NCBI GenBank assembly: GCA_937927445.1 | Contig: CALAOB010000098.1 | Location: forward strand, 6,515 to 70,514 | Reading direction: 5' to 3' | Origin: an uncultured Oribacterium sp. | GTDB taxonomy: Bacteria; Bacillota; Clostridia; Lachnospirales; Lachnospiraceae | Length of the DNA stretch: 64,000 nt | Shown here: one piece after another, positions 1 through 64,000 of the stretch | Layout of the letters: each line of letters begins with the position of its first letter | Numbering within the stretch: position 1 is the stretch's first letter | Position numbers and translations under genes: made by a program | The notes under the pieces: model-generated | Database searches by the model: none | What the model was told of the DNA's origin: nothing | Seen by the model: the letters and a program-made list of their open reading frames with translations, nothing else

Positions 1-42
1 CGCTGTCTGGGCTGTCAGTAGCTGTTTTTTCTTTCCAAACAT
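1..42 (-). CDS. peptide ABC transporter permease (OppC-like), first 14 codons only; gene runs off the window
   Basis: ATG at 40-42, 3 nt after the oppB stop. Encodes MFGKKKQLLTAQTA. Sits in the operon position after OppB. Confidence 0.4.
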   Translation of the reverse strand, partial: MFGKKKQLLTAQTA

Positions 43-44
43 AC

Positions 45-980
45 TTATTTACCGTCCTTTGCAAGTCTGATTCGCGGATCGATGATGCCATAGAGGATAT
101 CAACGACGAGCATGATGCCGATGTACATCGCGGAGTAGATGAAGGCGAGGGAGATGACGACGTTATAGTCGTTCGACTGGATCGCGTTGACCAGCAGTGA
201 GCCGACGCCCGGGATTGCGAAGATCTTCTCGACGACGAGGGAACCGGTCATGAGGTCGACGATCAGCGGTGCCAGGACCGTGATGATCGGAATCAGGGCG
301 TTCCGAAGTGCATGACGGAAAATCAGGGCGAATCCGGAGATACCCTTCGACTCCGCGAGCAGCATATAGTCGCTGTCGAGTACCTCCATCATCTCGGAAC
401 GGGTGAAACGTGCGATGGAGGCCATCGTGAACATCGAAAGGGAAATACTCGGCAGTGCGCTCGAGGCCATCGCCCGCTTCGCATCGAACAGCATCGGGAA
501 CAGCTTCATATTGAAGCCAAGCTGATAGCTCAGGAGCAGGGCGAATACATAGGACGGTACGGATACACCGATGACCGAGATCACCGTGCAGAGGGTGTCG
601 ACCCAGGTGTCGTGGCGAAGCGCCGCGATGAGGCCGAGGATGAGGCCGACGACGGCACCGAGGCTGACCGCAGCACCACCGATACGGATGGAGATCGGAA
701 GACGGGTTGCGATGAGCTGGGAAATCGGGGTGTTCTTCGAGATATTGTAGCTGACACCGAAGTCACCGGTCAGCATGTTCTTGACATAGCGGAAAAACTG
801 CACGATGACGGGCTGATCGAGGCCGTACTTCGCATACAGTGCGGCGCGCTGCGCATCATTCAGCTTCTCATCATTGAACGGTGATCCCGGCATCAGCTGC
901 ATCAGGATAAAGAGCACCAGTAAAATGACGAGGAGGGTGAAGATCGAGGTCAACACTCGCTTGGTTACATACTTTTTCAC
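45..980 (-). CDS. oppB: oligopeptide/dipeptide ABC transporter permease
   Basis: 311-aa ORF with a GTG start preceded by AGGGAGG. Multi-TM permease with the N-terminal LMQLMPGSPF motif typical of OppB/DppB. Confidence 0.9.
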   Translation of the reverse strand: MKKYVTKRVLTSIFTLLVILLVLFILMQLMPGSPFNDEKLNDAQRAALYAKYGLDQPVIVQFFRYVKNMLTGDFGVSYNISKNTPISQLIATRLPISIRIGGAAVSLGAVVGLILGLIAALRHDTWVDTLCTVISVIGVSVPSYVFALLLSYQLGFNMKLFPMLFDAKRAMASSALPSISLSMFTMASIARFTRSEMMEVLDSDYMLLAESKGISGFALIFRHALRNALIPIITVLAPLIVDLMTGSLVVEKIFAIPGVGSLLVNAIQSNDYNVVISLAFIYSAMYIGIMLVVDILYGIIDPRIRLAKDGK

Positions 981-1081
981 AATTACCTCCCTTTGGGCAT
1001 GAGCACGTACACTCTTCTGCCCTGTATACTACGGTTTAAGCCGTAGACACGTTCGAAAGCGCTCGAGATTCGATATCTTCT

Positions 1082-1115
1082 GCGATCAGCGTTCTGTTTT
1101 CGGAACGCTGATCGC
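1082..1115. other. 13-bp perfect hairpin in the oppA-oppB spacer (gcgatcagcgttc / gaacgctgatcgc)
   Basis: Inverted repeat read directly from the sequence. No U-tract on either strand. Likely an mRNA-stabilising or processing hairpin. Confidence 0.4.
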
Positions 1116-1181
1116 AAAAGAATTTACACACGTTTACTGAAGCGTTTCTGAGCCTGTCTATGGCATAAACCAGAAATGATA

Positions 1182-1205
1182 CAGGCCGCATTTTCATGCG
1201 GCCTG
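1182..1205 (-). terminator. intra-operon hairpin / partial terminator after oppA
   Basis: Stem caggccgca / tgcggcctg with a 6-nt loop, 30 nt after the oppA stop. Only a weak U-rich tail (UAUCAUUUCUGG) follows. Confidence 0.45.
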
Positions 1206-1238
1206 CTATCAAAAGAACTGTTTCAAACAATCAGATGA

Positions 1239-2969
1239 TCAGCCTTCGGTCTTTACAGCGTTCTTGTAAACTCTGTTGAGGGCTACCGGATGGAATTCAA
1301 CGCCGGTGACATTGGTGCTCAGCATCTCTGCATTGCACTGTGTGTACAGCGGGAAGATCACGGACTGATCCATGACGATCTTCTCAGCATCGTACATTGC
1401 AGACCAGCGACCCTCCGGATCGGTTGCGAGATCACCAGTGGTGCACTTTGCGATGATGTCATCGTAATCGGTGCTGGACCATAAACCGTAGTTGTTGGAG
1501 CAGCCGGTCGTCCACATGCCGAGGTATGTCATCGGATCTGCGTAGTCAGGGCCCCATCTGGTAAGACCAAGCTGGTAGTTACCATCCTGAAGATCCTGTA
1601 CTCTCTGCTTCTTCGGCTCTACCGTCAGGGTGATGGTGAGGCCAGGAAGCGCGGTCTGCCACTGCTCCTGAAGAACGGTTGCAACCTTCTGAGGTGCATC
1701 ATCGGCATCGACAACCATATCAAGTGTCAGAGAAGTGATGCCGAGCTCATCGAGACCCTTCTGCCAGTACTCTGCTGCCTTTGCGGTATCATCTGCACAT
1801 ACATCCTGGAACTTGCTCTGATCTGCGGAGAAATCGGATCCGTCAGGACCAGCTGCGAAATCCATCGGAACGGCAGTGTAGGTCGGCTTCGAACCATCCT
1901 TCAGGACATCCTCACAGATCGCGGTACGATCGATTGCGAAGGTAAGTGCCTTACGGATGTTGTCATTGGCCAGCTCTGGAACGGCGCTGATGTTCGGTGT
2001 TACATACCAGAGGTATCCGGCACCGACGGCCTTGAATGCAGGATCATCCTGTACCTGGTCAACCTGATCACCATTGAGAAGGGTGAGGTCGAGGTCGCCG
2101 CTCTGGTAGGAAAGAAGTGCCTGCTGTGAATCCTGGATGACCTGATAATCGATACCGGCAAGCTTGATCTTGTCTGCATCGTAGTAATCTGCGTTCTTCG
2201 TGAGGTGAATCTCGGTTGCTGCCGGCTCATAGGAGTCGAGAACGAATGCACCGTTCGAAAGCGTGGTCGCCGGAGATGTACCGTAGGTATCCGGGCAGGT
2301 GTTGAAGAACTCCTCGTTGACCGGATAGAAGGTCGGGAAGTACATCAGGGACAGGAAGTAGGAAACCGGTGCGTTCAGCTCCACCTGTAAGGTGTTGTCA
2401 TCGACAGCCGTTACACCGAGCTCGGACTTGTCCTTTGTGCCGTCGATGATCTCAGCGGCATTCTTTACCTGGCCGATGTCGGAAAGCATGTATGCATACT
2501 CGGAAGCAACATCCGGATCGACGGCTCTCTGCCAGCCGAATACGAAATCCTTCGCGGTTACCGGTGTGCCATTGGACCACTTCGCATCCTTACGAAGGTG
2601 GAAGGTCCAGGTAAGACCATCATCGGAGGTCTCCCAGCTCTCTGCGATGGCTGCAATGGCTGCACCACTGGCATCCATCTGTGTCAGACCATCGGTGTAG
2701 TTTGCCATCACCTCGAATGAGGTACCATCGGTTGCCTGCTGCGGATCGAGGGACATAACCGGCGTCTCCAGCATAACCTTGAGGTCAGATGTAGAAACGG
2801 TTCCGGTCGCCTCGGCAGCGGCAGCGGTTTCACCAGCAGCTGCAGTGCCGGCAGCCTCGGTCGCAGCAGCTGCGGTCGTCTCCTGATATGCAGAAGATCC
2901 ACAAGCCGCCATGCTGAGGACCATCGCACCAGCAGTTACGGTCGCAACAAGTGCTCTTGTCTTTTTCAT
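1239..2969 (-). CDS. oppA: peptide ABC transporter substrate-binding lipoprotein (SBP family 5)
   Basis: 576 aa with a signal peptide and lipobox LSMAAC. Length and sequence match OppA/DppA-type binding proteins. AAGGAGGAG SD upstream. Confidence 0.9.
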   Translation of the reverse strand: MKKTRALVATVTAGAMVLSMAACGSSAYQETTAAAATEAAGTAAAGETAAAAEATGTVSTSDLKVMLETPVMSLDPQQATDGTSFEVMANYTDGLTQMDASGAAIAAIAESWETSDDGLTWTFHLRKDAKWSNGTPVTAKDFVFGWQRAVDPDVASEYAYMLSDIGQVKNAAEIIDGTKDKSELGVTAVDDNTLQVELNAPVSYFLSLMYFPTFYPVNEEFFNTCPDTYGTSPATTLSNGAFVLDSYEPAATEIHLTKNADYYDADKIKLAGIDYQVIQDSQQALLSYQSGDLDLTLLNGDQVDQVQDDPAFKAVGAGYLWYVTPNISAVPELANDNIRKALTFAIDRTAICEDVLKDGSKPTYTAVPMDFAAGPDGSDFSADQSKFQDVCADDTAKAAEYWQKGLDELGITSLTLDMVVDADDAPQKVATVLQEQWQTALPGLTITLTVEPKKQRVQDLQDGNYQLGLTRWGPDYADPMTYLGMWTTGCSNNYGLWSSTDYDDIIAKCTTGDLATDPEGRWSAMYDAEKIVMDQSVIFPLYTQCNAEMLSTNVTGVEFHPVALNRVYKNAVKTEG

Positions 2970-3047
2970 AACTTACTCCTCCTTGAAAAGTAGAAAACGC
3001 AATGGGTTAACCGGTAAAAAACTAGCACTCCATTGCGCGATGGTGAA

Positions 3048-3076
3048 AGTATATAACTTTACATTATTAAAGTCCA
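3048..3076 (-). promoter_or_regulatory. candidate sigma-A promoter of the opp operon (TGGACT-17-TATACT)
   Basis: Hexamers with a 17-nt spacer in the AT-rich region upstream of oppA. Motif only. Confidence 0.4.
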
Positions 3077-3251
3077 GCGCATGAATCCGTTAAACTATAG
3101 CGATTCGTCACAGCTAATATAACATATGCAAATAGTAAACCGATTAAGTTATGACAAAAACGAGATATTAGACACATTTCGATATGTCTATAAATATATT
3201 TTTGCAAAAGTAATGAAATATATAAAACTTATTTATATATCCTGGATTCAT

Positions 3252-3301
3252 ATAAAAAAGCTGGTACCGGTGCTCTACAATAAGCAGCACTCGATACCAG
3301 C
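3252..3301 (-). terminator. rho-independent terminator of the ABC-F gene
   Basis: Long hairpin gctggtaccggtgct...agcactcgataccagc followed by UUUUUU on the minus strand, about 28 nt after the stop. Confidence 0.75.
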
Positions 3302-3328
3302 CATTTATATTCCTTTACATTTATACAA

Positions 3329-5269
3329 TCAGTTTTTACTGATTTGTTCCTGAAGGTCAGAAAGATACGCCCAGCGCTCCATCTTTTCGTCGAGTAGCGC
3401 CTCCTTCTCTTCCTTTTCCTGTGTGAGCTCATGGAGCTTGATGAAATCCTTTGCGTACTGCATCATTTCGTCGTCAATGGCGGCGATGCGGGTTTCGAGG
3501 GCGTCGATGTCAGCCTCGATGGTCTCCCACTCCTTCTTCTCCTTATAGGACATGCGGAGCTGGTGACGGTCCCGGTTTGAGCTCGTCGGGCTGCTGTCTC
3601 CGGACGCCGCAGCTGCGGTTTCACCGGATATGCTGCCGCTGGCCGTGTTGTCCTGCGCGGTGACGATGCTGCGGTCGCCTGTATTGGCCGAAGATTTCGG
3701 AAAGGACAGGCTGTTTCCGCCGGTGCCGCCGATGGAGCCGGCCTTCGAGAAGTTCGGGTCCTCCTCTGGATGGCGGCGCAGATACTCGACCTGATAATCG
3801 GTGTAGCCGCCCTCGTACTGGCTGATCCGACCGTCGCCCTCGAAAGCGAAGATGCGGTTCACAACACGGTCGAGGAAGTAGCGGTCATGGGATACCGTGA
3901 TCACGATGCCGTCGAAGTGATCGAGGTAATCCTCGAGGATGGTCATCGTGCGGATATCGAGGTCGTTTGTCGGCTCGTCGAGGATGAGGACATTCGGCTC
4001 GGACATGAGGACGCGAAGCAGGTAGAGACGACGCTTCTCGCCGCCACTCAGCTTCTCGACCTTCATGTACTGCACGGAAGGCGGGAACAGGAAGCGGTCG
4101 AGCATGTTACTGGCACTGATGAGGCCGTCCACAGTATGGACGTACTCGCCGATGGAAGTCATCGCATCGATCACGCGCTGGTTTCCATCGAGTGCCTCGT
4201 TCTCCTGACTGAAATAGCCGATCCGCACGGTCTGGCCGATATTGATCTCGCCGCTGTCCGGGGTCTCCCAGCCGGTGATCATCTTGACGAGGGTCGACTT
4301 GCCGGCGCCGTTCGGACCGATGATGCCGACGCGGTCATTTCGCAGGAAGTTGTAGTTGAAATGATCGAGGAGCACATGTCCGTCGTAGGCCTTACATACA
4401 TCGACAAGCTCGATCGTCGACTTGCCGAGACGGGTTTTGATGGAGCTCAACTTCAGCTCCTCTTCCTCCGTCGGTCCGTGCATCGCAGAGAGCTTTTCAT
4501 AGCGCTGGAGACGGCCCTTCTGCTTCGTGGTACGTGCCTTCGCACCGCGCATCACCCACTTCAGCTCGTTCCGGAGGATATTCTGACGTGTCCGCTCCTT
4601 CGCGTGGGCGATGTCCATGCGCTCGGCCTTCAGCTCGAGGTAGCCGGCGTAGTTTGCCTTATAGCTGTAGAGTTTGCCCTGATCAAGCTCTACGATGCGG
4701 TCGCAGATCTCATCGAGGAAGTAGCGGTCATGGGTGACCATCAGCAGTGTTCCCTTATAGCGCTTGAGGTAGTCCTCGAGCCACTCGGACATCGCGCCGT
4801 CGAGATGGTTCGTCGGCTCGTCAAGGATCAGCAGATCGGCAGTGCTGAGCAGGGTACTTGCGAGCGCCACACGCTTCTTCTGTCCGCCTGAGAGCTCCCC
4901 GATCTTCCGGCTGAAGTCGTTCTCGCCGAGCTTCGACAGAAACTTCTTTGCTTCCGTCTCGAGGTCCCATACGTGCTGGTGGCCCTCGTTGTCATGCAGG
5001 ATCGCCTCCAGGATGGTATCCTCCGGGTCGAAGGACGGGGTCTGCGGGAGGAAACGGATCTCGAGCTCACGGCGCATCGCCATGCTGCCCTCATCCGGCT
5101 CCTCGAGCCCCGCGATGATGCGAAGCAGCGTCGACTTACCGGTCCCGTTCACGCCGATCAGCGCGACCTTCTCGCCCTCGTTGATGGAAAAATCCGTGTC
5201 ATTAAAAATCTGCCGCTCGGTATAAACCTTGCTGAGATGTTCGATCGTAACGATGTTGTTCTGTGCCAT
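3329..5269 (-). CDS. ABC-F family ATPase (Uup/YheS-like, no membrane domain)
   Basis: 646 aa with two Walker A motifs (GVNGTGKST, GPNGAGKST) and two LSGG signatures. Has an inter-domain linker and a C-terminal coiled-coil tail. Confidence 0.9.
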   Translation of the reverse strand: MAQNNIVTIEHLSKVYTERQIFNDTDFSINEGEKVALIGVNGTGKSTLLRIIAGLEEPDEGSMAMRRELEIRFLPQTPSFDPEDTILEAILHDNEGHQHVWDLETEAKKFLSKLGENDFSRKIGELSGGQKKRVALASTLLSTADLLILDEPTNHLDGAMSEWLEDYLKRYKGTLLMVTHDRYFLDEICDRIVELDQGKLYSYKANYAGYLELKAERMDIAHAKERTRQNILRNELKWVMRGAKARTTKQKGRLQRYEKLSAMHGPTEEEELKLSSIKTRLGKSTIELVDVCKAYDGHVLLDHFNYNFLRNDRVGIIGPNGAGKSTLVKMITGWETPDSGEINIGQTVRIGYFSQENEALDGNQRVIDAMTSIGEYVHTVDGLISASNMLDRFLFPPSVQYMKVEKLSGGEKRRLYLLRVLMSEPNVLILDEPTNDLDIRTMTILEDYLDHFDGIVITVSHDRYFLDRVVNRIFAFEGDGRISQYEGGYTDYQVEYLRRHPEEDPNFSKAGSIGGTGGNSLSFPKSSANTGDRSIVTAQDNTASGSISGETAAAASGDSSPTSSNRDRHQLRMSYKEKKEWETIEADIDALETRIAAIDDEMMQYAKDFIKLHELTQEKEEKEALLDEKMERWAYLSDLQEQISKN

Positions 5270-5279
5270 ACTCTTTTAC

Positions 5280-6476
5280 TTACTTTCCTTCTGTCTGTCT
5301 TATGGCGCGCCAGTAGTAGATGCCGTCCCGCATCGTGCGCTCCACGAAACCGATGTCGTGCAGATACTCGAGGATGCTGAAGGTTTTCGTGATCAGCATT
5401 TTGTACGTGAAGAAGGCGGCCTCATCCGCCGGATCATCATCCATATGATAGAGCTGCTTCGCGATATCATGGACGGTCCACGCTCCGGATCCGATGCTGC
5501 GCTTCGCTGCCACCGCCGCTGCCTTCACGGTGTCCGGCAGACTGTGGTTGGATGAAGCACTCTCTTCTGGAGCATTGCCCTTCATGATGTCCAGTGCACT
5601 CGTGCTTTTACTGAGATAGCTGTACACGATGCTGTCGACATCCTGCGCAACATCCCGGATCGGCTCGCCATGGGCCGGAATGATGGTCCAGTCGGCGTAG
5701 TGTTCCTTGATGTCCCTGAGTGACGCGAACATCCCTTCCAGCAGATGCTCATCCGGATAGGTCGTCGCCACGATCGGTGATACGCCATGGATCAGCTGAT
5801 CTGCAACAAAAAGGATCTTCTTCTCGTGATCCATGAGTCCCATCTGTCCATAGGTATGGCCCTTTAAAGGATAGGCACTGAAATGATAGTCGCCATAGAC
5901 GAACACATCTCCTGCGGAGAGCGCCGTGTAGGGAAAACCCAGGATCGCGAGCACCCACTCTCCATGCTGCTGTACACGCTCGGAAACCTTCATAAAGGCC
6001 TCCCAGGCATACGGCGTGCGCTCCGCTGTTATACCGGTCGAACGAAGAACACTCTTCTGCGCAGTCAGCGATTCCTCGCTCACGCGATACGCGAGGCAGT
6101 CATAAGGGTGACGTTCTTCCGCCGGATTCATGAAGATATGCGCGCCTTCCGAGGCGAAGCTCCCCGCCAGCCCGGAGTGATCATGATGGCGATGGGTCAG
6201 GAAGATATCAAGCTGATCTGCCGGGATTTCAAGCGCCGCCAGCGCTGCCTGCAGCTTCCGGTGGCAGTCCTCCTGCCGGAAGCCCGTATCGATCATCAGA
6301 CTGCGTCCCTCATGGACCGAAGGATTCCCCTTGATGATATAGATTTTGATGCAGCTCACACCCTGCTCGATCGTCGTATCGGTGAGACTGACGCAGAAAA
6401 TTCCCGGAAGGATTTCCGTATAAAGATCATTTTCCATTGCACTCTTCATGTCGCACTCCACTATGCTTCTGTTCAT
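5280..6476 (-). CDS. MBL-fold metallo-hydrolase
   Basis: Contains the HRHHDHSG (HxHxDH) motif. The listed ORF runs to 6725, but that extension crosses tRNA-Trp. Realistic starts are ATG 6476 or ATG 6449, the latter with GGAG 6 nt upstream. Confidence 0.75.
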   Translation of the reverse strand: MNRSIVECDMKSAMENDLYTEILPGIFCVSLTDTTIEQGVSCIKIYIIKGNPSVHEGRSLMIDTGFRQEDCHRKLQAALAALEIPADQLDIFLTHRHHDHSGLAGSFASEGAHIFMNPAEERHPYDCLAYRVSEESLTAQKSVLRSTGITAERTPYAWEAFMKVSERVQQHGEWVLAILGFPYTALSAGDVFVYGDYHFSAYPLKGHTYGQMGLMDHEKKILFVADQLIHGVSPIVATTYPDEHLLEGMFASLRDIKEHYADWTIIPAHGEPIRDVAQDVDSIVYSYLSKSTSALDIMKGNAPEESASSNHSLPDTVKAAAVAAKRSIGSGAWTVHDIAKQLYHMDDDPADEAAFFTYKMLITKTFSILEYLHDIGFVERTMRDGIYYWRAIRQTEGK

Positions 6477-6555
6477 ATCCTGTTCTGTTCTGATCTGAAG
6501 GCCGGCATGCGGAACATGCTGTCTTCCCGATGTGCCATCCTTCATCTTCAGATAC

Positions 6556-6587
6556 GAAAAAAGGAACCAGACCATCGTCTGATTCCT
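6556..6587 (-). terminator. rho-independent terminator after tRNA-Trp
   Basis: Minus-strand RNA reads AGGAAUCAGAC-GAUG-GUCUGGUUCCU followed by UUUUUU. Confidence 0.8.
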
Positions 6588-6596
6588 TCTCCTTCG

Positions 6597-6667
6597 CAGG
6601 GGTTGAGGGATTCGAACCCCCATGAGCGGTTTTGGAGACCGATATCTTACCATTGGATGAAACCCCT
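6597..6667 (-). tRNA. trnW: tRNA-Trp (anticodon CCA), no encoded 3' CCA
   Basis: Cloverleaf folded by hand: acceptor AGGGGTT/AACCCCT, anticodon loop CUCCAAA, T-arm GGGGG-TTCGAAT-CCCTC. Confidence 0.9.
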
Positions 6668-6696
6668 GTATGAGTCGTCGTTTTGACGACTCGTTT

Positions 6697-6725
6697 ATAA
6701 TACTCATTTTGCTGCTGTAAGTCAA
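6697..6725 (-). promoter_or_regulatory. sigma-A promoter of tRNA-Trp (TTGACT-17-TATTAT)
   Basis: Near-consensus hexamers with a 17-nt spacer, about 30 nt upstream of the tRNA 5' end. An 8-bp leader hairpin (gagtcgtc/gacgactc) lies between them. Confidence 0.65.
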
Positions 6726-6728
6726 GCA

Positions 6729-8112
6729 CTATTTCTTGAGAATTTTCACTGCCTCCCGGATGCTGCGCACCGGGACGAGCTCGCAGGCCGTCAGGTTCGG
6801 CTGCCGCAGCTTCTTCATATGAAAGGCCGGCAGCACGATCTTATGGAAGCCGAGGCGTGCCGCCTCTTCGATCCGCTGGTCGGCGTTCGATACGGCACGT
6901 ACCTCGCCACTGAGTCCCACCTCACCGAAGATCATCACGTCCTCCGGGATCTCGATATTCATATAAGAAGAAATCAGCGCCATGATGACGGCGAGGTCCA
7001 TGGACGGCTCGGCGATGCGCAATCCGCCGGTGATATTGACGTAGGCATCGTACTTTCCGATCTCGAGATTCAGCCGCTTTTCGACGATCGCGATCAGCAG
7101 GTTCAGGCGATTATAATCGATGCCGTTCGCCGTACGACGCGGCAGATTAAAGGCACTCGCTACGAGCAGGCCCTGGATCTCGATCAGCAGCGGACGCGTA
7201 CCCTCCATGCCGCAGGTGACGACCGAACCGCTGGCGCCGATCGGACGTCCGGAAAGCAGAAGCTCGGACGGATTCAGCACCTCATGCAGACCGGAGCCAT
7301 CCATTTCGAACACGGCGATTTCATTCGTCGAGCCGAAACGGTTCTTCTGTCCATGCAGGATGCGAAGGCTGCTGCCCGACTCACCCTCAAAAAAGAGGAC
7401 GACGTCGACCATATGCTCGAGGATCTTCGGGCCGGCGACCGTACCGTCCTTCGTCACATGACCGACGAGGAAGATCGCGATACCGCACTCCTTTGCGGTG
7501 CGCAACAGCTGGGCCGCCGACTCACGGACCTGGCTGACCGAGCCGGGGGCTGCCGTGACACTCTCGGTATACATCGTCTGGATGGAATCAATGACGACGA
7601 AGTCCGGCTTCTCCTCGCGGATGGTCTCGATGATGTTCTCGATATTCGTTTCTGTCATGAAGCGGAGATCACCAGAGATCGGTTTGAGACGCTCCGCCCG
7701 CAGCTTGATCTGCTTGAGGCTCTCCTCACCGGAGACATAGAGGACGGATTTCCCGTCATCTGCCGCCAGGTTTCGTGAAACCTCGAGGAGGATCGTCGAT
7801 TTTCCGATACCCGGGTCACCACCGAGCAGGACCATCGAGCCGACGACGATCCCACCGCCGAGCACACGGTCGAGCTCCTGGAAACCGGTAGGGATGCGAT
7901 CCTCCTTTTCGAGGGCGATTTCATCGACCCGTACCGGACTGCCGCGGTGGACGCGAGCCGGTGTTTCGACTGAAGCCGGAAGCCGGAGCTGCCTTCACGA
8001 CCGGTTCCTCCACGAAAGTATTCCATGCGCGGCAGCTCGGGCACTGGCCGAGCCACTTCGCGGATTCATAGCCACATTCCTTACAGAAGTAGCGTGATGT
8101 GCTTTTCGCCAT
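6729..8112 (-). pseudogene. radA: DNA repair protein RadA/Sms, reading frame broken by a 7-bp tandem duplication
   Basis: The N-terminal ORF (8112 down to 7921) encodes the C4 zinc finger MAKSTSRYFCKECGYESAKWLGQCPSC. The C-terminal ORF (to 6729) carries the RecA-like GDPGIGKST motif, KNRFG and a Lon-like domain. The two frames differ by +1. Removing one AGCCGGA copy gives a single 458-aa RadA. Confidence 0.85.
7974..7987. repeat. perfect 7-bp tandem duplication AGCCGGA x2 inside radA
   Basis: The sequence reads tgaAGCCGGAAGCCGGAgct directly. Confidence 0.95.
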
Positions 8113-8183
8113 AGTATTTCCTCGTATAAACAGCACGCACGGACATCGGGATGTTCGTGCGTAGCTGTCCATTCATTTCAGAT

Positions 8184-10754
8184 TTACTTCTTTTCTGCCT
8201 GCGCGGTCTCCGTCTGCGCCGTATCGCCCTGCTGTGCTTCCGCATCCTGATCCTTCACAGACGTCACCGTTTCTTTTTTCGTATGCCGTGTGCCGGCGGA
8301 CGGCAGGCGGCGGCCCTGGAACTTCAGGGTCTTTCCATCCTTGTCGACGCCGATACGGACACTGGAATTCTTCGTGATATGTCCACTCAGGATCTCCTCT
8401 GCGAGCTTATCCTCGAGCTCCGTCTGAAGCACCCGGCGAAGCGGACGTGCACCGTACTTCGGATCGTAACCTCGCTCGATGAGGAGGTTTGCTGCATCCG
8501 GATCGAGGTGAAGCCGGATATTCAGCTCCTCGAGTGCGTTCTTCACCATATCCTTCATCATGATGTCGAGGATCGCGCTGAGGTCCTCCTTCGTGATCGG
8601 CTGGAAGACGATGATGTCATCGACACGGTTCAGGAACTCCGGACGGAAGAGACGATGCACCTCTTCCATCACACGGGACTTGATGATCTGGTAGTTCTTC
8701 GCCTTCTCATCCCCACCGGTATCGAAACCGAGTCGCTTCGGGCTCACGATCTGCTCGGCGCCTGCATTGGACGTCATGATGATGATCGTGTTCTTAAAGG
8801 AGATCTTCCGGCCCTGGGCATCGGTGATATGACCATCATCGAGCACCTGGAGGAGGACATTCAGTACATCCGGATGGGCCTTCTCGATCTCATCGAAGAG
8901 GATGACGGAATATGGATTCCGGCGCACCTTCTCACTGAGCTGGCCACCCTCATCGTAGCCGACGTAGCCTGGCGGCGATCCGATCATCTTCGAGACGCTG
9001 TACTTCTCCATGTACTCGGACATGTCGACACGGATAAGATCCGCCTCGGAGCCGAACATCGCCTCGGCGAGTGCCTTACTGAGCTCCGTCTTACCGACGC
9101 CGGTCGGACCGAGGAACATGAAGGAACCGATCGGACGCTTCGGATCCTTGAGACCCACACGTCCACGACGGATCGCCTTCGCTACCGCGGACACCGCCTC
9201 GGTCTGTCCGATCACGCGCTTGTGCAGTGTTTCCTCAAGCCGCATGAGGCGCTCTGCCTCGCCCTCGGTGAGCTTCTCTACCGGGATACGGGTCCACTCG
9301 GAGACCACGCGGGCGATGTCAGCCTCGGTGACGTGGAGCTTATGCTCCTCCTTCTCCGACTGCCAGCGCTCGAGCGCACGCTCCAGCTTCGCCTTCTCCC
9401 GCAGCTGCTTCTTCTTGATCTGGGAAGCCGCTTCGAAATCCTCGCGGCGGATACAGTCTTCCTTCTCCGCATCCATCGCGTCGATCTTCGCACGGAGCTT
9501 CTTCATGCTTTCCGGTTCACCGGAGTGAAGGATCCGGATCTTCGACGCCGCCTCATCGATGAGGTCGATGGCCTTATCCGGCAGATAGCGGTCATTGATA
9601 TAGCGGACAGAAAGGGTGACGGCCGCCTTCAGTGCAGCATCGTCGATCAACACCTGATGGTGCTCCTCGTACTTCGACACGATGCCCTTCAGGATCGCAT
9701 AGCTCTCTTCCTCACTCGGCTCATCGATCGTCACCGGCTGGAAACGTCGCTCGAGCGCTGCGTCCTTTTCGATATGCTTCCGGTACTCATCGAGGGTCGT
9801 CGCGCCGATGATCTGGAGCTCCCCACGAGCCAGGGCAGGCTTCAGAATATTCGCCGCATCGAGTGCACCCTCGGCACCGCCGGCACCGATGATGGTATGC
9901 AGCTCGTCGATGAAGAGCAGGACCTGTCCGTTCTTTACAGTTTCGGCGATAACCCGCTTGATGCGCTCCTCAAACTCACCGCGGTACTTCGAGCCTGCGA
10001 CCATGCTGGAGATATCGAGCGACATCACGCGCTTCTGCAGGATGGTGTCCGGGACATCACCGGCAACGATACGCTCAGCCAGTCCTTCGACCACCGCCGT
10101 CTTGCCGACACCCGGCTCACCGATCAGACATGGATTGTTTTTCGTACGTCTGGACAGGATCTGGACGACACGCATGATCTCCCGCTCCCGGCCGATGACC
10201 GGGTCGAGCCTGCCTTCGGCTGCCATCGCGGTGAGGTCGCGCGCATACTGGTCCAGCGTCGGTGTATCCGAGGCCGGCTGCTGTGCTACCTGTGGTCGGC
10301 TCGTATCGTCGATGACGACATCGTCTCCGATGACGGCCATGATCTGCTGGTACATGCGCTGCGCATTTGCGCCGAGCGTCGCGATGATACGAGACGCGAC
10401 GCAGTTGGTATCCTTCAGCATCGCGATCAGGATATGCTCGGTTCCTACGAGGCGGGCACCGGCGCGCAGGGATTCCTGCATCGCGTTCTGCATGAGGCGC
10501 TTCGCCGATGGCGTATAGCCTGCACGCTCGCGGATCGTCACCTTCGTGTCGGAAGCGATAAACTTCGCGATCATATCGAGGATTTTCTGATCATCGATGC
10601 CGTTTGACTGCAGTACCTTCGCGGCCACAGCCGTCCCCTCACGACGGAGGCCGAGAAGGATGTGTTCGGTTCCTATGTACTGATGGCCCAGCTCCTCTGC
10701 CGCTTCGATCGCGAGCTGCAGCGCACGCTGTGCCTGTATCGTAAACTGATTCAT
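8184..10754 (-). CDS. clpC: ATP-dependent Clp protease ATP-binding subunit ClpC
   Basis: 856 aa with Clp_N repeats and two AAA+ modules. The middle region is short and UVR-like (ClpC type, not ClpB). Has an LGF ClpP-docking loop and sits next to radA. Confidence 0.9.
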
Positions 10755-10778
10755 GCTTTACCACCTTTCATGAAGGAT

Positions 10779-10807
10779 ATTCTAGTGCATTTCAGGATTT
10801 GAATCAA
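10779..10807 (-). promoter_or_regulatory. candidate clpC promoter (TTGATT-17-TAGAAT) overlapping the palindrome AATCAA-N2-TTGATT
   Basis: Hexamers with a 17-nt spacer lie between the upstream terminator and the AAAGGTGG SD. Motif only. Confidence 0.4.
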
Positions 10808-10845
10808 TCTTGATTTGAAGAGTCCCTCCCGGGTCCCCTGCCTGT

Positions 10846-10884
10846 CAAACAAAAGAAAGCCCGCAGCCGGAGCTGCAGGCTTCC
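10846..10884 (-). terminator. rho-independent terminator of the surface-protein gene pair
   Basis: GGAAGCCUGCAGC-UCCG-GCUGCGGGCUUUC followed by UUUUGUUUG, immediately after the stop at 10892. Confidence 0.75.
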
Positions 10885-10891
10885 TTTTGTT

Positions 10892-12508
10892 TTAAAGATC
10901 CTCGATATCCAGTCCGGAATCCTTCGGCATCCGGAAGGCTCTCGTGTGCTCGAGATCCTCCTTCTCCTCCTCCGGCTCTGACGGTGCATGCTGCACGCCG
11001 CCGAGATCATGGAGTGCGATCGTCGGCTCATCGACATCGTCGAGGTCCTCGATATCGAGACCACGCGTGTTCTCGGAAGAATCGCTTCCGGAGATTACCG
11101 CACGGTCCTCCGGCTTCAGGATGCGTGTCGCATCGAGATCGCTCTCCTCCGTATCCGTGTCATCATGAAGGTCTGCACTTCGCTTCGGAAGCTCTCCGAG
11201 CTTGTGAAGCGGGATCGTCTCCTCCAGTGAAGCTTTCTCGTCACTGGCTGCATCCATATCCACATCCTCGCTGGACGCAGACTTCACACGATTCTTTTCA
11301 GACGCATTCATGCGTCGAACCGTGCTGCTTCCACGACCATCGTGACGTCTGCTGACGAGCACAATAACAAATACCAGCAGGCCCAGGACCGCCACCGCCA
11401 GGATACAGGTCAGGATGAACATATGATTATACTGACGAACCAGTGCATCGTAGCGGTTTACGAGCTCAGGGTACTGTTCTGCATCCGCCTTCAGCTGCTG
11501 CTCGACCGGATCCTCGAAATAGCGCTGGATAGTCTTCTCCGTCAGGTCATAGCGGTAGAAATTCAGCTCACCGGCCTCGTTCATACCATAGACGATGCAG
11601 TACTGGTGATCGGTATCGAGCTTCCATACCCAGCCCTTTACCTGATGACCATCGATATCGATCGTGCTCTCTGCGAAGCCCGCCGGAATCTCGACATCGG
11701 AGCCCGGATTCATGATGGTGATGGTCTTATCCTTCGCGCTGAGCTTTACGCCCTCGTTTGTCGTCGCCGTGGTGGTCGTCGTATCACCGGCATTCGGTCC
11801 ACCCTCCTGCTTCGTTACGTCCAGTGTATAAACCGCCTGGCTCGTACCATCGGCGGCCGTCACCGTGATCGTCACGGTATTCTCGCCCATGCTTAACTGC
11901 TCGTTGCCACTCACCTGAACGGAAGCAGTGCTGTCCGCAGCGATGGCATTGATTGCCAGGGTATCAACCTCGGTACCAACGATGAGCGAATAGCTGGTCG
12001 TATCGGTGGCGAACGCCGGGCTCAGGGTACCTGGAGAAACGACCAGGGAAGAGAGCTGTGCGTTCGTCGATGCGGCGGCCGCGGAGCTGATCGTCACCGT
12101 GGAGGACCCCTGGTGCTCGAGCTCTGCGAAGCTCTCATCGGCGTCGTAGATGTTGTAATTCTGAACGGTCAGCGTGGCGGTGCCCGCAGACAGGGTATGG
12201 AACTTCAGATTATACTCGAGGGTTCCAGTGCCGCTACCGTTTGTACCACCATTGATCCGTACGGTGCCGGCACCTCCGGATGCGTCTGTACCACTGACAA
12301 ACTCGAGCAGATTCGCATCATAGGCGAGCGTTACATCGGCACGGGCCAGGGTCGCCTCGCCACTCGACACCTTCATCGTGACATTGACATCTGAACCGAC
12401 GGTGACGGATGGATCCGAGAAGGTGATGGCCGCGCTCGACGCGAGTGCCTGGATCGACAAAAGCAGGGTGAACAGAACTGTTGTTATGAAATATGAAAAA
12501 CGTTTCAT
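10892..12508 (-). CDS. type-I membrane surface protein: cohesin-like domain, cadherin-like beta-sandwich domain, one TM helix and an acidic cytoplasmic tail
   Basis: Start MKRFSYF with a signal peptide (AGAGG SD). The N-terminal segment resembles cohesin modules. NAQLSSLVVSPGTLSPAFATDTTSYSL is a cadherin-like motif. TM helix ILTCILAVAVLGLLVFVIVLV. The tail carries two GLDIEDL motifs. Confidence 0.7.
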   Translation of the reverse strand: MKRFSYFITTVLFTLLLSIQALASSAAITFSDPSVTVGSDVNVTMKVSSGEATLARADVTLAYDANLLEFVSGTDASGGAGTVRINGGTNGSGTGTLEYNLKFHTLSAGTATLTVQNYNIYDADESFAELEHQGSSTVTISSAAAASTNAQLSSLVVSPGTLSPAFATDTTSYSLIVGTEVDTLAINAIAADSTASVQVSGNEQLSMGENTVTITVTAADGTSQAVYTLDVTKQEGGPNAGDTTTTTATTNEGVKLSAKDKTITIMNPGSDVEIPAGFAESTIDIDGHQVKGWVWKLDTDHQYCIVYGMNEAGELNFYRYDLTEKTIQRYFEDPVEQQLKADAEQYPELVNRYDALVRQYNHMFILTCILAVAVLGLLVFVIVLVSRRHDGRGSSTVRRMNASEKNRVKSASSEDVDMDAASDEKASLEETIPLHKLGELPKRSADLHDDTDTEESDLDATRILKPEDRAVISGSDSSENTRGLDIEDLDDVDEPTIALHDLGGVQHAPSEPEEEKEDLEHTRAFRMPKDSGLDIEDL

Positions 12509-12635
12509 GCGTACCTCTATCATAAGTAGATTTTGATCGATGAGCACAGAGGCTTCATCGGATCCTGACGGCGGAACATAGGCGAAGCCAGGCAGCCTCG
12601 TTCAGCTGCCCGGCGATCCATAGCCTGATTTTATT

Positions 12636-14735
12636 TTACATCGGGCCGTTTGTTCCCGCAACCACATCCGTCACGACGGTTCCGGTCGGGCTCACGCCGA
12701 CCACCGGCGTCTGTGCATCCGTTACCGTCGTAGTTGTAGTCGTAGTCGTCGTGGTCGTCATACCCGGCATGGTCATACCAGCCTGCAGACTGACGGAGCT
12801 TCCGCTCATCATGCCCACCTGCATCGTGTTGCCGAGCTGTCCGCCTGCGGACTGGCTGATCGTGATCTGGTAGTTCCGCTGATCCCCGTTCTGTGCGGTT
12901 ACGGTGAGCGTCACGACCTTCGTCGGGGTATCCAGCAGGATCTGACCGGCACCGCTGATCTCAGCAGCGCTGTGATAAGCCGCGGCAGAGACATTGACCA
13001 TCTGCACGGACGGGTCGACGACGAGCGTATAGGATGTCGTATCGAGGTTGAAGCTCGGGGTCAGGGTGAAGCCATCGACCGCGAGATACTGCAGCTTGTT
13101 GTTCGGGTTGCCATCCTTCGTCGGCATCGGACACGGCGTCTCCGGCATACCGTTATAGACCGGGATGTTGAAAACCAGGATACCGGCACGCATCGTGTCG
13201 GTGTAGGCCTTTCCGAGGCTCTTACCCTCCTCGGCCGCACCGGCGGTGTTCGTCATGTACTGGTGTTTGTACATGTTCGAGCCCTGGACGTTGAAACGCT
13301 TGAGATACAGTGTATTCTGTCCCGCCGCAAGGTAGTTCTGCGCATAGAACAGCGCGCCACCGACGATCGCCTTCTCCGGTGTATTCCACGGACGGTTATA
13401 GCTGCCGGACTGCGCGGCATACCAGAGGCCACGCTCGACCGCCGTCATGCCGTTCGCCGCATAGGCACCGACGTTGAAGTAGTTATAGTAGCCGCTCGCA
13501 CCGGAGATCGAGCCGGACGTACCCTTACTGCCCTGCTCCTGGATGATCATCGCCGCGAGCATATACGGGCTGACCTTCGACTGCTCCGCTGCCTCCATGA
13601 TGATGTCGGCATAGGAAACGGTCACAGCGCCGGTCATCATGTTCGTCGTATTCGTCGTACCTGTCGCAGCGCTTCCCGCGCCCGGACCGCTGGTGCCCGG
13701 CATCACGGTCGTCGACATCGAATCCGTGCCCTCAAGCACATTGGCAGCGCTGATGGTCGTCGTACCGGCTGGCATCTGTGTATCGCCGGAAACATTGGCC
13801 GCACTCGCGGCACCCGGACCCTCATAGCCGAGCAGGGACTCTCCGTTGCCCGTCTGCGTCGTTGTGCCAATGCTGCCATCCGTCACTGTCTGGCCACTCA
13901 TCACGTTCGTGGACGCACTCAGTCCCTGGGCGGCGAGCGCCGTCGCATAGAGCGGGCTCGAAGCATCGATCGCGACCTGTCCATCCAGGAAGGTGCCCTT
14001 CAGCATGGAGCGAAGACCATCGATCGACTGGATATCAGCATTGTAATCATGCACCGCGAACTGGAATACATAGCTGTCGTCCAGGAAGTTCCGCGGGTCC
14101 ATGAAATAGGCGACGATTTCCTGCGATGCGCCGACCCAGGTCGCACCGTCGAAGCCCGGCCAGGTCGAAGTCGTCCAGTCAAACTTACCGGCATCGGTCG
14201 ACTTCCAGGAGGATTTCGAGCCGGTTTCGATCAGGCTCGAGGTGCCCTGCAACTCGGACGCGACCGCGGTATTCCAGTCGAGACCGGTCGGTACGGCATT
14301 GAAGATCCAGGTCGGATGCTGTGCATGCAGGGTACGAAGTCCGGACTTGTAACTCTCCGGGAAGCCCTGCTGTGCGAGGTAGGCCTCGAAATTCGCATCT
14401 GCGGTATAGGCTACGGTCTGCGTAGACACGAGATCCGAACGCACATAACCGGTCACGCCGCCGGCAGAAATCTGATACCAGACCTTCCCGTCACTGCCCG
14501 TCGTCTGATTCAGGATCGAGACTGCCGTGTTGTTTCCGAGGGAGGTCACCAGCTGACTCGAGGTACTGGCCGCCGCACGGACATTGACATTCGTCCCGCG
14601 GATGACCGCCGCCTGTGCCGCGTACGCGGTAGGAAGTGCATTCAGCGCGGTTCCGGCCGGTGTCAGCAGGAGGCTGAGTGAAAGCAGCGCCGTACCGAAG
14701 CGGTGCTGAAGAGATGTCGTTCTATGTTTTTTCAT
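12636..14735 (-). CDS. secreted peptidoglycan hydrolase: SH3b domain, N-acetylglucosaminidase-like domain and cadherin-like domain
   Basis: Signal peptide present. The SH3b-like segment is VIRGTNVNVRAAAS...GYVRSDLV. The glucosaminidase-like core is SPYMLAAMIIQEQGSKG...YYNYFNVGA. C-terminal cadherin-like motif LTPSFNLDTTSYTL, then a poly-Thr run. The start is 14735 (GGAG SD) or 14750. Confidence 0.75.
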   Translation of the reverse strand: MKKHRTTSLQHRFGTALLSLSLLLTPAGTALNALPTAYAAQAAVIRGTNVNVRAAASTSSQLVTSLGNNTAVSILNQTTGSDGKVWYQISAGGVTGYVRSDLVSTQTVAYTADANFEAYLAQQGFPESYKSGLRTLHAQHPTWIFNAVPTGLDWNTAVASELQGTSSLIETGSKSSWKSTDAGKFDWTTSTWPGFDGATWVGASQEIVAYFMDPRNFLDDSYVFQFAVHDYNADIQSIDGLRSMLKGTFLDGQVAIDASSPLYATALAAQGLSASTNVMSGQTVTDGSIGTTTQTGNGESLLGYEGPGAASAANVSGDTQMPAGTTTISAANVLEGTDSMSTTVMPGTSGPGAGSAATGTTNTTNMMTGAVTVSYADIIMEAAEQSKVSPYMLAAMIIQEQGSKGTSGSISGASGYYNYFNVGAYAANGMTAVERGLWYAAQSGSYNRPWNTPEKAIVGGALFYAQNYLAAGQNTLYLKRFNVQGSNMYKHQYMTNTAGAAEEGKSLGKAYTDTMRAGILVFNIPVYNGMPETPCPMPTKDGNPNNKLQYLAVDGFTLTPSFNLDTTSYTLVVDPSVQMVNVSAAAYHSAAEISGAGQILLDTPTKVVTLTVTAQNGDQRNYQITISQSAGGQLGNTMQVGMMSGSSVSLQAGMTMPGMTTTTTTTTTTTVTDAQTPVVGVSPTGTVVTDVVAGTNGPM

Positions 14736-14814
14736 GAATATGTGCTCCATTACTAAGATTACGTAAAAAGAAGTGGTCGCCGGATGTTCATCTGCCTGCC
14801 CTCACGCATCGATC

Positions 14815-14834
14815 CGATCGATTTCGATCGATTT
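14815..14834. repeat. 10-bp perfect tandem repeat CGATCGATTT x2 within a cluster of four GATC sites (14811-14839)
   Basis: Read directly from the sequence. GATC sites at 14811, 14816, 14826 and 14836. Confidence 0.9.
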
Positions 14835-14982
14835 TGATCTATTCTCGTGCTTCGAGGCGAGCGAAAAACGGACGAAAACACCTGAAACCACTTCTACAGT
14901 ATATCGATTTCTGTAGCATGCTTCAATCGCAAAACGAATTATTAATAGAAGCGATCAGTTTTTGTAAAGAATTTGTCAGGAA

Positions 14983-15022
14983 ATCAACAAAAGAAGCCCC
15001 GGACCTTTCAGTCCAGGGCTTC
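14983..15022 (-). terminator. rho-independent terminator of the decarboxylase operon
   Basis: GAAGCCCUGGAC-UGAAAG-GUCCGGGGCUUC followed by UUUUGUUGAUUU, about 28 nt after the stop at 15050. Confidence 0.8.
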
Positions 15023-15049
15023 GATATGGAAAGGATAAATCAGTTCAGA

Positions 15050-16456
15050 TTAAACTGGATACGCCTTGTTCTCCTTGTCGCCAGCGGTTGCGGCGAAGCC
15101 GGTCTGCTGTGCGTCACGGTAAGCAAAGAAATCCTTCGCTACAGCCGGGAACAGAGCGTAATCAAGTACGTCCTCCGGTGTCGGGTTCTTCACGAGCTTC
15201 TTGGTCTCCTCGGTGAACTGAGCCATCTGCGGAGCGATATGATCTGCAGGACGGTCGGTCATCTGGGTCTCGCCAGCCTTCAGAACCTTCTTCATCATCT
15301 CCGGATCCATCGGCTTTACAGTGCGGCCGAACTCTCCGGCAACGAGCTTGTGAGACTCCTTCGGAACCATCTTATAACGCTCGCCGGTCAGGACGTTCAT
15401 AACGGCCTGTGTACCAACGATCTGAGAAGACGGTGTTACGAGAGGCGGCTCACCGAAGTCCTTACGAACTCTCGGTACTTCCTCGAGAACGGCATTCAGC
15501 TTATCGATCTGACCAGCCTTGTCAAGCTGAGAGATGAGGTTACTGAGCATACCGCCTGGTACCTGGTAACGAAGGGTGTTGACATTTACGCCGAGCACCT
15601 TCGTAGACATAAGGCCGGACTTCAGGCACTCCTCACGATACGGTTCGAAGTACTTGGAAACCTCGATGAGCTTGTTTACATCGATGCCTGTATCGTACTC
15701 TGTACCCTCGAACGCCTTGACCATAACATCGGTCGAAGGCTGTGATGTACCGAGTGCAAACGGAGTGGAGGCGGTATCGATGATATCTGCACCAGCCTCT
15801 ACGCACTTCAGGTAGGTCATGGAAGCCATACCGGAGGTGTAGTGGGTGTGGATCTCGATCGGAAGGGAGGTTCCCTTCTTGAGTGCCTTCACGAGGTCAT
15901 AACCTGCCTGCGGAAGCAGAAGGCCTGCCATATCCTTGATGCAGAGGGAATCTGCGCCGAGGGACTCAACATCACGTGCGAGGTTCTCCCAGTACTCGAG
16001 GGTATAGGCATCACCGAGTGTATAGCAGAGTGCGATCTGAGCGTGGCCGCCCTCCTTCTTGGTTGCCTTTACAGCGGTCTCGAGGTTACGGATATCGTTT
16101 AAGCAGTCGAAGATACGGATGATATCGATACCGTTTGCGATGGAACGCTCAACGAAGTTCTCTACAACATCATCTGCATAGTGATTGTAACCGAGGATGT
16201 TCTGGCCTCTGAAGAGCATCTGGAGCTTCGTGTTCTTGAAGTGCTTACGAAGCATACGAAGTCTCTCCCATGGATCCTCCTTCAGGAAACGAAGGCAGGA
16301 ATCGAAGGTCGCACCGCCCCAACACTCTACGGCGTTGTAACCGATCTGATCCATGGTGTCCAGAATCGGCTCCATCTCGGAGCTCGGCATACGAGTTGCA
16401 ATTAATGACTGGTGTGCATCACGCAGCACAGTCTCAGTGATTTTTACTTTAGCCAT
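15050..16456 (-). CDS. oxaloacetate/pyruvate carboxyltransferase subunit (OadA / transcarboxylase-5S type) lacking a biotinyl domain
   Basis: 468 aa. MAKVKITETVLRDAHQSL is the HMGL-like TIM-barrel start. No AMKM motif anywhere in the protein. Confidence 0.85.
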   Translation of the reverse strand: MAKVKITETVLRDAHQSLIATRMPSSEMEPILDTMDQIGYNAVECWGGATFDSCLRFLKEDPWERLRMLRKHFKNTKLQMLFRGQNILGYNHYADDVVENFVERSIANGIDIIRIFDCLNDIRNLETAVKATKKEGGHAQIALCYTLGDAYTLEYWENLARDVESLGADSLCIKDMAGLLLPQAGYDLVKALKKGTSLPIEIHTHYTSGMASMTYLKCVEAGADIIDTASTPFALGTSQPSTDVMVKAFEGTEYDTGIDVNKLIEVSKYFEPYREECLKSGLMSTKVLGVNVNTLRYQVPGGMLSNLISQLDKAGQIDKLNAVLEEVPRVRKDFGEPPLVTPSSQIVGTQAVMNVLTGERYKMVPKESHKLVAGEFGRTVKPMDPEMMKKVLKAGETQMTDRPADHIAPQMAQFTEETKKLVKNPTPEDVLDYALFPAVAKDFFAYRDAQQTGFAATAGDKENKAYPV

Positions 16457-16472
16457 TTTATCTCCTCTTTCA

Positions 16473-17621
16473 TTACTTCACGCCGTAAACAGCCATGAAG
16501 GTACCGGCTGCTACAGCAGTACCGATAACGCCTGCTACGTTCGGGCCCATGGCCTGCATGAGCAGGAAGTTTGTAGGATCAGCCTCAGAAGCCACCTTCT
16601 GGGATACACGCGCTGCCATCGGAACGGCAGATACACCGGCAGAACCGATGAGCGGGTTGATCTTATGACCAGAAACGACATACATGATCTTACCGAGAAC
16701 GACGCCGGCAGCGGTACCGAATGCGAAGGCAATCAGACCGAGGGCAACGATCTTCAGGGTATCGAGATTCAGGAATGCCTCAGCGGAAGTAGCACCACCT
16801 ACAGACGTACCGAGCATGATAACGACGATGTACATCATCGCGTTCGATGCGGTCTCTGTGAGCTGCTTTACGACACCGGACTCCTTGAACAGGTTACCAA
16901 GCATCAGCATACCTACGAGCGGAGCCGTGGTCGGAAGAAGGATACATACGATGGTCGTAACGATGATCGGGAAGAGAATACGCTCAAGCTTCGATACCGG
17001 ACGAAGCTGTGGCATTCTGGTCTTTCTCTCCTCCTCGGTGGTCAGCGCCTTCATGATCGGCGGCTGGATGATCGGAACGAGCGACATGTAGGAATATGCC
17101 GCAACGGCGATCGGTCCGAGCAGAGAGGTCTGTCCGAGCTTATTGCACAGGAAGATGGAGGTAGGTCCATCGGCTCCACCGATGATGGAGATGGCTGCCG
17201 CAGCGGCTCCGTTGAAGCCCATGAAAATCGCCATGAAATAAGCGGCATAAATACCAAACTGTGCAGCTGCACCGAGCAGGAAGGTGATCGGGTTTGCAAT
17301 CAGCGGGGAGAAGTCGGTCTGTGCGCCTACGCCCATGAAGATCAGGGACGGAAGAATCGTCCACTCATCCAGATGGAAGAAGTACCAAAGCAGTCCGCCT
17401 GTTCCATTGATGGAATCCTCCGGGCTCAGCATGATGTCCGGATAGATATTTACGAGCAGCATACCGAAGGCGATCGGAACCAGAAGAAGTGGCTCGAAGC
17501 CCTTGGCGATGGCAAGATACAGGAAAACGAATGCGACGATGATCATCAGCACATTTCCCCATGTCATGCTTACGAATGCTGTCTGCTGGAGCAGGTTTGT
17601 TAAGGTTTCTAATATATTCAT
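16473..17621 (-). CDS. Na+-translocating decarboxylase beta subunit (OadB/MmdB/GcdB family)
   Basis: 382-aa polytopic membrane protein with a typical family sequence. Sits within the decarboxylase operon. Confidence 0.9.
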   Translation of the reverse strand: MNILETLTNLLQQTAFVSMTWGNVLMIIVAFVFLYLAIAKGFEPLLLVPIAFGMLLVNIYPDIMLSPEDSINGTGGLLWYFFHLDEWTILPSLIFMGVGAQTDFSPLIANPITFLLGAAAQFGIYAAYFMAIFMGFNGAAAAAISIIGGADGPTSIFLCNKLGQTSLLGPIAVAAYSYMSLVPIIQPPIMKALTTEEERKTRMPQLRPVSKLERILFPIIVTTIVCILLPTTAPLVGMLMLGNLFKESGVVKQLTETASNAMMYIVVIMLGTSVGGATSAEAFLNLDTLKIVALGLIAFAFGTAAGVVLGKIMYVVSGHKINPLIGSAGVSAVPMAARVSQKVASEADPTNFLLMQAMGPNVAGVIGTAVAAGTFMAVYGVK

Positions 17622-17683
17622 ATGTTTTTATAACCTCCAGTACAGCAAAATCAAATCAACACTTGACACGATCTGATCCGAGA

Positions 17684-17917
17684 TCAGTTCAGAGTTGCAA
17701 GAGTTGCACCTGACTCTACTGAATCACCAACAGAAACGTTGATGGAAGCTACGGTGCCATCCTGAGGTGCTACGATGTCGTTCTCCATCTTCATGGCCTC
17801 AAGTACGAGGATCACGTCACCGCTCTTTACAGCATCGCCGACGTTCTTCTTTACTGCGAGGATCTTACCTGGCATCGGGGACTCTACCTTTACGGCACCC
17901 TGTGCGCCGGCCGGAGC
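17684..17917 (-). repeat. biotinyl-domain coding repeat, copy 1 (paralogous to 18091-18324)
   Basis: The encoded 77 aa differ from copy 2 at only a few positions. The DNA has scattered synonymous differences but is near-identical in the 5' portion of the repeat. Confidence 0.85.
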
Positions 17918-18052
17918 TGCGGCTGGAGCCGGAGCGGCTGCTGGTGCTGCTGCAGGAGCAGCTGCTGCCTTCGGTGCAGATGCTACGCTGCCACCCTCTT
18001 CTACGGTTACGTCATAAGCGACGCCATTTACGGTAATAGTATATTTCTTCAT
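17684..18052 (-). CDS. biotin carboxyl carrier subunit (1.3S / MmdC-like)
   Basis: 122 aa with an Ala/Pro linker and a biotinyl domain carrying EAMKMEN. Confidence 0.9.
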   Translation of the reverse strand: MKKYTITVNGVAYDVTVEEGGSVASAPKAAAAPAAAPAAAPAPAAAPAGAQGAVKVESPMPGKILAVKKNVGDAVKSGDVILVLEAMKMENDIVAPQDGTVASINVSVGDSVESGATLATLN

Positions 18053-18090
18053 TTTAATACCTCTCGAATTCTAAAGGGCTATACCCCAAC

Positions 18091-18324
18091 TCAGTTTAAT
18101 GTTGCAAGTGTTGCGCCGGACTCTACGGAGTCACCGACGGAAACATTGATCGATGCGACAGTACCATCCTGTGGAGCCACGATCTCGTTCTCCATCTTCA
18201 TCGCCTCGAGGATGAGGATGACGTCACCGCTCTTCACCGCGTCGCCGACGTTCTTCTTCACAGCGAGGATCTTACCTGGCATCGGGGACTCTACCTTTAC
18301 GGAGCCCTGTGCGCCTGCCGGTGC
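18091..18324 (-). repeat. biotinyl-domain coding repeat, copy 2
   Basis: See copy 1 (17684-17917). Confidence 0.85.
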
Positions 18325-19218
18325 TGCGGTCGGAGCCGGAGCGGCAGCTGCAACTGGTGCAGCGGCTGGTACCACGGAAGTTACGACCGGTGCGGAAGCG
18401 ACGGTCTCAGAAGCAGCTGGTGCGAAGCTGCGGGAACGAAGCGGACGTACGAAGAGACCATTCTGAAGTGTCGGTCCCGGTACGAAGCCATTGTCGCCCT
18501 GCTCACCTGCAGTATCTGCCTCGTATGCTGCGATCGCTGCGGCGATGACCGCCTGCATCACATCGTCCTGCTTAGCAGCCGGAGCCGGTGCTGCGGCCTT
18601 CGGTGCCGGTGCTGCAACCTTCGGAGCCGGAGCCGGTGCCTTCTGTCCCTTCGCCTTCTTCTCAAATACACTGATGTACTTGAACAGGGAAATCACCCAG
18701 GCGATGAAGATGAGAACGACGAATACGGTACCCATGCCGACTGCGAGGTTTGCGCCTGCATCCTCCATCTGCTCAGCGAGTGAGTAGTGCGGCTCGAAGG
18801 TCATCTCGGTCGTCTTACCGGTCAGCTCATTGAGGCCGAGGGTAAGCTTCAGGGTTCTCTTCTCAAATGTTGAATTAATCTCGATGGAATAGCCATCTTC
18901 TGTCTTGGATGCAACTGCATCGTCTACACTGACGAAGGCACCGAGACGATCCTTATCATTCAGATAATTGGTAAGGCCGTTGTAGGTGATTTCATCCTTT
19001 GTCTTGTATGCGGACTTGATCTGAGACTCGATCTCAGCATCGCTCAGAGCATAGATGCTCTGCTCTGCATACTGCTTTGCCTGCTCCTCAAGTGCGGACT
19101 TCACGGATGGGTCGATGGCCTCTACCGTGTCCTTCGTTGAGCTTCCGCAAGCTGCCAGTGTAAGAACGGAAAGTGCAAGAGCAAAACAGAGAGCAGCTTT
19201 TCTAAACCACTGTTTCAT
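18091..19218 (-). CDS. fusion protein: lipoprotein-type N-domain, OadG-like TM segment, Ala/Pro linker and biotinyl domain
   Basis: Start MKQWFRK with a GAGAGGAGA SD. An alternative ATG at 19233 overlaps the upstream stop. Lipobox LTLAAC. OadG-like helix VGMGTVFVVLIFIAWVISLF. C-terminal EAMKMEN. Confidence 0.8.
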   Translation of the reverse strand: MKQWFRKAALCFALALSVLTLAACGSSTKDTVEAIDPSVKSALEEQAKQYAEQSIYALSDAEIESQIKSAYKTKDEITYNGLTNYLNDKDRLGAFVSVDDAVASKTEDGYSIEINSTFEKRTLKLTLGLNELTGKTTEMTFEPHYSLAEQMEDAGANLAVGMGTVFVVLIFIAWVISLFKYISVFEKKAKGQKAPAPAPKVAAPAPKAAAPAPAAKQDDVMQAVIAAAIAAYEADTAGEQGDNGFVPGPTLQNGLFVRPLRSRSFAPAASETVASAPVVTSVVPAAAPVAAAAPAPTAAPAGAQGSVKVESPMPGKILAVKKNVGDAVKSGDVILILEAMKMENEIVAPQDGTVASINVSVGDSVESGATLATLN

Positions 19219-19232
19219 TCTGTCTCCTCTCA

Positions 19233-20588
19233 TTAAACGGTGCCACTCTTCTTGTCAGGTCTGTATACGCTCTTATAGCCGAGCATCTGAAGTGCAGCTG
19301 CGATTCTCTGTCTGGTCTCCTCCGGAGCGATGATCTCATCGACATAGCCGCGCTTTGCAGCAGCGAGTGCCGTGTTCTCGGAAGCGAACTTCTTCTCTGC
19401 CTCTGCATCGCCGTCAGCGACTACCTTGGCAGCCTGTGCAGCGTCCATCACACCGATCTTTGAGTTGTTAAATGCATAAACCACGTCCGCGCCGAGTGCC
19501 TTTGCACCGAAGCTGAGGCCTGCTGTACCGAGTGCGTTCTTTACAACGGTGATCATCGGAACGTCTGCATTTGCATAGGCATAAGCGAGCTTGGCAGCAG
19601 AGGTCGGCATATGGCTCTCTGTGCACTCTGTATTCTTGTAGGAAGTCACGTCAACGACCGTGATGACCGGAAGGTCATAAGCATTGGCGAAGGTAACCAG
19701 CTTGGCAGCCTTCTCTGCACCCTTCCATGTAAGTGCCTTCTCCTTGTTTGCAACGATTGCAACGGTCTCGCCACCGATCTGAGCAAAACCGGTTACAACA
19801 TCATGGGAATAGCCCTTCTTGGTCTCGATGAATACACCGTTATCCGCGAGCTGCTTCACAGCCTCGTCTGCAGACAGGGTATCGAAGCCGCTTACGGCAC
19901 GGTTCAGATCATCGATGCACTCGTCGAGTACGCCACCGTCCTCACAGTTGCCCGGAAGTACGGAAACGACCTTACGAATCTGAGCGAAAACCTCATCCTC
20001 TGTACCATCGAAGTCTACGAGGCCATACTCCTCGCGCTTTGCTGCCTTTGCGATCGCGTCATCCTTGTTACCAAGAACGGCATCCGGAGCATTGACATAG
20101 GCCTTTGCGCCCTCTGCCATCAGTACGTAATCGGACAGGCCGGCAAGAACGGTGAGTCCGCCACCACAGTTGCCGAAGATGGCTGTGATCTGTGGGATCT
20201 GACCGCTGGCCAGGGTCTGCTTCTTGTAGATGCGGCCGAGACCGAAAAGTGCGTCATTTGCCTCCTCGAGGCGTACGCCGGTGCAATCGAGAAGAGCGAT
20301 GACCGGAGCCTGATTCTTCATGGCCATAGAATAGATGCTGGCGATCTTTCTCGCGTGCATCTCACCGATGGAACCGCCGAGAACAGCTGCGTTCTGTGCA
20401 TATACATACACGAGGTTGCCGTCGATGGTTCCATAACCGGTAACAACACCGTCAGATGGTGCCTTCTTCTCAGCCATGTTAAAGTCTGTTGATCTTGCTT
20501 CCACAAGACGGCCAACTTCAACGAAGCTGAATTCATCGAGCAGTGACTGAATTCTCGTCAGAGCGGATGATGTTGACTGATTATCCAT
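19233..20588 (-). CDS. acyl-CoA carboxyltransferase subunit (MmdA / PccB / 12S family), short form
   Basis: 451 aa. The carboxyl-transferase pattern GTIDGNLVYVYAQNAAVLGGSIGEMHARKI...IFGNCGGGL matches the family. ATGGAGGA SD upstream. Confidence 0.8.
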   Translation of the reverse strand: MDNQSTSSALTRIQSLLDEFSFVEVGRLVEARSTDFNMAEKKAPSDGVVTGYGTIDGNLVYVYAQNAAVLGGSIGEMHARKIASIYSMAMKNQAPVIALLDCTGVRLEEANDALFGLGRIYKKQTLASGQIPQITAIFGNCGGGLTVLAGLSDYVLMAEGAKAYVNAPDAVLGNKDDAIAKAAKREEYGLVDFDGTEDEVFAQIRKVVSVLPGNCEDGGVLDECIDDLNRAVSGFDTLSADEAVKQLADNGVFIETKKGYSHDVVTGFAQIGGETVAIVANKEKALTWKGAEKAAKLVTFANAYDLPVITVVDVTSYKNTECTESHMPTSAAKLAYAYANADVPMITVVKNALGTAGLSFGAKALGADVVYAFNNSKIGVMDAAQAAKVVADGDAEAEKKFASENTALAAAKRGYVDEIIAPEETRQRIAAALQMLGYKSVYRPDKKSGTV

Positions 20589-20649
20589 TTTTTATCCTCC
20601 ATTTCGTATCTAAACAAAGGGAAAAAAATCCCCGGTTTATGACGTATAT

Positions 20650-20678
20650 ATTGTATATGAAGCCCATTTATAATTCAA
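20650..20678 (-). promoter_or_regulatory. candidate promoter of the decarboxylase operon (TTGAAT-17-TACAAT)
   Basis: Hexamers with a 17-nt spacer about 60 nt upstream of the ATG. The -35 overlaps a hairpin (cccattt/aaatggg). Confidence 0.5.
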
Positions 20679-20936
20679 CCCGAAATGGGTGCTTTTTTCA
20701 ATCTTTGTGAAAGTAATATCAGGTATAATGCTGACATTATAAGGCCGCGAATATATGGTTTATAAGGATTTTCTTATACAATGTTGGCTTTTTCACAAAA
20801 ACAGACACGGATTTTCGATGCCTTAAAATGAAATTTATTTTCATTTTAAGCGGATTTACCGTTCTGTTTTTTATCATAAGCACCGATCCGTGAAGGCAGC
20901 AGGATGCCGCTTCCTTTTCTTCCTGCTGTGCCTGCT

Positions 20937-22322
20937 TCAGACGAAGCGCAGTCCCTTCGGGAAATGATTCTTCAGCTGTCCGTTTACGAGCTTTCCGAGT
21001 CCGAGGGCAACGCCGTCGGCGCAGACGATGCACCAGCCCTTCCCGCTGACGCCCTCCGGTGCCGTGATCTGCAGTCCGCGAAGATACTGGTCGATGCGCG
21101 GATCGGTCGCCGGGTAGCTGCAGCACTGGAGCTCAAACTGCTGAAGCTCTGCTGCATCTGCCGGATTCAGTACATGGCTCAGCGCATGCGCCGGCTCTGT
21201 CCGGTTCTTCAGGTTCGTTTCCGACTGAATGCCGGCACGGAGACAGCGCAGTCCGCGAAGCTCCGGCAGTATCGACGGCACGAGATACCCCTGGTCCTTC
21301 ACCTGCTGCTTTCTGTAGTCCTTCTCTTCGAATGGACGATCCGGTCCCGAGATGCACGTACCATACTGCGCCTCCAGTGCGGCCAGCGGATCGCTGCCGG
21401 CCTTCCGGAAGATCGCCATATAGTGTCCCTCTCCCGGCTCCCGCTGCGGCCAGACACGCTTCTCATAGAGGAGCGTGAGCTCTGGGAAAGTGGTGAGCAG
21501 ATAATCCCGTATATCCTCATCCTCTTCTTTTTCGAAGGTACAGGTACTGTAGGCGAGGATACCCCCCGGGGCCAGCATACGATAGGCGTTTGCCGTAATC
21601 TCCCGCTGACGTTCCGCGCACATACGGACATTCTCCACTGACCACTCTGTGATCGCCGTGTCATCCTTCCGGAACATGCCTTCCCCGGAGCACGGTGCAT
21701 CGACGAGCACCCTCGTGAAAAACTCCGGGAAGTGATCGGCGATTTTTCCTGTATCTTCGTTCAGGACGGCTGCATTCCGCAATCCCATGCGCTCGATGTT
21801 TGAGCTGAGCGTTCGCGCCCGCAACGCGACATATTCGTTGGAAATCAGGAAACCGCCGGCATCCGCCGACAGCAGATCCGCGGCCTGCGTCGATTTTCCG
21901 CCCGGACTCGCACAGAGGTCGATCACCTGGTCGAAGGGACGGATCTGCATATGCTGTACGACCTGCATCGCCTCCGGTCCCTGGATATAGTAGAGTCCGG
22001 CTTCATGATAGGGATGCTTTCCCGGACGGATACCGATGGACTCGAGGTAGCGGTCATCGAGATAGAAGGACGTATACATCGTCTGTCCGCGGAAGGAGAT
22101 CCTGCTGCTCTCCGGCATCGGCTTGAGATGCCAGTCCGCGACGAGCTTCGCGTAGCAGATCGCCTCCGGATCCGTGCTCTCCTCCAGCTCCATCAGCTTA
22201 TGAAGATTCAGCCGTAGTCCCCGGACGGTCGGCTTCTCGAAACTCTCGAGAAATGCGTCATATTCCTCCTCTGAAAGAAGGGCTTTCATGCGGGTACAGA
22301 ACTCCGCTGGTAATTGCTTCAT
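20937..22322 (-). CDS. RsmB/RsmF (NOL1/NOP2/Sun) family RNA cytosine-C5 methyltransferase
   Basis: SAM motif DLCASPGGKS and catalytic DAPCSGEGMFRKD. Start MKQLPAEF with a GAGGTG SD. The listed ORF extends 37 codons further upstream. Confidence 0.85.
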   Translation of the reverse strand: MKQLPAEFCTRMKALLSEEEYDAFLESFEKPTVRGLRLNLHKLMELEESTDPEAICYAKLVADWHLKPMPESSRISFRGQTMYTSFYLDDRYLESIGIRPGKHPYHEAGLYYIQGPEAMQVVQHMQIRPFDQVIDLCASPGGKSTQAADLLSADAGGFLISNEYVALRARTLSSNIERMGLRNAAVLNEDTGKIADHFPEFFTRVLVDAPCSGEGMFRKDDTAITEWSVENVRMCAERQREITANAYRMLAPGGILAYSTCTFEKEEDEDIRDYLLTTFPELTLLYEKRVWPQREPGEGHYMAIFRKAGSDPLAALEAQYGTCISGPDRPFEEKDYRKQQVKDQGYLVPSILPELRGLRCLRAGIQSETNLKNRTEPAHALSHVLNPADAAELQQFELQCCSYPATDPRIDQYLRGLQITAPEGVSGKGWCIVCADGVALGLGKLVNGQLKNHFPKGLRFV

Positions 22323-22479
22323 ATTCACCTCACACTTATGATTCGTTCCTGTGATTACAGCCTGTTGGATCGGTTGACGCCTTTGATCCTGTCCCTGCAC
22401 GTACACGATCGAAGCCTCTCCGACGAGCTTCATCTCTACTGGTCGCTCGTATTTTATCAGATATCCGCACCGGATGTAT

Positions 22480-22515
22480 ATAAAAAGAACGATTCACCTT
22501 TCGATGAATCGTTCT
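22480..22515 (-). terminator. rho-independent terminator of the Lys/Ala-rich protein gene
   Basis: AGAACGAUUCA-loop-UGAAUCGUUCU followed by UUUUUAU. Confidence 0.8.
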
Positions 22516-22534
22516 CTATGATCGAAATGCTGAA

Positions 22535-22993
22535 TTACAGGTTTACTCTGTACTCCGGCTTACCCTCACCATCTACGGTGAAGTATGCAGCCTGATCGTT
22601 TACGTTGATGTAAACATGGACATCCTTGACATCCTTCTTGATCTTCTCAGCCGCCTTCTGTGCGTCTGCAACGATCTTTGCAGGGTCAAAATCTCTGCCA
22701 TCGATCTGTAATGTAACAGCTGTCTTCACTTCTGCCTTCGCCGGAGCGGTCTTCTTCTCTGCCGGCTTCTTCTCTACTGTCTTCTTCGCTGGAGCTGTCT
22801 TCTTTACTGGAGCGGTCTTCTTCTCAGCAGCAGTTTCCTTCTTCGGAGCCTCTGCCTTAACTGCTTCCTTTGCAGGAGCGGCCTTCTTCTCAGCAGCCTT
22901 CGCAGTCTCTGCTACAGCCTTCTTGATCTCAGCGAAAGACTCCTTCAGAGCTGCATCCTTCTTTACTTCTGTAGCCTTTGTCTTCTTCTCCAT
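22535..22993 (-). CDS. small Lys/Ala-rich (histone-H1-like low-complexity) protein with a globular C-terminal domain; function unknown
   Basis: 152 aa. The N-terminal roughly 90 aa are KKxAPxKK-type repeats. Strong GAAGGAGA SD, consensus promoter and its own terminator. Confidence 0.8.
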   Translation of the reverse strand: MEKKTKATEVKKDAALKESFAEIKKAVAETAKAAEKKAAPAKEAVKAEAPKKETAAEKKTAPVKKTAPAKKTVEKKPAEKKTAPAKAEVKTAVTLQIDGRDFDPAKIVADAQKAAEKIKKDVKDVHVYINVNDQAAYFTVDGEGKPEYRVNL

Positions 22994-23041
22994 TTGATTA
23001 TCTCCTTCTAAAATAACTAAAAAATTATTTAATTTTTAAGA

Positions 23042-23070
23042 ATTATATTTCGTGCAACCTCATTTGTCAA
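23042..23070 (-). promoter_or_regulatory. perfect consensus sigma-A promoter (TTGACA-17-TATAAT)
   Basis: Exact hexamers with an exact 17-nt spacer, about 45 nt upstream of the 22993 start. Confidence 0.8.
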
Positions 23071-23089
23071 TGTGTTCACAGGGAAGCAT

Positions 23090-23136
23090 GCAGGAATCCC
23101 GTGATCCGTCTGTAAAACTTCTGTCACGATTCCTGC
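23090..23136. other. 13-bp stem hairpin downstream of ytvI (gcaggaatc..gtga / tcacgattcctgc)
   Basis: The U-tract (TTTT) is on the plus strand only. It could still close the minus-strand operon. Confidence 0.35.
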
Positions 23137-23171
23137 TTTTGCGCTCTGCGCACCGATGTCCGGAGACGCGT

Positions 23172-24311
23172 TTACAGGAAGGAAATCAGATCCCGGTAAA
23201 GCGCCTGGATCGAGGCCGTCATCTTCTTAAAGGCACCGTAGCGGTAAAAGCACATCACGAGCATCCCGACCGGGACCGCGAAAATCAGCCCGACGAAGCC
23301 GTAGAAGCGGTAACCGAGATACATGAACAGAATCGTCAGGAACGGCGAGAGTCCCATCGTATCCCCCATGATCTTCGGCTGCATGAACTGACGCACGATC
23401 TGGGTCGCGACATAGATCACGACAAGCCACAGCGCCTGCATCAGATTCCCGCTGAAGAGATCGATCACGATCCATGGCCACATGATGAAGCCGACACCGA
23501 GCATCGGCAGGAAATCGAGGAATGCGGTCAATGCTGCGAGCGGGATCGCATAGCGCACACGCAGCAGCAGGAAGCCGATCGCCAGCACGAGGAAAACAAC
23601 AAACATGATTTTAAACTGCGCCAGCAGCCAGCCCTGGATGATCTTCCGTATGTCCGCCTTCAGCAGCTCATAGTAGCGGAACAGTTCCTTCGGAATCCAC
23701 GCCTTCACACGCTCGACATAGCGTTCGCCATCCTTACAGAAGCAGTACGCTGAAAAGATCGTCACGACCGAATACACGAGGACATTCGGGATCGAGCGAA
23801 CCGCACCGATGGAGACATTGGCGATCGGGGCAGAGATATTCGTCACGAAGCCGAGCAGGGATTCCTCGATGCTGCTGTTCAGGCGGTTGAGATCCAGCAT
23901 AACGGTACCGCCATCCGCGCCCGTACCCGGCAGATTCAGCGACAGGTGCTGCAGCAGATTCTGGTGCGTAAGCAGGAACTCCCGGAGAAGCTGCGCGAAG
24001 TCCCGCACCATATCCGGCAGATCTTCGGCAAAGCCGACGCAGAAGCGGACGGCGAAGCTGATGACGAGATACAGGATCGCGCCGATCAGTACGAGCATAA
24101 AGAGGATGATGACGACCGACGCATGCTGCCGTTCCATCAGCTTCGTTTTTGTATTCAGAAAACGGATCAGCGGATTGGCGATCCATGCGATGACGGCGCC
24201 GATGATAAACGGGATAAAAAAGATGAGCAGTTTCGGAACGAAGATGACGACCGCTGCAATCATCAGGATCGGCACCAGGATATTTAAGATCAGCTGCGTA
24301 TAGCGCTTCAT
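23172..24311 (-). CDS. ytvI: AI-2E family transporter / YtvI-like sporulation integral membrane protein
   Basis: 379-aa polytopic protein whose N-terminus and length are typical of YtvI/PerM. Its start overlaps the upstream stop (ATGA). Confidence 0.7.
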   Translation of the reverse strand: MKRYTQLILNILVPILMIAAVVIFVPKLLIFFIPFIIGAVIAWIANPLIRFLNTKTKLMERQHASVVIILFMLVLIGAILYLVISFAVRFCVGFAEDLPDMVRDFAQLLREFLLTHQNLLQHLSLNLPGTGADGGTVMLDLNRLNSSIEESLLGFVTNISAPIANVSIGAVRSIPNVLVYSVVTIFSAYCFCKDGERYVERVKAWIPKELFRYYELLKADIRKIIQGWLLAQFKIMFVVFLVLAIGFLLLRVRYAIPLAALTAFLDFLPMLGVGFIMWPWIVIDLFSGNLMQALWLVVIYVATQIVRQFMQPKIMGDTMGLSPFLTILFMYLGYRFYGFVGLIFAVPVGMLVMCFYRYGAFKKMTASIQALYRDLISFL

Positions 24312-25768
24312 TCACTTCTCCTTTTTCGTGTAGAACATGCATAAGCGAGGTACAGTACGAAACTGATCCCCAGATAAAACCAGGTGGCCGGGTTACTGAA
24401 CCAGGTGGTAAAAAACGAAACCAGATAATAAAAGGCGAGCTGTGCATACAGCAGCGCCGAGAACGGATTCTGATCCTTCCGATGGGCACGTGACACCGCG
24501 CCGGAAACGAGGCCAAGCACGACGGCGAACAGGACGATGCCCGCCAGTCCGAAGTCATACCATGCATCATACAGCATCGTGACGGTTGTCAGCTCCTCCT
24601 TCGTCACGAAGAGCGGAAAGCCCTGTGCCAGCGCGGGTACGAAGAACTTGAGCCCGCTCAGCGTCACAAAAGGATAGAGCATACGGAGTCCATAGGCGTG
24701 TGTCGTCAGCTCACGGGTCATGACATTGAAATTATCATAGTTGTTTGCGATGTACATGTACGGCTGGGTGATGAAGATCGGGGTCGACGGATCCTTCATC
24801 TCGAAGATGCCGTTCAGGTACTCGACGGAATGGGCCCGCTCGATCGTGATGAACACATACGCCGCGATCATCAGCGCGAGGAGCAGCAGAAGCTGCCAGG
24901 GCTTATACCGACGTCCCGAAAGGAGTGCCACGAAGACAGCCAGAATCACTGAAATCATAAACTGGAAACGGGACACCATCAGGAGCGTCAGGAGGATCGG
25001 AAGCAGCAGCCCGAGGAGCGCCAGCACATCCGGACCAAGTCCCTGTTTACGCCGTGCACTGAGATACAGCATCGCGACCGACGGGGTAAGCACCGCCAGC
25101 GTCGTGAAGTAGTGGACGCCCTTCACATGGAAGTAGCTGTAGGCATGCGGCGTATCGACCGTAAAAAGCGGTACGAAGCCGAGCCGCCGGGCCTCGAAGA
25201 GAAACGCCGCCCAGGAAATACCGAGCAGGCCGACGAGCGCATAGCGGAAGTAGCGGAGATCCGGTCCCGTCTTCTCTCCCATCGCCGGGTGTCCGTGACC
25301 GCATTCCCCATCCATCATCTCAGCGAGTTCCTCTTCTTCTGTCTCCGGGCGTCCAGGAAACACACCGGCATCACGCACACCGTCGGAAGCCGAATCTACA
25401 GCTGTCGAAACCTTACTGCCGGATACACGACGATCTGCTCCTGCGGTCCCGACCTGCTCCGCGAACTGTGCCGAGAGATCAAAGATCAGATAAAAGAGGT
25501 AGAACGAGAGCCAGGTTTCTGTCGTCCAGACGGTGCTCAGCCGGCTCAGCTGAAAACGGGCGACCCCTTCCCCGCCGAGAAGACCGAGGGCGAGCAGTCC
25601 CCGGAGATTCAGCGTGGACCGTGTCCTCCGGTATTCCGTAAGATATAAAAAAGCAGCAGCGAAGATCAGGCAAAGGCCGGAAGGGGCGGAAAGACCCGCC
25701 TCTCCCAGCACGAAGCTCATGACATACGCTGCTGTATAGATACCAAGTTTAAACCATTCTGTTTTCAT
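24308..25768 (-). CDS. polytopic membrane protein, possibly an oligosaccharide repeat-unit polymerase (Wzy-like)
   Basis: 486 aa with at least 10 predicted TM helices and one large cytoplasmic loop. The functional call is tentative. Confidence 0.45.
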   Translation of the reverse strand: MKTEWFKLGIYTAAYVMSFVLGEAGLSAPSGLCLIFAAAFLYLTEYRRTRSTLNLRGLLALGLLGGEGVARFQLSRLSTVWTTETWLSFYLFYLIFDLSAQFAEQVGTAGADRRVSGSKVSTAVDSASDGVRDAGVFPGRPETEEEELAEMMDGECGHGHPAMGEKTGPDLRYFRYALVGLLGISWAAFLFEARRLGFVPLFTVDTPHAYSYFHVKGVHYFTTLAVLTPSVAMLYLSARRKQGLGPDVLALLGLLLPILLTLLMVSRFQFMISVILAVFVALLSGRRYKPWQLLLLLALMIAAYVFITIERAHSVEYLNGIFEMKDPSTPIFITQPYMYIANNYDNFNVMTRELTTHAYGLRMLYPFVTLSGLKFFVPALAQGFPLFVTKEELTTVTMLYDAWYDFGLAGIVLFAVVLGLVSGAVSRAHRKDQNPFSALLYAQLAFYYLVSFFTTWFSNPATWFYLGISFVLYLAYACSTRKRRSE

Positions 25769-25788
25769 GAAATATATGTATTCTCCGA

Positions 25789-26964
25789 TCAGTGTCCGGA
25801 CTGGCTGAGCAGTGTTTCCTCATGTGTACTGCCCGACTCATGCGCAGTGGCCGTGCCCTCCGGTGCGGTGTCTCCGTCCTGGGCACTGCTCTCCGGCAGC
25901 TTCGCTTCTACCGCCGTACTCTCACTGGTATGCGCGCTCTGTGATCCGGAGACGAGTGCCGTCGTGGCCGATGTTTCATCGCTTTCGGTTGATGTCTCCT
26001 CCGTCTCCGGGATCTTTTCGATGCGGACCGTAACATTGACCTCCGCGTCCTGATCCTCCGCCAGCATAACACCGGCCGGGAGATGGTCTGCCAGATTATA
26101 GGTTATGGTCTTCGTTCCACTGGCACCGCTGATATCGATCTTCGGAAGTTCAAACACCGTCATACCGTCGATGATGTAGGTCGATGCCGCCAGCTTCACC
26201 GTCGCCGGTGATACCGCGGTCGACTCATACTGATACCCTGCAGCCGGTGTACCGCTGACACTGGACAGAAGGTTGATGGACTTCTCCTTATACAGGGTCA
26301 CGGCATAGTGGATCGAGCTTGTCGACGCACTGACATTCTTGAGGTCATAGAGCTGATTTCCGTTTGCGTCGTAGTATACGAGCTCGGCAACCCCATCCTC
26401 GTTCTGTGCGATGCCCTCCACATTGACATCGATCCCGACACTGGACACACGGCCGATTTCGGATTCCGGACCACTCAGATAGACATATTCCGGACTGACG
26501 ATCACATTCGCGACCTTGTAGCCACTCTTCGGCGTACCATGCACGGTATTTTTAATTTCAAATTTCTTTTCCTGAATGTCCTCGATGATGACCCGGGTGA
26601 CCGTTGGACGCACCGTCACATCTCCGATCAGCTCGTCCTTATCATTCAGTACATCCACGTAGATCGGAACGGCACCGGTGATGCTGTAATCCTTCAGATC
26701 CACGTAGGCATGAAAATCCGATGCGCTGATGAGGGAGCGGCTGTTCGTGCGGACACTGTAGCTGATGGTCACACTCGTACGGTCGATTTCCCAGGACTTA
26801 TTCTGCGCCGCAAAGGCCGACTGATTTTCGACCTCGAGCGGTACCGTCTTCGTATCCGTCACCTCCGGATGTGAGACATTGACCACCAGCAGCCAGAGAA
26901 GCAGCGCGATCAGGAGGCTCAGCACCTTCAGTGGCAGATTTTCCGTAAAGAAATGTTTCATCAT
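25789..26964 (-). CDS. cdaR: CdaA regulatory protein CdaR (YbbR-domain protein)
   Basis: N-terminal anchor LPLKVLSLLIALLLWLLVV and YbbR-like repeats. Sits immediately after cdaA with a 4-nt overlap. Confidence 0.85.
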   Translation of the reverse strand: MMKHFFTENLPLKVLSLLIALLLWLLVVNVSHPEVTDTKTVPLEVENQSAFAAQNKSWEIDRTSVTISYSVRTNSRSLISASDFHAYVDLKDYSITGAVPIYVDVLNDKDELIGDVTVRPTVTRVIIEDIQEKKFEIKNTVHGTPKSGYKVANVIVSPEYVYLSGPESEIGRVSSVGIDVNVEGIAQNEDGVAELVYYDANGNQLYDLKNVSASTSSIHYAVTLYKEKSINLLSSVSGTPAAGYQYESTAVSPATVKLAASTYIIDGMTVFELPKIDISGASGTKTITYNLADHLPAGVMLAEDQDAEVNVTVRIEKIPETEETSTESDETSATTALVSGSQSAHTSESTAVEAKLPESSAQDGDTAPEGTATAHESGSTHEETLLSQSGH

Positions 26965-27815
26965 GCTTTACCTTCCTTTCGTGTATTACGGAAGATACGG
27001 AAGCGTGTATTCTTATCCATCTCCTTCTGCTCTCTCGTCGGAAGCATCGAGCGCAGGGCTTCGGCGTCCTGTGCACGACAGAGCTTACCGTTTGCAGCGA
27101 CCGACACACGACCGGTCTCCTCCGAGACCACGATCGTAACGGCATCACTCGTCTCGGACATGCCAAGCGCCGCACGATGTCGTGTACCGAAGTCCTTCGA
27201 GATATCGGTATCGGACAGCGGCAGATAGCAGGTCGCGGCGGTAACCTTGTCGCCGACGATCGTGACCGCACCATCATGCAGCGGTGTGTTCTTCTCAAAG
27301 ATATTGATCAGCAGTGCCGCCGACACGATGCCGTTGATGCGGATACCGGTCTCTTCGATTTCCTTCAGTGGCTGATTCTGCTGGATCACGATGAGTGCTC
27401 CTGTCTTCTTCTTCGCCATCTCAAAGGTCGCGCGGATGATTTCATTGATCGTCGTCACACTGGCGTCGTCGATCCCGTCATCCGGAATCAGATTCGAGAT
27501 GAAGTTCCGGCTGCCGAGCTGCTCCAGTGCTTTCCGGAGCTCCGGCTGGAAGATGACGACGGTCGCGATGATGGCGGCGGTCGAGATACGTTCGATCAGC
27601 CACATGATCGTCGTGAGGTGCAGGATGGCGGCCACGGTGATAAAGGCGGCGATGACCAGCAGTCCCTTGAGCAGCTCCCAGGCCCTCGTATTCTTGATCC
27701 AGAGAAGGAACTCATATACGAGTACCGCGAGGATTATGATCTCGAGGATGTTGGTATAGCCGATCGGTGGCAGGAGGCTCACCCAGCTTTTCATTTTTTC
27801 AATCATTCCTGTCAT
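26961..27815 (-). CDS. cdaA: diadenylate cyclase CdaA (DacA)
   Basis: Three N-terminal TM helices plus a DAC domain (TPLHDGAVTI, GTRHRAALGMSETSDA). Confidence 0.92.
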   Translation of the reverse strand: MTGMIEKMKSWVSLLPPIGYTNILEIIILAVLVYEFLLWIKNTRAWELLKGLLVIAAFITVAAILHLTTIMWLIERISTAAIIATVVIFQPELRKALEQLGSRNFISNLIPDDGIDDASVTTINEIIRATFEMAKKKTGALIVIQQNQPLKEIEETGIRINGIVSAALLINIFEKNTPLHDGAVTIVGDKVTAATCYLPLSDTDISKDFGTRHRAALGMSETSDAVTIVVSEETGRVSVAANGKLCRAQDAEALRSMLPTREQKEMDKNTRFRIFRNTRKEGKA

Positions 27816-27820
27816 TCGAA

Positions 27821-28726
27821 TTATGCCTCATTTCCTGATTTCAGCTTCGGAATCGCCTTTACAAAATAGAAATAGTCATCATCCTCGAAGCGTAAGCGCT
27901 CCGTTCCCTTATAGTCCGCGCCATGAAAGGCCAGTGCATACAGGAAGGAAAGGATGCCGGAAAGAATCACGCCGATCAGTGCCGTACCGAAGGAAAAGGC
28001 GGCGCCGAGGCGTGCGGATCCGATGGCGGAAACCACCAGGATCGAGAGGAGCCCGACGATGACCGCCACTCCCCAGTTATACGAAAACACCATCTGATGG
28101 AGGATAAACACCAGTACGATGCAGATGGCGAAGGCCATGATGGACACGATCATCGTGCGGTTCTGGAAGTAGCCCTGGAAAATAGCGGCATACTGGCTCG
28201 CCATCTCCATCGGATCCTTCGTCGACACACTGAGCTGCGATGCGTTCTCCGAGATATACTCGATGAAATAATACATCATCACACCGATGGAGACCGGCAC
28301 GATGGACATCAGTCCGAGGCTGAGTCCCGCGATGACCGGAAGTACATAGGGTACATGCAGATAAAAGAACAGTGGCACCAGGACGATCAGAATCGCATTT
28401 CCTGCACGGAAGGCAGACTGTGCGAGCGCCATCAGCAGGAGGATGAAGGCCGCCATGAGGGCCAGCTCCATCGATGTGCCATAGGCATTGCCCAGCACGA
28501 AGACCGCCGACATAACCGTGACGGCTGTCCACGGAAGGAACGAGCACAGCGCCGCAGCGGCGATCGCGATCAGCAGACTGCCGAACATGGTGTCGGAGCC
28601 TATGCGAAGCCGGATCATGAAAAAGCACACGAACGCGGTCAGCGCCTTCAGTACAGGTGTGAGCCAGTATTCATTTTTGATGTAAAACTTCTGTAATTCA
28701 TCCTTCATATCGACCAGCTGTGTCAT
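27821..28726 (-). CDS. uncharacterised polytopic membrane protein
   Basis: 301 aa with about 8 hydrophobic segments. Translationally coupled to its neighbours. Confidence 0.75.
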   Translation of the reverse strand: MTQLVDMKDELQKFYIKNEYWLTPVLKALTAFVCFFMIRLRIGSDTMFGSLLIAIAAAALCSFLPWTAVTVMSAVFVLGNAYGTSMELALMAAFILLLMALAQSAFRAGNAILIVLVPLFFYLHVPYVLPVIAGLSLGLMSIVPVSIGVMMYYFIEYISENASQLSVSTKDPMEMASQYAAIFQGYFQNRTMIVSIMAFAICIVLVFILHQMVFSYNWGVAVIVGLLSILVVSAIGSARLGAAFSFGTALIGVILSGILSFLYALAFHGADYKGTERLRFEDDDYFYFVKAIPKLKSGNEA

Positions 28727-29544
28727 CGTTTCTCTTCCTCGTGATGTTTTCTGAAATCCATGAGCTGTATGCCATCCGCAGATGCTCTGCCCGTGTCACT
28801 GTGCGTCTTCGACTCGACCGGATTGTCCAGCCAGCCACCCTCGTCGCCGGTGGTTACAGTATCGTCTCCCTCGTCGAGCCAGCCGCCCTCCGGTTCGACT
28901 GGATCATCCAGCCAGCCATTCTCTGGTTCGATCGGATCATCCAGCCACTCCTCTTCTTCCCGGACCGCAGGCTGCGCCGCATTCTTTCGCAGCGTATGCT
29001 GCGCTGCTGCCTGTTTCGGGGCAGCCGTCGCGTTCCTCCTTCTGTCCAGCTGCGGCTGCTTCGCCTGTCGCTCAGGCACATCCTCCATGATGCGGATCTT
29101 CCCGCCCTTCTCCTTATAGAACTCGGAGCCGGCGCTCTCTATATCGAGCTTCGTATCCGGTGCCTCCTCGAGCTGCAGCAGCTTATCTAGCTTCGCCATA
29201 TAGTAGAGGCTCTTCCGATGAAGATCATCATAGGCCCGTGCATAGCGTACGTAGGAAAACGCCATCATTCCCACGAAGCCGAGCACATAAATGAAAAGAA
29301 GAACCCGGACCGCAGCCACGATAAACGGGATGTTCAGATGCATCAGAAGCTCCTCGAGATTGATCAGCATCAGCAACATGGACACCAGAATAAAGCACAG
29401 TGTGTAGTGCACGAGTGCCATGAACATCCTCCGGGAGAGATAGTCTCCCTTGAAATATCTGCTTACATCCCGTATCGCCTTTCCCTCTTTACGGTCATAA
29501 ATCGAAAGCTGGGTCATCAGGCGGATCTTCTCAACATTCAGCAT
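28723..29544 (-). CDS. uncharacterised 2-TM protein with C-terminal GWLD(D/E/N)P repeats
   Basis: 273 aa. Four repeats: EWLDDPIEPEN, GWLDDPVEPEG, GWLDEGDD and GWLDNPVES. Confidence 0.75.
   Translation of the reverse strand: MLNVEKIRLMTQLSIYDRKEGKAIRDVSRYFKGDYLSRRMFMALVHYTLCFILVSMLLMLINLEELLMHLNIPFIVAAVRVLLFIYVLGFVGMMAFSYVRYARAYDDLHRKSLYYMAKLDKLLQLEEAPDTKLDIESAGSEFYKEKGGKIRIMEDVPERQAKQPQLDRRRNATAAPKQAAAQHTLRKNAAQPAVREEEEWLDDPIEPENGWLDDPVEPEGGWLDEGDDTVTTGDEGGWLDNPVESKTHSDTGRASADGIQLMDFRKHHEEEKR
28810..28947 (-). repeat. coding tandem repeats (about 33 nt, four imperfect copies) encoding the GWLDxP motif
   Basis: The plus strand shows recurring tccagccagcc.. units. Confidence 0.7.
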
Positions 29545-29547
29545 GGA

Positions 29548-30849
29548 TCAGTACCCTCTTGCCTGTCTCGCGCGCTCGGCATAATTTGAATCCGGGTGTG
29601 CGCCGATGATTTTATCAAACAGTGTGTTGGCCTCGTCGGTTCTTCCCATATTCTGGTAGAGACGTCCGAGGAGATACATATTTTCCGGTTCCTCGCGGAT
29701 CGCCAGGCTCAGATTATACAGCTCGGCTGCCTGATCCTTGTTTCCGCTGTTCCAGGCACTGGTCGCCTGGTCGGCGAGCTCCTGATAGATCGAGCCCTCC
29801 ATCTGTACCTTGATGCTCTGCAACTGCTGCAGCATGGTCGCATCACTGATCTGACTCTGATCGAGGCCCGTATAGAGCTTCGCAGCCTGAAGGGTATCAC
29901 CATTCGCCAGTGCTGTCCGAATCTCGTTCAGTGCCTGGTACTGCCCCATGAAGGAGGCATTGGCATTCTCAAACTGCGAGACCTGATCCGCCGCCTCAGC
30001 GTACTGCGATTCCAGCGTATCGTAGGAATCCTTCAGCTCCGCGTAGGCACGGTTCGAGGCATCAAGCTTCTCGGTATAGGAGATCAGCTCGCGGTTGTTC
30101 TCGGCATTGAGCGCCTTCGTCTTCGCCGGCATGATCAGGAGATAGAACGCGAAGAGCGCCAGGATCACACCGACGAAGATGTAGCCGACGACCATCCACG
30201 GGGACACCTGCTTCACCTCCTGCGGGATCAGCACATCATCGTCCGTCATCTTCCGGTGGGAAAATGCATTCTTCAGGCGGCTCTGCTCGACCTCCTTCCG
30301 GCCGGTGTTATGCTTGACCTCATCCATCAGCACGAGCGCCTTCGGATTGTTGCGGTCGATCTTCAGCACGAGGTAGAGGCTGCGCCCCGCCTTCACCCAG
30401 TCCTCTCTCTTCATATATAGAAGGGCAAGCAGGATATGCGCCTTGATATAGTTCGGGCTGTCCTGGATGACCTGGTTGAGCTGCATGATGGCGAGGTCCT
30501 CGTTGTTGTTCTGCGCGTAGTCCAGTGCCTGATTATAGCGCTTGACATTGTCCGAACAGATACGGAGGATCGCCGGCTTCCGCTGGATCTCATCGAGGTA
30601 ATGATCCGCGATGTTATCCTGTGGCAGCAGGTTCATACTGATGACCCACTGCACGAGCGCATCCGCGGTCTCGCCGCACTCGAAAAAGATAAGGCCCAGG
30701 AGATTGCGCGCATCCTTCTGATACTTATCGAAGGTCAGTGACTTCTTCAGCAGCTCGGCGGCTCCGCTCAGATCGCGGAGCCGTGCCCGCTCCAGTCCCA
30801 GATTGTAGTAGCAGTTTGCGATCTGCTCCAGCATTACGTCATACTTCAT
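29548..30849 (-). CDS. TPR-repeat protein with a central TM helix and a coiled-coil
   Basis: 433 aa with TPR-like helices at both ends. TM helix VVGYIFVGVILALFAFYLLI. Confidence 0.8.
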   Translation of the reverse strand: MKYDVMLEQIANCYYNLGLERARLRDLSGAAELLKKSLTFDKYQKDARNLLGLIFFECGETADALVQWVISMNLLPQDNIADHYLDEIQRKPAILRICSDNVKRYNQALDYAQNNNEDLAIMQLNQVIQDSPNYIKAHILLALLYMKREDWVKAGRSLYLVLKIDRNNPKALVLMDEVKHNTGRKEVEQSRLKNAFSHRKMTDDDVLIPQEVKQVSPWMVVGYIFVGVILALFAFYLLIMPAKTKALNAENNRELISYTEKLDASNRAYAELKDSYDTLESQYAEAADQVSQFENANASFMGQYQALNEIRTALANGDTLQAAKLYTGLDQSQISDATMLQQLQSIKVQMEGSIYQELADQATSAWNSGNKDQAAELYNLSLAIREEPENMYLLGRLYQNMGRTDEANTLFDKIIGAHPDSNYAERARQARGY

Positions 30850-31007
30850 TTAGCACTCTCATCCTTTTTATGCTTGATGGCCTCCTCGATGAGACTGGTC
30901 ATGATGTCGTTCATATCCGTGAGGTCTACCTTCGCGATGGCATCCTCGATCTGATCGACATCGAGACTCGGCTTAAAACGTTTGATTTCTTCTTCGTAAC
31001 TGATCAT
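30846..31007 (-). CDS. small acidic protein (53 aa), translationally coupled to the TPR gene
   Basis: Hand-translated as MISYEEEIKRFKPSLDVDQIEDAIAKVDLTDMNDIMTSLIEEAIKHKKDESAK. Its stop overlaps the TPR start (ATGA). Below the ORF-track size cutoff, and the SD is weak. Confidence 0.5.
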   Translation of the reverse strand: MISYEEEIKRFKPSLDVDQIEDAIAKVDLTDMNDIMTSLIEEAIKHKKDESAK

Positions 31008-31209
31008 ATACTTCTTTCTACGGTTGTTCGGGGACCTGCAGCGCAGCGCGTACGCACCCTTGATTCTCGGATGGCTGAACTGCGGGCCTGAACTACACTC
31101 TCGATCTGATGGCGTGTCCGCCCCGGGATTTCCGGATGGCCGACAGTGGTCAGACGGTGCCCCGGCTTTCGTTTCCTTCTGTTTCAGTGATCTGAAATCC
31201 GTTCATCGC

Positions 31210-31238
31210 TTGACACAGTGGGACGCAGTCGATAGAAT
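31210..31238 (+). promoter_or_regulatory. candidate promoter (TTGACA-17-TAGAAT) for the only plus-strand gene
   Basis: Hexamers with a 17-nt spacer. Implies a roughly 180-nt leader. Confidence 0.5.
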
Positions 31239-31424
31239 CGGCATTGTGCCTTTTATGGCGTCGGACAATGCAGACGACCAGCGCTGCGATCACGTCGCGG
31301 GAGAGATCGATTTCTTCCAGATGACATGCGAGTGCAATTTCAAATCATCTGTTTAGTCTATCACATTCCATATGGGCATTCAAGAAAACTAAATTACGAG
31401 ATTATTAGGAAATTGAGGTCAAAA

Positions 31425-31925
31425 ATGGAAGCACTTGTAAGCTTTGTCACCACTCACCTGACGGGACTCCTCTCGAAGGACGCCATCGTCTTCATCATTT
31501 CCTTGATGCCGATCCTGGAGCTCCGTGGCGGACTCCTCGCATCCTCGCTACTGGGCGTGCCGTATCTGCGTGCACTGGTCCTCTGCATCGTCGGAAATCT
31601 CCTCCCGATCCCGCTGATCCTCCTCTTCATCGAGAAGATCGTGCTGGCCTGTGAGCATTTCGGACCGACGCAGGGCATCGCGCGAAAGCTCCGCGAGAAG
31701 GTCGAGAAGAACCAGGCATCGATTCAAAAGTATGATTTCTGGGGCCTTGTGCTCTTCGTCGGCATCCCGCTCCCGGGCACCGGCGCATGGACCGGCTCCC
31801 TCGTCGCCGGCCTCCTGCACATGCCGCGGAAGAAATCCTTCCTCGCCATCATCGTCGGCGTACTGCTCGCCTCCGTCATCATGTCGATCATCTCCTACGG
31901 CGTGCTCGACGCGCTCATCCACTGA
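31425..31925 (+). CDS. small membrane protein of the COG2426 'putative small multidrug export' family
   Basis: Start MEALVSF with a GAGGT SD. Carries the IPLPGTGAWTG motif. About 166 aa with 4 TM helices. Confidence 0.6.
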   Translation: MEALVSFVTTHLTGLLSKDAIVFIISLMPILELRGGLLASSLLGVPYLRALVLCIVGNLLPIPLILLFIEKIVLACEHFGPTQGIARKLREKVEKNQASIQKYDFWGLVLFVGIPLPGTGAWTGSLVAGLLHMPRKKSFLAIIVGVLLASVIMSIISYGVLDALIH

Positions 31926-31937
31926 CTTAAACTGTGG

Positions 31938-31976
31938 TGGCCCGGCAGTGGACTCCGTGACCGATCACGCATTTCG
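31938..31976 (+). repeat. solo arm of the palindrome sub-family represented by element D
   Basis: ggcccggcagtggactccgtgaccgatcacgcatttcg closely matches the reverse complement of D's right arm (ggccggcggtggactttgtgaccgatcacgcatttcg). Confidence 0.7.
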
Positions 31977-32001
31977 ATAGCGATGGAAAATCAAACAATC
32001 C

Positions 32002-32219
32002 GGCAGAGGCTCGTCTTCAGAGCCTGGTCGCACGAGTCGTAAGAATCTAAAACAGGACCCTTAAGAGGCACTAGGCCCTCTGCAAACGACGGAGTTTCCT
32101 TTTATGGAAACTCCGTGTTACAGAGGGGAACAAGGAAAAATTACTCCAAGTGCCTCTAAAGGGTCCTGTTTTGATTCTTATCTTCCTCGGCTCTAAGGTT
32201 CTGTAGACGAGTCTCGGCC
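32002..32219 (+). repeat. long imperfect palindrome, copy A (about 218 bp)
   Basis: Arms pair along almost the full length. Shares its core and one-sided bulge with copies B and C. Confidence 0.85.
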
Positions 32220-32303
32220 ATGATCGTTATGATACCATCCGCAACAGGAATGCGCATCCTGCAAATCTGTCTCTATCGTCCATCCGTGTAATCTTTACGC
32301 CAT

Positions 32304-32339
32304 AAAACAAAAAAGAACCGATTCCATCGAATCGATTCT
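32304..32339 (-). terminator. rho-independent terminator after tRNA-Leu
   Basis: AGAAUCGAUUC-GAUG-GAAUCGGUUCU followed by UUUUUGUUUU. Confidence 0.8.
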
Positions 32340-32343
32340 TTCA

Positions 32344-32426
32344 TGCGGAAGAAGGGATTTGAACCCTCAAGAGTGTAACCTCACACGGACCTGAACCGTG
32401 CGCGTCTGCCGTTCCGCCACTTCCGC
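32344..32426 (-). tRNA. trnL: tRNA-Leu (anticodon CAG), long variable arm, no encoded CCA
   Basis: Acceptor GCGGAAG/CTTCCGC, anticodon stem CACGG/CCGTG with loop UUCAGGU, T-loop GGTTCAAATCC. Confidence 0.9.
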
Positions 32427-32436
32427 GAACTCGTAT

Positions 32437-32465
32437 ATAATAGCATGATGATATGGGTTCGTCAA
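32437..32465 (-). promoter_or_regulatory. sigma-A promoter of tRNA-Leu (TTGACG-17-TATTAT)
   Basis: Hexamers with a 17-nt spacer, 10 nt upstream of the mature 5' end. Confidence 0.65.
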
Positions 32466-32577
32466 CAACTATTTTTCACTTTTTCAGAATAATTTTGACC
32501 TGATTTCGAACGTTTTCGAAGCACTGACTCAGCCAGCCATAATTATGCTTTCACCATACTCGGAATGCCAGATTACA

Positions 32578-32809
32578 GTGCAGAGGCCGGCGGTGAGGCT
32601 CTGTGACCGTAGAGCATTTCGATGTCTGTCCCAGGCGTTCTGCTAGGGGCGTCCCAATGTCCTATGTGCGCCCGAATTGTCTGAGGTCTGTTTTCCCATC
32701 AGGAAAACAGGCCGAGTATCGGGCGCTGGTTTGACGCCCCTTGCAGAAAGCGTGGTTGACAGACCCGAAATGCGTGATCGGTCACAAAGTCCACCGCCGG
32801 CCTCTTCAC
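32578..32809. repeat. long imperfect palindrome, copy D (about 232 bp, divergent sub-family)
   Basis: Terminal arms gtgcagaggccggcggtg / caccgccggcctcttcac. Nested stems aggggcgtc/gacgcccct and gcgcccga/tcgggcgc. Apical stem ctgttttcc/ggaaaacag. Confidence 0.8.
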
Positions 32810-32836
32810 GTTCGCTCGTCAGAATAGCCATGCGCA

Positions 32837-32867
32837 TTAAAAAACCGACAGGACGAATCCTGTCGGT
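32837..32867 (-). terminator. rho-independent terminator of infC-rpmI-rplT
   Basis: ACCGACAGGA-UUCG-UCCUGUCGGU followed by UUUUUUAA, 7 nt after the rplT stop. Confidence 0.85.
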
Positions 32868-32873
32868 TGAAGA

Positions 32874-33230
32874 TTACTTGTTGAGGTTAGCCTTTGCAGT
32901 CTCAGCGAGCTTTGCAAATCCCTCCGGATCAGCGATTGCGATCTCGGAAAGCATCTTACGGTTCATATCGATGCCGGCATTCTTGAGGCCGAACATGAAC
33001 TTGCTGTAGGAAAGACCATTCAGTCTTGCAGCTGCGTTGATACGAGCGATCCAGAGCTGTCTGAACTGTCTCTTTCTCTCCTTACGGCCTCTGTAGGACT
33101 CCGTAAGTGCTCTCATTACGCTCTGCTTCGCTACTCTATAGTGCTTGGAGCGAGATCCTCTGTAGCCTTTAGCAAGCTTGAGTACTCTATTATGCTTCTT
33201 CTTAGCGTTTAATCCGCCCTTAATTCTCAT
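32874..33230 (-). CDS. rplT: 50S ribosomal protein L20
   Basis: 118-aa basic protein with the motif [18 protein letters not shown]. Confidence 0.95.
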
Positions 33231-33258
33231 TTTAATTTCCTCCTCTAAAGTCTACAAA

Positions 33259-33462
33259 TCAAAGGTATGGAAGAATCTTCTTCATCGTCTTAACGTTGGT
33301 CTGATCAAGAACAGTATCCTTGCGCAGGCCTCTCTTACGCTTCGTTGTCTTCTTGGTGAGAATGTGAGACTTGTAAGCCTTGTTTCTTACAAGCTTTCCT
33401 GTGCCAGTAACTTTAAAGCGCTTAGCAGCAGCTCTCTTTGTCTTCAGCTTTAACTTTGCCAT
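33259..33462 (-). CDS. rpmI: 50S ribosomal protein L35
   Basis: 67 aa, beginning [23 protein letters not shown]. Confidence 0.95.
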
Positions 33463-33479
33463 AACAGCCTCCTGTGATT

Positions 33480-34001
33480 TTACTTTTTCGGGCTTATTAC
33501 AATCGCCATGTTTCTGCCTTCTACCTTCGCCGGCTTATCGAGGACTGCGATGTCCTTCAGCTGCTCGGCGAACTCGTCAAGGATGTACTTGGACTGATTC
33601 ATACGAGACATCTCACGGCCTCTGAATCGAAGAGCTACCTTGACCTTATTGCCCTTCTCGAGGAACTTACGTGCAGCGGATAACTTCGTGTTGAGATCGT
33701 TCTGATCGATGTTCGGCGTCATACGGATCTCCTTCAGCTCAGTTACGCGCTGATTACGCTTGGCTTCCTTTTCCTTACGCATCATCTCGTAACGATACTT
33801 ACCGAAGTCGGCGATCTTTACAACAGGCGGCGTTGCAGTCGGAGCGATCTTGATAAGATCCAGGTCCTTCTCCTTTGCCATCATATAAGCGTCCTTGGAA
33901 GACATGATACCGAGCTGCTCGCCCTCTGCACCAATGACTCTTACCTCTCTGTCACGGATCTGCTCGTTAATTTCGATGCTTGCGTTTTTCTTAATAGCCA
34001 T
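33480..34001 (-). CDS. infC: translation initiation factor IF-3
   Basis: ATG at 34001 gives 173 aa. Contains [14 protein letters not shown] and sits in the infC-rpmI-rplT order. Confidence 0.92.
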
Positions 34002-34032
34002 AAACTCCTCTCCACATACACTGGTCGAATGC

Positions 34033-34065
34033 AAAAAAATGGCGGATTGTAAGCCAATCCACCAT
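34033..34065 (-). terminator. leader attenuator hairpin upstream of infC
   Basis: AUGGUGGAUUG-GCUUA-CAAUCCGCCAU followed by UUUUUUU, inside the 5' UTR about 30 nt before the infC start. Confidence 0.7.
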
Positions 34066-34165
34066 AATGAAAATACACGAAGTAATAATCAAATATGAAC
34101 CCGGGTCAGTTATAACTGCCAAGGTGAGGTGGATACCTACTTTCCTTTGTCTTTACGACCATCAT
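34066..34165 (-). promoter_or_regulatory. infC 5' leader, candidate L20-responsive leader (Firmicutes type)
   Basis: About 160-nt UTR between the promoter and the start, ending in an intrinsic terminator. This organisation is known for B. subtilis infC. The L20-binding fold itself was not verified. Confidence 0.45.
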
Positions 34166-34194
34166 AGATTAGCACCAGTCCGTACTGATGTCAA
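34166..34194 (-). promoter_or_regulatory. candidate infC operon promoter (TTGACA-17-TAATCT with TG extension)
   Basis: Consensus -35 with a 17-nt spacer. Confidence 0.55.
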
Positions 34195-34285
34195 GCCTGT
34201 ATTTATTTCTTTTGGCGACATTTTCGCACCCCGCTGTATGCATTGGCCGAACCCTTGTTCCCACGGGCAATGTCTCCATCCGGGC

Positions 34286-34900
34286 TCACGCCTGTGTCTC
34301 CGGGGTTTCCGGTGCATCCATGATCTCGTCGATGATCGCATAGATGTTCTCGAGCCCCTGCTTCGACTGGGAGGAGAACGGGATCATCGTGCAGTTTTCC
34401 GTCGCGTGCAGGGCCTTGCGGATCGCGGCGGTCTGCTTCTTGATCTGTGAGCGGTTGATCTTATCCATCTTCGTCAGGATAACGATCGGCTCGAAGCCGG
34501 TAACCTGGGTCACGTAGTCGAACATCTGGATGTCAAGCTTCGACGGATCGTGACGGATATCCACGAAAAGGATCACTTCTTCGATATCATCCGAGGTCTC
34601 GAGATAGCGGTTGATCATACGTCCCCACTTCTCCTGCTCGACCGCACCGGTGGAGGCATAGCCGTAGCCCGGAAGATCGACGAGGTAGAATCGATCATTG
34701 ATATTATAGAAGTTGATCGTACGTGTCTTACCCGGTGTCGAGCTCGTACGGGCGAAGTTCTTACGATTGACGAAGGCATTGATAAAGGAGGACTTTCCGA
34801 CGTTGGATCGTCCCGCCATGACAAATTCAGGTTTTCCGGTCTTCGGAAGCTCGGATTTTACGCCCAGCACTCTCTCCAGATCTACAGAAGTGATCTTCAT
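34286..34900 (-). CDS. engB: ribosome biogenesis GTPase YsxC/EngB
   Basis: G1 motif GRSNVGKSS, then TPGKTRTINFY and DLPGYGYA. Confidence 0.92.
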   Translation of the reverse strand: MKITSVDLERVLGVKSELPKTGKPEFVMAGRSNVGKSSFINAFVNRKNFARTSSTPGKTRTINFYNINDRFYLVDLPGYGYASTGAVEQEKWGRMINRYLETSDDIEEVILFVDIRHDPSKLDIQMFDYVTQVTGFEPIVILTKMDKINRSQIKKQTAAIRKALHATENCTMIPFSSQSKQGLENIYAIIDEIMDAPETPETQA

Positions 34901-34950
34901 GGAATCTCCTTTTCTTAGTGACGATGTGTATGTGACGATATCAATGGTTC

Positions 34951-34986
34951 AGTAAACCCGGTCGGCACGTGACCGATCGGGTTTAC
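34951..34986. other. 15-bp hairpin between clpX and engB (agtaaacccggtcgg / ccgatcgggtttact)
   Basis: Inverted repeat read directly from the sequence. No U-tract. Confidence 0.35.
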
Positions 34987-34992
34987 TCAGAC

Positions 34993-36267
34993 TCATACAG
35001 CCGTGTCGGTGGCATCTGCATGCTGGGCTGCTTTCTTTTCCTTACGTGTGATGATCGGTTCCCCGCTTCCCTTCACCACATCCTCCGTGATCTCCACGCT
35101 CTGGATGTCCGGCTCAGACGGAATCTCATACATGATGTCCATCATCATGTCTTCCATGATGGAGCGGAGTCCTCTGGCACCGGTCTTGCGCTCCGCTGCC
35201 TTCTCGGCGATGGCGGTGACCGCCTCATTCGTGAATCGGAGCTCGACGCCGTCGATCTCAAACAGCTTCTGATACTGCTTCACGAGCGCGTTCTTTGGGG
35301 TCGTCAGAATGCGCTTCAGGGTCGTCGCATCATGGGACTGCAGGGTGACGTCGACCGGCACTCGTCCGATAAACTCCGGGATGAGACCGAAGCGCACGAG
35401 GTCCTCCGGCTGTACCTGACGAAGGATGTCATCGTAGTTGTCACGATTCTTCTCGACGATATCGGCACCGAAGCCCATCGATCCGGAAGCGACACGCTTC
35501 TCGATGATGTGCTCGAGTCCGTCAAATGCACCACCGCAGATGAACAGAATGTTCGTCGTATCGATCTGGATAAGCTCCTGCTGCGGGTGCTTTCGTCCGC
35601 CCTGAGGTGGTACCGAAGCGACGGTTCCCTCGAGGATCTTCAGCAGTGCCTGCTGAACGCCCTCACCGGAAACATCACGGGTGATGGAGACATTCTCCGA
35701 CTTCTTCGTGATCTTATCGATCTCATCGATATAGATGATACCAATCTCTGCACGCTTGATATCATAGTCTGCCGCCTGAATCAGCTTCAGGAGGATGTTC
35801 TCGACATCCTCGCCGACATAGCCGGCTTCGGTGAGCGCGGTCGCATCGGCGATTGCGAACGGAACACCGAGAATGCGGGCCAGGGTCTGTGCCAAGTAGG
35901 TCTTACCGGTACCGGTCGGTCCGATCATCAGGATGTTCGACTTCTGCACATCGATATCCTTGATTTTCGAGGTGATGCGCTTGTAGTGGTTATAGACCGC
36001 GACAGACAGTACTTTCTTCGCCTCATCCTGTCCGATCACATATTCATCGAGGAAATCATGGATCTCCTTCGGCTTCAGAAGATGGATGTCCGAGGTGTCG
36101 CTGTCCTCTCTGAAATCGCCGTTCTGCTCGTTCAGGATTTCCTCGCAGAGCTCGACGCACTCGTCACAGATATAATTATTATTTAAACCGGCGATGAGCT
36201 TATGGACCTGCTTCGCTGATTTACCGCAGAAAGAGCAGCGGATTTTGTCGTCTGGTTTCATTTGCAT
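34993..36267 (-). CDS. clpX: ATP-dependent Clp protease ATP-binding subunit ClpX
   Basis: Start [16 protein letters not shown] (zinc finger) with a GAGAGGA SD. Walker A GPTGTGKT. 424 aa. Confidence 0.93.
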
Positions 36268-36316
36268 GAATTCAGTCCTCTCGTTCTGGTTAGTCTGGTA
36301 ATGCTGGTACCGGTAC

Positions 36317-36940
36317 TCAGTTCCGTACCTCAGCTGCTTCGCGTGATTCGAAGATATGATCAACGATGCCGTACTCCAGCGCCTGCTGAGCGGTCATCCA
36401 GTGATCACGCTCGGTATCCTCCATCACCTTCTCCACCGGCTGTCCGCAGTTGGCTGCGAGGATCTCTGCCATGTGCTTCTTTGTACGAAGGATCCACTCT
36501 GCTGTGATCTGGATTTCCGTCGCCTGGCCCTGTGCACCGCCGGACGGCTGATGAATCATAACCTCAGCATTCGGAAGGATCATACGCTTGCCCTTCGTAC
36601 CGCCAGCCAGAAGGAAGGCACCCATCGAAGCGGCCATGCCGACGCAGATGGTGGATACGTCACACTTGATATAACGCATGGTATCGTAGATCGCCATACC
36701 GTCCGTGATGACACCACCCGGGCTGTTGATGTACAGGCTGATGTCCTTATCCGGATCCTCGGACTCGAGGTACAGAAGCTGTGCCACGACGAGGGAAGCG
36801 GTATCATGGTTTACCTCGTCCCCGAGGAAGATGATACGCTCGTTCAGCAGACGGGAGAAGATGTCGTAGGAACGCTCTCCTCTGGATGTCGACTGAATGA
36901 CATACGGAATCGTTGTAATATCTCTAGGTGTTAAATTCAT
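36317..36940 (-). CDS. clpP: ATP-dependent Clp protease proteolytic subunit ClpP
   Basis: 207 aa with the catalytic-Ser context GMAASMGAF and the [13 protein letters not shown] motif. Confidence 0.95.
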
Positions 36941-36966
36941 AATGAAACCTCCATATGGGTTTTCTG

Positions 36967-36997
36967 TAAAAAAGGCGGTGCAGTTACCTGCACCGCC
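36967..36997 (-). terminator. rho-independent terminator of tig
   Basis: GGCGGUGCAG-GUAA-CUGCACCGCC followed by UUUUUUA. Confidence 0.85.
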
Positions 36998-37033
36998 AGA
37001 AATCTTTAAACCTTCGATGAAGCGATACAGGAA

Positions 37034-38371
37034 TTACTCCTCTGTCTTCTCCTCGTCCTCAGCAGCCTTCTTGGACTTCTTCTCTGCCTTTACAAGGTTC
37101 GCCTCAGCTACGAGCATATCGATGGTCTCCTGGAAAGCGATCTCTCTCTTCATGCTCTCCTTCTGCTCCTCAGAAACAGTCTTCTTGAGATCATCATACT
37201 CCATCTTGTACTGCTCTGCGATCTTCTTGAACTCCTCATCTACGCGCTCATCAGCGACGGTGATGTTCTCCTTCTCCATGATCGCTTCGATAACGAGGGA
37301 AGTCTTGAGATTCTTCTCAGCACTCTCCTTCATCTGCTCCTTGATCTGCTCTACGGTCTGGCCGGTGATCTGGAGATACTGATCCATCGGGATACCCTGC
37401 TGAGCAAGTCTGGTCTGGTAATCATAGAGCATGTTGTCCAGCTGAGCCTCAAGCATCGGTGCCGGAATCTCTACGGAAGCGTTCTCAACAACCTTCGCGA
37501 TGACGTTTCTCTCATTGGTTGTGGTTGCAGCCTTCTCCTTCTCCTCCTTCAGGGTCTTCTTCAGATCCTTCTTATACTCGTCGAGGGTATCGAACTCGGA
37601 AACCTCGGAAGCGAACTCATCATCAGCAGCCGGAACCTGCTTCTCCTTGACAGCCTTGATGGTGGTTACGAAAAGTGCTTCCTTACCTGCGAGATCCTTT
37701 GCGCCGTAGTTCTCCGGGAAGGTAACCTTTACATCGACAGTCTCACCAGCCTTGTGGCCGATCAGCTGATCCTCGAAGCCCGGGATGAAGGTGCCGGAAC
37801 CGATGGTCAGCGGGTAATCCTCGCCCTTACCACCTTCGAACTCAACGCCATCTACGGAGCCCACGAAATCGATGGTTGCGATATCATCCTTCTTGATCTC
37901 ACGCTCAACCTCAACGACACGTGCATTCTTCTCGAGCTCAGCAGCGAGCTTCTCGTTTACTTCCTTTGCGCTTACCGTGGTCTCCGCCTTCTCTACCGTA
38001 ACGCCCTTATACTCACCGAGGGTAACCTCTGGCTTTACAGCAACGGTTGCTGTGTAGATCACGTTCTGATCCATACCGATCTGCTCTACGCCGATCTCCG
38101 GTCTGGAAACGATCTCGAGGCCGGACTCCTTCGCAGCCTCCGGATAGGTCTTATCAAGAATCTCATTGAGCGCATCCTCGAAGAATACCTGTGGTCCGTA
38201 CATCTTCATGATCATCTCCTTCGGTGCCTTGCCCTTACGGAAACCAGGAAGATTGAACTTGTTACGGTTCTTCTTGTATGCTACATCGATGGCCTTTAAA
38301 AACTCAGCATTGTCCACCTCAACGGTCAGCTTAGCCATATTCTTCTCAAGATTTTCAACTTTAACGCTCAT
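37034..38371 (-). CDS. tig: trigger factor
   Basis: Start MSVKVENLEKNMAKLTVEV with a GGAGG SD. Has an FKBP-type middle domain. 445 aa. Confidence 0.93.
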   Translation of the reverse strand: MSVKVENLEKNMAKLTVEVDNAEFLKAIDVAYKKNRNKFNLPGFRKGKAPKEMIMKMYGPQVFFEDALNEILDKTYPEAAKESGLEIVSRPEIGVEQIGMDQNVIYTATVAVKPEVTLGEYKGVTVEKAETTVSAKEVNEKLAAELEKNARVVEVEREIKKDDIATIDFVGSVDGVEFEGGKGEDYPLTIGSGTFIPGFEDQLIGHKAGETVDVKVTFPENYGAKDLAGKEALFVTTIKAVKEKQVPAADDEFASEVSEFDTLDEYKKDLKKTLKEEKEKAATTTNERNVIAKVVENASVEIPAPMLEAQLDNMLYDYQTRLAQQGIPMDQYLQITGQTVEQIKEQMKESAEKNLKTSLVIEAIMEKENITVADERVDEEFKKIAEQYKMEYDDLKKTVSEEQKESMKREIAFQETIDMLVAEANLVKAEKKSKKAAEDEEKTEE

Positions 38372-38465
38372 TAAGAGTACCTCCGAAACTTTCGTTTTAT
38401 ATATTATGCAAACGCACAGGGGAAATGCGCATACTTCTCCCATGAGTCAGCATATCCGATGAAAG

Positions 38466-38494
38466 ATTATAGCACGTAAAAAAGTCCCACGCAA
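38466..38494 (-). promoter_or_regulatory. candidate tig promoter (TTGCGT-17-TATAAT, TG-extended)
   Basis: Hexamers with a 17-nt spacer just downstream of the rpsA terminator. Confidence 0.55.
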
Positions 38495-38501
38495 GGATTT
38501 T

Positions 38502-38536
38502 AAAAAAAGAGAGCCGGACATTTCTGTCCGACCCTC
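38502..38536 (-). terminator. rho-independent terminator of rpsA
   Basis: GAGGGUCGGACA-GAAA-UGUCCGGCUCUC followed by UUUUUUU. Confidence 0.85.
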
Positions 38537-38548
38537 TGTCTATGCGGA

Positions 38549-39685
38549 TTACTCCTCGTCTACGCGCTCAGCCTCAGCCTTGCCTACAGCCTCGATGTCA
38601 ACATCTGCAACATCGAGATCTTCCTTGCGCTCCGGCTCGGAAAGAGCCTTCATGCTCAGGGAAATCTTGTGGCTGTCTACGTCGAGATCGACGATCTTCG
38701 CCTCGATCTCCTGACCAACCTCGAGAACGTCTGATGGCTTGTTCACGTGATCTCTGGAAATCTGAGATACATGAAGAAGTGCATCGATGCCCTTCTCAAG
38801 CTCTACGAATGCGCCGAAGTCTGTCATACGTGCAACCTTGCCGCTTACAACAGTACCAACAGCGAACTTGGTCTCTGCATCCTTCCACGGGTTCTCATCC
38901 GGGAACTTACGTGTAAGAGCGATTCTCTCACCGTTGATTTCCTTAACAAGTACCTTAACCTCCTGGCCGGACTTGAAAAGCTTCTTCGGGTTCTCGATAC
39001 GACCCCAGGACATCTCGGAGATATGAAGGAGACCATCAGCGCCACCGAGATCGATGAATGCACCGAAATCAGTAAGGTTCTTAACAACACCGGTACGAAC
39101 ATCGCCGACCTGAAGCTCGCTGAAGAGCTTGTCGTGCTGCTCCTTCTTCGTAGCGGCCATAAGCTGCTTACGATCACCGATGACTCTGCGCTTCATCGGA
39201 TTGAACTCAGTGATCACAAACTGGATATCCTGACCCTGATACTTGGTGAGATCTCTCTCGAAGGTATCAGATACGAGGGATGCAGGGATAAATACACGTG
39301 CACCATTTACCTCAACATTCAGGCCGCCCTTGACAACCTGAACAACCTTGCCGGTAAGAACGGTCTGGTTCTCAAATGCATCCTTAAGCTCCTCGGAAGC
39401 CTTGGAAGCAAGTGCCTCTCTGTGGGAAAGAACAACCTGTCCCTCTCCATCGTTAACCTTCTTTACCTTGCACTCGATTTCATCGCCGACATTGACTACT
39501 GTGGTGAGGTCTACAGTGTTATCTGCGCTGTAATCACTTCTGGTCATGATACCATCGGACTTGTACCCAATGTTGAGTGCAATCTCGTCAGGCTTTACAC
39601 TAATAACCTTACCAGTAACAATCTCCCCTGCATGAATAGACTTTAATGATGCGTCAAGCATCTGTTCAAAACTCATCTCTGACAT
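38549..39685 (-). CDS. rpsA: 30S ribosomal protein S1 (four S1 domains)
   Basis: Start MSEMSFEQML with GAGGAGG 9 nt upstream. Repeated S1 motifs. Overlaps the ispH 3' end by 20 nt. Confidence 0.9.
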   Translation of the reverse strand: MSEMSFEQMLDASLKSIHAGEIVTGKVISVKPDEIALNIGYKSDGIMTRSDYSADNTVDLTTVVNVGDEIECKVKKVNDGEGQVVLSHREALASKASEELKDAFENQTVLTGKVVQVVKGGLNVEVNGARVFIPASLVSDTFERDLTKYQGQDIQFVITEFNPMKRRVIGDRKQLMAATKKEQHDKLFSELQVGDVRTGVVKNLTDFGAFIDLGGADGLLHISEMSWGRIENPKKLFKSGQEVKVLVKEINGERIALTRKFPDENPWKDAETKFAVGTVVSGKVARMTDFGAFVELEKGIDALLHVSQISRDHVNKPSDVLEVGQEIEAKIVDLDVDSHKISLSMKALSEPERKEDLDVADVDIEAVGKAEAERVDEE

Positions 39686-40538
39686 AATTTTGAACCTCCT
39701 CAATAATTTCTTTCGGGGTGCTTGCCCCAGCTGTAATACCTACGTTTTGAACCGCTTCATCCTGAACGAAGTTAAGATCTCCAACCGTTTGTATCAACTG
39801 GGTGTTACGACACTGGTCTTTACAAATCTCAAAAAGTTTCTTCGTGTTGGAGGAACTGCGCCCTCCAATGACAATCATCGCGTCGGACTGTTTCGCCAGT
39901 TCCTTCGCTTCCGACTGTCGCTCAAACGTTGCGTTGCAAATCGTATTAATAGCATTAACATAATAATGCTTTTTTTTCAAAATATCAATAATTAGTTTGA
40001 ATTTATCGATATTAAACGTGGTTTGTGACACAACAACCACGCTTCTGCCCTCTCCGTTTGGTAATTTTTCAGCGGTTTCGATGTCCGGAATCGCTGAAAT
40101 GACGCCTTCCGCCCAGCCCATGATCCCGACGACCTCCGGGTGCTCCGGATTTCCGGTCACGAAGACCTCCTCTCCGGCCGCGGTGTGCTGCTGCACGAGG
40201 CGCTGGATCTTCTGGACAAAGGGACACGAAGCATCGACGGCTTCGACCCTCTGCTTTTCGAGCAGCTCGTAGATGTGCTTCGGCACCCCGTGCGCACGGA
40301 TGATGACGATACCATCGCGGAGCGTCGCAAGCTCCTCCTCGGATTCGAGCACCTGTACGCCCTCTGCGGCGAGCTTCTGAATCACGGTTTCGTTATGCAC
40401 GATCGGTCCGTAGGTATAGATCGAACGCTGTTCCTCGGCCGATTTTCCATGCTCCTCCTCGAGCACGCGGTAAACGGTATCGACCGCGCGCTGTACGCCG
40501 AAGCAGAAGCCGGCGGTTTTCGCAAGTGTGACCTTCAT
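39666..40538 (-). CDS. ispH: 4-hydroxy-3-methylbut-2-enyl diphosphate reductase
   Basis: 290 aa. MKVTLAKTAGFCFGVQRAV is the typical LytB N-terminus with a conserved Cys. Confidence 0.92.
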   Translation of the reverse strand: MKVTLAKTAGFCFGVQRAVDTVYRVLEEEHGKSAEEQRSIYTYGPIVHNETVIQKLAAEGVQVLESEEELATLRDGIVIIRAHGVPKHIYELLEKQRVEAVDASCPFVQKIQRLVQQHTAAGEEVFVTGNPEHPEVVGIMGWAEGVISAIPDIETAEKLPNGEGRSVVVVSQTTFNIDKFKLIIDILKKKHYYVNAINTICNATFERQSEAKELAKQSDAMIVIGGRSSSNTKKLFEICKDQCRNTQLIQTVGDLNFVQDEAVQNVGITAGASTPKEIIEEVQNYVRDEF

Positions 40539-40548
40539 AGCGCTGTCC

Positions 40549-41214
40549 TCAGTGCTGCATGCAGATCTCGAGGATGCGGTCGATCGTCTCGTCGATGGTC
40601 AGCGTCGAGCTGTCGACGAGCACCGCCTCCGGCACCTGGATGAGCGGGGAATGCTGACGGTGCATATCACGGTCATCCCGCGCGCGGATCTCGGCCTCGA
40701 CCTCGGCGATGTCACAGGCCTCGCCTTTTTCACGCAGCTCGTTCGCACGGCGACGTGCACGCTCCTCGACCGACGCGGTGAGATAAATCTTCGTATCTGC
40801 GTTCGGAAGCACCTTCGACGCGATATCCCGGCCATCCATCACGACCGAGGTATGCTCCGCAAGGCTCTGCTGCAGCTTCACCATCTTCTCCCGCACGGCC
40901 GGATACTGGGACACCGTGGATGCGGCATCGCCGACCTGCTGGGTACGAATCCGGGTGGAGACATTGACGCCGTTCAGGAAGACCTGCTGAGCGCCTTCCT
41001 CATCATAGGCGATCGTGATGTCGATGTCGCGCACCGCCTCCGAGACGCGCGCCTCATCCTCGAGGGCGATGGCCTCGTTGAGACAGAAGAGACCGACGGC
41101 ACGGTACATGGCACCGGTATCGATATAAACATAGCCGAGTTCGCGCGCTACGGCCTTCGCAATCGTTGACTTGCCGGCACCTGCCGGACCGTCGATGGCA
41201 ATACTATATGGCAT
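40549..41214 (-). CDS. cmk: cytidylate kinase
   Basis: Start MPYSIAIDGPAGAGKST with a GAAGGAGG SD. Confidence 0.92.
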   Translation of the reverse strand: MPYSIAIDGPAGAGKSTIAKAVARELGYVYIDTGAMYRAVGLFCLNEAIALEDEARVSEAVRDIDITIAYDEEGAQQVFLNGVNVSTRIRTQQVGDAASTVSQYPAVREKMVKLQQSLAEHTSVVMDGRDIASKVLPNADTKIYLTASVEERARRRANELREKGEACDIAEVEAEIRARDDRDMHRQHSPLIQVPEAVLVDSSTLTIDETIDRILEICMQH

Positions 41215-41246
41215 AACAGCCTCCTTCAAATATTATTTGATGCAGT

Positions 41247-42521
41247 TCATGAATCCAGTGCTTTGGCGGCGGACTTTCCGGCGAGGTGGCCGGTGGAGAA
41301 GGCCATCTGCATGTTGAAGCCGCCGGTGTAGCCGTCGACGTCGATGACCTCGCCGGCGAAGTACAGTCCCTTCACCTTTTTCGCCTCCATCGTTTTCGGA
41401 TTCAGCTCCTTCACCGAGACGCCGCCCTGGGTGACGATGGCCTCCTTGAAGCTGCCGGTGCCGCGGATCGTGAAGTTGAAATCCCGGATGAGAGCCGCGA
41501 TCTTCTTCCGTGTCTCGCGGTCGACCTCGGTGACCTTCCGGTTGATGTCGACGCCCTGGGCGGCGAGTCGTGCCGTGAAGACCGGAATCAGCTGCGCCGG
41601 GAGCAGTTCAGAAAACGCATTCCGGAGCTCCTTGTTCCGATAGGTATCGAAATCCCGGAGCAGGCGACGGTCGAGGTCCGCATCCTCCAGCGCCGGCTTC
41701 AGGTCGATGTGCACGGTGAGGAGTTTCCACTTTTTATGGTCGGAAGCATTGACCAGCTTCGTGACGACGGCGGATGCCGAGATGATCACCGGACCACGCA
41801 GTCCGCTCTCCATGAACTCGAGCTCGCCGAAGTCCCGGTAGTAGCTCTTTCCATCCTCGTCGCGGATATCGATCGCGATGTTCCGGAGGCTAAGCCCTTT
41901 CAGACGGTAGGCATCCGGCTCATGCACCTCGAGGGCGACGAGGGAAGGATAGGTTTCCGTCACCTTGAGGCCCGCCTCCTCGGCGAAACGGTAGCCATCC
42001 CCGGTCGAACCGGTCGACGGATAACTGCGGCCACCGGTCGCAACGATCACCGCATCCGCCGGACAGAAGCCACGATCTGTCACCACACCACGAACCTGTC
42101 CGTCCCGAAGCTCAATCTTCTTCACCTCGGTCTTATAGCGGATCTCGACGCCGAGCTTCTTTATATAGTGCTTCAGCGCATCCGTGATGCTGTAGGCATG
42201 ATCCGACACCGGGAAGACACGGTCACCACGCTCGACCTTCGTCCGGCAGCCGTGGGCCTCCAGCAGATCGATCGTATCCTGATTCGTGAAGTCGTACAGC
42301 GCCGAGTACAGAAACCGCGGATTCGTCACATACTGCGGAAAGAAATCCTCGATGGCCGCCGCATTCGTCAGATTCCCGCGGCCCTTTCCCGTGATAAAGA
42401 TCTTCTTCCCGAGCTTATCATTCTTTTCTATTAAAATCACGTCGGCAGCCGCCGCTGTTTCCTTCGCCGCAATTGCCGCCATCAGTCCGGCAGCCCCGCC
42501 GCCGATCACAAAAATTCTCAT
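41247..42521 (-). CDS. NAD(P)/FAD-dependent oxidoreductase, HI0933/YhiN/BaiN family
   Basis: 424 aa with the dinucleotide fold MRIFVIGGGAAGLMAAI and a family-typical length. Confidence 0.8.
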   Translation of the reverse strand: MRIFVIGGGAAGLMAAIAAKETAAAADVILIEKNDKLGKKIFITGKGRGNLTNAAAIEDFFPQYVTNPRFLYSALYDFTNQDTIDLLEAHGCRTKVERGDRVFPVSDHAYSITDALKHYIKKLGVEIRYKTEVKKIELRDGQVRGVVTDRGFCPADAVIVATGGRSYPSTGSTGDGYRFAEEAGLKVTETYPSLVALEVHEPDAYRLKGLSLRNIAIDIRDEDGKSYYRDFGELEFMESGLRGPVIISASAVVTKLVNASDHKKWKLLTVHIDLKPALEDADLDRRLLRDFDTYRNKELRNAFSELLPAQLIPVFTARLAAQGVDINRKVTEVDRETRKKIAALIRDFNFTIRGTGSFKEAIVTQGGVSVKELNPKTMEAKKVKGLYFAGEVIDVDGYTGGFNMQMAFSTGHLAGKSAAKALDS

Positions 42522-42571
42522 CGTTTTATCCTCGCTCCGCGCATTATATCATATGTCCGGGCATGATAAAA

Positions 42572-42794
42572 GTCCCGGAGAGTCGTCATTGAAAACACAG
42601 TACTACGAGTTCGGAAGACTCTAAAATTGTCCCCTTAAGAACCAGTAGGCTCTCTGCAAACGACGGAGTTTTCTTTAGGAAAACTCCGTGTTGCAGAGAG
42701 TGCTAAGGAAAAATTACTCCAACTGGTTCTAAGGGGGACAATTTTGATTCTTCACGAACTCTACGTATGGCTTTCAATGACGACTCTCCGGGAC
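42572..42794 (+). repeat. long imperfect palindrome, copy B (about 223 bp)
   Basis: Terminal arms gtcccggagagtcgtcattgaaa / tttcaatgacgactctccgggac are perfect complements. Same core and bulge as copy A. Confidence 0.9.
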
Positions 42795-42812
42795 TTTATA
42801 AGAACAGTCAAA

Positions 42813-44132
42813 TCATTTCGCGCTCATGACGAACATTTTATAAATAGCACGGATGGCCTTCTCGAAGTCCTCGTTCCGTACACCGATGATGATGTTGTAC
42901 TCGCTGGAGCCCTGGTCGATCATCTTGATGTTGATGTACTCATGGGCGAGCGCAGAGAACACTCTGCCGGCCACACCACGGGATGACTTCATGCCACGTC
43001 CGACGACCGCGATCAGCGCAATGTCCGACTCAAGCTCGATGAGGTCCGGATTCACGGCACGCTGGATGCCGTTCAGGATCTTCTGCTCGCAGTGCTCAAG
43101 CTCCTCCTGATGAATGACGAGGGTCATCGTATCGATACCGGACGGGATGTGCTCGAAGGAAATGTTGTTGTCCTCGAGGACAGAAAGAAGCTTACGTGCG
43201 AAGCCGATCTCCGAGTTCATCATCGCCTTCTCGATGTTGATCGCGCAGAAGTCCTTCTTACCGCTGACACCGGTGATGATGAAGCGCGGCTTCTTCAGCG
43301 TGTTCTGCACGATGAGCGTACCATGGTCCTCCGGACGATTCGTGTTCTTGATCTGAATCGGGATCCCCTCACGGCGTACCGGGAAGATCGCATCCTCATG
43401 AAGCACACCGGCACCCATGTAGCTCAACTCACGAAGCTCACGGTAGGTGATGTAATCGATGACCTCCGGATTCGGTACGATGCGCGGATCTGCGACGAGG
43501 AAGCCGGATACATCGGTCCAGTTCTCATAGAGATTGACGTGCTCCGCCGCTGCAATCAGGGAGCCGGTCACATCCGAGCCGCCACGACTGAAGGTAACGA
43601 CCTCACCCTTTTCATTGGCACCATAGAAACCCGGGAATACAGCATAATCGATATCCTTCAGTGCTGCACGGATACCCTCTTCCGTCTTCTGATAGTCACA
43701 GCTCCGGTCCTCCTTGAAGACGAAGCAGCTTGCAGAATCGATGAAGCTGAAGCCGAGGTAGGCTGCCATCAGCTTCGCATTCAGGAACTCACCACGCGAA
43801 GCCGCGTAGTCGCGGTCTGCACCCGCCTTGAGATCCTGCTCGATCCGATCGAAATCCGAAGCTAGGCTGAACTGGAGCTCGAGTCCATCGATGATCTCCT
43901 GATAACGATCCTTGATCGTCTGGAGCGTCTCCTGAAACTTCTTCTCATCTGCAACCGCATCCTGGAGACGATAGAGAAGATCGGTTACCTTCGTATCGCC
44001 GGAAGCCCGCTTACCCGGTGCCGAAACCACGATATAGTGTCTCGACTTATCAGAAAGAACGATGTCCTTTACTTTTCTGAACTGTTCCGCGGAGGCGCAG
44101 GAGCTTCCGCCAAATTTTGCAACCTTGATCAT
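42813..44132 (-). CDS. aspartate kinase
   Basis: 439 aa. N-terminus MIKVAKFGGSS, with C-terminal ACT domains. Confidence 0.92.
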   Translation of the reverse strand: MIKVAKFGGSSCASAEQFRKVKDIVLSDKSRHYIVVSAPGKRASGDTKVTDLLYRLQDAVADEKKFQETLQTIKDRYQEIIDGLELQFSLASDFDRIEQDLKAGADRDYAASRGEFLNAKLMAAYLGFSFIDSASCFVFKEDRSCDYQKTEEGIRAALKDIDYAVFPGFYGANEKGEVVTFSRGGSDVTGSLIAAAEHVNLYENWTDVSGFLVADPRIVPNPEVIDYITYRELRELSYMGAGVLHEDAIFPVRREGIPIQIKNTNRPEDHGTLIVQNTLKKPRFIITGVSGKKDFCAINIEKAMMNSEIGFARKLLSVLEDNNISFEHIPSGIDTMTLVIHQEELEHCEQKILNGIQRAVNPDLIELESDIALIAVVGRGMKSSRGVAGRVFSALAHEYINIKMIDQGSSEYNIIIGVRNEDFEKAIRAIYKMFVMSAK

Positions 44133-44167
44133 TTCGTACTCCCTTTCAAATCTGGCATATTTTTCGG

Positions 44168-44196
44168 ATTATAGCATCGTGCTTCAAAATACTCAA
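44168..44196 (-). promoter_or_regulatory. candidate aspartate-kinase promoter (TTGAGT-17-TATAAT, TG-extended)
   Basis: Hexamers with a 17-nt spacer. Leaves only about a 30-nt leader. Confidence 0.6.
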
Positions 44197-44250
44197 TATA
44201 ATTAATACTCATGAGAACCATATCAGGGCGTCGGAATCATAACTGTGAAG

Positions 44251-44485
44251 TGAAGAAGGCCCGGAGGATCGACGACCGAAGCCATACGTAGAGACCGTGT
44301 AAAATCAAGCCGGGTCCCCTTAGCGGCACTTGGTACTATTTTCCTTAGCACCCTCTGCAACGCTGAGTTTTCATAAAGAAAACTCAGCGATTGCAGAGGG
44401 CCTAGTGCCGCTTAGGGTCCCCGGCTTAGATTTTACCAGTCTCGGAGTACTGTGCTTCGGTTGACGATCCTCCGGGCCTTCTTCA
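44251..44485 (-). repeat. long imperfect palindrome, copy C (about 235 bp, inverted relative to A and B)
   Basis: Terminal arms tgaagaaggcccggaggatcg / cgatcctccgggccttcttca are perfect complements. The reverse complement of the core aligns with A and B, including the aaggaaaa bulge. Confidence 0.9.
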
Positions 44486-44502
44486 TGTATTTAAACTCTT
44501 AT

Positions 44503-45846
44503 TTATTCATTTCGAATCGCCGCCAGCGGACTCAGCTTCATCGCGCGCGCCGCCGGAACGTAGCCCGCGATCGTGCCGACCGCGATGGCGAAGCCGATCG
44601 CGAAGGCCGCGAGCCAGAACGGAATACTGGACAGACTGCCCATCGAGCCCGAGCCGAACATCATGGACCCGGCATTTTTCGTAAAGAAATTGATGATATA
44701 CGAAATCAGATAGCTGACCGTGAGTCCCGCAACGCCGCCCATGAGCCCGATCATACCGGACTCACAAAGGAACATGTTCCGTATATCCGGCATCGCACAG
44801 CCCAGCACCTTCATCACACCGATCTCCTTCGTCCGCTCATAGATCGACATCATCATAGTATTCATGATACCGATCGCCGCGACGAGCAGCGATACGCCAC
44901 CGATGCCGCCCAGCACGAGCTGCACCATATTGAGCTGCTGCTGTGCCTGCTTCAGCCACTCCATACTGGAGCTCACACTGAAGCCCATGTCCGAGATCTG
45001 CTTCTGCACCGCGCTGACATTATCCATATCATCGACGAACACATAGACGTTATTGTAGACATAGTACGGATACGGCTTCCCGTTTTTATTCGTTCTCGGA
45101 TTCGGCACCAGCGCCTTCTTGTAGATCTTCTTCAGAAAACGCTTCAGGCTGTCGATGTCGGTGTAGACATTGTACGAGCCATCCGACCAGTCCTCGGCAC
45201 CGCCCTTCATGATACCGGCAATCGGGAAGATGTACTTTTTCTGCTTCGGTTCCTGCGTACTGCCCTCACTGCTCTGTGTTCCCTGCGAGAGGCTCGACTG
45301 CGGGAAGGTGATGAATACCGTATCCTTCTCCGGATCGATCTCGACGTTTTCCCAGGTTTTCTGCTTATAGAAGCTGCTGTACAAGATCTGATTACCGTAG
45401 AGGAGCTCCAGCGTATCCGAGTTCGCCGCCGGCAGATGTCCGCCGTCCCGGAGCTCGAGTTGCCGGAGATAATCCTGGGTGACACCCACGATGCTGAAGG
45501 TGCCGCTGATGCCCTTGCACTTTGCCTCGATATTCACCTCGATGGACGGGCTCACGCCGGTCACATGAGGAATATGCTTAAAGCTCTCCACAGTCTCATC
45601 GGTCAGCATCATGGACTGGTTGCCATTCGTACCGCCGCCATAGCCGCCCTCGTATACATCGATGCGGGTCAGCGAGCCCATGCTTTGGTAGGACTTCAGC
45701 ATCATCGCACTCATGCCGATGCCGAGACTCACCATGACCACGATGGACGCCGTACCGATCGCGACGCCGAGGACCGTGAGTACCGTCCTCATCTTCCGTC
45801 GCTTCAGGTTACTCGTTGCGAGCTTGATAAGATCAAATAGTCTCAT
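44503..45846 (-). CDS. ABC transporter permease, FtsX/MacB type
   Basis: 447 aa with an N-terminal TM helix, a large extracytoplasmic domain and a C-terminal FtsX-like 3-TM bundle. Confidence 0.88.
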   Translation of the reverse strand: MRLFDLIKLATSNLKRRKMRTVLTVLGVAIGTASIVVMVSLGIGMSAMMLKSYQSMGSLTRIDVYEGGYGGGTNGNQSMMLTDETVESFKHIPHVTGVSPSIEVNIEAKCKGISGTFSIVGVTQDYLRQLELRDGGHLPAANSDTLELLYGNQILYSSFYKQKTWENVEIDPEKDTVFITFPQSSLSQGTQSSEGSTQEPKQKKYIFPIAGIMKGGAEDWSDGSYNVYTDIDSLKRFLKKIYKKALVPNPRTNKNGKPYPYYVYNNVYVFVDDMDNVSAVQKQISDMGFSVSSSMEWLKQAQQQLNMVQLVLGGIGGVSLLVAAIGIMNTMMMSIYERTKEIGVMKVLGCAMPDIRNMFLCESGMIGLMGGVAGLTVSYLISYIINFFTKNAGSMMFGSGSMGSLSSIPFWLAAFAIGFAIAVGTIAGYVPAARAMKLSPLAAIRNE

Positions 45847-47902
45847 CGTTTTCCTTTTCCTGCTTCTTCTTATCCTTATGCTTCTTCACGAATACCGCAG
45901 CCGCCGCCAGCAGCACGACGCCACCACCGATGATCGGAAGCTTAAAACGCTGGAAAAATCCCGGCGTCTCCTCCGGCATCATATCCATGCCGCTCATGTC
46001 ATCCATGTTCTCCATCGGCTCGTTCACCATGAGGTTCACCGACTGCTCGGAGGTATGGACCTCTCCGTTCACATCCTCGTAGCTGATGATGACCTGAATC
46101 GTGCCATCATCCATGGTCGGAGCCGCACCCGTGATCATCGCATCCACAGACCCCGACTCACCCGGCTTGATATTTCCGACGTAGCTGCTGGTATCGTTGA
46201 TCGAGTCTGCCTTAAACTCCGCGGTCACATTGTAAAGGATGACCTTACCGGTGTTGTTGATGTTGAACATCACATTTGCTTCACTGCCGACGTCAATGCT
46301 TTCAGGCATCACATCGTAGTTGGACACAGAAAGTCGTGCCTCCTGGTTGACGGTGATGTTCAGCGTCACCTTCTCCTCGGCGTTCTTGAAATCCGGGGAG
46401 TCATACTTTTCATTGATGGTCAGCGCATAGGAACGCGGATCAACGCCCGGTTCCGCCACCATATTCCATGCGATTTCCTTCGTCTCACCGGCCGCGAGGC
46501 TGTTGATGACATAGGAGTTCGCGCCGTTCTCCGTCGACAGCGCCGAGGACTCATTCACCTTTTCCGACTCGAGGGACAACAGGATATTGCTGGCACTGAT
46601 GCCGGTACTTGCGTTCTGCATCTGTACCACCAGCTTAAACGGCTGCCCGGCGTACACCTTCTCCGGTTCGGTATGATAGCCCGCTACGACGAGACGCGCC
46701 TTTGATCGGTCGTTCGCATTGAAATCACGCTGACTGTCGGTTTCATCCGTGGTCGGGTTACTGATATGAACGTAGTAGGTATACTGCTCCGTCTTCGTGA
46801 TGGTCGCGTCCGGCGTCTCCTTATAGCTCACCGTGAAGCCGATGGCATGATCACCGCTCTTCGAATCCTTCGCGATGGCCATCGAGTACGGTGCCGAGAT
46901 CGTCTGATCTGCCTCCACACGGACGAAGCTGCGGTCATAGTTCTCCTCCGTCACACGGAACGGGAAGCTGCTGTAGTCGACCTTTCCGGCGGACGCCGTC
47001 GAAGACGCATCACCGGAGGCAGCACCGCCATTTCCCTTATTCATCTTCACGACGACATCATAGAGCGCCCGTCCCTTCTTATTGCGAAGATTCACGGCGA
47101 ACTGTACGGTGCCCGGATAGGTGCCGCTCGGCGTCGACTGTCCCTCGCCGAGCACGAAGGCCTGATCCTTCGTCACGCTGGTCGGATTCGAAATCGTTCC
47201 GAGGTCCTGCACATAGATATTGATGAACTCGGCACGGCTGAGACTGCCATACTGTCCCGTCGAGTTATACGGCACATCGTAGTTCATCGAGATCGGGATC
47301 GCATAGTAGCCTTCCTTGATATCGTTCCGGATCTTGACATTAAAGGTCACCTCCTTATACTCGCCCTTCTGCAGCGAGCCGAGGTTCTTCTCCTGATTCA
47401 TCGTCGAGGTACCGATCTCAAGTGGATAGGTACCGCCGTCCACCGGATAGGTGAGGCCGAGCGACGCATTATAGGCACGCTGCGCCCCCGCCTGGTAGCC
47501 TTCATTGTATGCATCATGCTGCAGGGACTCCTGCTCATTATCCGAGTCCTTATCATATGGATTCGACTTGTTCGAATTCGGCACGATGCCCTTCGTATTC
47601 AGCAGATTCTGATCCTGGCTCAGGCGCACGCGCACGTTGTTGATGACATCACCCGTCGGATTATAGAGTCCGTTCACGCCGTTAAAGCCCACCTTCACGG
47701 TCAGCTGGAAATCCTGTCCGATGCCGGCGACCGGTGTGTCTGCCGCGTCATGGATGAAGGTGTTCATGTTGGTATCGACGTAGGACGCCTGTGCCTCCAT
47801 CGGCTGTACGAAGGACAATGCAGGCGACAGGAGCGCGAGCACCATCGCGCCGCACAGAAAGCGCCGAAGGATCGTATGCTTCTTTATCTCAAAATGCTTC
47901 AT
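45833..47902 (-). CDS. large secreted beta-rich protein with a C-terminal TM anchor (partner of the ABC exporter)
   Basis: Start MKHFEIKK with a signal peptide ending MEAQA. About 640 aa of beta-sandwich-like sequence, then C-terminal helix IIGGGVVLLAAAAVFV plus a KKHKDKKK tail. The 14-nt overlap with the permease gene suggests coupling. Confidence 0.75.
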   Translation of the reverse strand: MKHFEIKKHTILRRFLCGAMVLALLSPALSFVQPMEAQASYVDTNMNTFIHDAADTPVAGIGQDFQLTVKVGFNGVNGLYNPTGDVINNVRVRLSQDQNLLNTKGIVPNSNKSNPYDKDSDNEQESLQHDAYNEGYQAGAQRAYNASLGLTYPVDGGTYPLEIGTSTMNQEKNLGSLQKGEYKEVTFNVKIRNDIKEGYYAIPISMNYDVPYNSTGQYGSLSRAEFINIYVQDLGTISNPTSVTKDQAFVLGEGQSTPSGTYPGTVQFAVNLRNKKGRALYDVVVKMNKGNGGAASGDASSTASAGKVDYSSFPFRVTEENYDRSFVRVEADQTISAPYSMAIAKDSKSGDHAIGFTVSYKETPDATITKTEQYTYYVHISNPTTDETDSQRDFNANDRSKARLVVAGYHTEPEKVYAGQPFKLVVQMQNASTGISASNILLSLESEKVNESSALSTENGANSYVINSLAAGETKEIAWNMVAEPGVDPRSYALTINEKYDSPDFKNAEEKVTLNITVNQEARLSVSNYDVMPESIDVGSEANVMFNINNTGKVILYNVTAEFKADSINDTSSYVGNIKPGESGSVDAMITGAAPTMDDGTIQVIISYEDVNGEVHTSEQSVNLMVNEPMENMDDMSGMDMMPEETPGFFQRFKLPIIGGGVVLLAAAAVFVKKHKDKKKQEKENDETI

Positions 47903-47931
47903 GATTTTATACCCCTCTATATACACCGTAC

Positions 47932-48714
47932 TCAGCCGAGCGGCGTCACAAGCGCGTATGGCGGATTTCCGGTTTCTGTCTCTATTTTCTGTTCGATCGG
48001 GCTCTTCGGATTGATCACCGTCTCGACGATCTTACCATCGACGACACGTAACTGCCGGTCCGCCCAGGAGGCGATATGCGGATCATGGGTGACCATGATC
48101 AGTGTACGGTCCTCCTCGCGTACGATTTTCCGGAGAAGGCTCAGTACATCCTCCGTCGTATGCGAATCGAGATTACCGGTCGGCTCATCGGCGAAGATGA
48201 TCTTTGGATCGATGACGAGCGCCCGGGCGATCCCGACACGTTGCTGCTGTCCGCCGGACATCTGGTTCGGCATATGCTCTCCCTGATCCCCGATCCCGAT
48301 CAGCTTCATATATTTCTCCGCTTCCCGGATCCGCTTTTCATACGGCACCCCGCGGAACATCAGCGGCATCGCGACATTCTCGACCGCATTCATCGAGCCG
48401 ATCAGATTATAGCTCTGGAAGATGAAGCCGACATTCTGACGCCGGAAGCTGACGAGCTCCGCTTCGCTCATCTTATCGATGCGCTTGCCCGCGATCTGAA
48501 TCGCACCACGACTCGGCGCTTCCAGACCCGCCAGCATATTGAGACAGGTTGACTTACCAGAGCCGGAGGTACCGACGATCGCGACGAACTCCCCCTGGTA
48601 GACATCGAAGGACACACCATTCAACGCATAGACCTTATTGTCTCCGATTTTAAAAATCTTATATAGATCCCGCACCTTGATGATCGGTTCCACTGCATCT
48701 CTCCTGTACTTCAT
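47932..48714 (-). CDS. ABC transporter ATP-binding protein (MacB/LolD type)
   Basis: Walker A GTSGSGKST, signature MSGGQQQR, Walker B IIFADEPT. The start is uncertain (ATG 48714 preferred; the ORF is open to 48771). Confidence 0.88.
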   Translation of the reverse strand: MKYRRDAVEPIIKVRDLYKIFKIGDNKVYALNGVSFDVYQGEFVAIVGTSGSGKSTCLNMLAGLEAPSRGAIQIAGKRIDKMSEAELVSFRRQNVGFIFQSYNLIGSMNAVENVAMPLMFRGVPYEKRIREAEKYMKLIGIGDQGEHMPNQMSGGQQQRVGIARALVIDPKIIFADEPTGNLDSHTTEDVLSLLRKIVREEDRTLIMVTHDPHIASWADRQLRVVDGKIVETVINPKSPIEQKIETETGNPPYALVTPLG

Positions 48715-48847
48715 CGATAAATAAACGAGTTTCGTGGTCTTCATTATATGACAGGAATAGCTCATATACAATGAACGAATTTATGAACTCGCCGTCACGA
48801 AAATTAAGATTTACAAGCCACCCCTCCGCGGTCCCTGCTCAACTGTA

Positions 48848-48879
48848 TACAAAAAGACCTGTGCACGTGCACAGGTCTT
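48848..48879 (-). terminator. rho-independent terminator of serS
   Basis: AAGACCUGUGCAC/GUGCACAGGUCUU followed by UUUGUAU. Confidence 0.8.
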
Positions 48880-48885
48880 CGATCA

Positions 48886-50205
48886 TTATGCGTTTGCCGG
48901 CTTGCCTTCGATGGAGTTCCACTTCGGGATGAGTACCTTGGTACCACCCATGTACGGCTGAAGCACCTCCGGGATGGTGATGCTGCCATCCGCCTGCAGA
49001 CGGTTCTCGAGGAACGCGATCAGCATACGAGGTGGTGCAACACAGGTGTTGTTCAGCGTGTTTGCGAGATGGATCTTTCCATCCTTACCCTTGATACGGA
49101 TGTGCAGACGTCTCGCCTGAGCATCACCGAGGTTCGAGCAGGAACCGACCTCGAAGTACTTCTTCTGACGTGGGGACCATGCTTCGACATCGCAGGACTT
49201 CACCTTGAGGTCTGCGAGATCACCGGAGCAGCACTCCAGTGTTCTGACCGGAATATCCATCGAACGGAAGAAATCAACGGTGTTCTTCCAGAGCTTCTCG
49301 TACCAGTCCATGGCATCCTCCGGCTCACAGACGACGATCATCTCCTGCTTCTCGAACTGGTGGATACGGTACACGCCTCTCTCCTCGATACCGTGTGCGC
49401 CCTTCTCCTTACGGAAGCAAGGAGAATAGGAAGTAAGGGAAAGCGGAAGGGTATCTGCCGGAAGGATCTCATCGATGAAACGACCGATCATCGAGTGCTC
49501 GGAGGTACCGATGAGGTAGAGGTCCTCGCCCTCGATCTTATACATCATGGCGTCCATCTCTGCGAAGGACATGACACCATCCACAACCTTGGAGCGGATC
49601 ATATATGGCGGAATCACATAGGTGAAGCCGCGGTTGATCATGAAATCACGCGCATAGCTGAGTACGGCAGAGTGCAGTCTCGCGATGTCGCCGATCAGGT
49701 AGTAGAAGCCGTTACCGGCAACACGGCCGGCTGCATCAAGATCGATACCACCGAAGGACTCCATGATGTCGGTATGATACGGTACTTCAAATGCCGGAAC
49801 GACCGGCTCACCGAAGCGCTCGTTCTCGACGTTGTGAGAATCATCCGGACCGATCGGAACGGACGCATCGATCATGTTCGGGATGATCATCATGCGCTTC
49901 GTCACCTCAGCCTGCAGCTTCGGCTCCTGCTCCTCGAGCTCCTTCAGACGCGCGGTAAATGCACCGACCTCAGCCTTGACCTCTTCTGCCTCCGCCTTCT
50001 TACCCTGCGCCATCAGCGCACCGATCTGCTTCGACACCGAGTTCTTCTTCGCACGAAGCTCATCGGCCTCCTGCTGGCACTTTCTCGCCTCGAGATCGTA
50101 CTTGATGACCTCATCGACTAACGGAAGCTTCTCATCCTGAAACTTCTTCCGGATGTTTTCCTTGACAAGCTCCGGGTTTTCTCTGACAAATTTAATATCT
50201 AACAT
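48886..50205 (-). CDS. serS: seryl-tRNA synthetase
   Basis: Start MLDIKFVRENPELV with a GGGGAGAGGA SD. Has the coiled-coil N-arm and a class II core. 439 aa. Confidence 0.93.
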   Translation of the reverse strand: MLDIKFVRENPELVKENIRKKFQDEKLPLVDEVIKYDLEARKCQQEADELRAKKNSVSKQIGALMAQGKKAEAEEVKAEVGAFTARLKELEEQEPKLQAEVTKRMMIIPNMIDASVPIGPDDSHNVENERFGEPVVPAFEVPYHTDIMESFGGIDLDAAGRVAGNGFYYLIGDIARLHSAVLSYARDFMINRGFTYVIPPYMIRSKVVDGVMSFAEMDAMMYKIEGEDLYLIGTSEHSMIGRFIDEILPADTLPLSLTSYSPCFRKEKGAHGIEERGVYRIHQFEKQEMIVVCEPEDAMDWYEKLWKNTVDFFRSMDIPVRTLECCSGDLADLKVKSCDVEAWSPRQKKYFEVGSCSNLGDAQARRLHIRIKGKDGKIHLANTLNNTCVAPPRMLIAFLENRLQADGSITIPEVLQPYMGGTKVLIPKWNSIEGKPANA

Positions 50206-50255
50206 AGGATCCTCTCCCCTTCTGCGAAATCTTTCTGGCGTTAAACGCACCATTT

Positions 50256-50284
50256 ACTATAGCTTGATTTACGTCTGTTTTCAA
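50256..50284 (-). promoter_or_regulatory. candidate serS promoter (TTGAAA-17-TATAGT)
   Basis: Hexamers with a 17-nt spacer. Leaves about a 45-nt leader, too short for a T-box. Confidence 0.55.
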
Positions 50285-50311
50285 GTCATTCCGTCATAGT
50301 TGACAGTCCTG

Positions 50312-50345
50312 CCCCGGAGTGCTGGCAACAGAGGCACAGTACTCC
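50312..50345 (-). repeat. solo fragment related to the outer arm of palindrome copy C; also forms a local hairpin after the pdxK-like gene
   Basis: Minus-sense ggagtactgtgcctctgttgccagcactccgggg matches the copy C arm ggagtactgtgcttcggttgacgatcctccgggc at 26 of 34 positions (hand count). Confidence 0.55.
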
Positions 50346-50363
50346 GGCACCCCATTCGATCAG

Positions 50364-51248
50364 CTACAGTGCACTGAGAATGTCCTCGAACTGAACACCG
50401 TAGACGACCGGGACCTGCGCCTCCTCGCTGTGGCGGATGCAGAGCGCGACGAAATCGGCAGCCCGGCGGGTAGCGTTCTCGAGCGTCTCGCCGCGGAGTC
50501 ACAGGCTCGCGACGATGGCACTGAAGAGGTCGCCGGTCCCCGGGCGGGCATCTCCGGTACGGGCATGATCAACGAAACGGAGATCGCCGTCCGCCTCCGA
50601 TACGACATTGATCAGGGCTTCCGGCGGCATCGCTGCAGCCTCTTCTGTCTCCGCATAGGCCTCGACGCCGGTCACGATGATCTGTCCGTTTGTCAGGTGA
50701 TGAAGCTCTGAAAGCAGGGCGTGCATCACCATCCCGCGTGTCGCGTCGCTCGTACAGTGGTCGAGCGTCTCCTTCAGCCCCGCATAATCGAAGTCGGCGA
50801 GGAAGGCCGCTTCCGTGAGGTTCGGGCAGATGAGATTCGCTTTCCGGCAGAGCGCGCGCATCGCCTCGATGTGCTCCTCCGTCATCCCGCGGTACAGGCG
50901 GCCGTGATCCGCCATCGCCGGGTCGAGGAAGATGCGGAGCTTCGGATTCCGCTGCTTCTCCGCCTCGAGATACGCGTCGAGGGCCCGGAGATCCGTACAG
51001 TCACCGAGGTAGCCGATCAGGATGCCGTCGAAATGGATGTTATTTTCGTTCAATGTCTCGAGCCGCTCTTCCATCAACTCCCCGAGTCCTGTACTGGATA
51101 CGTGGGGGAAGGCGGTATGGTTGCTGAGCACCGCCGTCGGAATCGGGCAGGCGGTGAGCCCGAGCGCCGAGACGACCGGAATCTGGATGGAAAGCGAGCA
51201 GCGGCCGACACTGCATAAATCATTGATGAGCGCAAGTTTCTTTAACAC
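50364..51248 (-). pseudogene. pdxK: pyridoxal/pyridoxamine kinase (PdxK/PdxY family) with one in-frame TGA at 50499-50501
   Basis: GTG start with an AGGAG SD. The 249-aa ORF ends ...RPGTGDLFSAIVASL-TGA. The same frame continues LRGETLENATRRAADFVALCIRHSEEAQVPVVYGVQFEDILSAL-TAG, giving a normal family length of 294 codons. Confidence 0.75.
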
Positions 51249-51259
51249 GAAGGACTCCT

Positions 51260-51922
51260 TTATGCGTGCAGGATGGCGTTAAATGCCTTTACATTCTCCG
51301 CCATACGCTCCCGTGGCTTGAAGACGGCAGAGCCGGCGATGAAGAAGTTCGCCCCGGCATCCTTGATTTCCTGTACGTTGTCGAGGGTGACACCACCATC
51401 GATGCCGATGTTCAGCTCGAGACCGAGGGCGTCTGCCTGCTTGCGGAGGGCACGGATCTTCCCGATCGTATACGGGATCAGCTTCTGACCACCGAAGCCC
51501 GGGTTGACCGACATGATAAGTACGAGGTCCAGCATCGGAAGGACACAGTCCAGGGTGCTGATCGGGGTCGCCGGATTCAGGGCCACACCGGCCTTGAGGC
51601 CACGCTCCCGGATCTGCTGGAGCGTACGGTCGAGGTGCGTGCAGGCCTCCTGATGCACCGTGATGCCATCGGCACCGGCATCGGCGACCGCATCGATGTA
51701 GCGCCCCGGCTCGGAGACCATCATATGGACATCGAAGAAGCAGTGGTTATCCTTGCGTACCGACTGGATCACCGGCATACCGAAGGAAATATTCGGCACG
51801 AAATCGCCATCCATCATATCGAAGTGCAGGTACTTCGTGCCCGCCTCCTCGAGTACACGGAGGTCCTCACGCAGGGTTCCGAAATCAGCAGATAAAATCG
51901 ATGGGGACAGATCATAATTCAT
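51260..51922 (-). CDS. rpe: ribulose-phosphate 3-epimerase
   Basis: Start MNYDLSPSILSADF with an AGAGGAGA SD. 220 aa. Confidence 0.93.
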   Translation of the reverse strand: MNYDLSPSILSADFGTLREDLRVLEEAGTKYLHFDMMDGDFVPNISFGMPVIQSVRKDNHCFFDVHMMVSEPGRYIDAVADAGADGITVHQEACTHLDRTLQQIRERGLKAGVALNPATPISTLDCVLPMLDLVLIMSVNPGFGGQKLIPYTIGKIRALRKQADALGLELNIGIDGGVTLDNVQEIKDAGANFFIAGSAVFKPRERMAENVKAFNAILHA

Positions 51923-51960
51923 AGTATTCTCCTCTGCCGTCTTCAAACGGCGTTTCATAA

Positions 51961-52947
51961 TCAGTATCGCTTCTGGTCCTTCAGCTCCTGATAGAGCATG
52001 ACATAGCTTTCATAACGCTCGCGGGCGATCTTTCCTTCCTCAACCGCACGCTTCACCGCACAGTCCTTTTCGCCGATGTGCACGCAGGTGTTGAAGCGGC
52101 ACGCACTCCGGTAGTCCTCAAACTCCGGGAAGTAGTACATCAGCCGTTCCGGCTCGATGTCCGTCACATAGAGGGAGGTGAAGCCCGGTGTATCGAGCAC
52201 ATAGGTCTCATCATCGATGTAAAAGAACTCCGAGTGACGGGTCGTGTTCTTCCCGCGCTCGATCTTCTTACTGAGCTCACCGGTTTCCATGTTCGCCGCC
52301 GGGTGGATGAGGTTCGTGAGCGAGGACTTGCCGACACCACTCGGTCCGGAAAGAACGGTGGTCTTTCCGCGCAGTACCTCCATGATCTTCGGCAGGCTGT
52401 CCTCGTTCCGTGTGCTGATTTCGAGCACCGGATAGCCCGCCTGACGGTAGATCTCCGGAATCAGCTCCGGATGCTCCGCATGGATCTCCGGGATGGTCTT
52501 TGCCCGTGATTTTTTCTTCTTCCAGGCATCGCGATCCTCCGGCACCGTCTCCTCTTCCTCTGCCGTGTCCTCCCCTGGCTGCACGAGGTCGACCTTGTTA
52601 AAGAAGATCACCACCGGGATCTCCCGCTGCTCCATATGGATGAGGAAGCGGTCGAGCAGGTTCAGATTCGGATCCGGATGGCGGAGTGCGAAGATGACGA
52701 CCGCCTGGTCGACATTCGCAACCGCCGGTCGGATCAGCTGATTTTTCCGTGGCAGGATGCGGATGACGGAGCCCTCATGCGCCTTCTCCGAATCCTGTAC
52801 CGGTTCGATCTCCGCATCATCGCCGACGAGCGGCTTCTCGTTCCGGTTCCGGAAGATGCCCTTCGCGCGGCACTCATAGTCGCCCTCCGGGGTATGGACA
52901 TAATAGAAGCCACCGATGCCCTTATAAATTTTACCTTTTAAAACCAT
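51961..52947 (-). CDS. rsgA: ribosome small-subunit-dependent GTPase A
   Basis: OB-fold N-terminus, GPSGVGKSS motif and a C-terminal Cys cluster zinc site. Contains an acidic/basic insertion. Confidence 0.9.
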   Translation of the reverse strand: MVLKGKIYKGIGGFYYVHTPEGDYECRAKGIFRNRNEKPLVGDDAEIEPVQDSEKAHEGSVIRILPRKNQLIRPAVANVDQAVVIFALRHPDPNLNLLDRFLIHMEQREIPVVIFFNKVDLVQPGEDTAEEEETVPEDRDAWKKKKSRAKTIPEIHAEHPELIPEIYRQAGYPVLEISTRNEDSLPKIMEVLRGKTTVLSGPSGVGKSSLTNLIHPAANMETGELSKKIERGKNTTRHSEFFYIDDETYVLDTPGFTSLYVTDIEPERLMYYFPEFEDYRSACRFNTCVHIGEKDCAVKRAVEEGKIARERYESYVMLYQELKDQKRY

Positions 52948-52958
52948 GCATTACCTCT

Positions 52959-55115
52959 CTAGGACCGTGGTGCGAAATTCACGGTATAGGATGCGATGAC
53001 GGTATCGTTCGACGCATCGACGATTTCGACGGTGCCCTTTCCGATGCCTGCGGCACCCTTGATGTTCGGGATCACGACCTGAAGCTCGGTGCCGGCTTCA
53101 TAGCTGCGTGCCTCCTGCAGTGTCGTGTAGCGCTCCGTCCCATCGATTTCCTGGCAGAGACGGATCAGGATGATCCGCCGTGTATCCGCCGCCGGACTGG
53201 TCTCACCGCCGATCTTTACGGCCGTGTTGATCGAGCCGTACCAGGCACCCTGACTGTCGGCCACAGTACTCTTCTGGCTCGTCTCTCCGTCGGAACCGGA
53301 AGAAATCGTCAGCGAGATCGTCGTCCCCTTCAGGACCACGGAACCCGGTATCAGGCTCTGGTCGATGACCGTATCCGCCTCATGTGCCTCATCCGGCACA
53401 TAGTCGATGCCATCCGGTGTGAGTCCTGCATCCTCCAGCGCGGTCAGCGCATCGTCTTCGCTCAGTGTACGCACCTCCGGCACCAGTGCCATGCCATTCT
53501 CGCTCGCAGAACCGGCGGAACGTGTGATGATCAGCATCGACGTTCCGCTGGTATCCGGCTTGCTGGTGCCGATGATATTGCCCATAGGGACCGTCTCGGA
53601 GAATGCATCCTGAATCTTATAGTTGATCTTTCGTTTTTCCAGCGCCTCGACCAGGGTGTCGCACTTCACGGCATGCAGCGCGTCCAGCTTCTCCGGCGTC
53701 GCCGGATCATAGAAGCGGATGGTCTCTGCCCCCTTCGACACCGTCACATCGAGGGTACTGCCGCTCTGGATTTTCTCCTTCTGGTAGGCGATGATCGTGC
53801 CCTCCGTCGGATACTGATCCGAGAAGCTTTCCTTCGTGGTCCGAAGATGGATATTGTAGGCACCGAGATAGTCCTCGGCCTCCTCCACGGTCTTTCCGAG
53901 GATATTCGGAAGGAGGTTGTCCAGCGCGGAGATCGTGATATTGATGGTGCCCGACTCCGTCTCCGTCGCCGTCTGTTCCAGCGGCTGTGTGGTTTCCAGC
54001 GCCGTCCGGCTGTCCCGGAAGAAGGAGAACATATTGCGGCCGATGATCAGCACCAGCACGATGATCAGCAGGATACAGACGCCGGCGATCACACGGTAGA
54101 TTTTCGTCATGTGGAAGCTGGCTTCATCTTCCTCCGTATCATCGAGGGGAAGCGCATCCGTATCATCGAGATGCGCGAGCTTCTTCCGCAGCTTCTGCCG
54201 GTGCTTCAGCTGATTCAGCTCCCGCGGGGACAGTACCCGGGTCTCACTGAGGTCCTCCGGCATCTCACCGGACATGAAGGAACCGCTCGGATCCTTCAGT
54301 GCCTTCCGGAGGTCCTCCATCAGCTCACCGATGTGCTGGTAGCGGAGCTTTCCCTTCTTCTGCATGCACTTGTATACCGCCATATCGAGGGCCGGGTACA
54401 CATCCGGTACCAGCTCCTTCACGTGCGGGATCGGATTCTCGAGGTGCGCGAAGACGACGGACACCGAGGTGTCGCCGTCATACGGCACCTGCCCCGTCAG
54501 CATCTCATACATCGTACAGCCGAAGCTGTAGATATCCGAACGCTCATCCGACTGCCCGGAGCGGGCCTGTTCCGGCGAAATATAGTGGACGGAGCCCATG
54601 ACGGTAGCATTGACCGTCTGCTGCGTCGCGGCACGCGCGATGCCGAAGTCCGCCACCTTCACGTTTCCCTCGCTGTCGACGATGATGTTCTGCGGCTTGA
54701 TATCCCGGTGTACGATGCCCATCTTATGCGCGAGCTCGATGCCGGCCGCCGCCTGCAGTGCGATGGCGATGGTCTCCTGCGAGTCCATGCGTCCCGCACG
54801 CTTGATATAATTTTTCAGTGTGATACCCTCGACGAGCTCCATCACGATATAGTGCAGCTTCGTCTCCGGATTATCGACGATATCGTAGACCGCGACGATG
54901 TTCGGATGATTCAGCTTCGCTGCCGCCTGGGCCTCGTTCTGAAACTTCCGGATGAAATCCTCATCCTCGCAGTACTCCTCCTTCAGGACCTTGATCGCGA
55001 CCTCACGGCCCATCTTCCGATCGTTGGCACGATAGACATAGCTCATGCCACCCTGTCCGATCAGCGTATCGATCTCATAACGTTCGTCGAGCAGCTGTCC
55101 CAGCTCTACCATCAT
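52959..55115 (-). CDS. prkC: Ser/Thr protein kinase with extracellular PASTA domains
   Basis: Hanks kinase motifs (HRDIKPQN, DFGIA), a TM helix and C-terminal PASTA-like repeats. Confidence 0.92.
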   Translation of the reverse strand: MMVELGQLLDERYEIDTLIGQGGMSYVYRANDRKMGREVAIKVLKEEYCEDEDFIRKFQNEAQAAAKLNHPNIVAVYDIVDNPETKLHYIVMELVEGITLKNYIKRAGRMDSQETIAIALQAAAGIELAHKMGIVHRDIKPQNIIVDSEGNVKVADFGIARAATQQTVNATVMGSVHYISPEQARSGQSDERSDIYSFGCTMYEMLTGQVPYDGDTSVSVVFAHLENPIPHVKELVPDVYPALDMAVYKCMQKKGKLRYQHIGELMEDLRKALKDPSGSFMSGEMPEDLSETRVLSPRELNQLKHRQKLRKKLAHLDDTDALPLDDTEEDEASFHMTKIYRVIAGVCILLIIVLVLIIGRNMFSFFRDSRTALETTQPLEQTATETESGTINITISALDNLLPNILGKTVEEAEDYLGAYNIHLRTTKESFSDQYPTEGTIIAYQKEKIQSGSTLDVTVSKGAETIRFYDPATPEKLDALHAVKCDTLVEALEKRKINYKIQDAFSETVPMGNIIGTSKPDTSGTSMLIITRSAGSASENGMALVPEVRTLSEDDALTALEDAGLTPDGIDYVPDEAHEADTVIDQSLIPGSVVLKGTTISLTISSGSDGETSQKSTVADSQGAWYGSINTAVKIGGETSPAADTRRIILIRLCQEIDGTERYTTLQEARSYEAGTELQVVIPNIKGAAGIGKGTVEIVDASNDTVIASYTVNFAPRS

Positions 55116-55861
55116 ATCGTCGCCTCCTCTCGGTAAGGGCCGGTCAGGACGATGCCGATATTGTCCTTGCCGCCGTTGATGTTTGCCATGTCGATGAGTG
55201 CCTGTACCTTTTCCTGTACCGTGCTGTGCTCACGAATGATGTTCCGGATGCTTTCATTGTCGACCATGTTGGAGAGACCATCCGAGCAGAGAAGGAGATA
55301 ATCCCCCTCGCTGAGCTCGATTTCGAAGAAATCAGCCTCCACCTGCGGCTCGATGCCGACGGCCCGCGTGATGATATTGCGGGACTCCATGTACTCCTTC
55401 GAGCCACGCCGCATGAGACCACGCCGTACCATCTCCTCGACATAGGAGTGGTCCCGGGTGATCTGACGGATGCTGTTTCCGTGGATGAGGTAGGCCCGCG
55501 AATCGCCGATATTACCGACGGTCAGATTCGACTCCTCGATAAATGCGATCACGAGCGTCGTGCCCATCCCGCTCAGATTCGGATTTTGCTGTGCCAGACG
55601 ATAGAGACGCTGGTTCACGTCCCGGATTCCCTCCTGGAGCAGGCGGATCTCCGGCTGTGGCTCTGCGGCCTTCTCGATATAGCGCCGGAGCTCATCGACC
55701 GCATAGCGGGAGGCATAGTCCCCCGCCTTATGGCCGCCCATCCCGTCCGCGAGCAGAAAAAGATTCGGCAGCGTCCCCACCGGCTGATCGCTCGCGAAGA
55801 CGTAATCCTGGTTCATACGTCGCCGCTGTCCCCTATCGGTTTTCGCGTAAAAATCCATCAT
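55112..55861 (-). CDS. stp: PP2C-family Ser/Thr phosphatase
   Basis: TDRGQRRRMNQD and DGMGGH motifs. 4-nt overlap with prkC. Confidence 0.92.
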   Translation of the reverse strand: MMDFYAKTDRGQRRRMNQDYVFASDQPVGTLPNLFLLADGMGGHKAGDYASRYAVDELRRYIEKAAEPQPEIRLLQEGIRDVNQRLYRLAQQNPNLSGMGTTLVIAFIEESNLTVGNIGDSRAYLIHGNSIRQITRDHSYVEEMVRRGLMRRGSKEYMESRNIITRAVGIEPQVEADFFEIELSEGDYLLLCSDGLSNMVDNESIRNIIREHSTVQEKVQALIDMANINGGKDNIGIVLTGPYREEATI

Positions 55862-56004
55862 GCTTCACCTGTAACTTCTGTAACTTCATCATCGTCGTCC
55901 AATGCAGACGCCCTCAACATCCTCACTTCGCAGCACCTTGTGGATTCCACTGCTGAACGAGGCTACGTATCATCACGCGCCCATCGTAGCGCTTTTTTTA
56001 CCCA

Positions 56005-57072
56005 CTACGCCTTCGAATCGATGCCCTCCGTCTCGAGGTAATCCCGGCGGAGCTGGCCGCAGGAGCCCGAGATGTCGGACCCCATCTCCCGGCGGATCGT
56101 CGCCGCGATGCCGTTCCGCTCCAGAATATGCTGGAAGGCCTCGACCTTCGAGCGGTCCGGCCGCTTCCAGTCCCGTTCCTTGATCGGATTCACCGGAATC
56201 AGGTTCACGTGGCACTGGAGCTTCCCGCCGTTCTTCATGCTGCGGATGAGCTTCACGAGCTCCATCGCCTCGGCCTTGTTATCATTGACACCCTCGACGA
56301 CAGAATACTCGAAGGTCACCCGTCGACCGGTCTTCTCGAAGTAGTACTCGATGGCCGGCATGATCTCCGAGAGCGAGTACTTGTTGGCGATCGGCATCAG
56401 GGTCTTCCGTGTCTCGTCGTTCGGCGCATGGAGACTGAGAGCCAGCGTAATCCCGTAATTTTCATCGGCCAGCTGGCGGATCTTCGGCACCAGACCGCAG
56501 GTCGAGATCGTGATGTTCCGTCGCGAGATATGGAGCCCGTTTTCATCTGAAATCATGCGGATGAAACGGGTGAACTCATCGTAGTTATCGAGGGGTTCAC
56601 CAGAGCCCATGATGACGATGTTATCGACCCGGGCACCGGTCGTCCGCTGGATCTGGTAGATCTGTCCGAGCATCTCTCCGCTCGTCAGATTCCGTGCGAG
56701 GCCGTCGAGGGTCGATGCACAGAACTTACAGCCCATGCGGCAGCCGACCTGCGAGGAGATGCAGACACTGTGTCCGTGCTGGTACTCCATCCAGACGGAC
56801 TCGATGACGTGTCCATCCTGCATACGGAAGATAAATTTCTTCGTCCCATCGATTTTCGAGGTGAGCACCTCCACCGTTTCCGGCAGGGCCACACTGTACT
56901 CCGCACTCAGCTTGTCGCGAAGTCCCTTCGAGATGTTCGTCATCTCATCGTAGTGCTCCACCAGATTCTGGTGCAGCCAGCTATAGATCTGCTTCGCACG
57001 GAACGGCTTCTCCCCCATCTCCTCGAGCAGTTTTTTCAAATCCTTCAGTTCTAAATCGCGTAAATTCTTCAT
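56005..57072 (-). CDS. rlmN: 23S rRNA/tRNA adenine-C2 methyltransferase RlmN (radical SAM)
   Basis: CxxxCxxC motif GCRMGCKFC. 355 aa. Confidence 0.92.
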   Translation of the reverse strand: MKNLRDLELKDLKKLLEEMGEKPFRAKQIYSWLHQNLVEHYDEMTNISKGLRDKLSAEYSVALPETVEVLTSKIDGTKKFIFRMQDGHVIESVWMEYQHGHSVCISSQVGCRMGCKFCASTLDGLARNLTSGEMLGQIYQIQRTTGARVDNIVIMGSGEPLDNYDEFTRFIRMISDENGLHISRRNITISTCGLVPKIRQLADENYGITLALSLHAPNDETRKTLMPIANKYSLSEIMPAIEYYFEKTGRRVTFEYSVVEGVNDNKAEAMELVKLIRSMKNGGKLQCHVNLIPVNPIKERDWKRPDRSKVEAFQHILERNGIAATIRREMGSDISGSCGQLRRDYLETEGIDSKA

Positions 57073-58541
57073 TCTTTTCGAAATACCGTAAGATAAAATC
57101 CGTCGGAAGGCGCACCCGGCAGGAACTTCCGCTCCTTCTCGAGGGTGAAGCCGCCCTTCGCCAGGATATAGTCCCGGTTGTCTTCATTTTCTTCCTTCGT
57201 CAGTGTGCAGGTGGAGTACAGAAGCTTCCCACCCGGCTTCACATAGGCACATACCGTATCGAGGATCTCCCGTTGCAGCTTCTGCAGCTCCCGGATTCCT
57301 TCACGACTCGCATTGAAGCGGATATCCGGCTTCTTTCCGAGGATACCGAGGCCGGAGCACGGGAGGTCGGCGATGACGATATCCGCCGTTCCCTGTCCGG
57401 CGGCATCCAGCAGCGTCGGATCCGGCGTGCGTGCGTCGTGCACCTGTGCCGTGATATTCGTAAGCTGCTGCCGTGCGATGTTCTGCTCGATGAGTGCCAC
57501 CTTCGCTTCCGTGAGGTCCCGCGCATCGACGTGACCTGTGCCCCCGAGGAGGGCGGCGATATGGCAGCTCTTGCCGCCCGGTGCCGCACATACATCGACG
57601 ACCTGGTCGCCCGGCTGCGGATTGGCTTCGAGGCCGACCTGCTGTGAGGCATAGTCCTGGATCGTGATCTCACCGCGCTGGAAGGCCTCGCTGTGGACGA
57701 TATCGCCCTCCATCTCCTCGCAGTGACCATCCTGGAAACGAACGAAATTCTTCTTTTCGCCCTCGAGGAACCAGGCCAGCATGCGTTCGGTCTCCTCCCG
57801 TCCATAGACCTTCTTCAGTGTATCGTACATCCAGAGCGGTACACTGTAACGGATATAGGCCGGTGTCTTACCGGTATGGGCGAGGTTCTGGAAGATGACC
57901 TCTTTATCCCTGGAAACACTCCGAAGCACGCCGTTCACGAAGCCGCTCAGGAAGAAGACCTTATCCTCCTGGCTCTTCACGAGCTCGACGGCCTCATTGA
58001 TAGCCGCACTGTCCGGCACCTTATCCATGTACAGGATCTGGTAGCTGCCCATGCGGAGCACCGTCCGAACCAGCGGCTCCATGTTTTTCGTATGGGTCTT
58101 ACTGAGCTGGTTCAGGATGAAGTCGATCTGGATCGTGTACTCGAGGGTCCCCTCGACGAGCCGCGTCACGAAGGCACGGTCGCGCGCGGTCCAGTCCGGG
58201 TGCGCCGACAGTGCATCGCGGAGCACGATATGCGAGAGCTTCTTCTCCTCGAGAATCTTCATAAGGCTAAGTACAGCAATAGACCGCGGTGTCGCTGCGG
58301 TCTTTTCTCTCGAAATCTCTGATATTTTCTTCTCCGGCGTCTTCACCGGACCGCGTCCCTGCTGCGGACCTCTCCGACCTGCGTACGCGCCATGCTGTGC
58401 ATCGCGCCGACCACGCGATCCATGTCCTCCGCGTGTCTCTCTCGTATCTGCTGTATCCGCGGCCTTTTTTCCGGCATGCATGAATTTATGCAGCGGGCCC
58501 TCTGTCCGGGTCTTTTTATTTCGCTGATTCTTATTTTCCAT
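57069..58541 (-). CDS. rsmB: 16S rRNA cytosine-C5 methyltransferase RsmB with an Arg/Gly-rich N-terminal extension
   Basis: NusB-like domain followed by DVCAAPGGKS and DLPCSGLG. The start is uncertain (ATG 58541 or GTG 58589). Confidence 0.88.
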   Translation of the reverse strand: MENKNQRNKKTRTEGPLHKFMHAGKKAADTADTRETRGGHGSRGRRDAQHGAYAGRRGPQQGRGPVKTPEKKISEISREKTAATPRSIAVLSLMKILEEKKLSHIVLRDALSAHPDWTARDRAFVTRLVEGTLEYTIQIDFILNQLSKTHTKNMEPLVRTVLRMGSYQILYMDKVPDSAAINEAVELVKSQEDKVFFLSGFVNGVLRSVSRDKEVIFQNLAHTGKTPAYIRYSVPLWMYDTLKKVYGREETERMLAWFLEGEKKNFVRFQDGHCEEMEGDIVHSEAFQRGEITIQDYASQQVGLEANPQPGDQVVDVCAAPGGKSCHIAALLGGTGHVDARDLTEAKVALIEQNIARQQLTNITAQVHDARTPDPTLLDAAGQGTADIVIADLPCSGLGILGKKPDIRFNASREGIRELQKLQREILDTVCAYVKPGGKLLYSTCTLTKEENEDNRDYILAKGGFTLEKERKFLPGAPSDGFYLTVFRKE

Positions 58542-58666
58542 GAAACGTTCTCTGCAGTTTCCTCTCTTTAGTATACCGTGTAGCGTCACACGATGTGCTT
58601 ATCTTCATCCAGGCGCTGTCCGCTGTCCCTTCATCCATTTACGGAGATTCGGATATCGGGACTTCG

Positions 58667-59380
58667 TCAGTCGTCACGTCGCCGGCTGCCCCGCGTCAGG
58701 ATCAGCAGTCGGAGCAGCTGTAAGAGGGACGACGCCGCTGCGGCGACATAGGTGAGCGCAGCCGCTGTTAGAACCGCCTTCACACCATCGAGCTCCTCTT
58801 CGCTCAGCACCTGATTCTCACGCAGCGTCTTCACCGCACGGCGGGATGCATCAAACTCGACCGGAAGGGTCAGAAGCTGGATCGAGATCGCCACGATGAA
58901 GGCGATGATTCCGATCTTGATGAGCGGCGTCCAGCTGATGAGGATCCCGAAAAAGATCATCGGAATCGAGATCTTCGAAGCAACGGCGCAGGCCGGCGTG
59001 ATCGTGCGCGTCAGCACCAGCGGTCCGTAGCAGACGTGATCCTGGATCGCATGACCGCACTCGTGGGCAGCCACACCGATGGCGGCGATCGAGCTGCTGT
59101 TGATTGTCGATTCACTGAGGTTCAGGACCTTCTTACTCGGCACATAATTATCCGTCAGATTGCCGGCGATGCCCTGAACACGGACGTTCGTGATGTCGTT
59201 CCGGCTCAGGATCAGACGGGCCGCGTCTGCACCGGTGATGCCGGCGCGTGCGCCGATCTTCGCATATTTCTGAAAGGTCCGATTGACATTGGCACTTGCC
59301 ATCATCGATAAGATGACGCCGATCAGCACCAGGATGTAGGTCGGATCATAAAACATCGGATATCCATAGTAACCGTACAT
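58667..59380 (-). CDS. zinc metallopeptidase, YugP family
   Basis: HECGHAIQD motif and a membrane-anchored N-terminus. Start MYGYYGYP with an ACAGGAGGA SD. Confidence 0.85.
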   Translation of the reverse strand: MYGYYGYPMFYDPTYILVLIGVILSMMASANVNRTFQKYAKIGARAGITGADAARLILSRNDITNVRVQGIAGNLTDNYVPSKKVLNLSESTINSSSIAAIGVAAHECGHAIQDHVCYGPLVLTRTITPACAVASKISIPMIFFGILISWTPLIKIGIIAFIVAISIQLLTLPVEFDASRRAVKTLRENQVLSEEELDGVKAVLTAAALTYVAAAASSLLQLLRLLILTRGSRRRDD

Positions 59381-59555
59381 AGTAATTCCTCCTGTCATGC
59401 TATGCCCTACAGTGTACGACATATTCGTGATCAGTGTTTGTTGAAATTCTGAACTTTATCTGAAGATTCGTGCTGCCGCGTGGCAGCCCCAGTCTCACCA
59501 GCGCGGAAGCCCGGGTGAAACGCCCGGCAGCGTGATCACACGTGTCGTCGATCGC

Positions 59556-60530
59556 TTAGAAACGGTGTCCGCGCAGGAAGTCCTCCGCCTTCATGCGCTT
59601 CTTGCCCTCGAGCTGCAGCTCCCGGATACGAAGCGCACCGTGGCCACAGCGCACCACCAGCATCTTCTGGTCGGCATAGACATGACCTGCCTTCGTGCCC
59701 TCCGGCATCGTCGTATCCCGCTCCGGCATCATCACCGCCACCTCCGGCAGCGGATACAGCTTACAGTCTTCGTCGGTCAGCACATCGGCATCCCAGAGCT
59801 TCAGCTGCTTCCCGCCGAGGAAGCTGTAGGCGGACGGCCACGGATTGAGTCCGCGGATCTTCCGCTCGATGACCACGGCATCCTCCGTCCAGTCGATGCG
59901 ACCGGAGGTCTTCGTGAAGAGACCGACCTTCGTCGCCTGTGAGGCATCCTGTGCGACCGGCGTGATACTGCCGGCCTCGAGTCCCTCGAGGGTCTCTACG
60001 ATGAGCTTTCCGCCGAGCTTCGCCAGCTTATCGAAAAGCGTGCCGCCGGTCTCCTTTGGATCAAGCGGAATCCGCTTCATCATCAGGATATCACCGGTAT
60101 CGAGTCCCTCGTCCATCTGCATGGTCGTCACGCCCGACTCGGCATCGCCGTTCAGCACAGCCCACTGCACCGGTGCCGCACCACGGTACTTCGGAAGCAG
60201 CGAAGCGTGCACATTGACACAGCCATACTTCGGAATCTCGAGGATATCCTTCGGCAGGATCTGACCAAATGCGGTCACCACGATCACATCCGGTGCAAGC
60301 GCGCGCATCTCTTCCTTCAGCGCCTCATCCTTCCGGATCCGCTCCGGCGTCGCCACAGGTATCCCGTAGCCCTCCGCCGCGATACGCACATCACTCTTCT
60401 GTGCCTCGCCATGCCGTCCCTTCGGACGATCCGGCTGCGTAATCACAAGCGGAATCTCATAGCCCGCCTTCACCAGTGCATCGAGCGTCGCCACCGCAAA
60501 ATCCGGTGTTCCCATAAATATTACCTTCAA
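59556..60530 (-). CDS. fmt: methionyl-tRNA formyltransferase
   Basis: TTG start preceded by GGAGG 6 nt upstream gives (M)KVIFMGTPDFA. About 324 aa. Confidence 0.9.
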   Translation of the reverse strand: MKVIFMGTPDFAVATLDALVKAGYEIPLVITQPDRPKGRHGEAQKSDVRIAAEGYGIPVATPERIRKDEALKEEMRALAPDVIVVTAFGQILPKDILEIPKYGCVNVHASLLPKYRGAAPVQWAVLNGDAESGVTTMQMDEGLDTGDILMMKRIPLDPKETGGTLFDKLAKLGGKLIVETLEGLEAGSITPVAQDASQATKVGLFTKTSGRIDWTEDAVVIERKIRGLNPWPSAYSFLGGKQLKLWDADVLTDEDCKLYPLPEVAVMMPERDTTMPEGTKAGHVYADQKMLVVRCGHGALRIRELQLEGKKRMKAEDFLRGHRF

Positions 60531-60573
60531 CTCATACCTCCGTTCCAACGGCATCTGGATTGCTTTTAACAAA

Positions 60574-60614
60574 GTAGTACTGTGCTTCTGTTGACGTTCC
60601 TCCGGGGTCCCTCG
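60574..60614 (+). repeat. solo fragment of the palindrome-family outer arm in the def-fmt spacer
   Basis: gtagtactgtgcttctgttgacgttcctccgggg matches the copy C right arm at 30 of 34 positions (hand count). Confidence 0.7.
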
Positions 60615-60618
60615 ACGA

Positions 60619-61122
60619 TCACTCGAAGTCCTCGAACTCCTCCTCGTCGAGGCTCTCGTACTCTACATCCTCGAGCTCACCCTCGACCTTCGAGGTGTAG
60701 AGGATACCGTGCAGATGATCGTTCTCATGCGCCATCGCACGTGCGAGCAGACCCTCACAGTCGAAGGCATACGGCTGCATGTTCGCATCGAGTGCCTCCA
60801 CATGCACCTTCATCGCTCTCGTGACCACGCCCTGCTTGCCCGGTACGGACAGACAGCCCTCGTCACCGGTCTGGGTCTCGTCGCCGATCGGGGTCACCGT
60901 CGGATTGATGCAGATATAACGCTGACCATCACCGATGTCGATGACGAACAGCTGACGAAGGATACCGACCTGTGGAGCCGCGAGACCGACGCCGTTGGCC
61001 GCATACATTGTCTCAAACATATCGTTGATGAGGTCAACGGTACGATCCGTTACGGCCTTCAGCGGCTTGCACTCCTTCTCCAGAATCGGGTCTCCAATTT
61101 CACGAATGGTTCTTAATGCCAT
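60619..61122 (-). CDS. def: peptide deformylase with an acidic C-terminal tail
   Basis: EGCLSVPG and HENDHL motifs. Confidence 0.93.
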   Translation of the reverse strand: MALRTIREIGDPILEKECKPLKAVTDRTVDLINDMFETMYAANGVGLAAPQVGILRQLFVIDIGDGQRYICINPTVTPIGDETQTGDEGCLSVPGKQGVVTRAMKVHVEALDANMQPYAFDCEGLLARAMAHENDHLHGILYTSKVEGELEDVEYESLDEEEFEDFE

Positions 61123-61135
61123 AATACTCTCCTAA

Positions 61136-63136
61136 CTACTGTAAATCATAATTCAACAGCACGAGTCCGCGACGGTCGTGCTGACGTACACGTTCGGTAA
61201 AACGATCCCGTAACCTGATGATTATATCATGGGACGGGTGTTTGATATAGACGATTTTTCGATAGACATCGTTGATCCGGTAGACCGAGGCCTCGAGCGG
61301 TCCGATGAGTTCCGCGCCCTCGGCGCTGCAGTCGAGCTGAAAGCCCTCCGCCGCAGCGGCACTCACCATGGAGAGGAAGTCCTCATCCTTGCTGGCGAGC
61401 TGGATCGTCATGAGGCGCTCCGTCGGCGGATAGCCCATCAGCTTTCGGAAGCGGAACTCCTTCTCATAGAAGGCCTTGTAGTCCTGGCGCTTCGACAGCA
61501 CGATCGCATAGTGATCCGGCTGATAGGTCTGGATGATGACCGTACCGGCCTGCGCGCCACGCCCCGCCCGCCCGGCTGCCTGGGTCAGCAGCTGGAAGGT
61601 GCGCTCCGAGGCCTTGAAGTCCGGTGCCGAGAGATTGAGGTCCGCAGCGATCAGCCCGACCAATGTCACATCCGGGAAATCATGTCCCTTGACGATCATC
61701 TGGGTACCGATCAGGATGTCGGCCTGGTGCTTCCGGAACTTCTCGAGGATACGCTCGTGGTCTCCCTTGCGTTTCGTCGTATCCGCATCCATACGGAGCA
61801 CCGACGCCGTCGGAAAGACCTTCTTCACATAGCTCTCAAGCTTCTCCGTACCGAAACCAAAGGGCGCGAGGTACGGGCTGCCGCAGCTCGGACAGAGCTT
61901 CATGAGCCGTGTCTGGTAGCCACAGTAGTGACAGCGCAGGGAACCATCCCGGTGCAGGGTCAGGGTGATATCGCAGTGCGGGCACTTCAGCGCCTCACCG
62001 CAGCTTCGGCAGGACACGAAATTCGAGTAGCCGCGCCGGTTCATGAAGAGCATGATCTGCTCCTTCTTCCCGAGCTTCTCCTGCATGAGCGTATAGAGCC
62101 GCTCCGAGAGGATGCTCCGGTTTCCCTTCGCCAGCTCTTCCCGGAGGTCGATGATCTCGGTCTCCGCCAGCTGCGCGCCGACATGGGCCCGCGTGAGCAG
62201 CTCGAGCAGCTGCACCTCACCCCGGAGGGCGGCACTGTAGATCGTGAGGGACGGCGTCGCGGAGCCATAAAGCACCGGACAGCCCGCAAGACGTGCCCGC
62301 TCGTACGCGACATCCCGCGTCTCATAGCGGGGTGCCGTCTCCGACTTGTAGGCAGACTCATGCTCCTCGTCCATGATGATGAGCCCGAGGCGCTCGAACG
62401 GCGCAAACACCGCGGAGCGTGGTCCGATGAGAACATTGACCTCGCCGCGCTCGCACTTCGTATACTGCTCGAAGCGCTCGCCGATGCTCATCCGGGAATT
62501 GAGGATCGCAACCCGGCCCTGAAAGCGGGTCGATACACGACGCACCGTCTGGTAGGTGAGCGAGATCTCCGGGATCAGCAGGATCACCTGGTCTCCGCGA
62601 CGGATCACCTCCTCCATGATGTGGAGGTAGACCTCGGTTTTTCCGGAGCCTGTGATGCCGTGCAGCAGGTAACGTGGCGAAGAGCCTCTATTATGATACC
62701 CGGTGATGACCGCGTCCGCGGCCCTCGCCTGTGCCGGATTCAGCTCATGGTACTCATCCTGCTCGTTCTGATACATGCGGATCGGATCGATGCGACGAGC
62801 GTTCTTTCGCACGGTCCGGCGCACCGGCAACACCGTCTTCAGGCACTGGTTCATCGTCGTCCCGTATTCGGTCGACATCCAGGCGGCGAGGTGGATGAGC
62901 TGCTCCTGAACGGAGATGGCATCCGGAATCACCGCGGCGATGTCCTTCACCTTTGACGGATCATAGTCGAAGGTTTCACGAAGACCGACGACGTAGCCGG
63001 TTTTCTCTGCATTGGACGCACCAAAGGGGATCGTGACACGATCCCCCACGTGAAGGTCCATGCCCTCCGGAATGTGATAGGTATAGGCACGGTCCAGTGC
63101 TTCATTTGTGATGTCAATGATGATTTCTGCGTACAT
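61136..63136 (-). CDS. priA: primosomal protein N' (PriA helicase)
   Basis: Walker A GITGSGKTEVY, DEEH box and a Cys-rich zinc region CRSCGEALKCPHCD...CHYCG...CPSCGS. Confidence 0.92.
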   Translation of the reverse strand: MYAEIIIDITNEALDRAYTYHIPEGMDLHVGDRVTIPFGASNAEKTGYVVGLRETFDYDPSKVKDIAAVIPDAISVQEQLIHLAAWMSTEYGTTMNQCLKTVLPVRRTVRKNARRIDPIRMYQNEQDEYHELNPAQARAADAVITGYHNRGSSPRYLLHGITGSGKTEVYLHIMEEVIRRGDQVILLIPEISLTYQTVRRVSTRFQGRVAILNSRMSIGERFEQYTKCERGEVNVLIGPRSAVFAPFERLGLIIMDEEHESAYKSETAPRYETRDVAYERARLAGCPVLYGSATPSLTIYSAALRGEVQLLELLTRAHVGAQLAETEIIDLREELAKGNRSILSERLYTLMQEKLGKKEQIMLFMNRRGYSNFVSCRSCGEALKCPHCDITLTLHRDGSLRCHYCGYQTRLMKLCPSCGSPYLAPFGFGTEKLESYVKKVFPTASVLRMDADTTKRKGDHERILEKFRKHQADILIGTQMIVKGHDFPDVTLVGLIAADLNLSAPDFKASERTFQLLTQAAGRAGRGAQAGTVIIQTYQPDHYAIVLSKRQDYKAFYEKEFRFRKLMGYPPTERLMTIQLASKDEDFLSMVSAAAAEGFQLDCSAEGAELIGPLEASVYRINDVYRKIVYIKHPSHDIIIRLRDRFTERVRQHDRRGLVLLNYDLQ

Positions 63137-64000
63137 CAGCGCTGTTCCTGTTTGAAGTCACGTACGATCTCGGACAGCTTCATGCTGTTCGAGCCCTTGA
63201 AGAGGATGACATCCCCGCTGCAGGCGATGGCGTGAAGGGTGTTGCGGAGCTCCTCGAGATCCGTGAAGTACTCGATCGTCGGCATGCTGCGCGCAGCCTC
63301 GTCCCCGATCGGCTTATGAGGCTCGGCAACCGCATTCCGTATACCCTCGCCGATCGCAACGGCGCGCTCTCCATACAGGAAGACCGCATCGATCGGCAGG
63401 GTTGCAAGGTAGCTTCCGACCTCGCGATGGTAGTACAGCGTCTTTTCACCGAGCTCGAGCATGTCAGCGAGCACCGCGATGTGCCGTTTTCCCTCGAGGG
63501 AGGCGAGGGCCTCGAGCCCTGCCTTCATGGACGCCGGTGATGCGTTATAGGCATCATCGATGACGAGGACGCCCTCCTTCGTACGGAAGGTCGCTCCACG
63601 GCCGGCGAGCCCGGAGAAGTTCTCGAGCGCATGCTGCGCGGCTGCCTCATCGACACCGAGTGCCGTCGCGATGTGCATCGCGGCCGAGGCATTCTGCAGC
63701 ATATGGCTGCCCTTCACCAGGAGATGAAGCTCATAATCCTTCATTTCATAGTTGCGGAGCTCGATCGTCTGCGCCGTCGCGATACCGAAGGCATGAATCT
63801 CATCGAGCGTGACCTTCGAGAGGATCGCGTCGTCCATGTTGAGGTAGAGTGCACCGCCCTCCCGCATCCCGTCGAGGATGTGCAGCTTCTCCCGGAGGAT
63901 GTTCTCCTGGGTCTTCAGCTGCTCGATGTGCGCGATGCCGATGTTTGTCATGACGGCCATATCGACACAGGCGATCTGCGCGATCCGGGTCATCTCCCCG
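63136..64000 (-). CDS. murF: UDP-N-acetylmuramoyl-tripeptide--D-alanyl-D-alanine ligase, C-terminal part (gene continues beyond the window)
   Basis: Mur ligase central and C-terminal domains (MTNIGIAHIE, DDAYNASPASM). The frame is open to the window edge. Confidence 0.85.
   Translation of the reverse strand, partial: GEMTRIAQIACVDMAVMTNIGIAHIEQLKTQENILREKLHILDGMREGGALYLNMDDAILSKVTLDEIHAFGIATAQTIELRNYEMKDYELHLLVKGSHMLQNASAAMHIATALGVDEAAAQHALENFSGLAGRGATFRTKEGVLVIDDAYNASPASMKAGLEALASLEGKRHIAVLADMLELGEKTLYYHREVGSYLATLPIDAVFLYGERAVAIGEGIRNAVAEPHKPIGDEAARSMPTIEYFTDLEELRNTLHAIACSGDVILFKGSNSMKLSEIVRDFKQEQR

Follow-up and report, generated by a model that had tools for sequence, protein, structure and literature searches.

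The window, the whole stretch of 64,000 nt of DNA that was analysed, carries three homologous intergenic palindromes (copies A, B and C), a separate palindrome (D) and three short remnants of the same family as A, B and C (Table 1). Copy A lies, together with a tRNA-Leu(cag) gene, in a segment enclosed by a pair of 35-nt inverted repeats. Copy B is located 14-20 nt past the stop codon of an aspartokinase gene and is antisense to that gene. Copy C begins approximately 20 nt past the stop codon of an FtsX/MacB-type permease gene (44503-45846, minus strand; Pfam) and is also upstream of the aspartokinase promoter, with a promoter-like site at 44196-44168.

Table 1. Positions of the palindromes, family copies and remnants in the window
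Feature	Position	Strand	Basis
Third D-type arm, 35 nt	31942-31976		91% complementarity with 32766-32800, the right arm of D
Copy A, 218-nt core of the putative MITE	32002-32219	+	hairpin z = -15.5; homology to B
D, separate 232-nt near-perfect palindrome	32578-32809		z = -14.8
Copy B, palindrome (core 42574-42792 and 5 complementary flank bases on each side)	42569-42797	+	hairpin z = -17.6
Tentative eroded outer inverted repeat of B (ACTTTATAAGAACAG)	42798-42812	+	sequence read against the outer repeat of young copies; weak
Copy C, palindrome (core 44260-44476 and 9 complementary flank bases on each side)	44251-44485	-	hairpin z = -18.2
Deletion remnant, outer inverted repeat (ACAGTTGAGCAGGGA) and first 15 nt of the core (CCGCGGAGGGGTGGC)	48817-48846	-
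Remnant, first ~34 nt of the left arm (CCCGGAGTGCTGGCAACAGAGGCACAGTACTCCGG)	50313-50346	+	79% match to the end of C
Remnant, first 33 nt of the left arm	60574-60606	-	93.5% match to the end of C over 31 nt, E = 5e-8

Palindromes and remnants in the window

Alignment with blastn gave identities of 80.5% over 149 nt for A and B, 77.7% for A and C, and 72.9% over 236 nt for B and C. Each copy folds into one long hairpin, with minimum free energies of -132.8, -140.5 and -171.1 kcal/mol for A, B and C, respectively, and none of 200 shuffled sequences folded as well in any of the three cases. The opposite strand of A folds equally well (-129.8 kcal/mol, z = -14.1). An apical stem-loop and a one-sided bulge of ~21 nt (TGCTAAGGAAAAATTACTCCA) are present in all three copies, and both features, as well as the compensated stems that a sequence-only reading of the window had listed, recur in the 86 full-length copies described below. 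The long imperfect hairpins, the stem-loop and the bulge of ~20 nt were therefore correctly described in that reading. Its termini, CCCGGAG...CTCCGGG, bound B and C but not A, the outer bases of which are GGCAGAGG...TCTCGGCC, and in young copies the true ends lie 20 nt further out.

Palindrome D had been grouped with A, B and C as one family of shared architecture. This grouping holds for A, B and C, which are homologous (73-80.5%), but not for D: MAFFT produced no convincing alignment of D with A, B or C, the nhmmer profile of the family did not match it, and approximately 1.7 Mb of related DNA contained no paralog, its sole occurrences there being at the orthologous site in two related loci, L095 and L107. 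Since D shares the architecture but neither aligns with the family nor has a further copy, we rejected it as a member. D is situated between the rplT terminator and the tRNA-Leu promoter, and its right arm is one of the two 35-nt inverted repeats that enclose copy A and tRNA-Leu(cag). In L054 (2930-3480), the sequence corresponding to window positions 31942-32484 is reversed relative to the flanking genes, and L107 (5680) lacks window positions 31939-31977, i.e. the first of the 35-nt repeats. The segment between these repeats is thus polymorphic for an inversion, through which the orientation of a tRNA gene changes.

The three eroded family fragments had been overlooked in the sequence-only reading. 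At the site of the fragment at 48817-48846, L110 carries a full copy (72-290), and the window and L109 keep the left end only, with different deletion end points. The fragment at 60574-60606 lies 12 nt past the stop codon of a peptide deformylase gene (Pfam).

Family size, intact ends and target duplications

We scanned one genome per species with a pattern derived from the apical stem and the bulge. More than 107 stretches matched and, among the matches listed, all were in nine Oribacterium/Lachnospiraceae assemblies, namely human gut MAGs, one MAG labelled just Lachnospiraceae bacterium, and the isolate Sow4_G1_1, with a lower bound of 3-17 stretches per assembly. An nhmmer profile of A, B and C gave 144 non-overlapping hits in the window and the retrieved loci, and 86 of these were full length. 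Because the retrieval pattern required CTCTGCAA, TTRCAGAG and AAGGAAA and so fixed those columns, the apparent extra conservation of the element's centre is partly an artefact. A search of Rfam at the gathering score returned two tRNAs only, and at an E-value threshold it returned only generic hairpin (miRNA-precursor) matches far under the gathering threshold. The element had no match in BLAST searches of plasmid and phage collections or in two pattern scans of viral contigs, and no relevant work came up in a search of the literature for repeats and MITEs of Oribacterium or Lachnospiraceae. The repeat family is real and abundant and, as the lack of a named family in the earlier reading had suggested, apparently undescribed. 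MAG contigs often begin or end inside the element, e.g. in L007, L016, L018, L019, L030, L033, L049 and L075.

The copies are intergenic, and the flanking genes are housekeeping genes (rplT/infC, serS, aspartokinase, fmt and def; Pfam). According to a codon-usage gene caller of our own making, the core starts a median of 22 nt past a stop codon, and the distance was 2-29 nt in 38 of 46 cases. When the copies were aligned with their flanks, conservation fell sharply outside CCCGGAGG...CCTCCGGG. No direct repeat abuts these ends in the flank alignment, and most old copies are without a target duplication; complementarity extends into flank positions ±1-6 in 55-74% of copies.

The ends of the intact element were found in the youngest subfamily, in which copies at non-orthologous loci share 96-98% identity. 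These copies extend 20 nt beyond the core on each side, to a total of 259 bp (GTAACAGTTCAGGCAGGGGA, core, TCCCCTGCCTGAACTGTTAC). The terminal inverted repeats of the intact element are 5'-GTAAC(A/C)GTTCAG(G/A)CAGGGG(A)-3', with 5'-GTAACAGTTCAGGCAGGGGA at the left end. Its two arms of ~125 nt are almost fully complementary, so that either strand can form one long hairpin. The intact element lies between called genes and has no coding capacity. We considered a small peptide, since the apical loop of the consensus contains a 9-codon ORF (MKTQRCRGC), and rejected it; the ORF is without a ribosome-binding site.

Perfect or near-perfect 8-bp direct repeats were present 19-21 nt from the core ends at eight independent loci: GTTTCATG in L106, where it was read directly; AAGTAAAC in L012/L094; AAATAAAG in L008/L047; GAAATTT(G/T) in L097; ACTTATCT/ACTTAACT in L081; TTTTTCTT/TTTATCTT in L002/L004; and, around mini derivatives, GTAAATTA in L005 and GTAACTTA in L048/L078. 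The mini derivatives are 40-51 bp long; in each of them the two outer repeats enclose a short centre (CCCGGAGG-like in L005), and the duplications are exact. The probability of an 8/8 match by chance is ~1.5e-5 per pair, and 17 symmetric 8-mers with at most one mismatch were observed, compared with a mean of 7.5 for random combinations of left and right flanks across copies. The duplicated octamers have a mean A+T content of 75% in a genome of 55% GC, and several include the stop codon of the adjacent gene. Since an AT-rich 8-bp target at a gene end often includes the stop codon, the core is usually found ~20 nt past it. L056 is an empty site that carries a single GTTTCATG, and eleven additional pairs of filled and short sites were identified.

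Terminal inverted repeats, a target duplication of fixed length, multiple copies, filled and empty sites, and a small, non-coding body together define a MITE. It is highly likely that the three window copies are old, degraded representatives of such a non-autonomous DNA transposon. The mobile palindrome that the sequence-only reading had put forward is thus supported both by the census and by the filled and empty orthologous spacers with their 8-bp duplications.

Maintenance of arm complementarity

Covariation was analysed in 50 representatives with pairwise identities below 92%. RNAalifold predicted 77 pairs, of which 60 showed at least one pair-keeping change on both sides. Standard pairs were formed in 96.5% of the stem cells, as against 81.1 ± 0.4% in shuffles, none of which reached the observed value (0/500). 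There were 561 cells changed on both sides (140 in shuffles), and the covariation score was 0.414, compared with 0.129 in shuffles and 0.05-0.08 when partners were slid by 1-3 columns. Within stem segment 9-23, the 86 copies comprise 79 haplotypes, nearly all of them perfectly paired. The compensatory changes first noted among the window copies are therefore a property of the family. Between orthologous copies, single-sided changes and compensated doubles numbered 58 and 12, respectively (~5:1, one replaced copy excluded), and the compensated doubles are still far above chance.

A transposase that binds only the ~25-bp ends does not explain how 77 pairs are kept across ~25% paralog divergence. 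The arms could be kept complementary by templated repair within the palindrome (quasipalindrome correction), by ectopic conversion with centre-biased tracts, by selection for a foldable element during transposition, or by selection at the RNA level. Centre-biased conversion tracts would also account for the outer ends eroding first. Arm-to-arm conversion had been named in the sequence-only reading as an alternative to a selected hairpin; in its arm-to-arm or ectopic form, it continues to be a viable account of the compensated changes. That the whole hairpin body of ~218 nt, beyond the transposase-binding ends, is selected as a folded nucleic acid seems to us rather unlikely. Such a body may act as single-stranded DNA or as a cruciform that joins both ends and is needed for mobilisation, or it may be a 3'-UTR RNA module that is tolerated or used by the host. 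If selection of this kind were at work, the family would represent a MITE with obligately compensating stems, the eroded minis of which are recruited as terminators, as at the aspartokinase gene.

A further possibility is that the core is a functional structured RNA, a 3'-UTR module whose pairing is kept by selection on the transcript, with mobility being secondary or the RNA riding on a MITE; it might be a 3'-exonuclease stabiliser, a terminator-like element, an RNase III substrate or a small-RNA precursor. The very strong covariation and the conserved asymmetric bulge and internal loops are in favour of such a role. The position shortly after stop codons also agrees with it but is accounted for by the AT-rich target that includes the stop codon. 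Sense copies are in excess (37:18 for all copies and 23:11 for representatives, i.e. independent copies with one upstream gene); however, this bias is weak and not significant (binomial p ~0.06 on independent copies), and one third of the copies, including B, are antisense. The stem pair counts are 3475 Watson-Crick, 61 G·U, 27 A·C and 71 other combinations. G·U outnumbers A·C among non-singleton changes (42 and 11), but it makes up only ~1.7% of the paired cells, 16 of the 61 are from one column, and among new mutations, taken as singletons, G·U and A·C are nearly balanced (19:16). In addition, no Rfam family matches, both strands fold equally well, presence differs between near-identical strains, and the copies decay freely. 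Promoter and terminator scans detected nothing inside the elements above chance, and just 9 of 46 copies have a T-run after them. Pairing shows no visible strand specificity, and the evidence gives no indication of an RNA function tied to one strand; the structured RNA that had been suggested from the window alone is accordingly improbable. A transcript containing the element would terminate in a hairpin of high stability, which makes effects on mRNA 3' ends plausible.

Site variation, transposase and related systems

Orthologs of copy A occupy the same site in L050, L054, L095 and L107, with flanks that are 92-95% identical. Since the site is occupied in four other species, A is an old insertion, and it is a member of a divergent subfamily. 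It has no recognisable outer inverted repeats and no target duplication. B and C are younger than A, yet all three window copies are classed as old; no target duplication or outer repeat was recognisable for any of them in the window, with the exception of the tentative eroded repeat of B. The GAACAGTCA motif beside B extends to 42815, where 42813-42815 is the aspartokinase stop codon, and it is a weak match to GAACTGTTA of the outer repeat consensus of young copies (...CTGAACTGTTAC), identical at 7 of 9 positions.

B and C are present in L108 and L111, in which the aspartokinase has 100% amino acid identity, and absent from L109, L110 and L112 (98-99% amino acid and ~93% nucleotide identity) and from L119. 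The C site is empty in the latter four loci, with a 24-nt stretch in place of the 277-nt stretch that comprises C and its immediate flanks. At the B site, L109 (7330-7375), L110 (6065-6110) and L112 (1865-1905) instead carry a 23-nt hairpin of a canonical intrinsic terminator, AAAAGTCCCGGAGG-GCAGCGA-CCTCCGGGACTTTTAT, whose AAAAGTCCCGGAGG-loop-CCTCCGGGACTTTT stem is made up of the end sequences of the element. A similar stem is found in L119 (80% nucleotide identity). The terminator stem and B are unlike each other at compensated positions, which one insertion with a later deletion does not explain. The hairpin may be a transposon relic that now serves as the aspartokinase terminator.

Remnants, half elements and H1-only minis were found among the related loci. 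Short CCGGAGG...CCTCCGG hairpins are rare, with three intergenic examples in 853 kb, all of which are explicable as internally deleted copies. In our reading, the short hairpins are internally deleted copies, some of which are now terminators and can be converted again by full copies; the element may also target short terminator-like hairpins directly. A copy in L039 (1023-1239) and one in L025 (56-273) have common flanks but distinct interiors, with differences at 12 compensated pairs and 12 loop positions. This copy was swapped for one of another subfamily, via ectopic gene conversion or re-insertion. Several filled alleles likewise substitute a whole intergenic hairpin rather than add to it.

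These replacements, and the stem that pre-exists at the B site and is similar even in L119, would be expected if the family spread without a transposase, with ectopic gene conversion or template switching turning short terminator hairpins into long ones where the two have the CCCGGAGG/CCTCCGGG stem in common. The 8-bp duplications at eight loci, at a fixed distance from the core, are nevertheless the signature of staggered-cut transposition, and the short hairpins that would be the substrate are rare. Existing copies may well undergo conversion, but this leaves new sites unexplained, and as the mode of spread conversion is very improbable. Insertion into the loops of pre-existing terminators, which the palindromic flanks and the B-site terminator had first prompted us to consider, was dropped as the main mechanism because young copies have outer inverted repeats and 8-bp duplications; it is further undercut by the few T-runs (9 of 46 copies) and by the rarity of short CCGGAGG hairpins.

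There is very little to recommend a REP/REPIN-type element, i.e. an inverted-palindrome doublet spread by the single-strand endonuclease RAYT (TnpA-REP): the family resembles REP, BIME and REPIN sequences in being multi-copy, intergenic hairpin repeats after genes, with compensated stems, singlet (half) and doublet forms, some terminator-like derivatives and mostly no target duplication in old copies, but young copies are flanked by 8-bp target duplications and end in classical terminal inverted repeats, the unit is 259 bp long as against ~20-40 bp for REP and ~100 bp for REPIN, and inspection of the consensus revealed, at the foot of the hairpin, no GTAG or CGTC tag of the kind described for REP superfamilies (PMC3733652). 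A transposase or RAYT gene matched to the CCCGGAG termini, which the sequence-only reading had proposed to look for, was not seen in crude motif screens of ~1.7 Mb of related loci, and a crude regex for the HUH/Y1 motif pair was likewise negative there. Integron attC sites were rejected, given that the ends GTAACAGTTCAG/CTGAACTGTTAC do not fit R''/R' core sites (RYYYAAC...GTTRRRY) and that the copies are scattered among housekeeping genes, in contrast to same-orientation cassette arrays.

For the MITE reading, the ends of the element indicate a candidate transposase. Members of the IS66 family have inverted repeats of 20-30 bp starting with GTAAGCG, and 8-bp direct repeats are characteristic of them (PMC11946415); a conserved terminal repeat of the family is GTAACCGTCCGGGCA (PMC12888890). 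The MITE end GTAACCGTTCAGGCA is identical to GTAACCGTCCGGGCA at 13 of 15 positions, and two IS66-family repeats from PMC12888890 match each other at 12 of 15. As far as can be judged from the sequences of the ends and the 8-bp duplication, an IS66-type transposase or parent is most likely and provides a good lead. No transposase was found beside the copies or in the ~1.7 Mb of related loci, which are a few percent of each genome. Clustering of 689 neighbouring proteins gave ortholog groups only and no partner gene, and a 482-aa ORF beside L097, which was considered as a partner, is a MatE transporter. Screens of the same ~1.7 Mb for IS66 motifs, like those for HUH/Y1, were negative with crude regexes, and no IS-sized pair of terminal repeats with a target duplication was present in the related loci.

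We propose that a DDE transposase supplied in trans, with the IS66 family as its likeliest source, binds the GTAA... ends and mobilises the element. The copies themselves show that insertion is into AT-rich 8-bp targets, which become duplicated and which in a 55% GC genome are mostly gene ends, and that the outer 20 nt erode after insertion. Internal deletions give rise to mini-hairpins, half elements and end fragments, some of which resemble ordinary terminators, and the interior at some sites has been replaced by that of another copy.

ERIC/IRU, YPAL, Correia (CREE), RUP and BOX elements are intergenic imperfect palindromes of 100-170 bp in transcribed 3' regions, with compensated stems and with copy sets that vary between strains. 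The present family resembles them in being an intergenic imperfect palindrome with compensated stems and strain-variable copies; however, it has no sequence similarity to this class, occurs in another host clade, is longer and forms a far more complete hairpin. The target duplication of Correia and RUP elements is TA, whereas here it is 8 bp and AT-rich. With the IS66 family (IS66 and ISBst12 groups), the element shares a repeat that starts with GTAA, the 13/15 match to GTAACCGTCCGGGCA and the 8-bp duplication, but it is without transposase genes. Bacterial IS-derived MITEs (e.g. MITEPsy1, PMC3189936) are likewise short, non-coding and multi-copy, with terminal inverted repeats and a duplication of fixed length; their presence differs from one relative to the next, and they are presumed to be mobilised in trans. 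Unlike these MITEs, in which the repeats are ~20-30-bp ends only, nearly all of the 259 bp here is one palindrome (77 pairs), and arm complementarity is kept across ~25% paralog divergence. The family thus belongs to a familiar class, as a MITE that is probably related to IS66, and is not a new kind of system.

The family is an abundant repeat in a human and pig gut Lachnospiraceae clade that is known mostly from metagenome assemblies, and it breaks such assemblies. Its location directly after housekeeping genes and its variation between near-identical strains make it relevant to strain typing and 3'-end annotation. Since mini-derivatives resemble ordinary terminators, some "terminators" in these genomes may be transposon relics. 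Comprising over 80 copies that have 77 pairs and diverge by ~25%, the family also provides a clean natural data set on the maintenance of palindrome arms, in which the general question of palindrome stability, through templated repair, conversion or selection, can be addressed.

Two further repeats were observed in the window. A 24-nt inverted repeat (2955-2978 and 3142-3165, 83% complementary) is in the 5' leader of a gene starting at 2969 on the minus strand; it has no Rfam match, one of its arms covers the ribosome-binding site and the start codon, and it may be a cis-regulatory leader. A 272-nt direct repeat (17684-17955 and 18091-18362, 85% identical) is in Ala/Gly-rich repetitive coding sequence and falls in the neighbouring genes 17684-18052 and 18091-19233 (minus strand).
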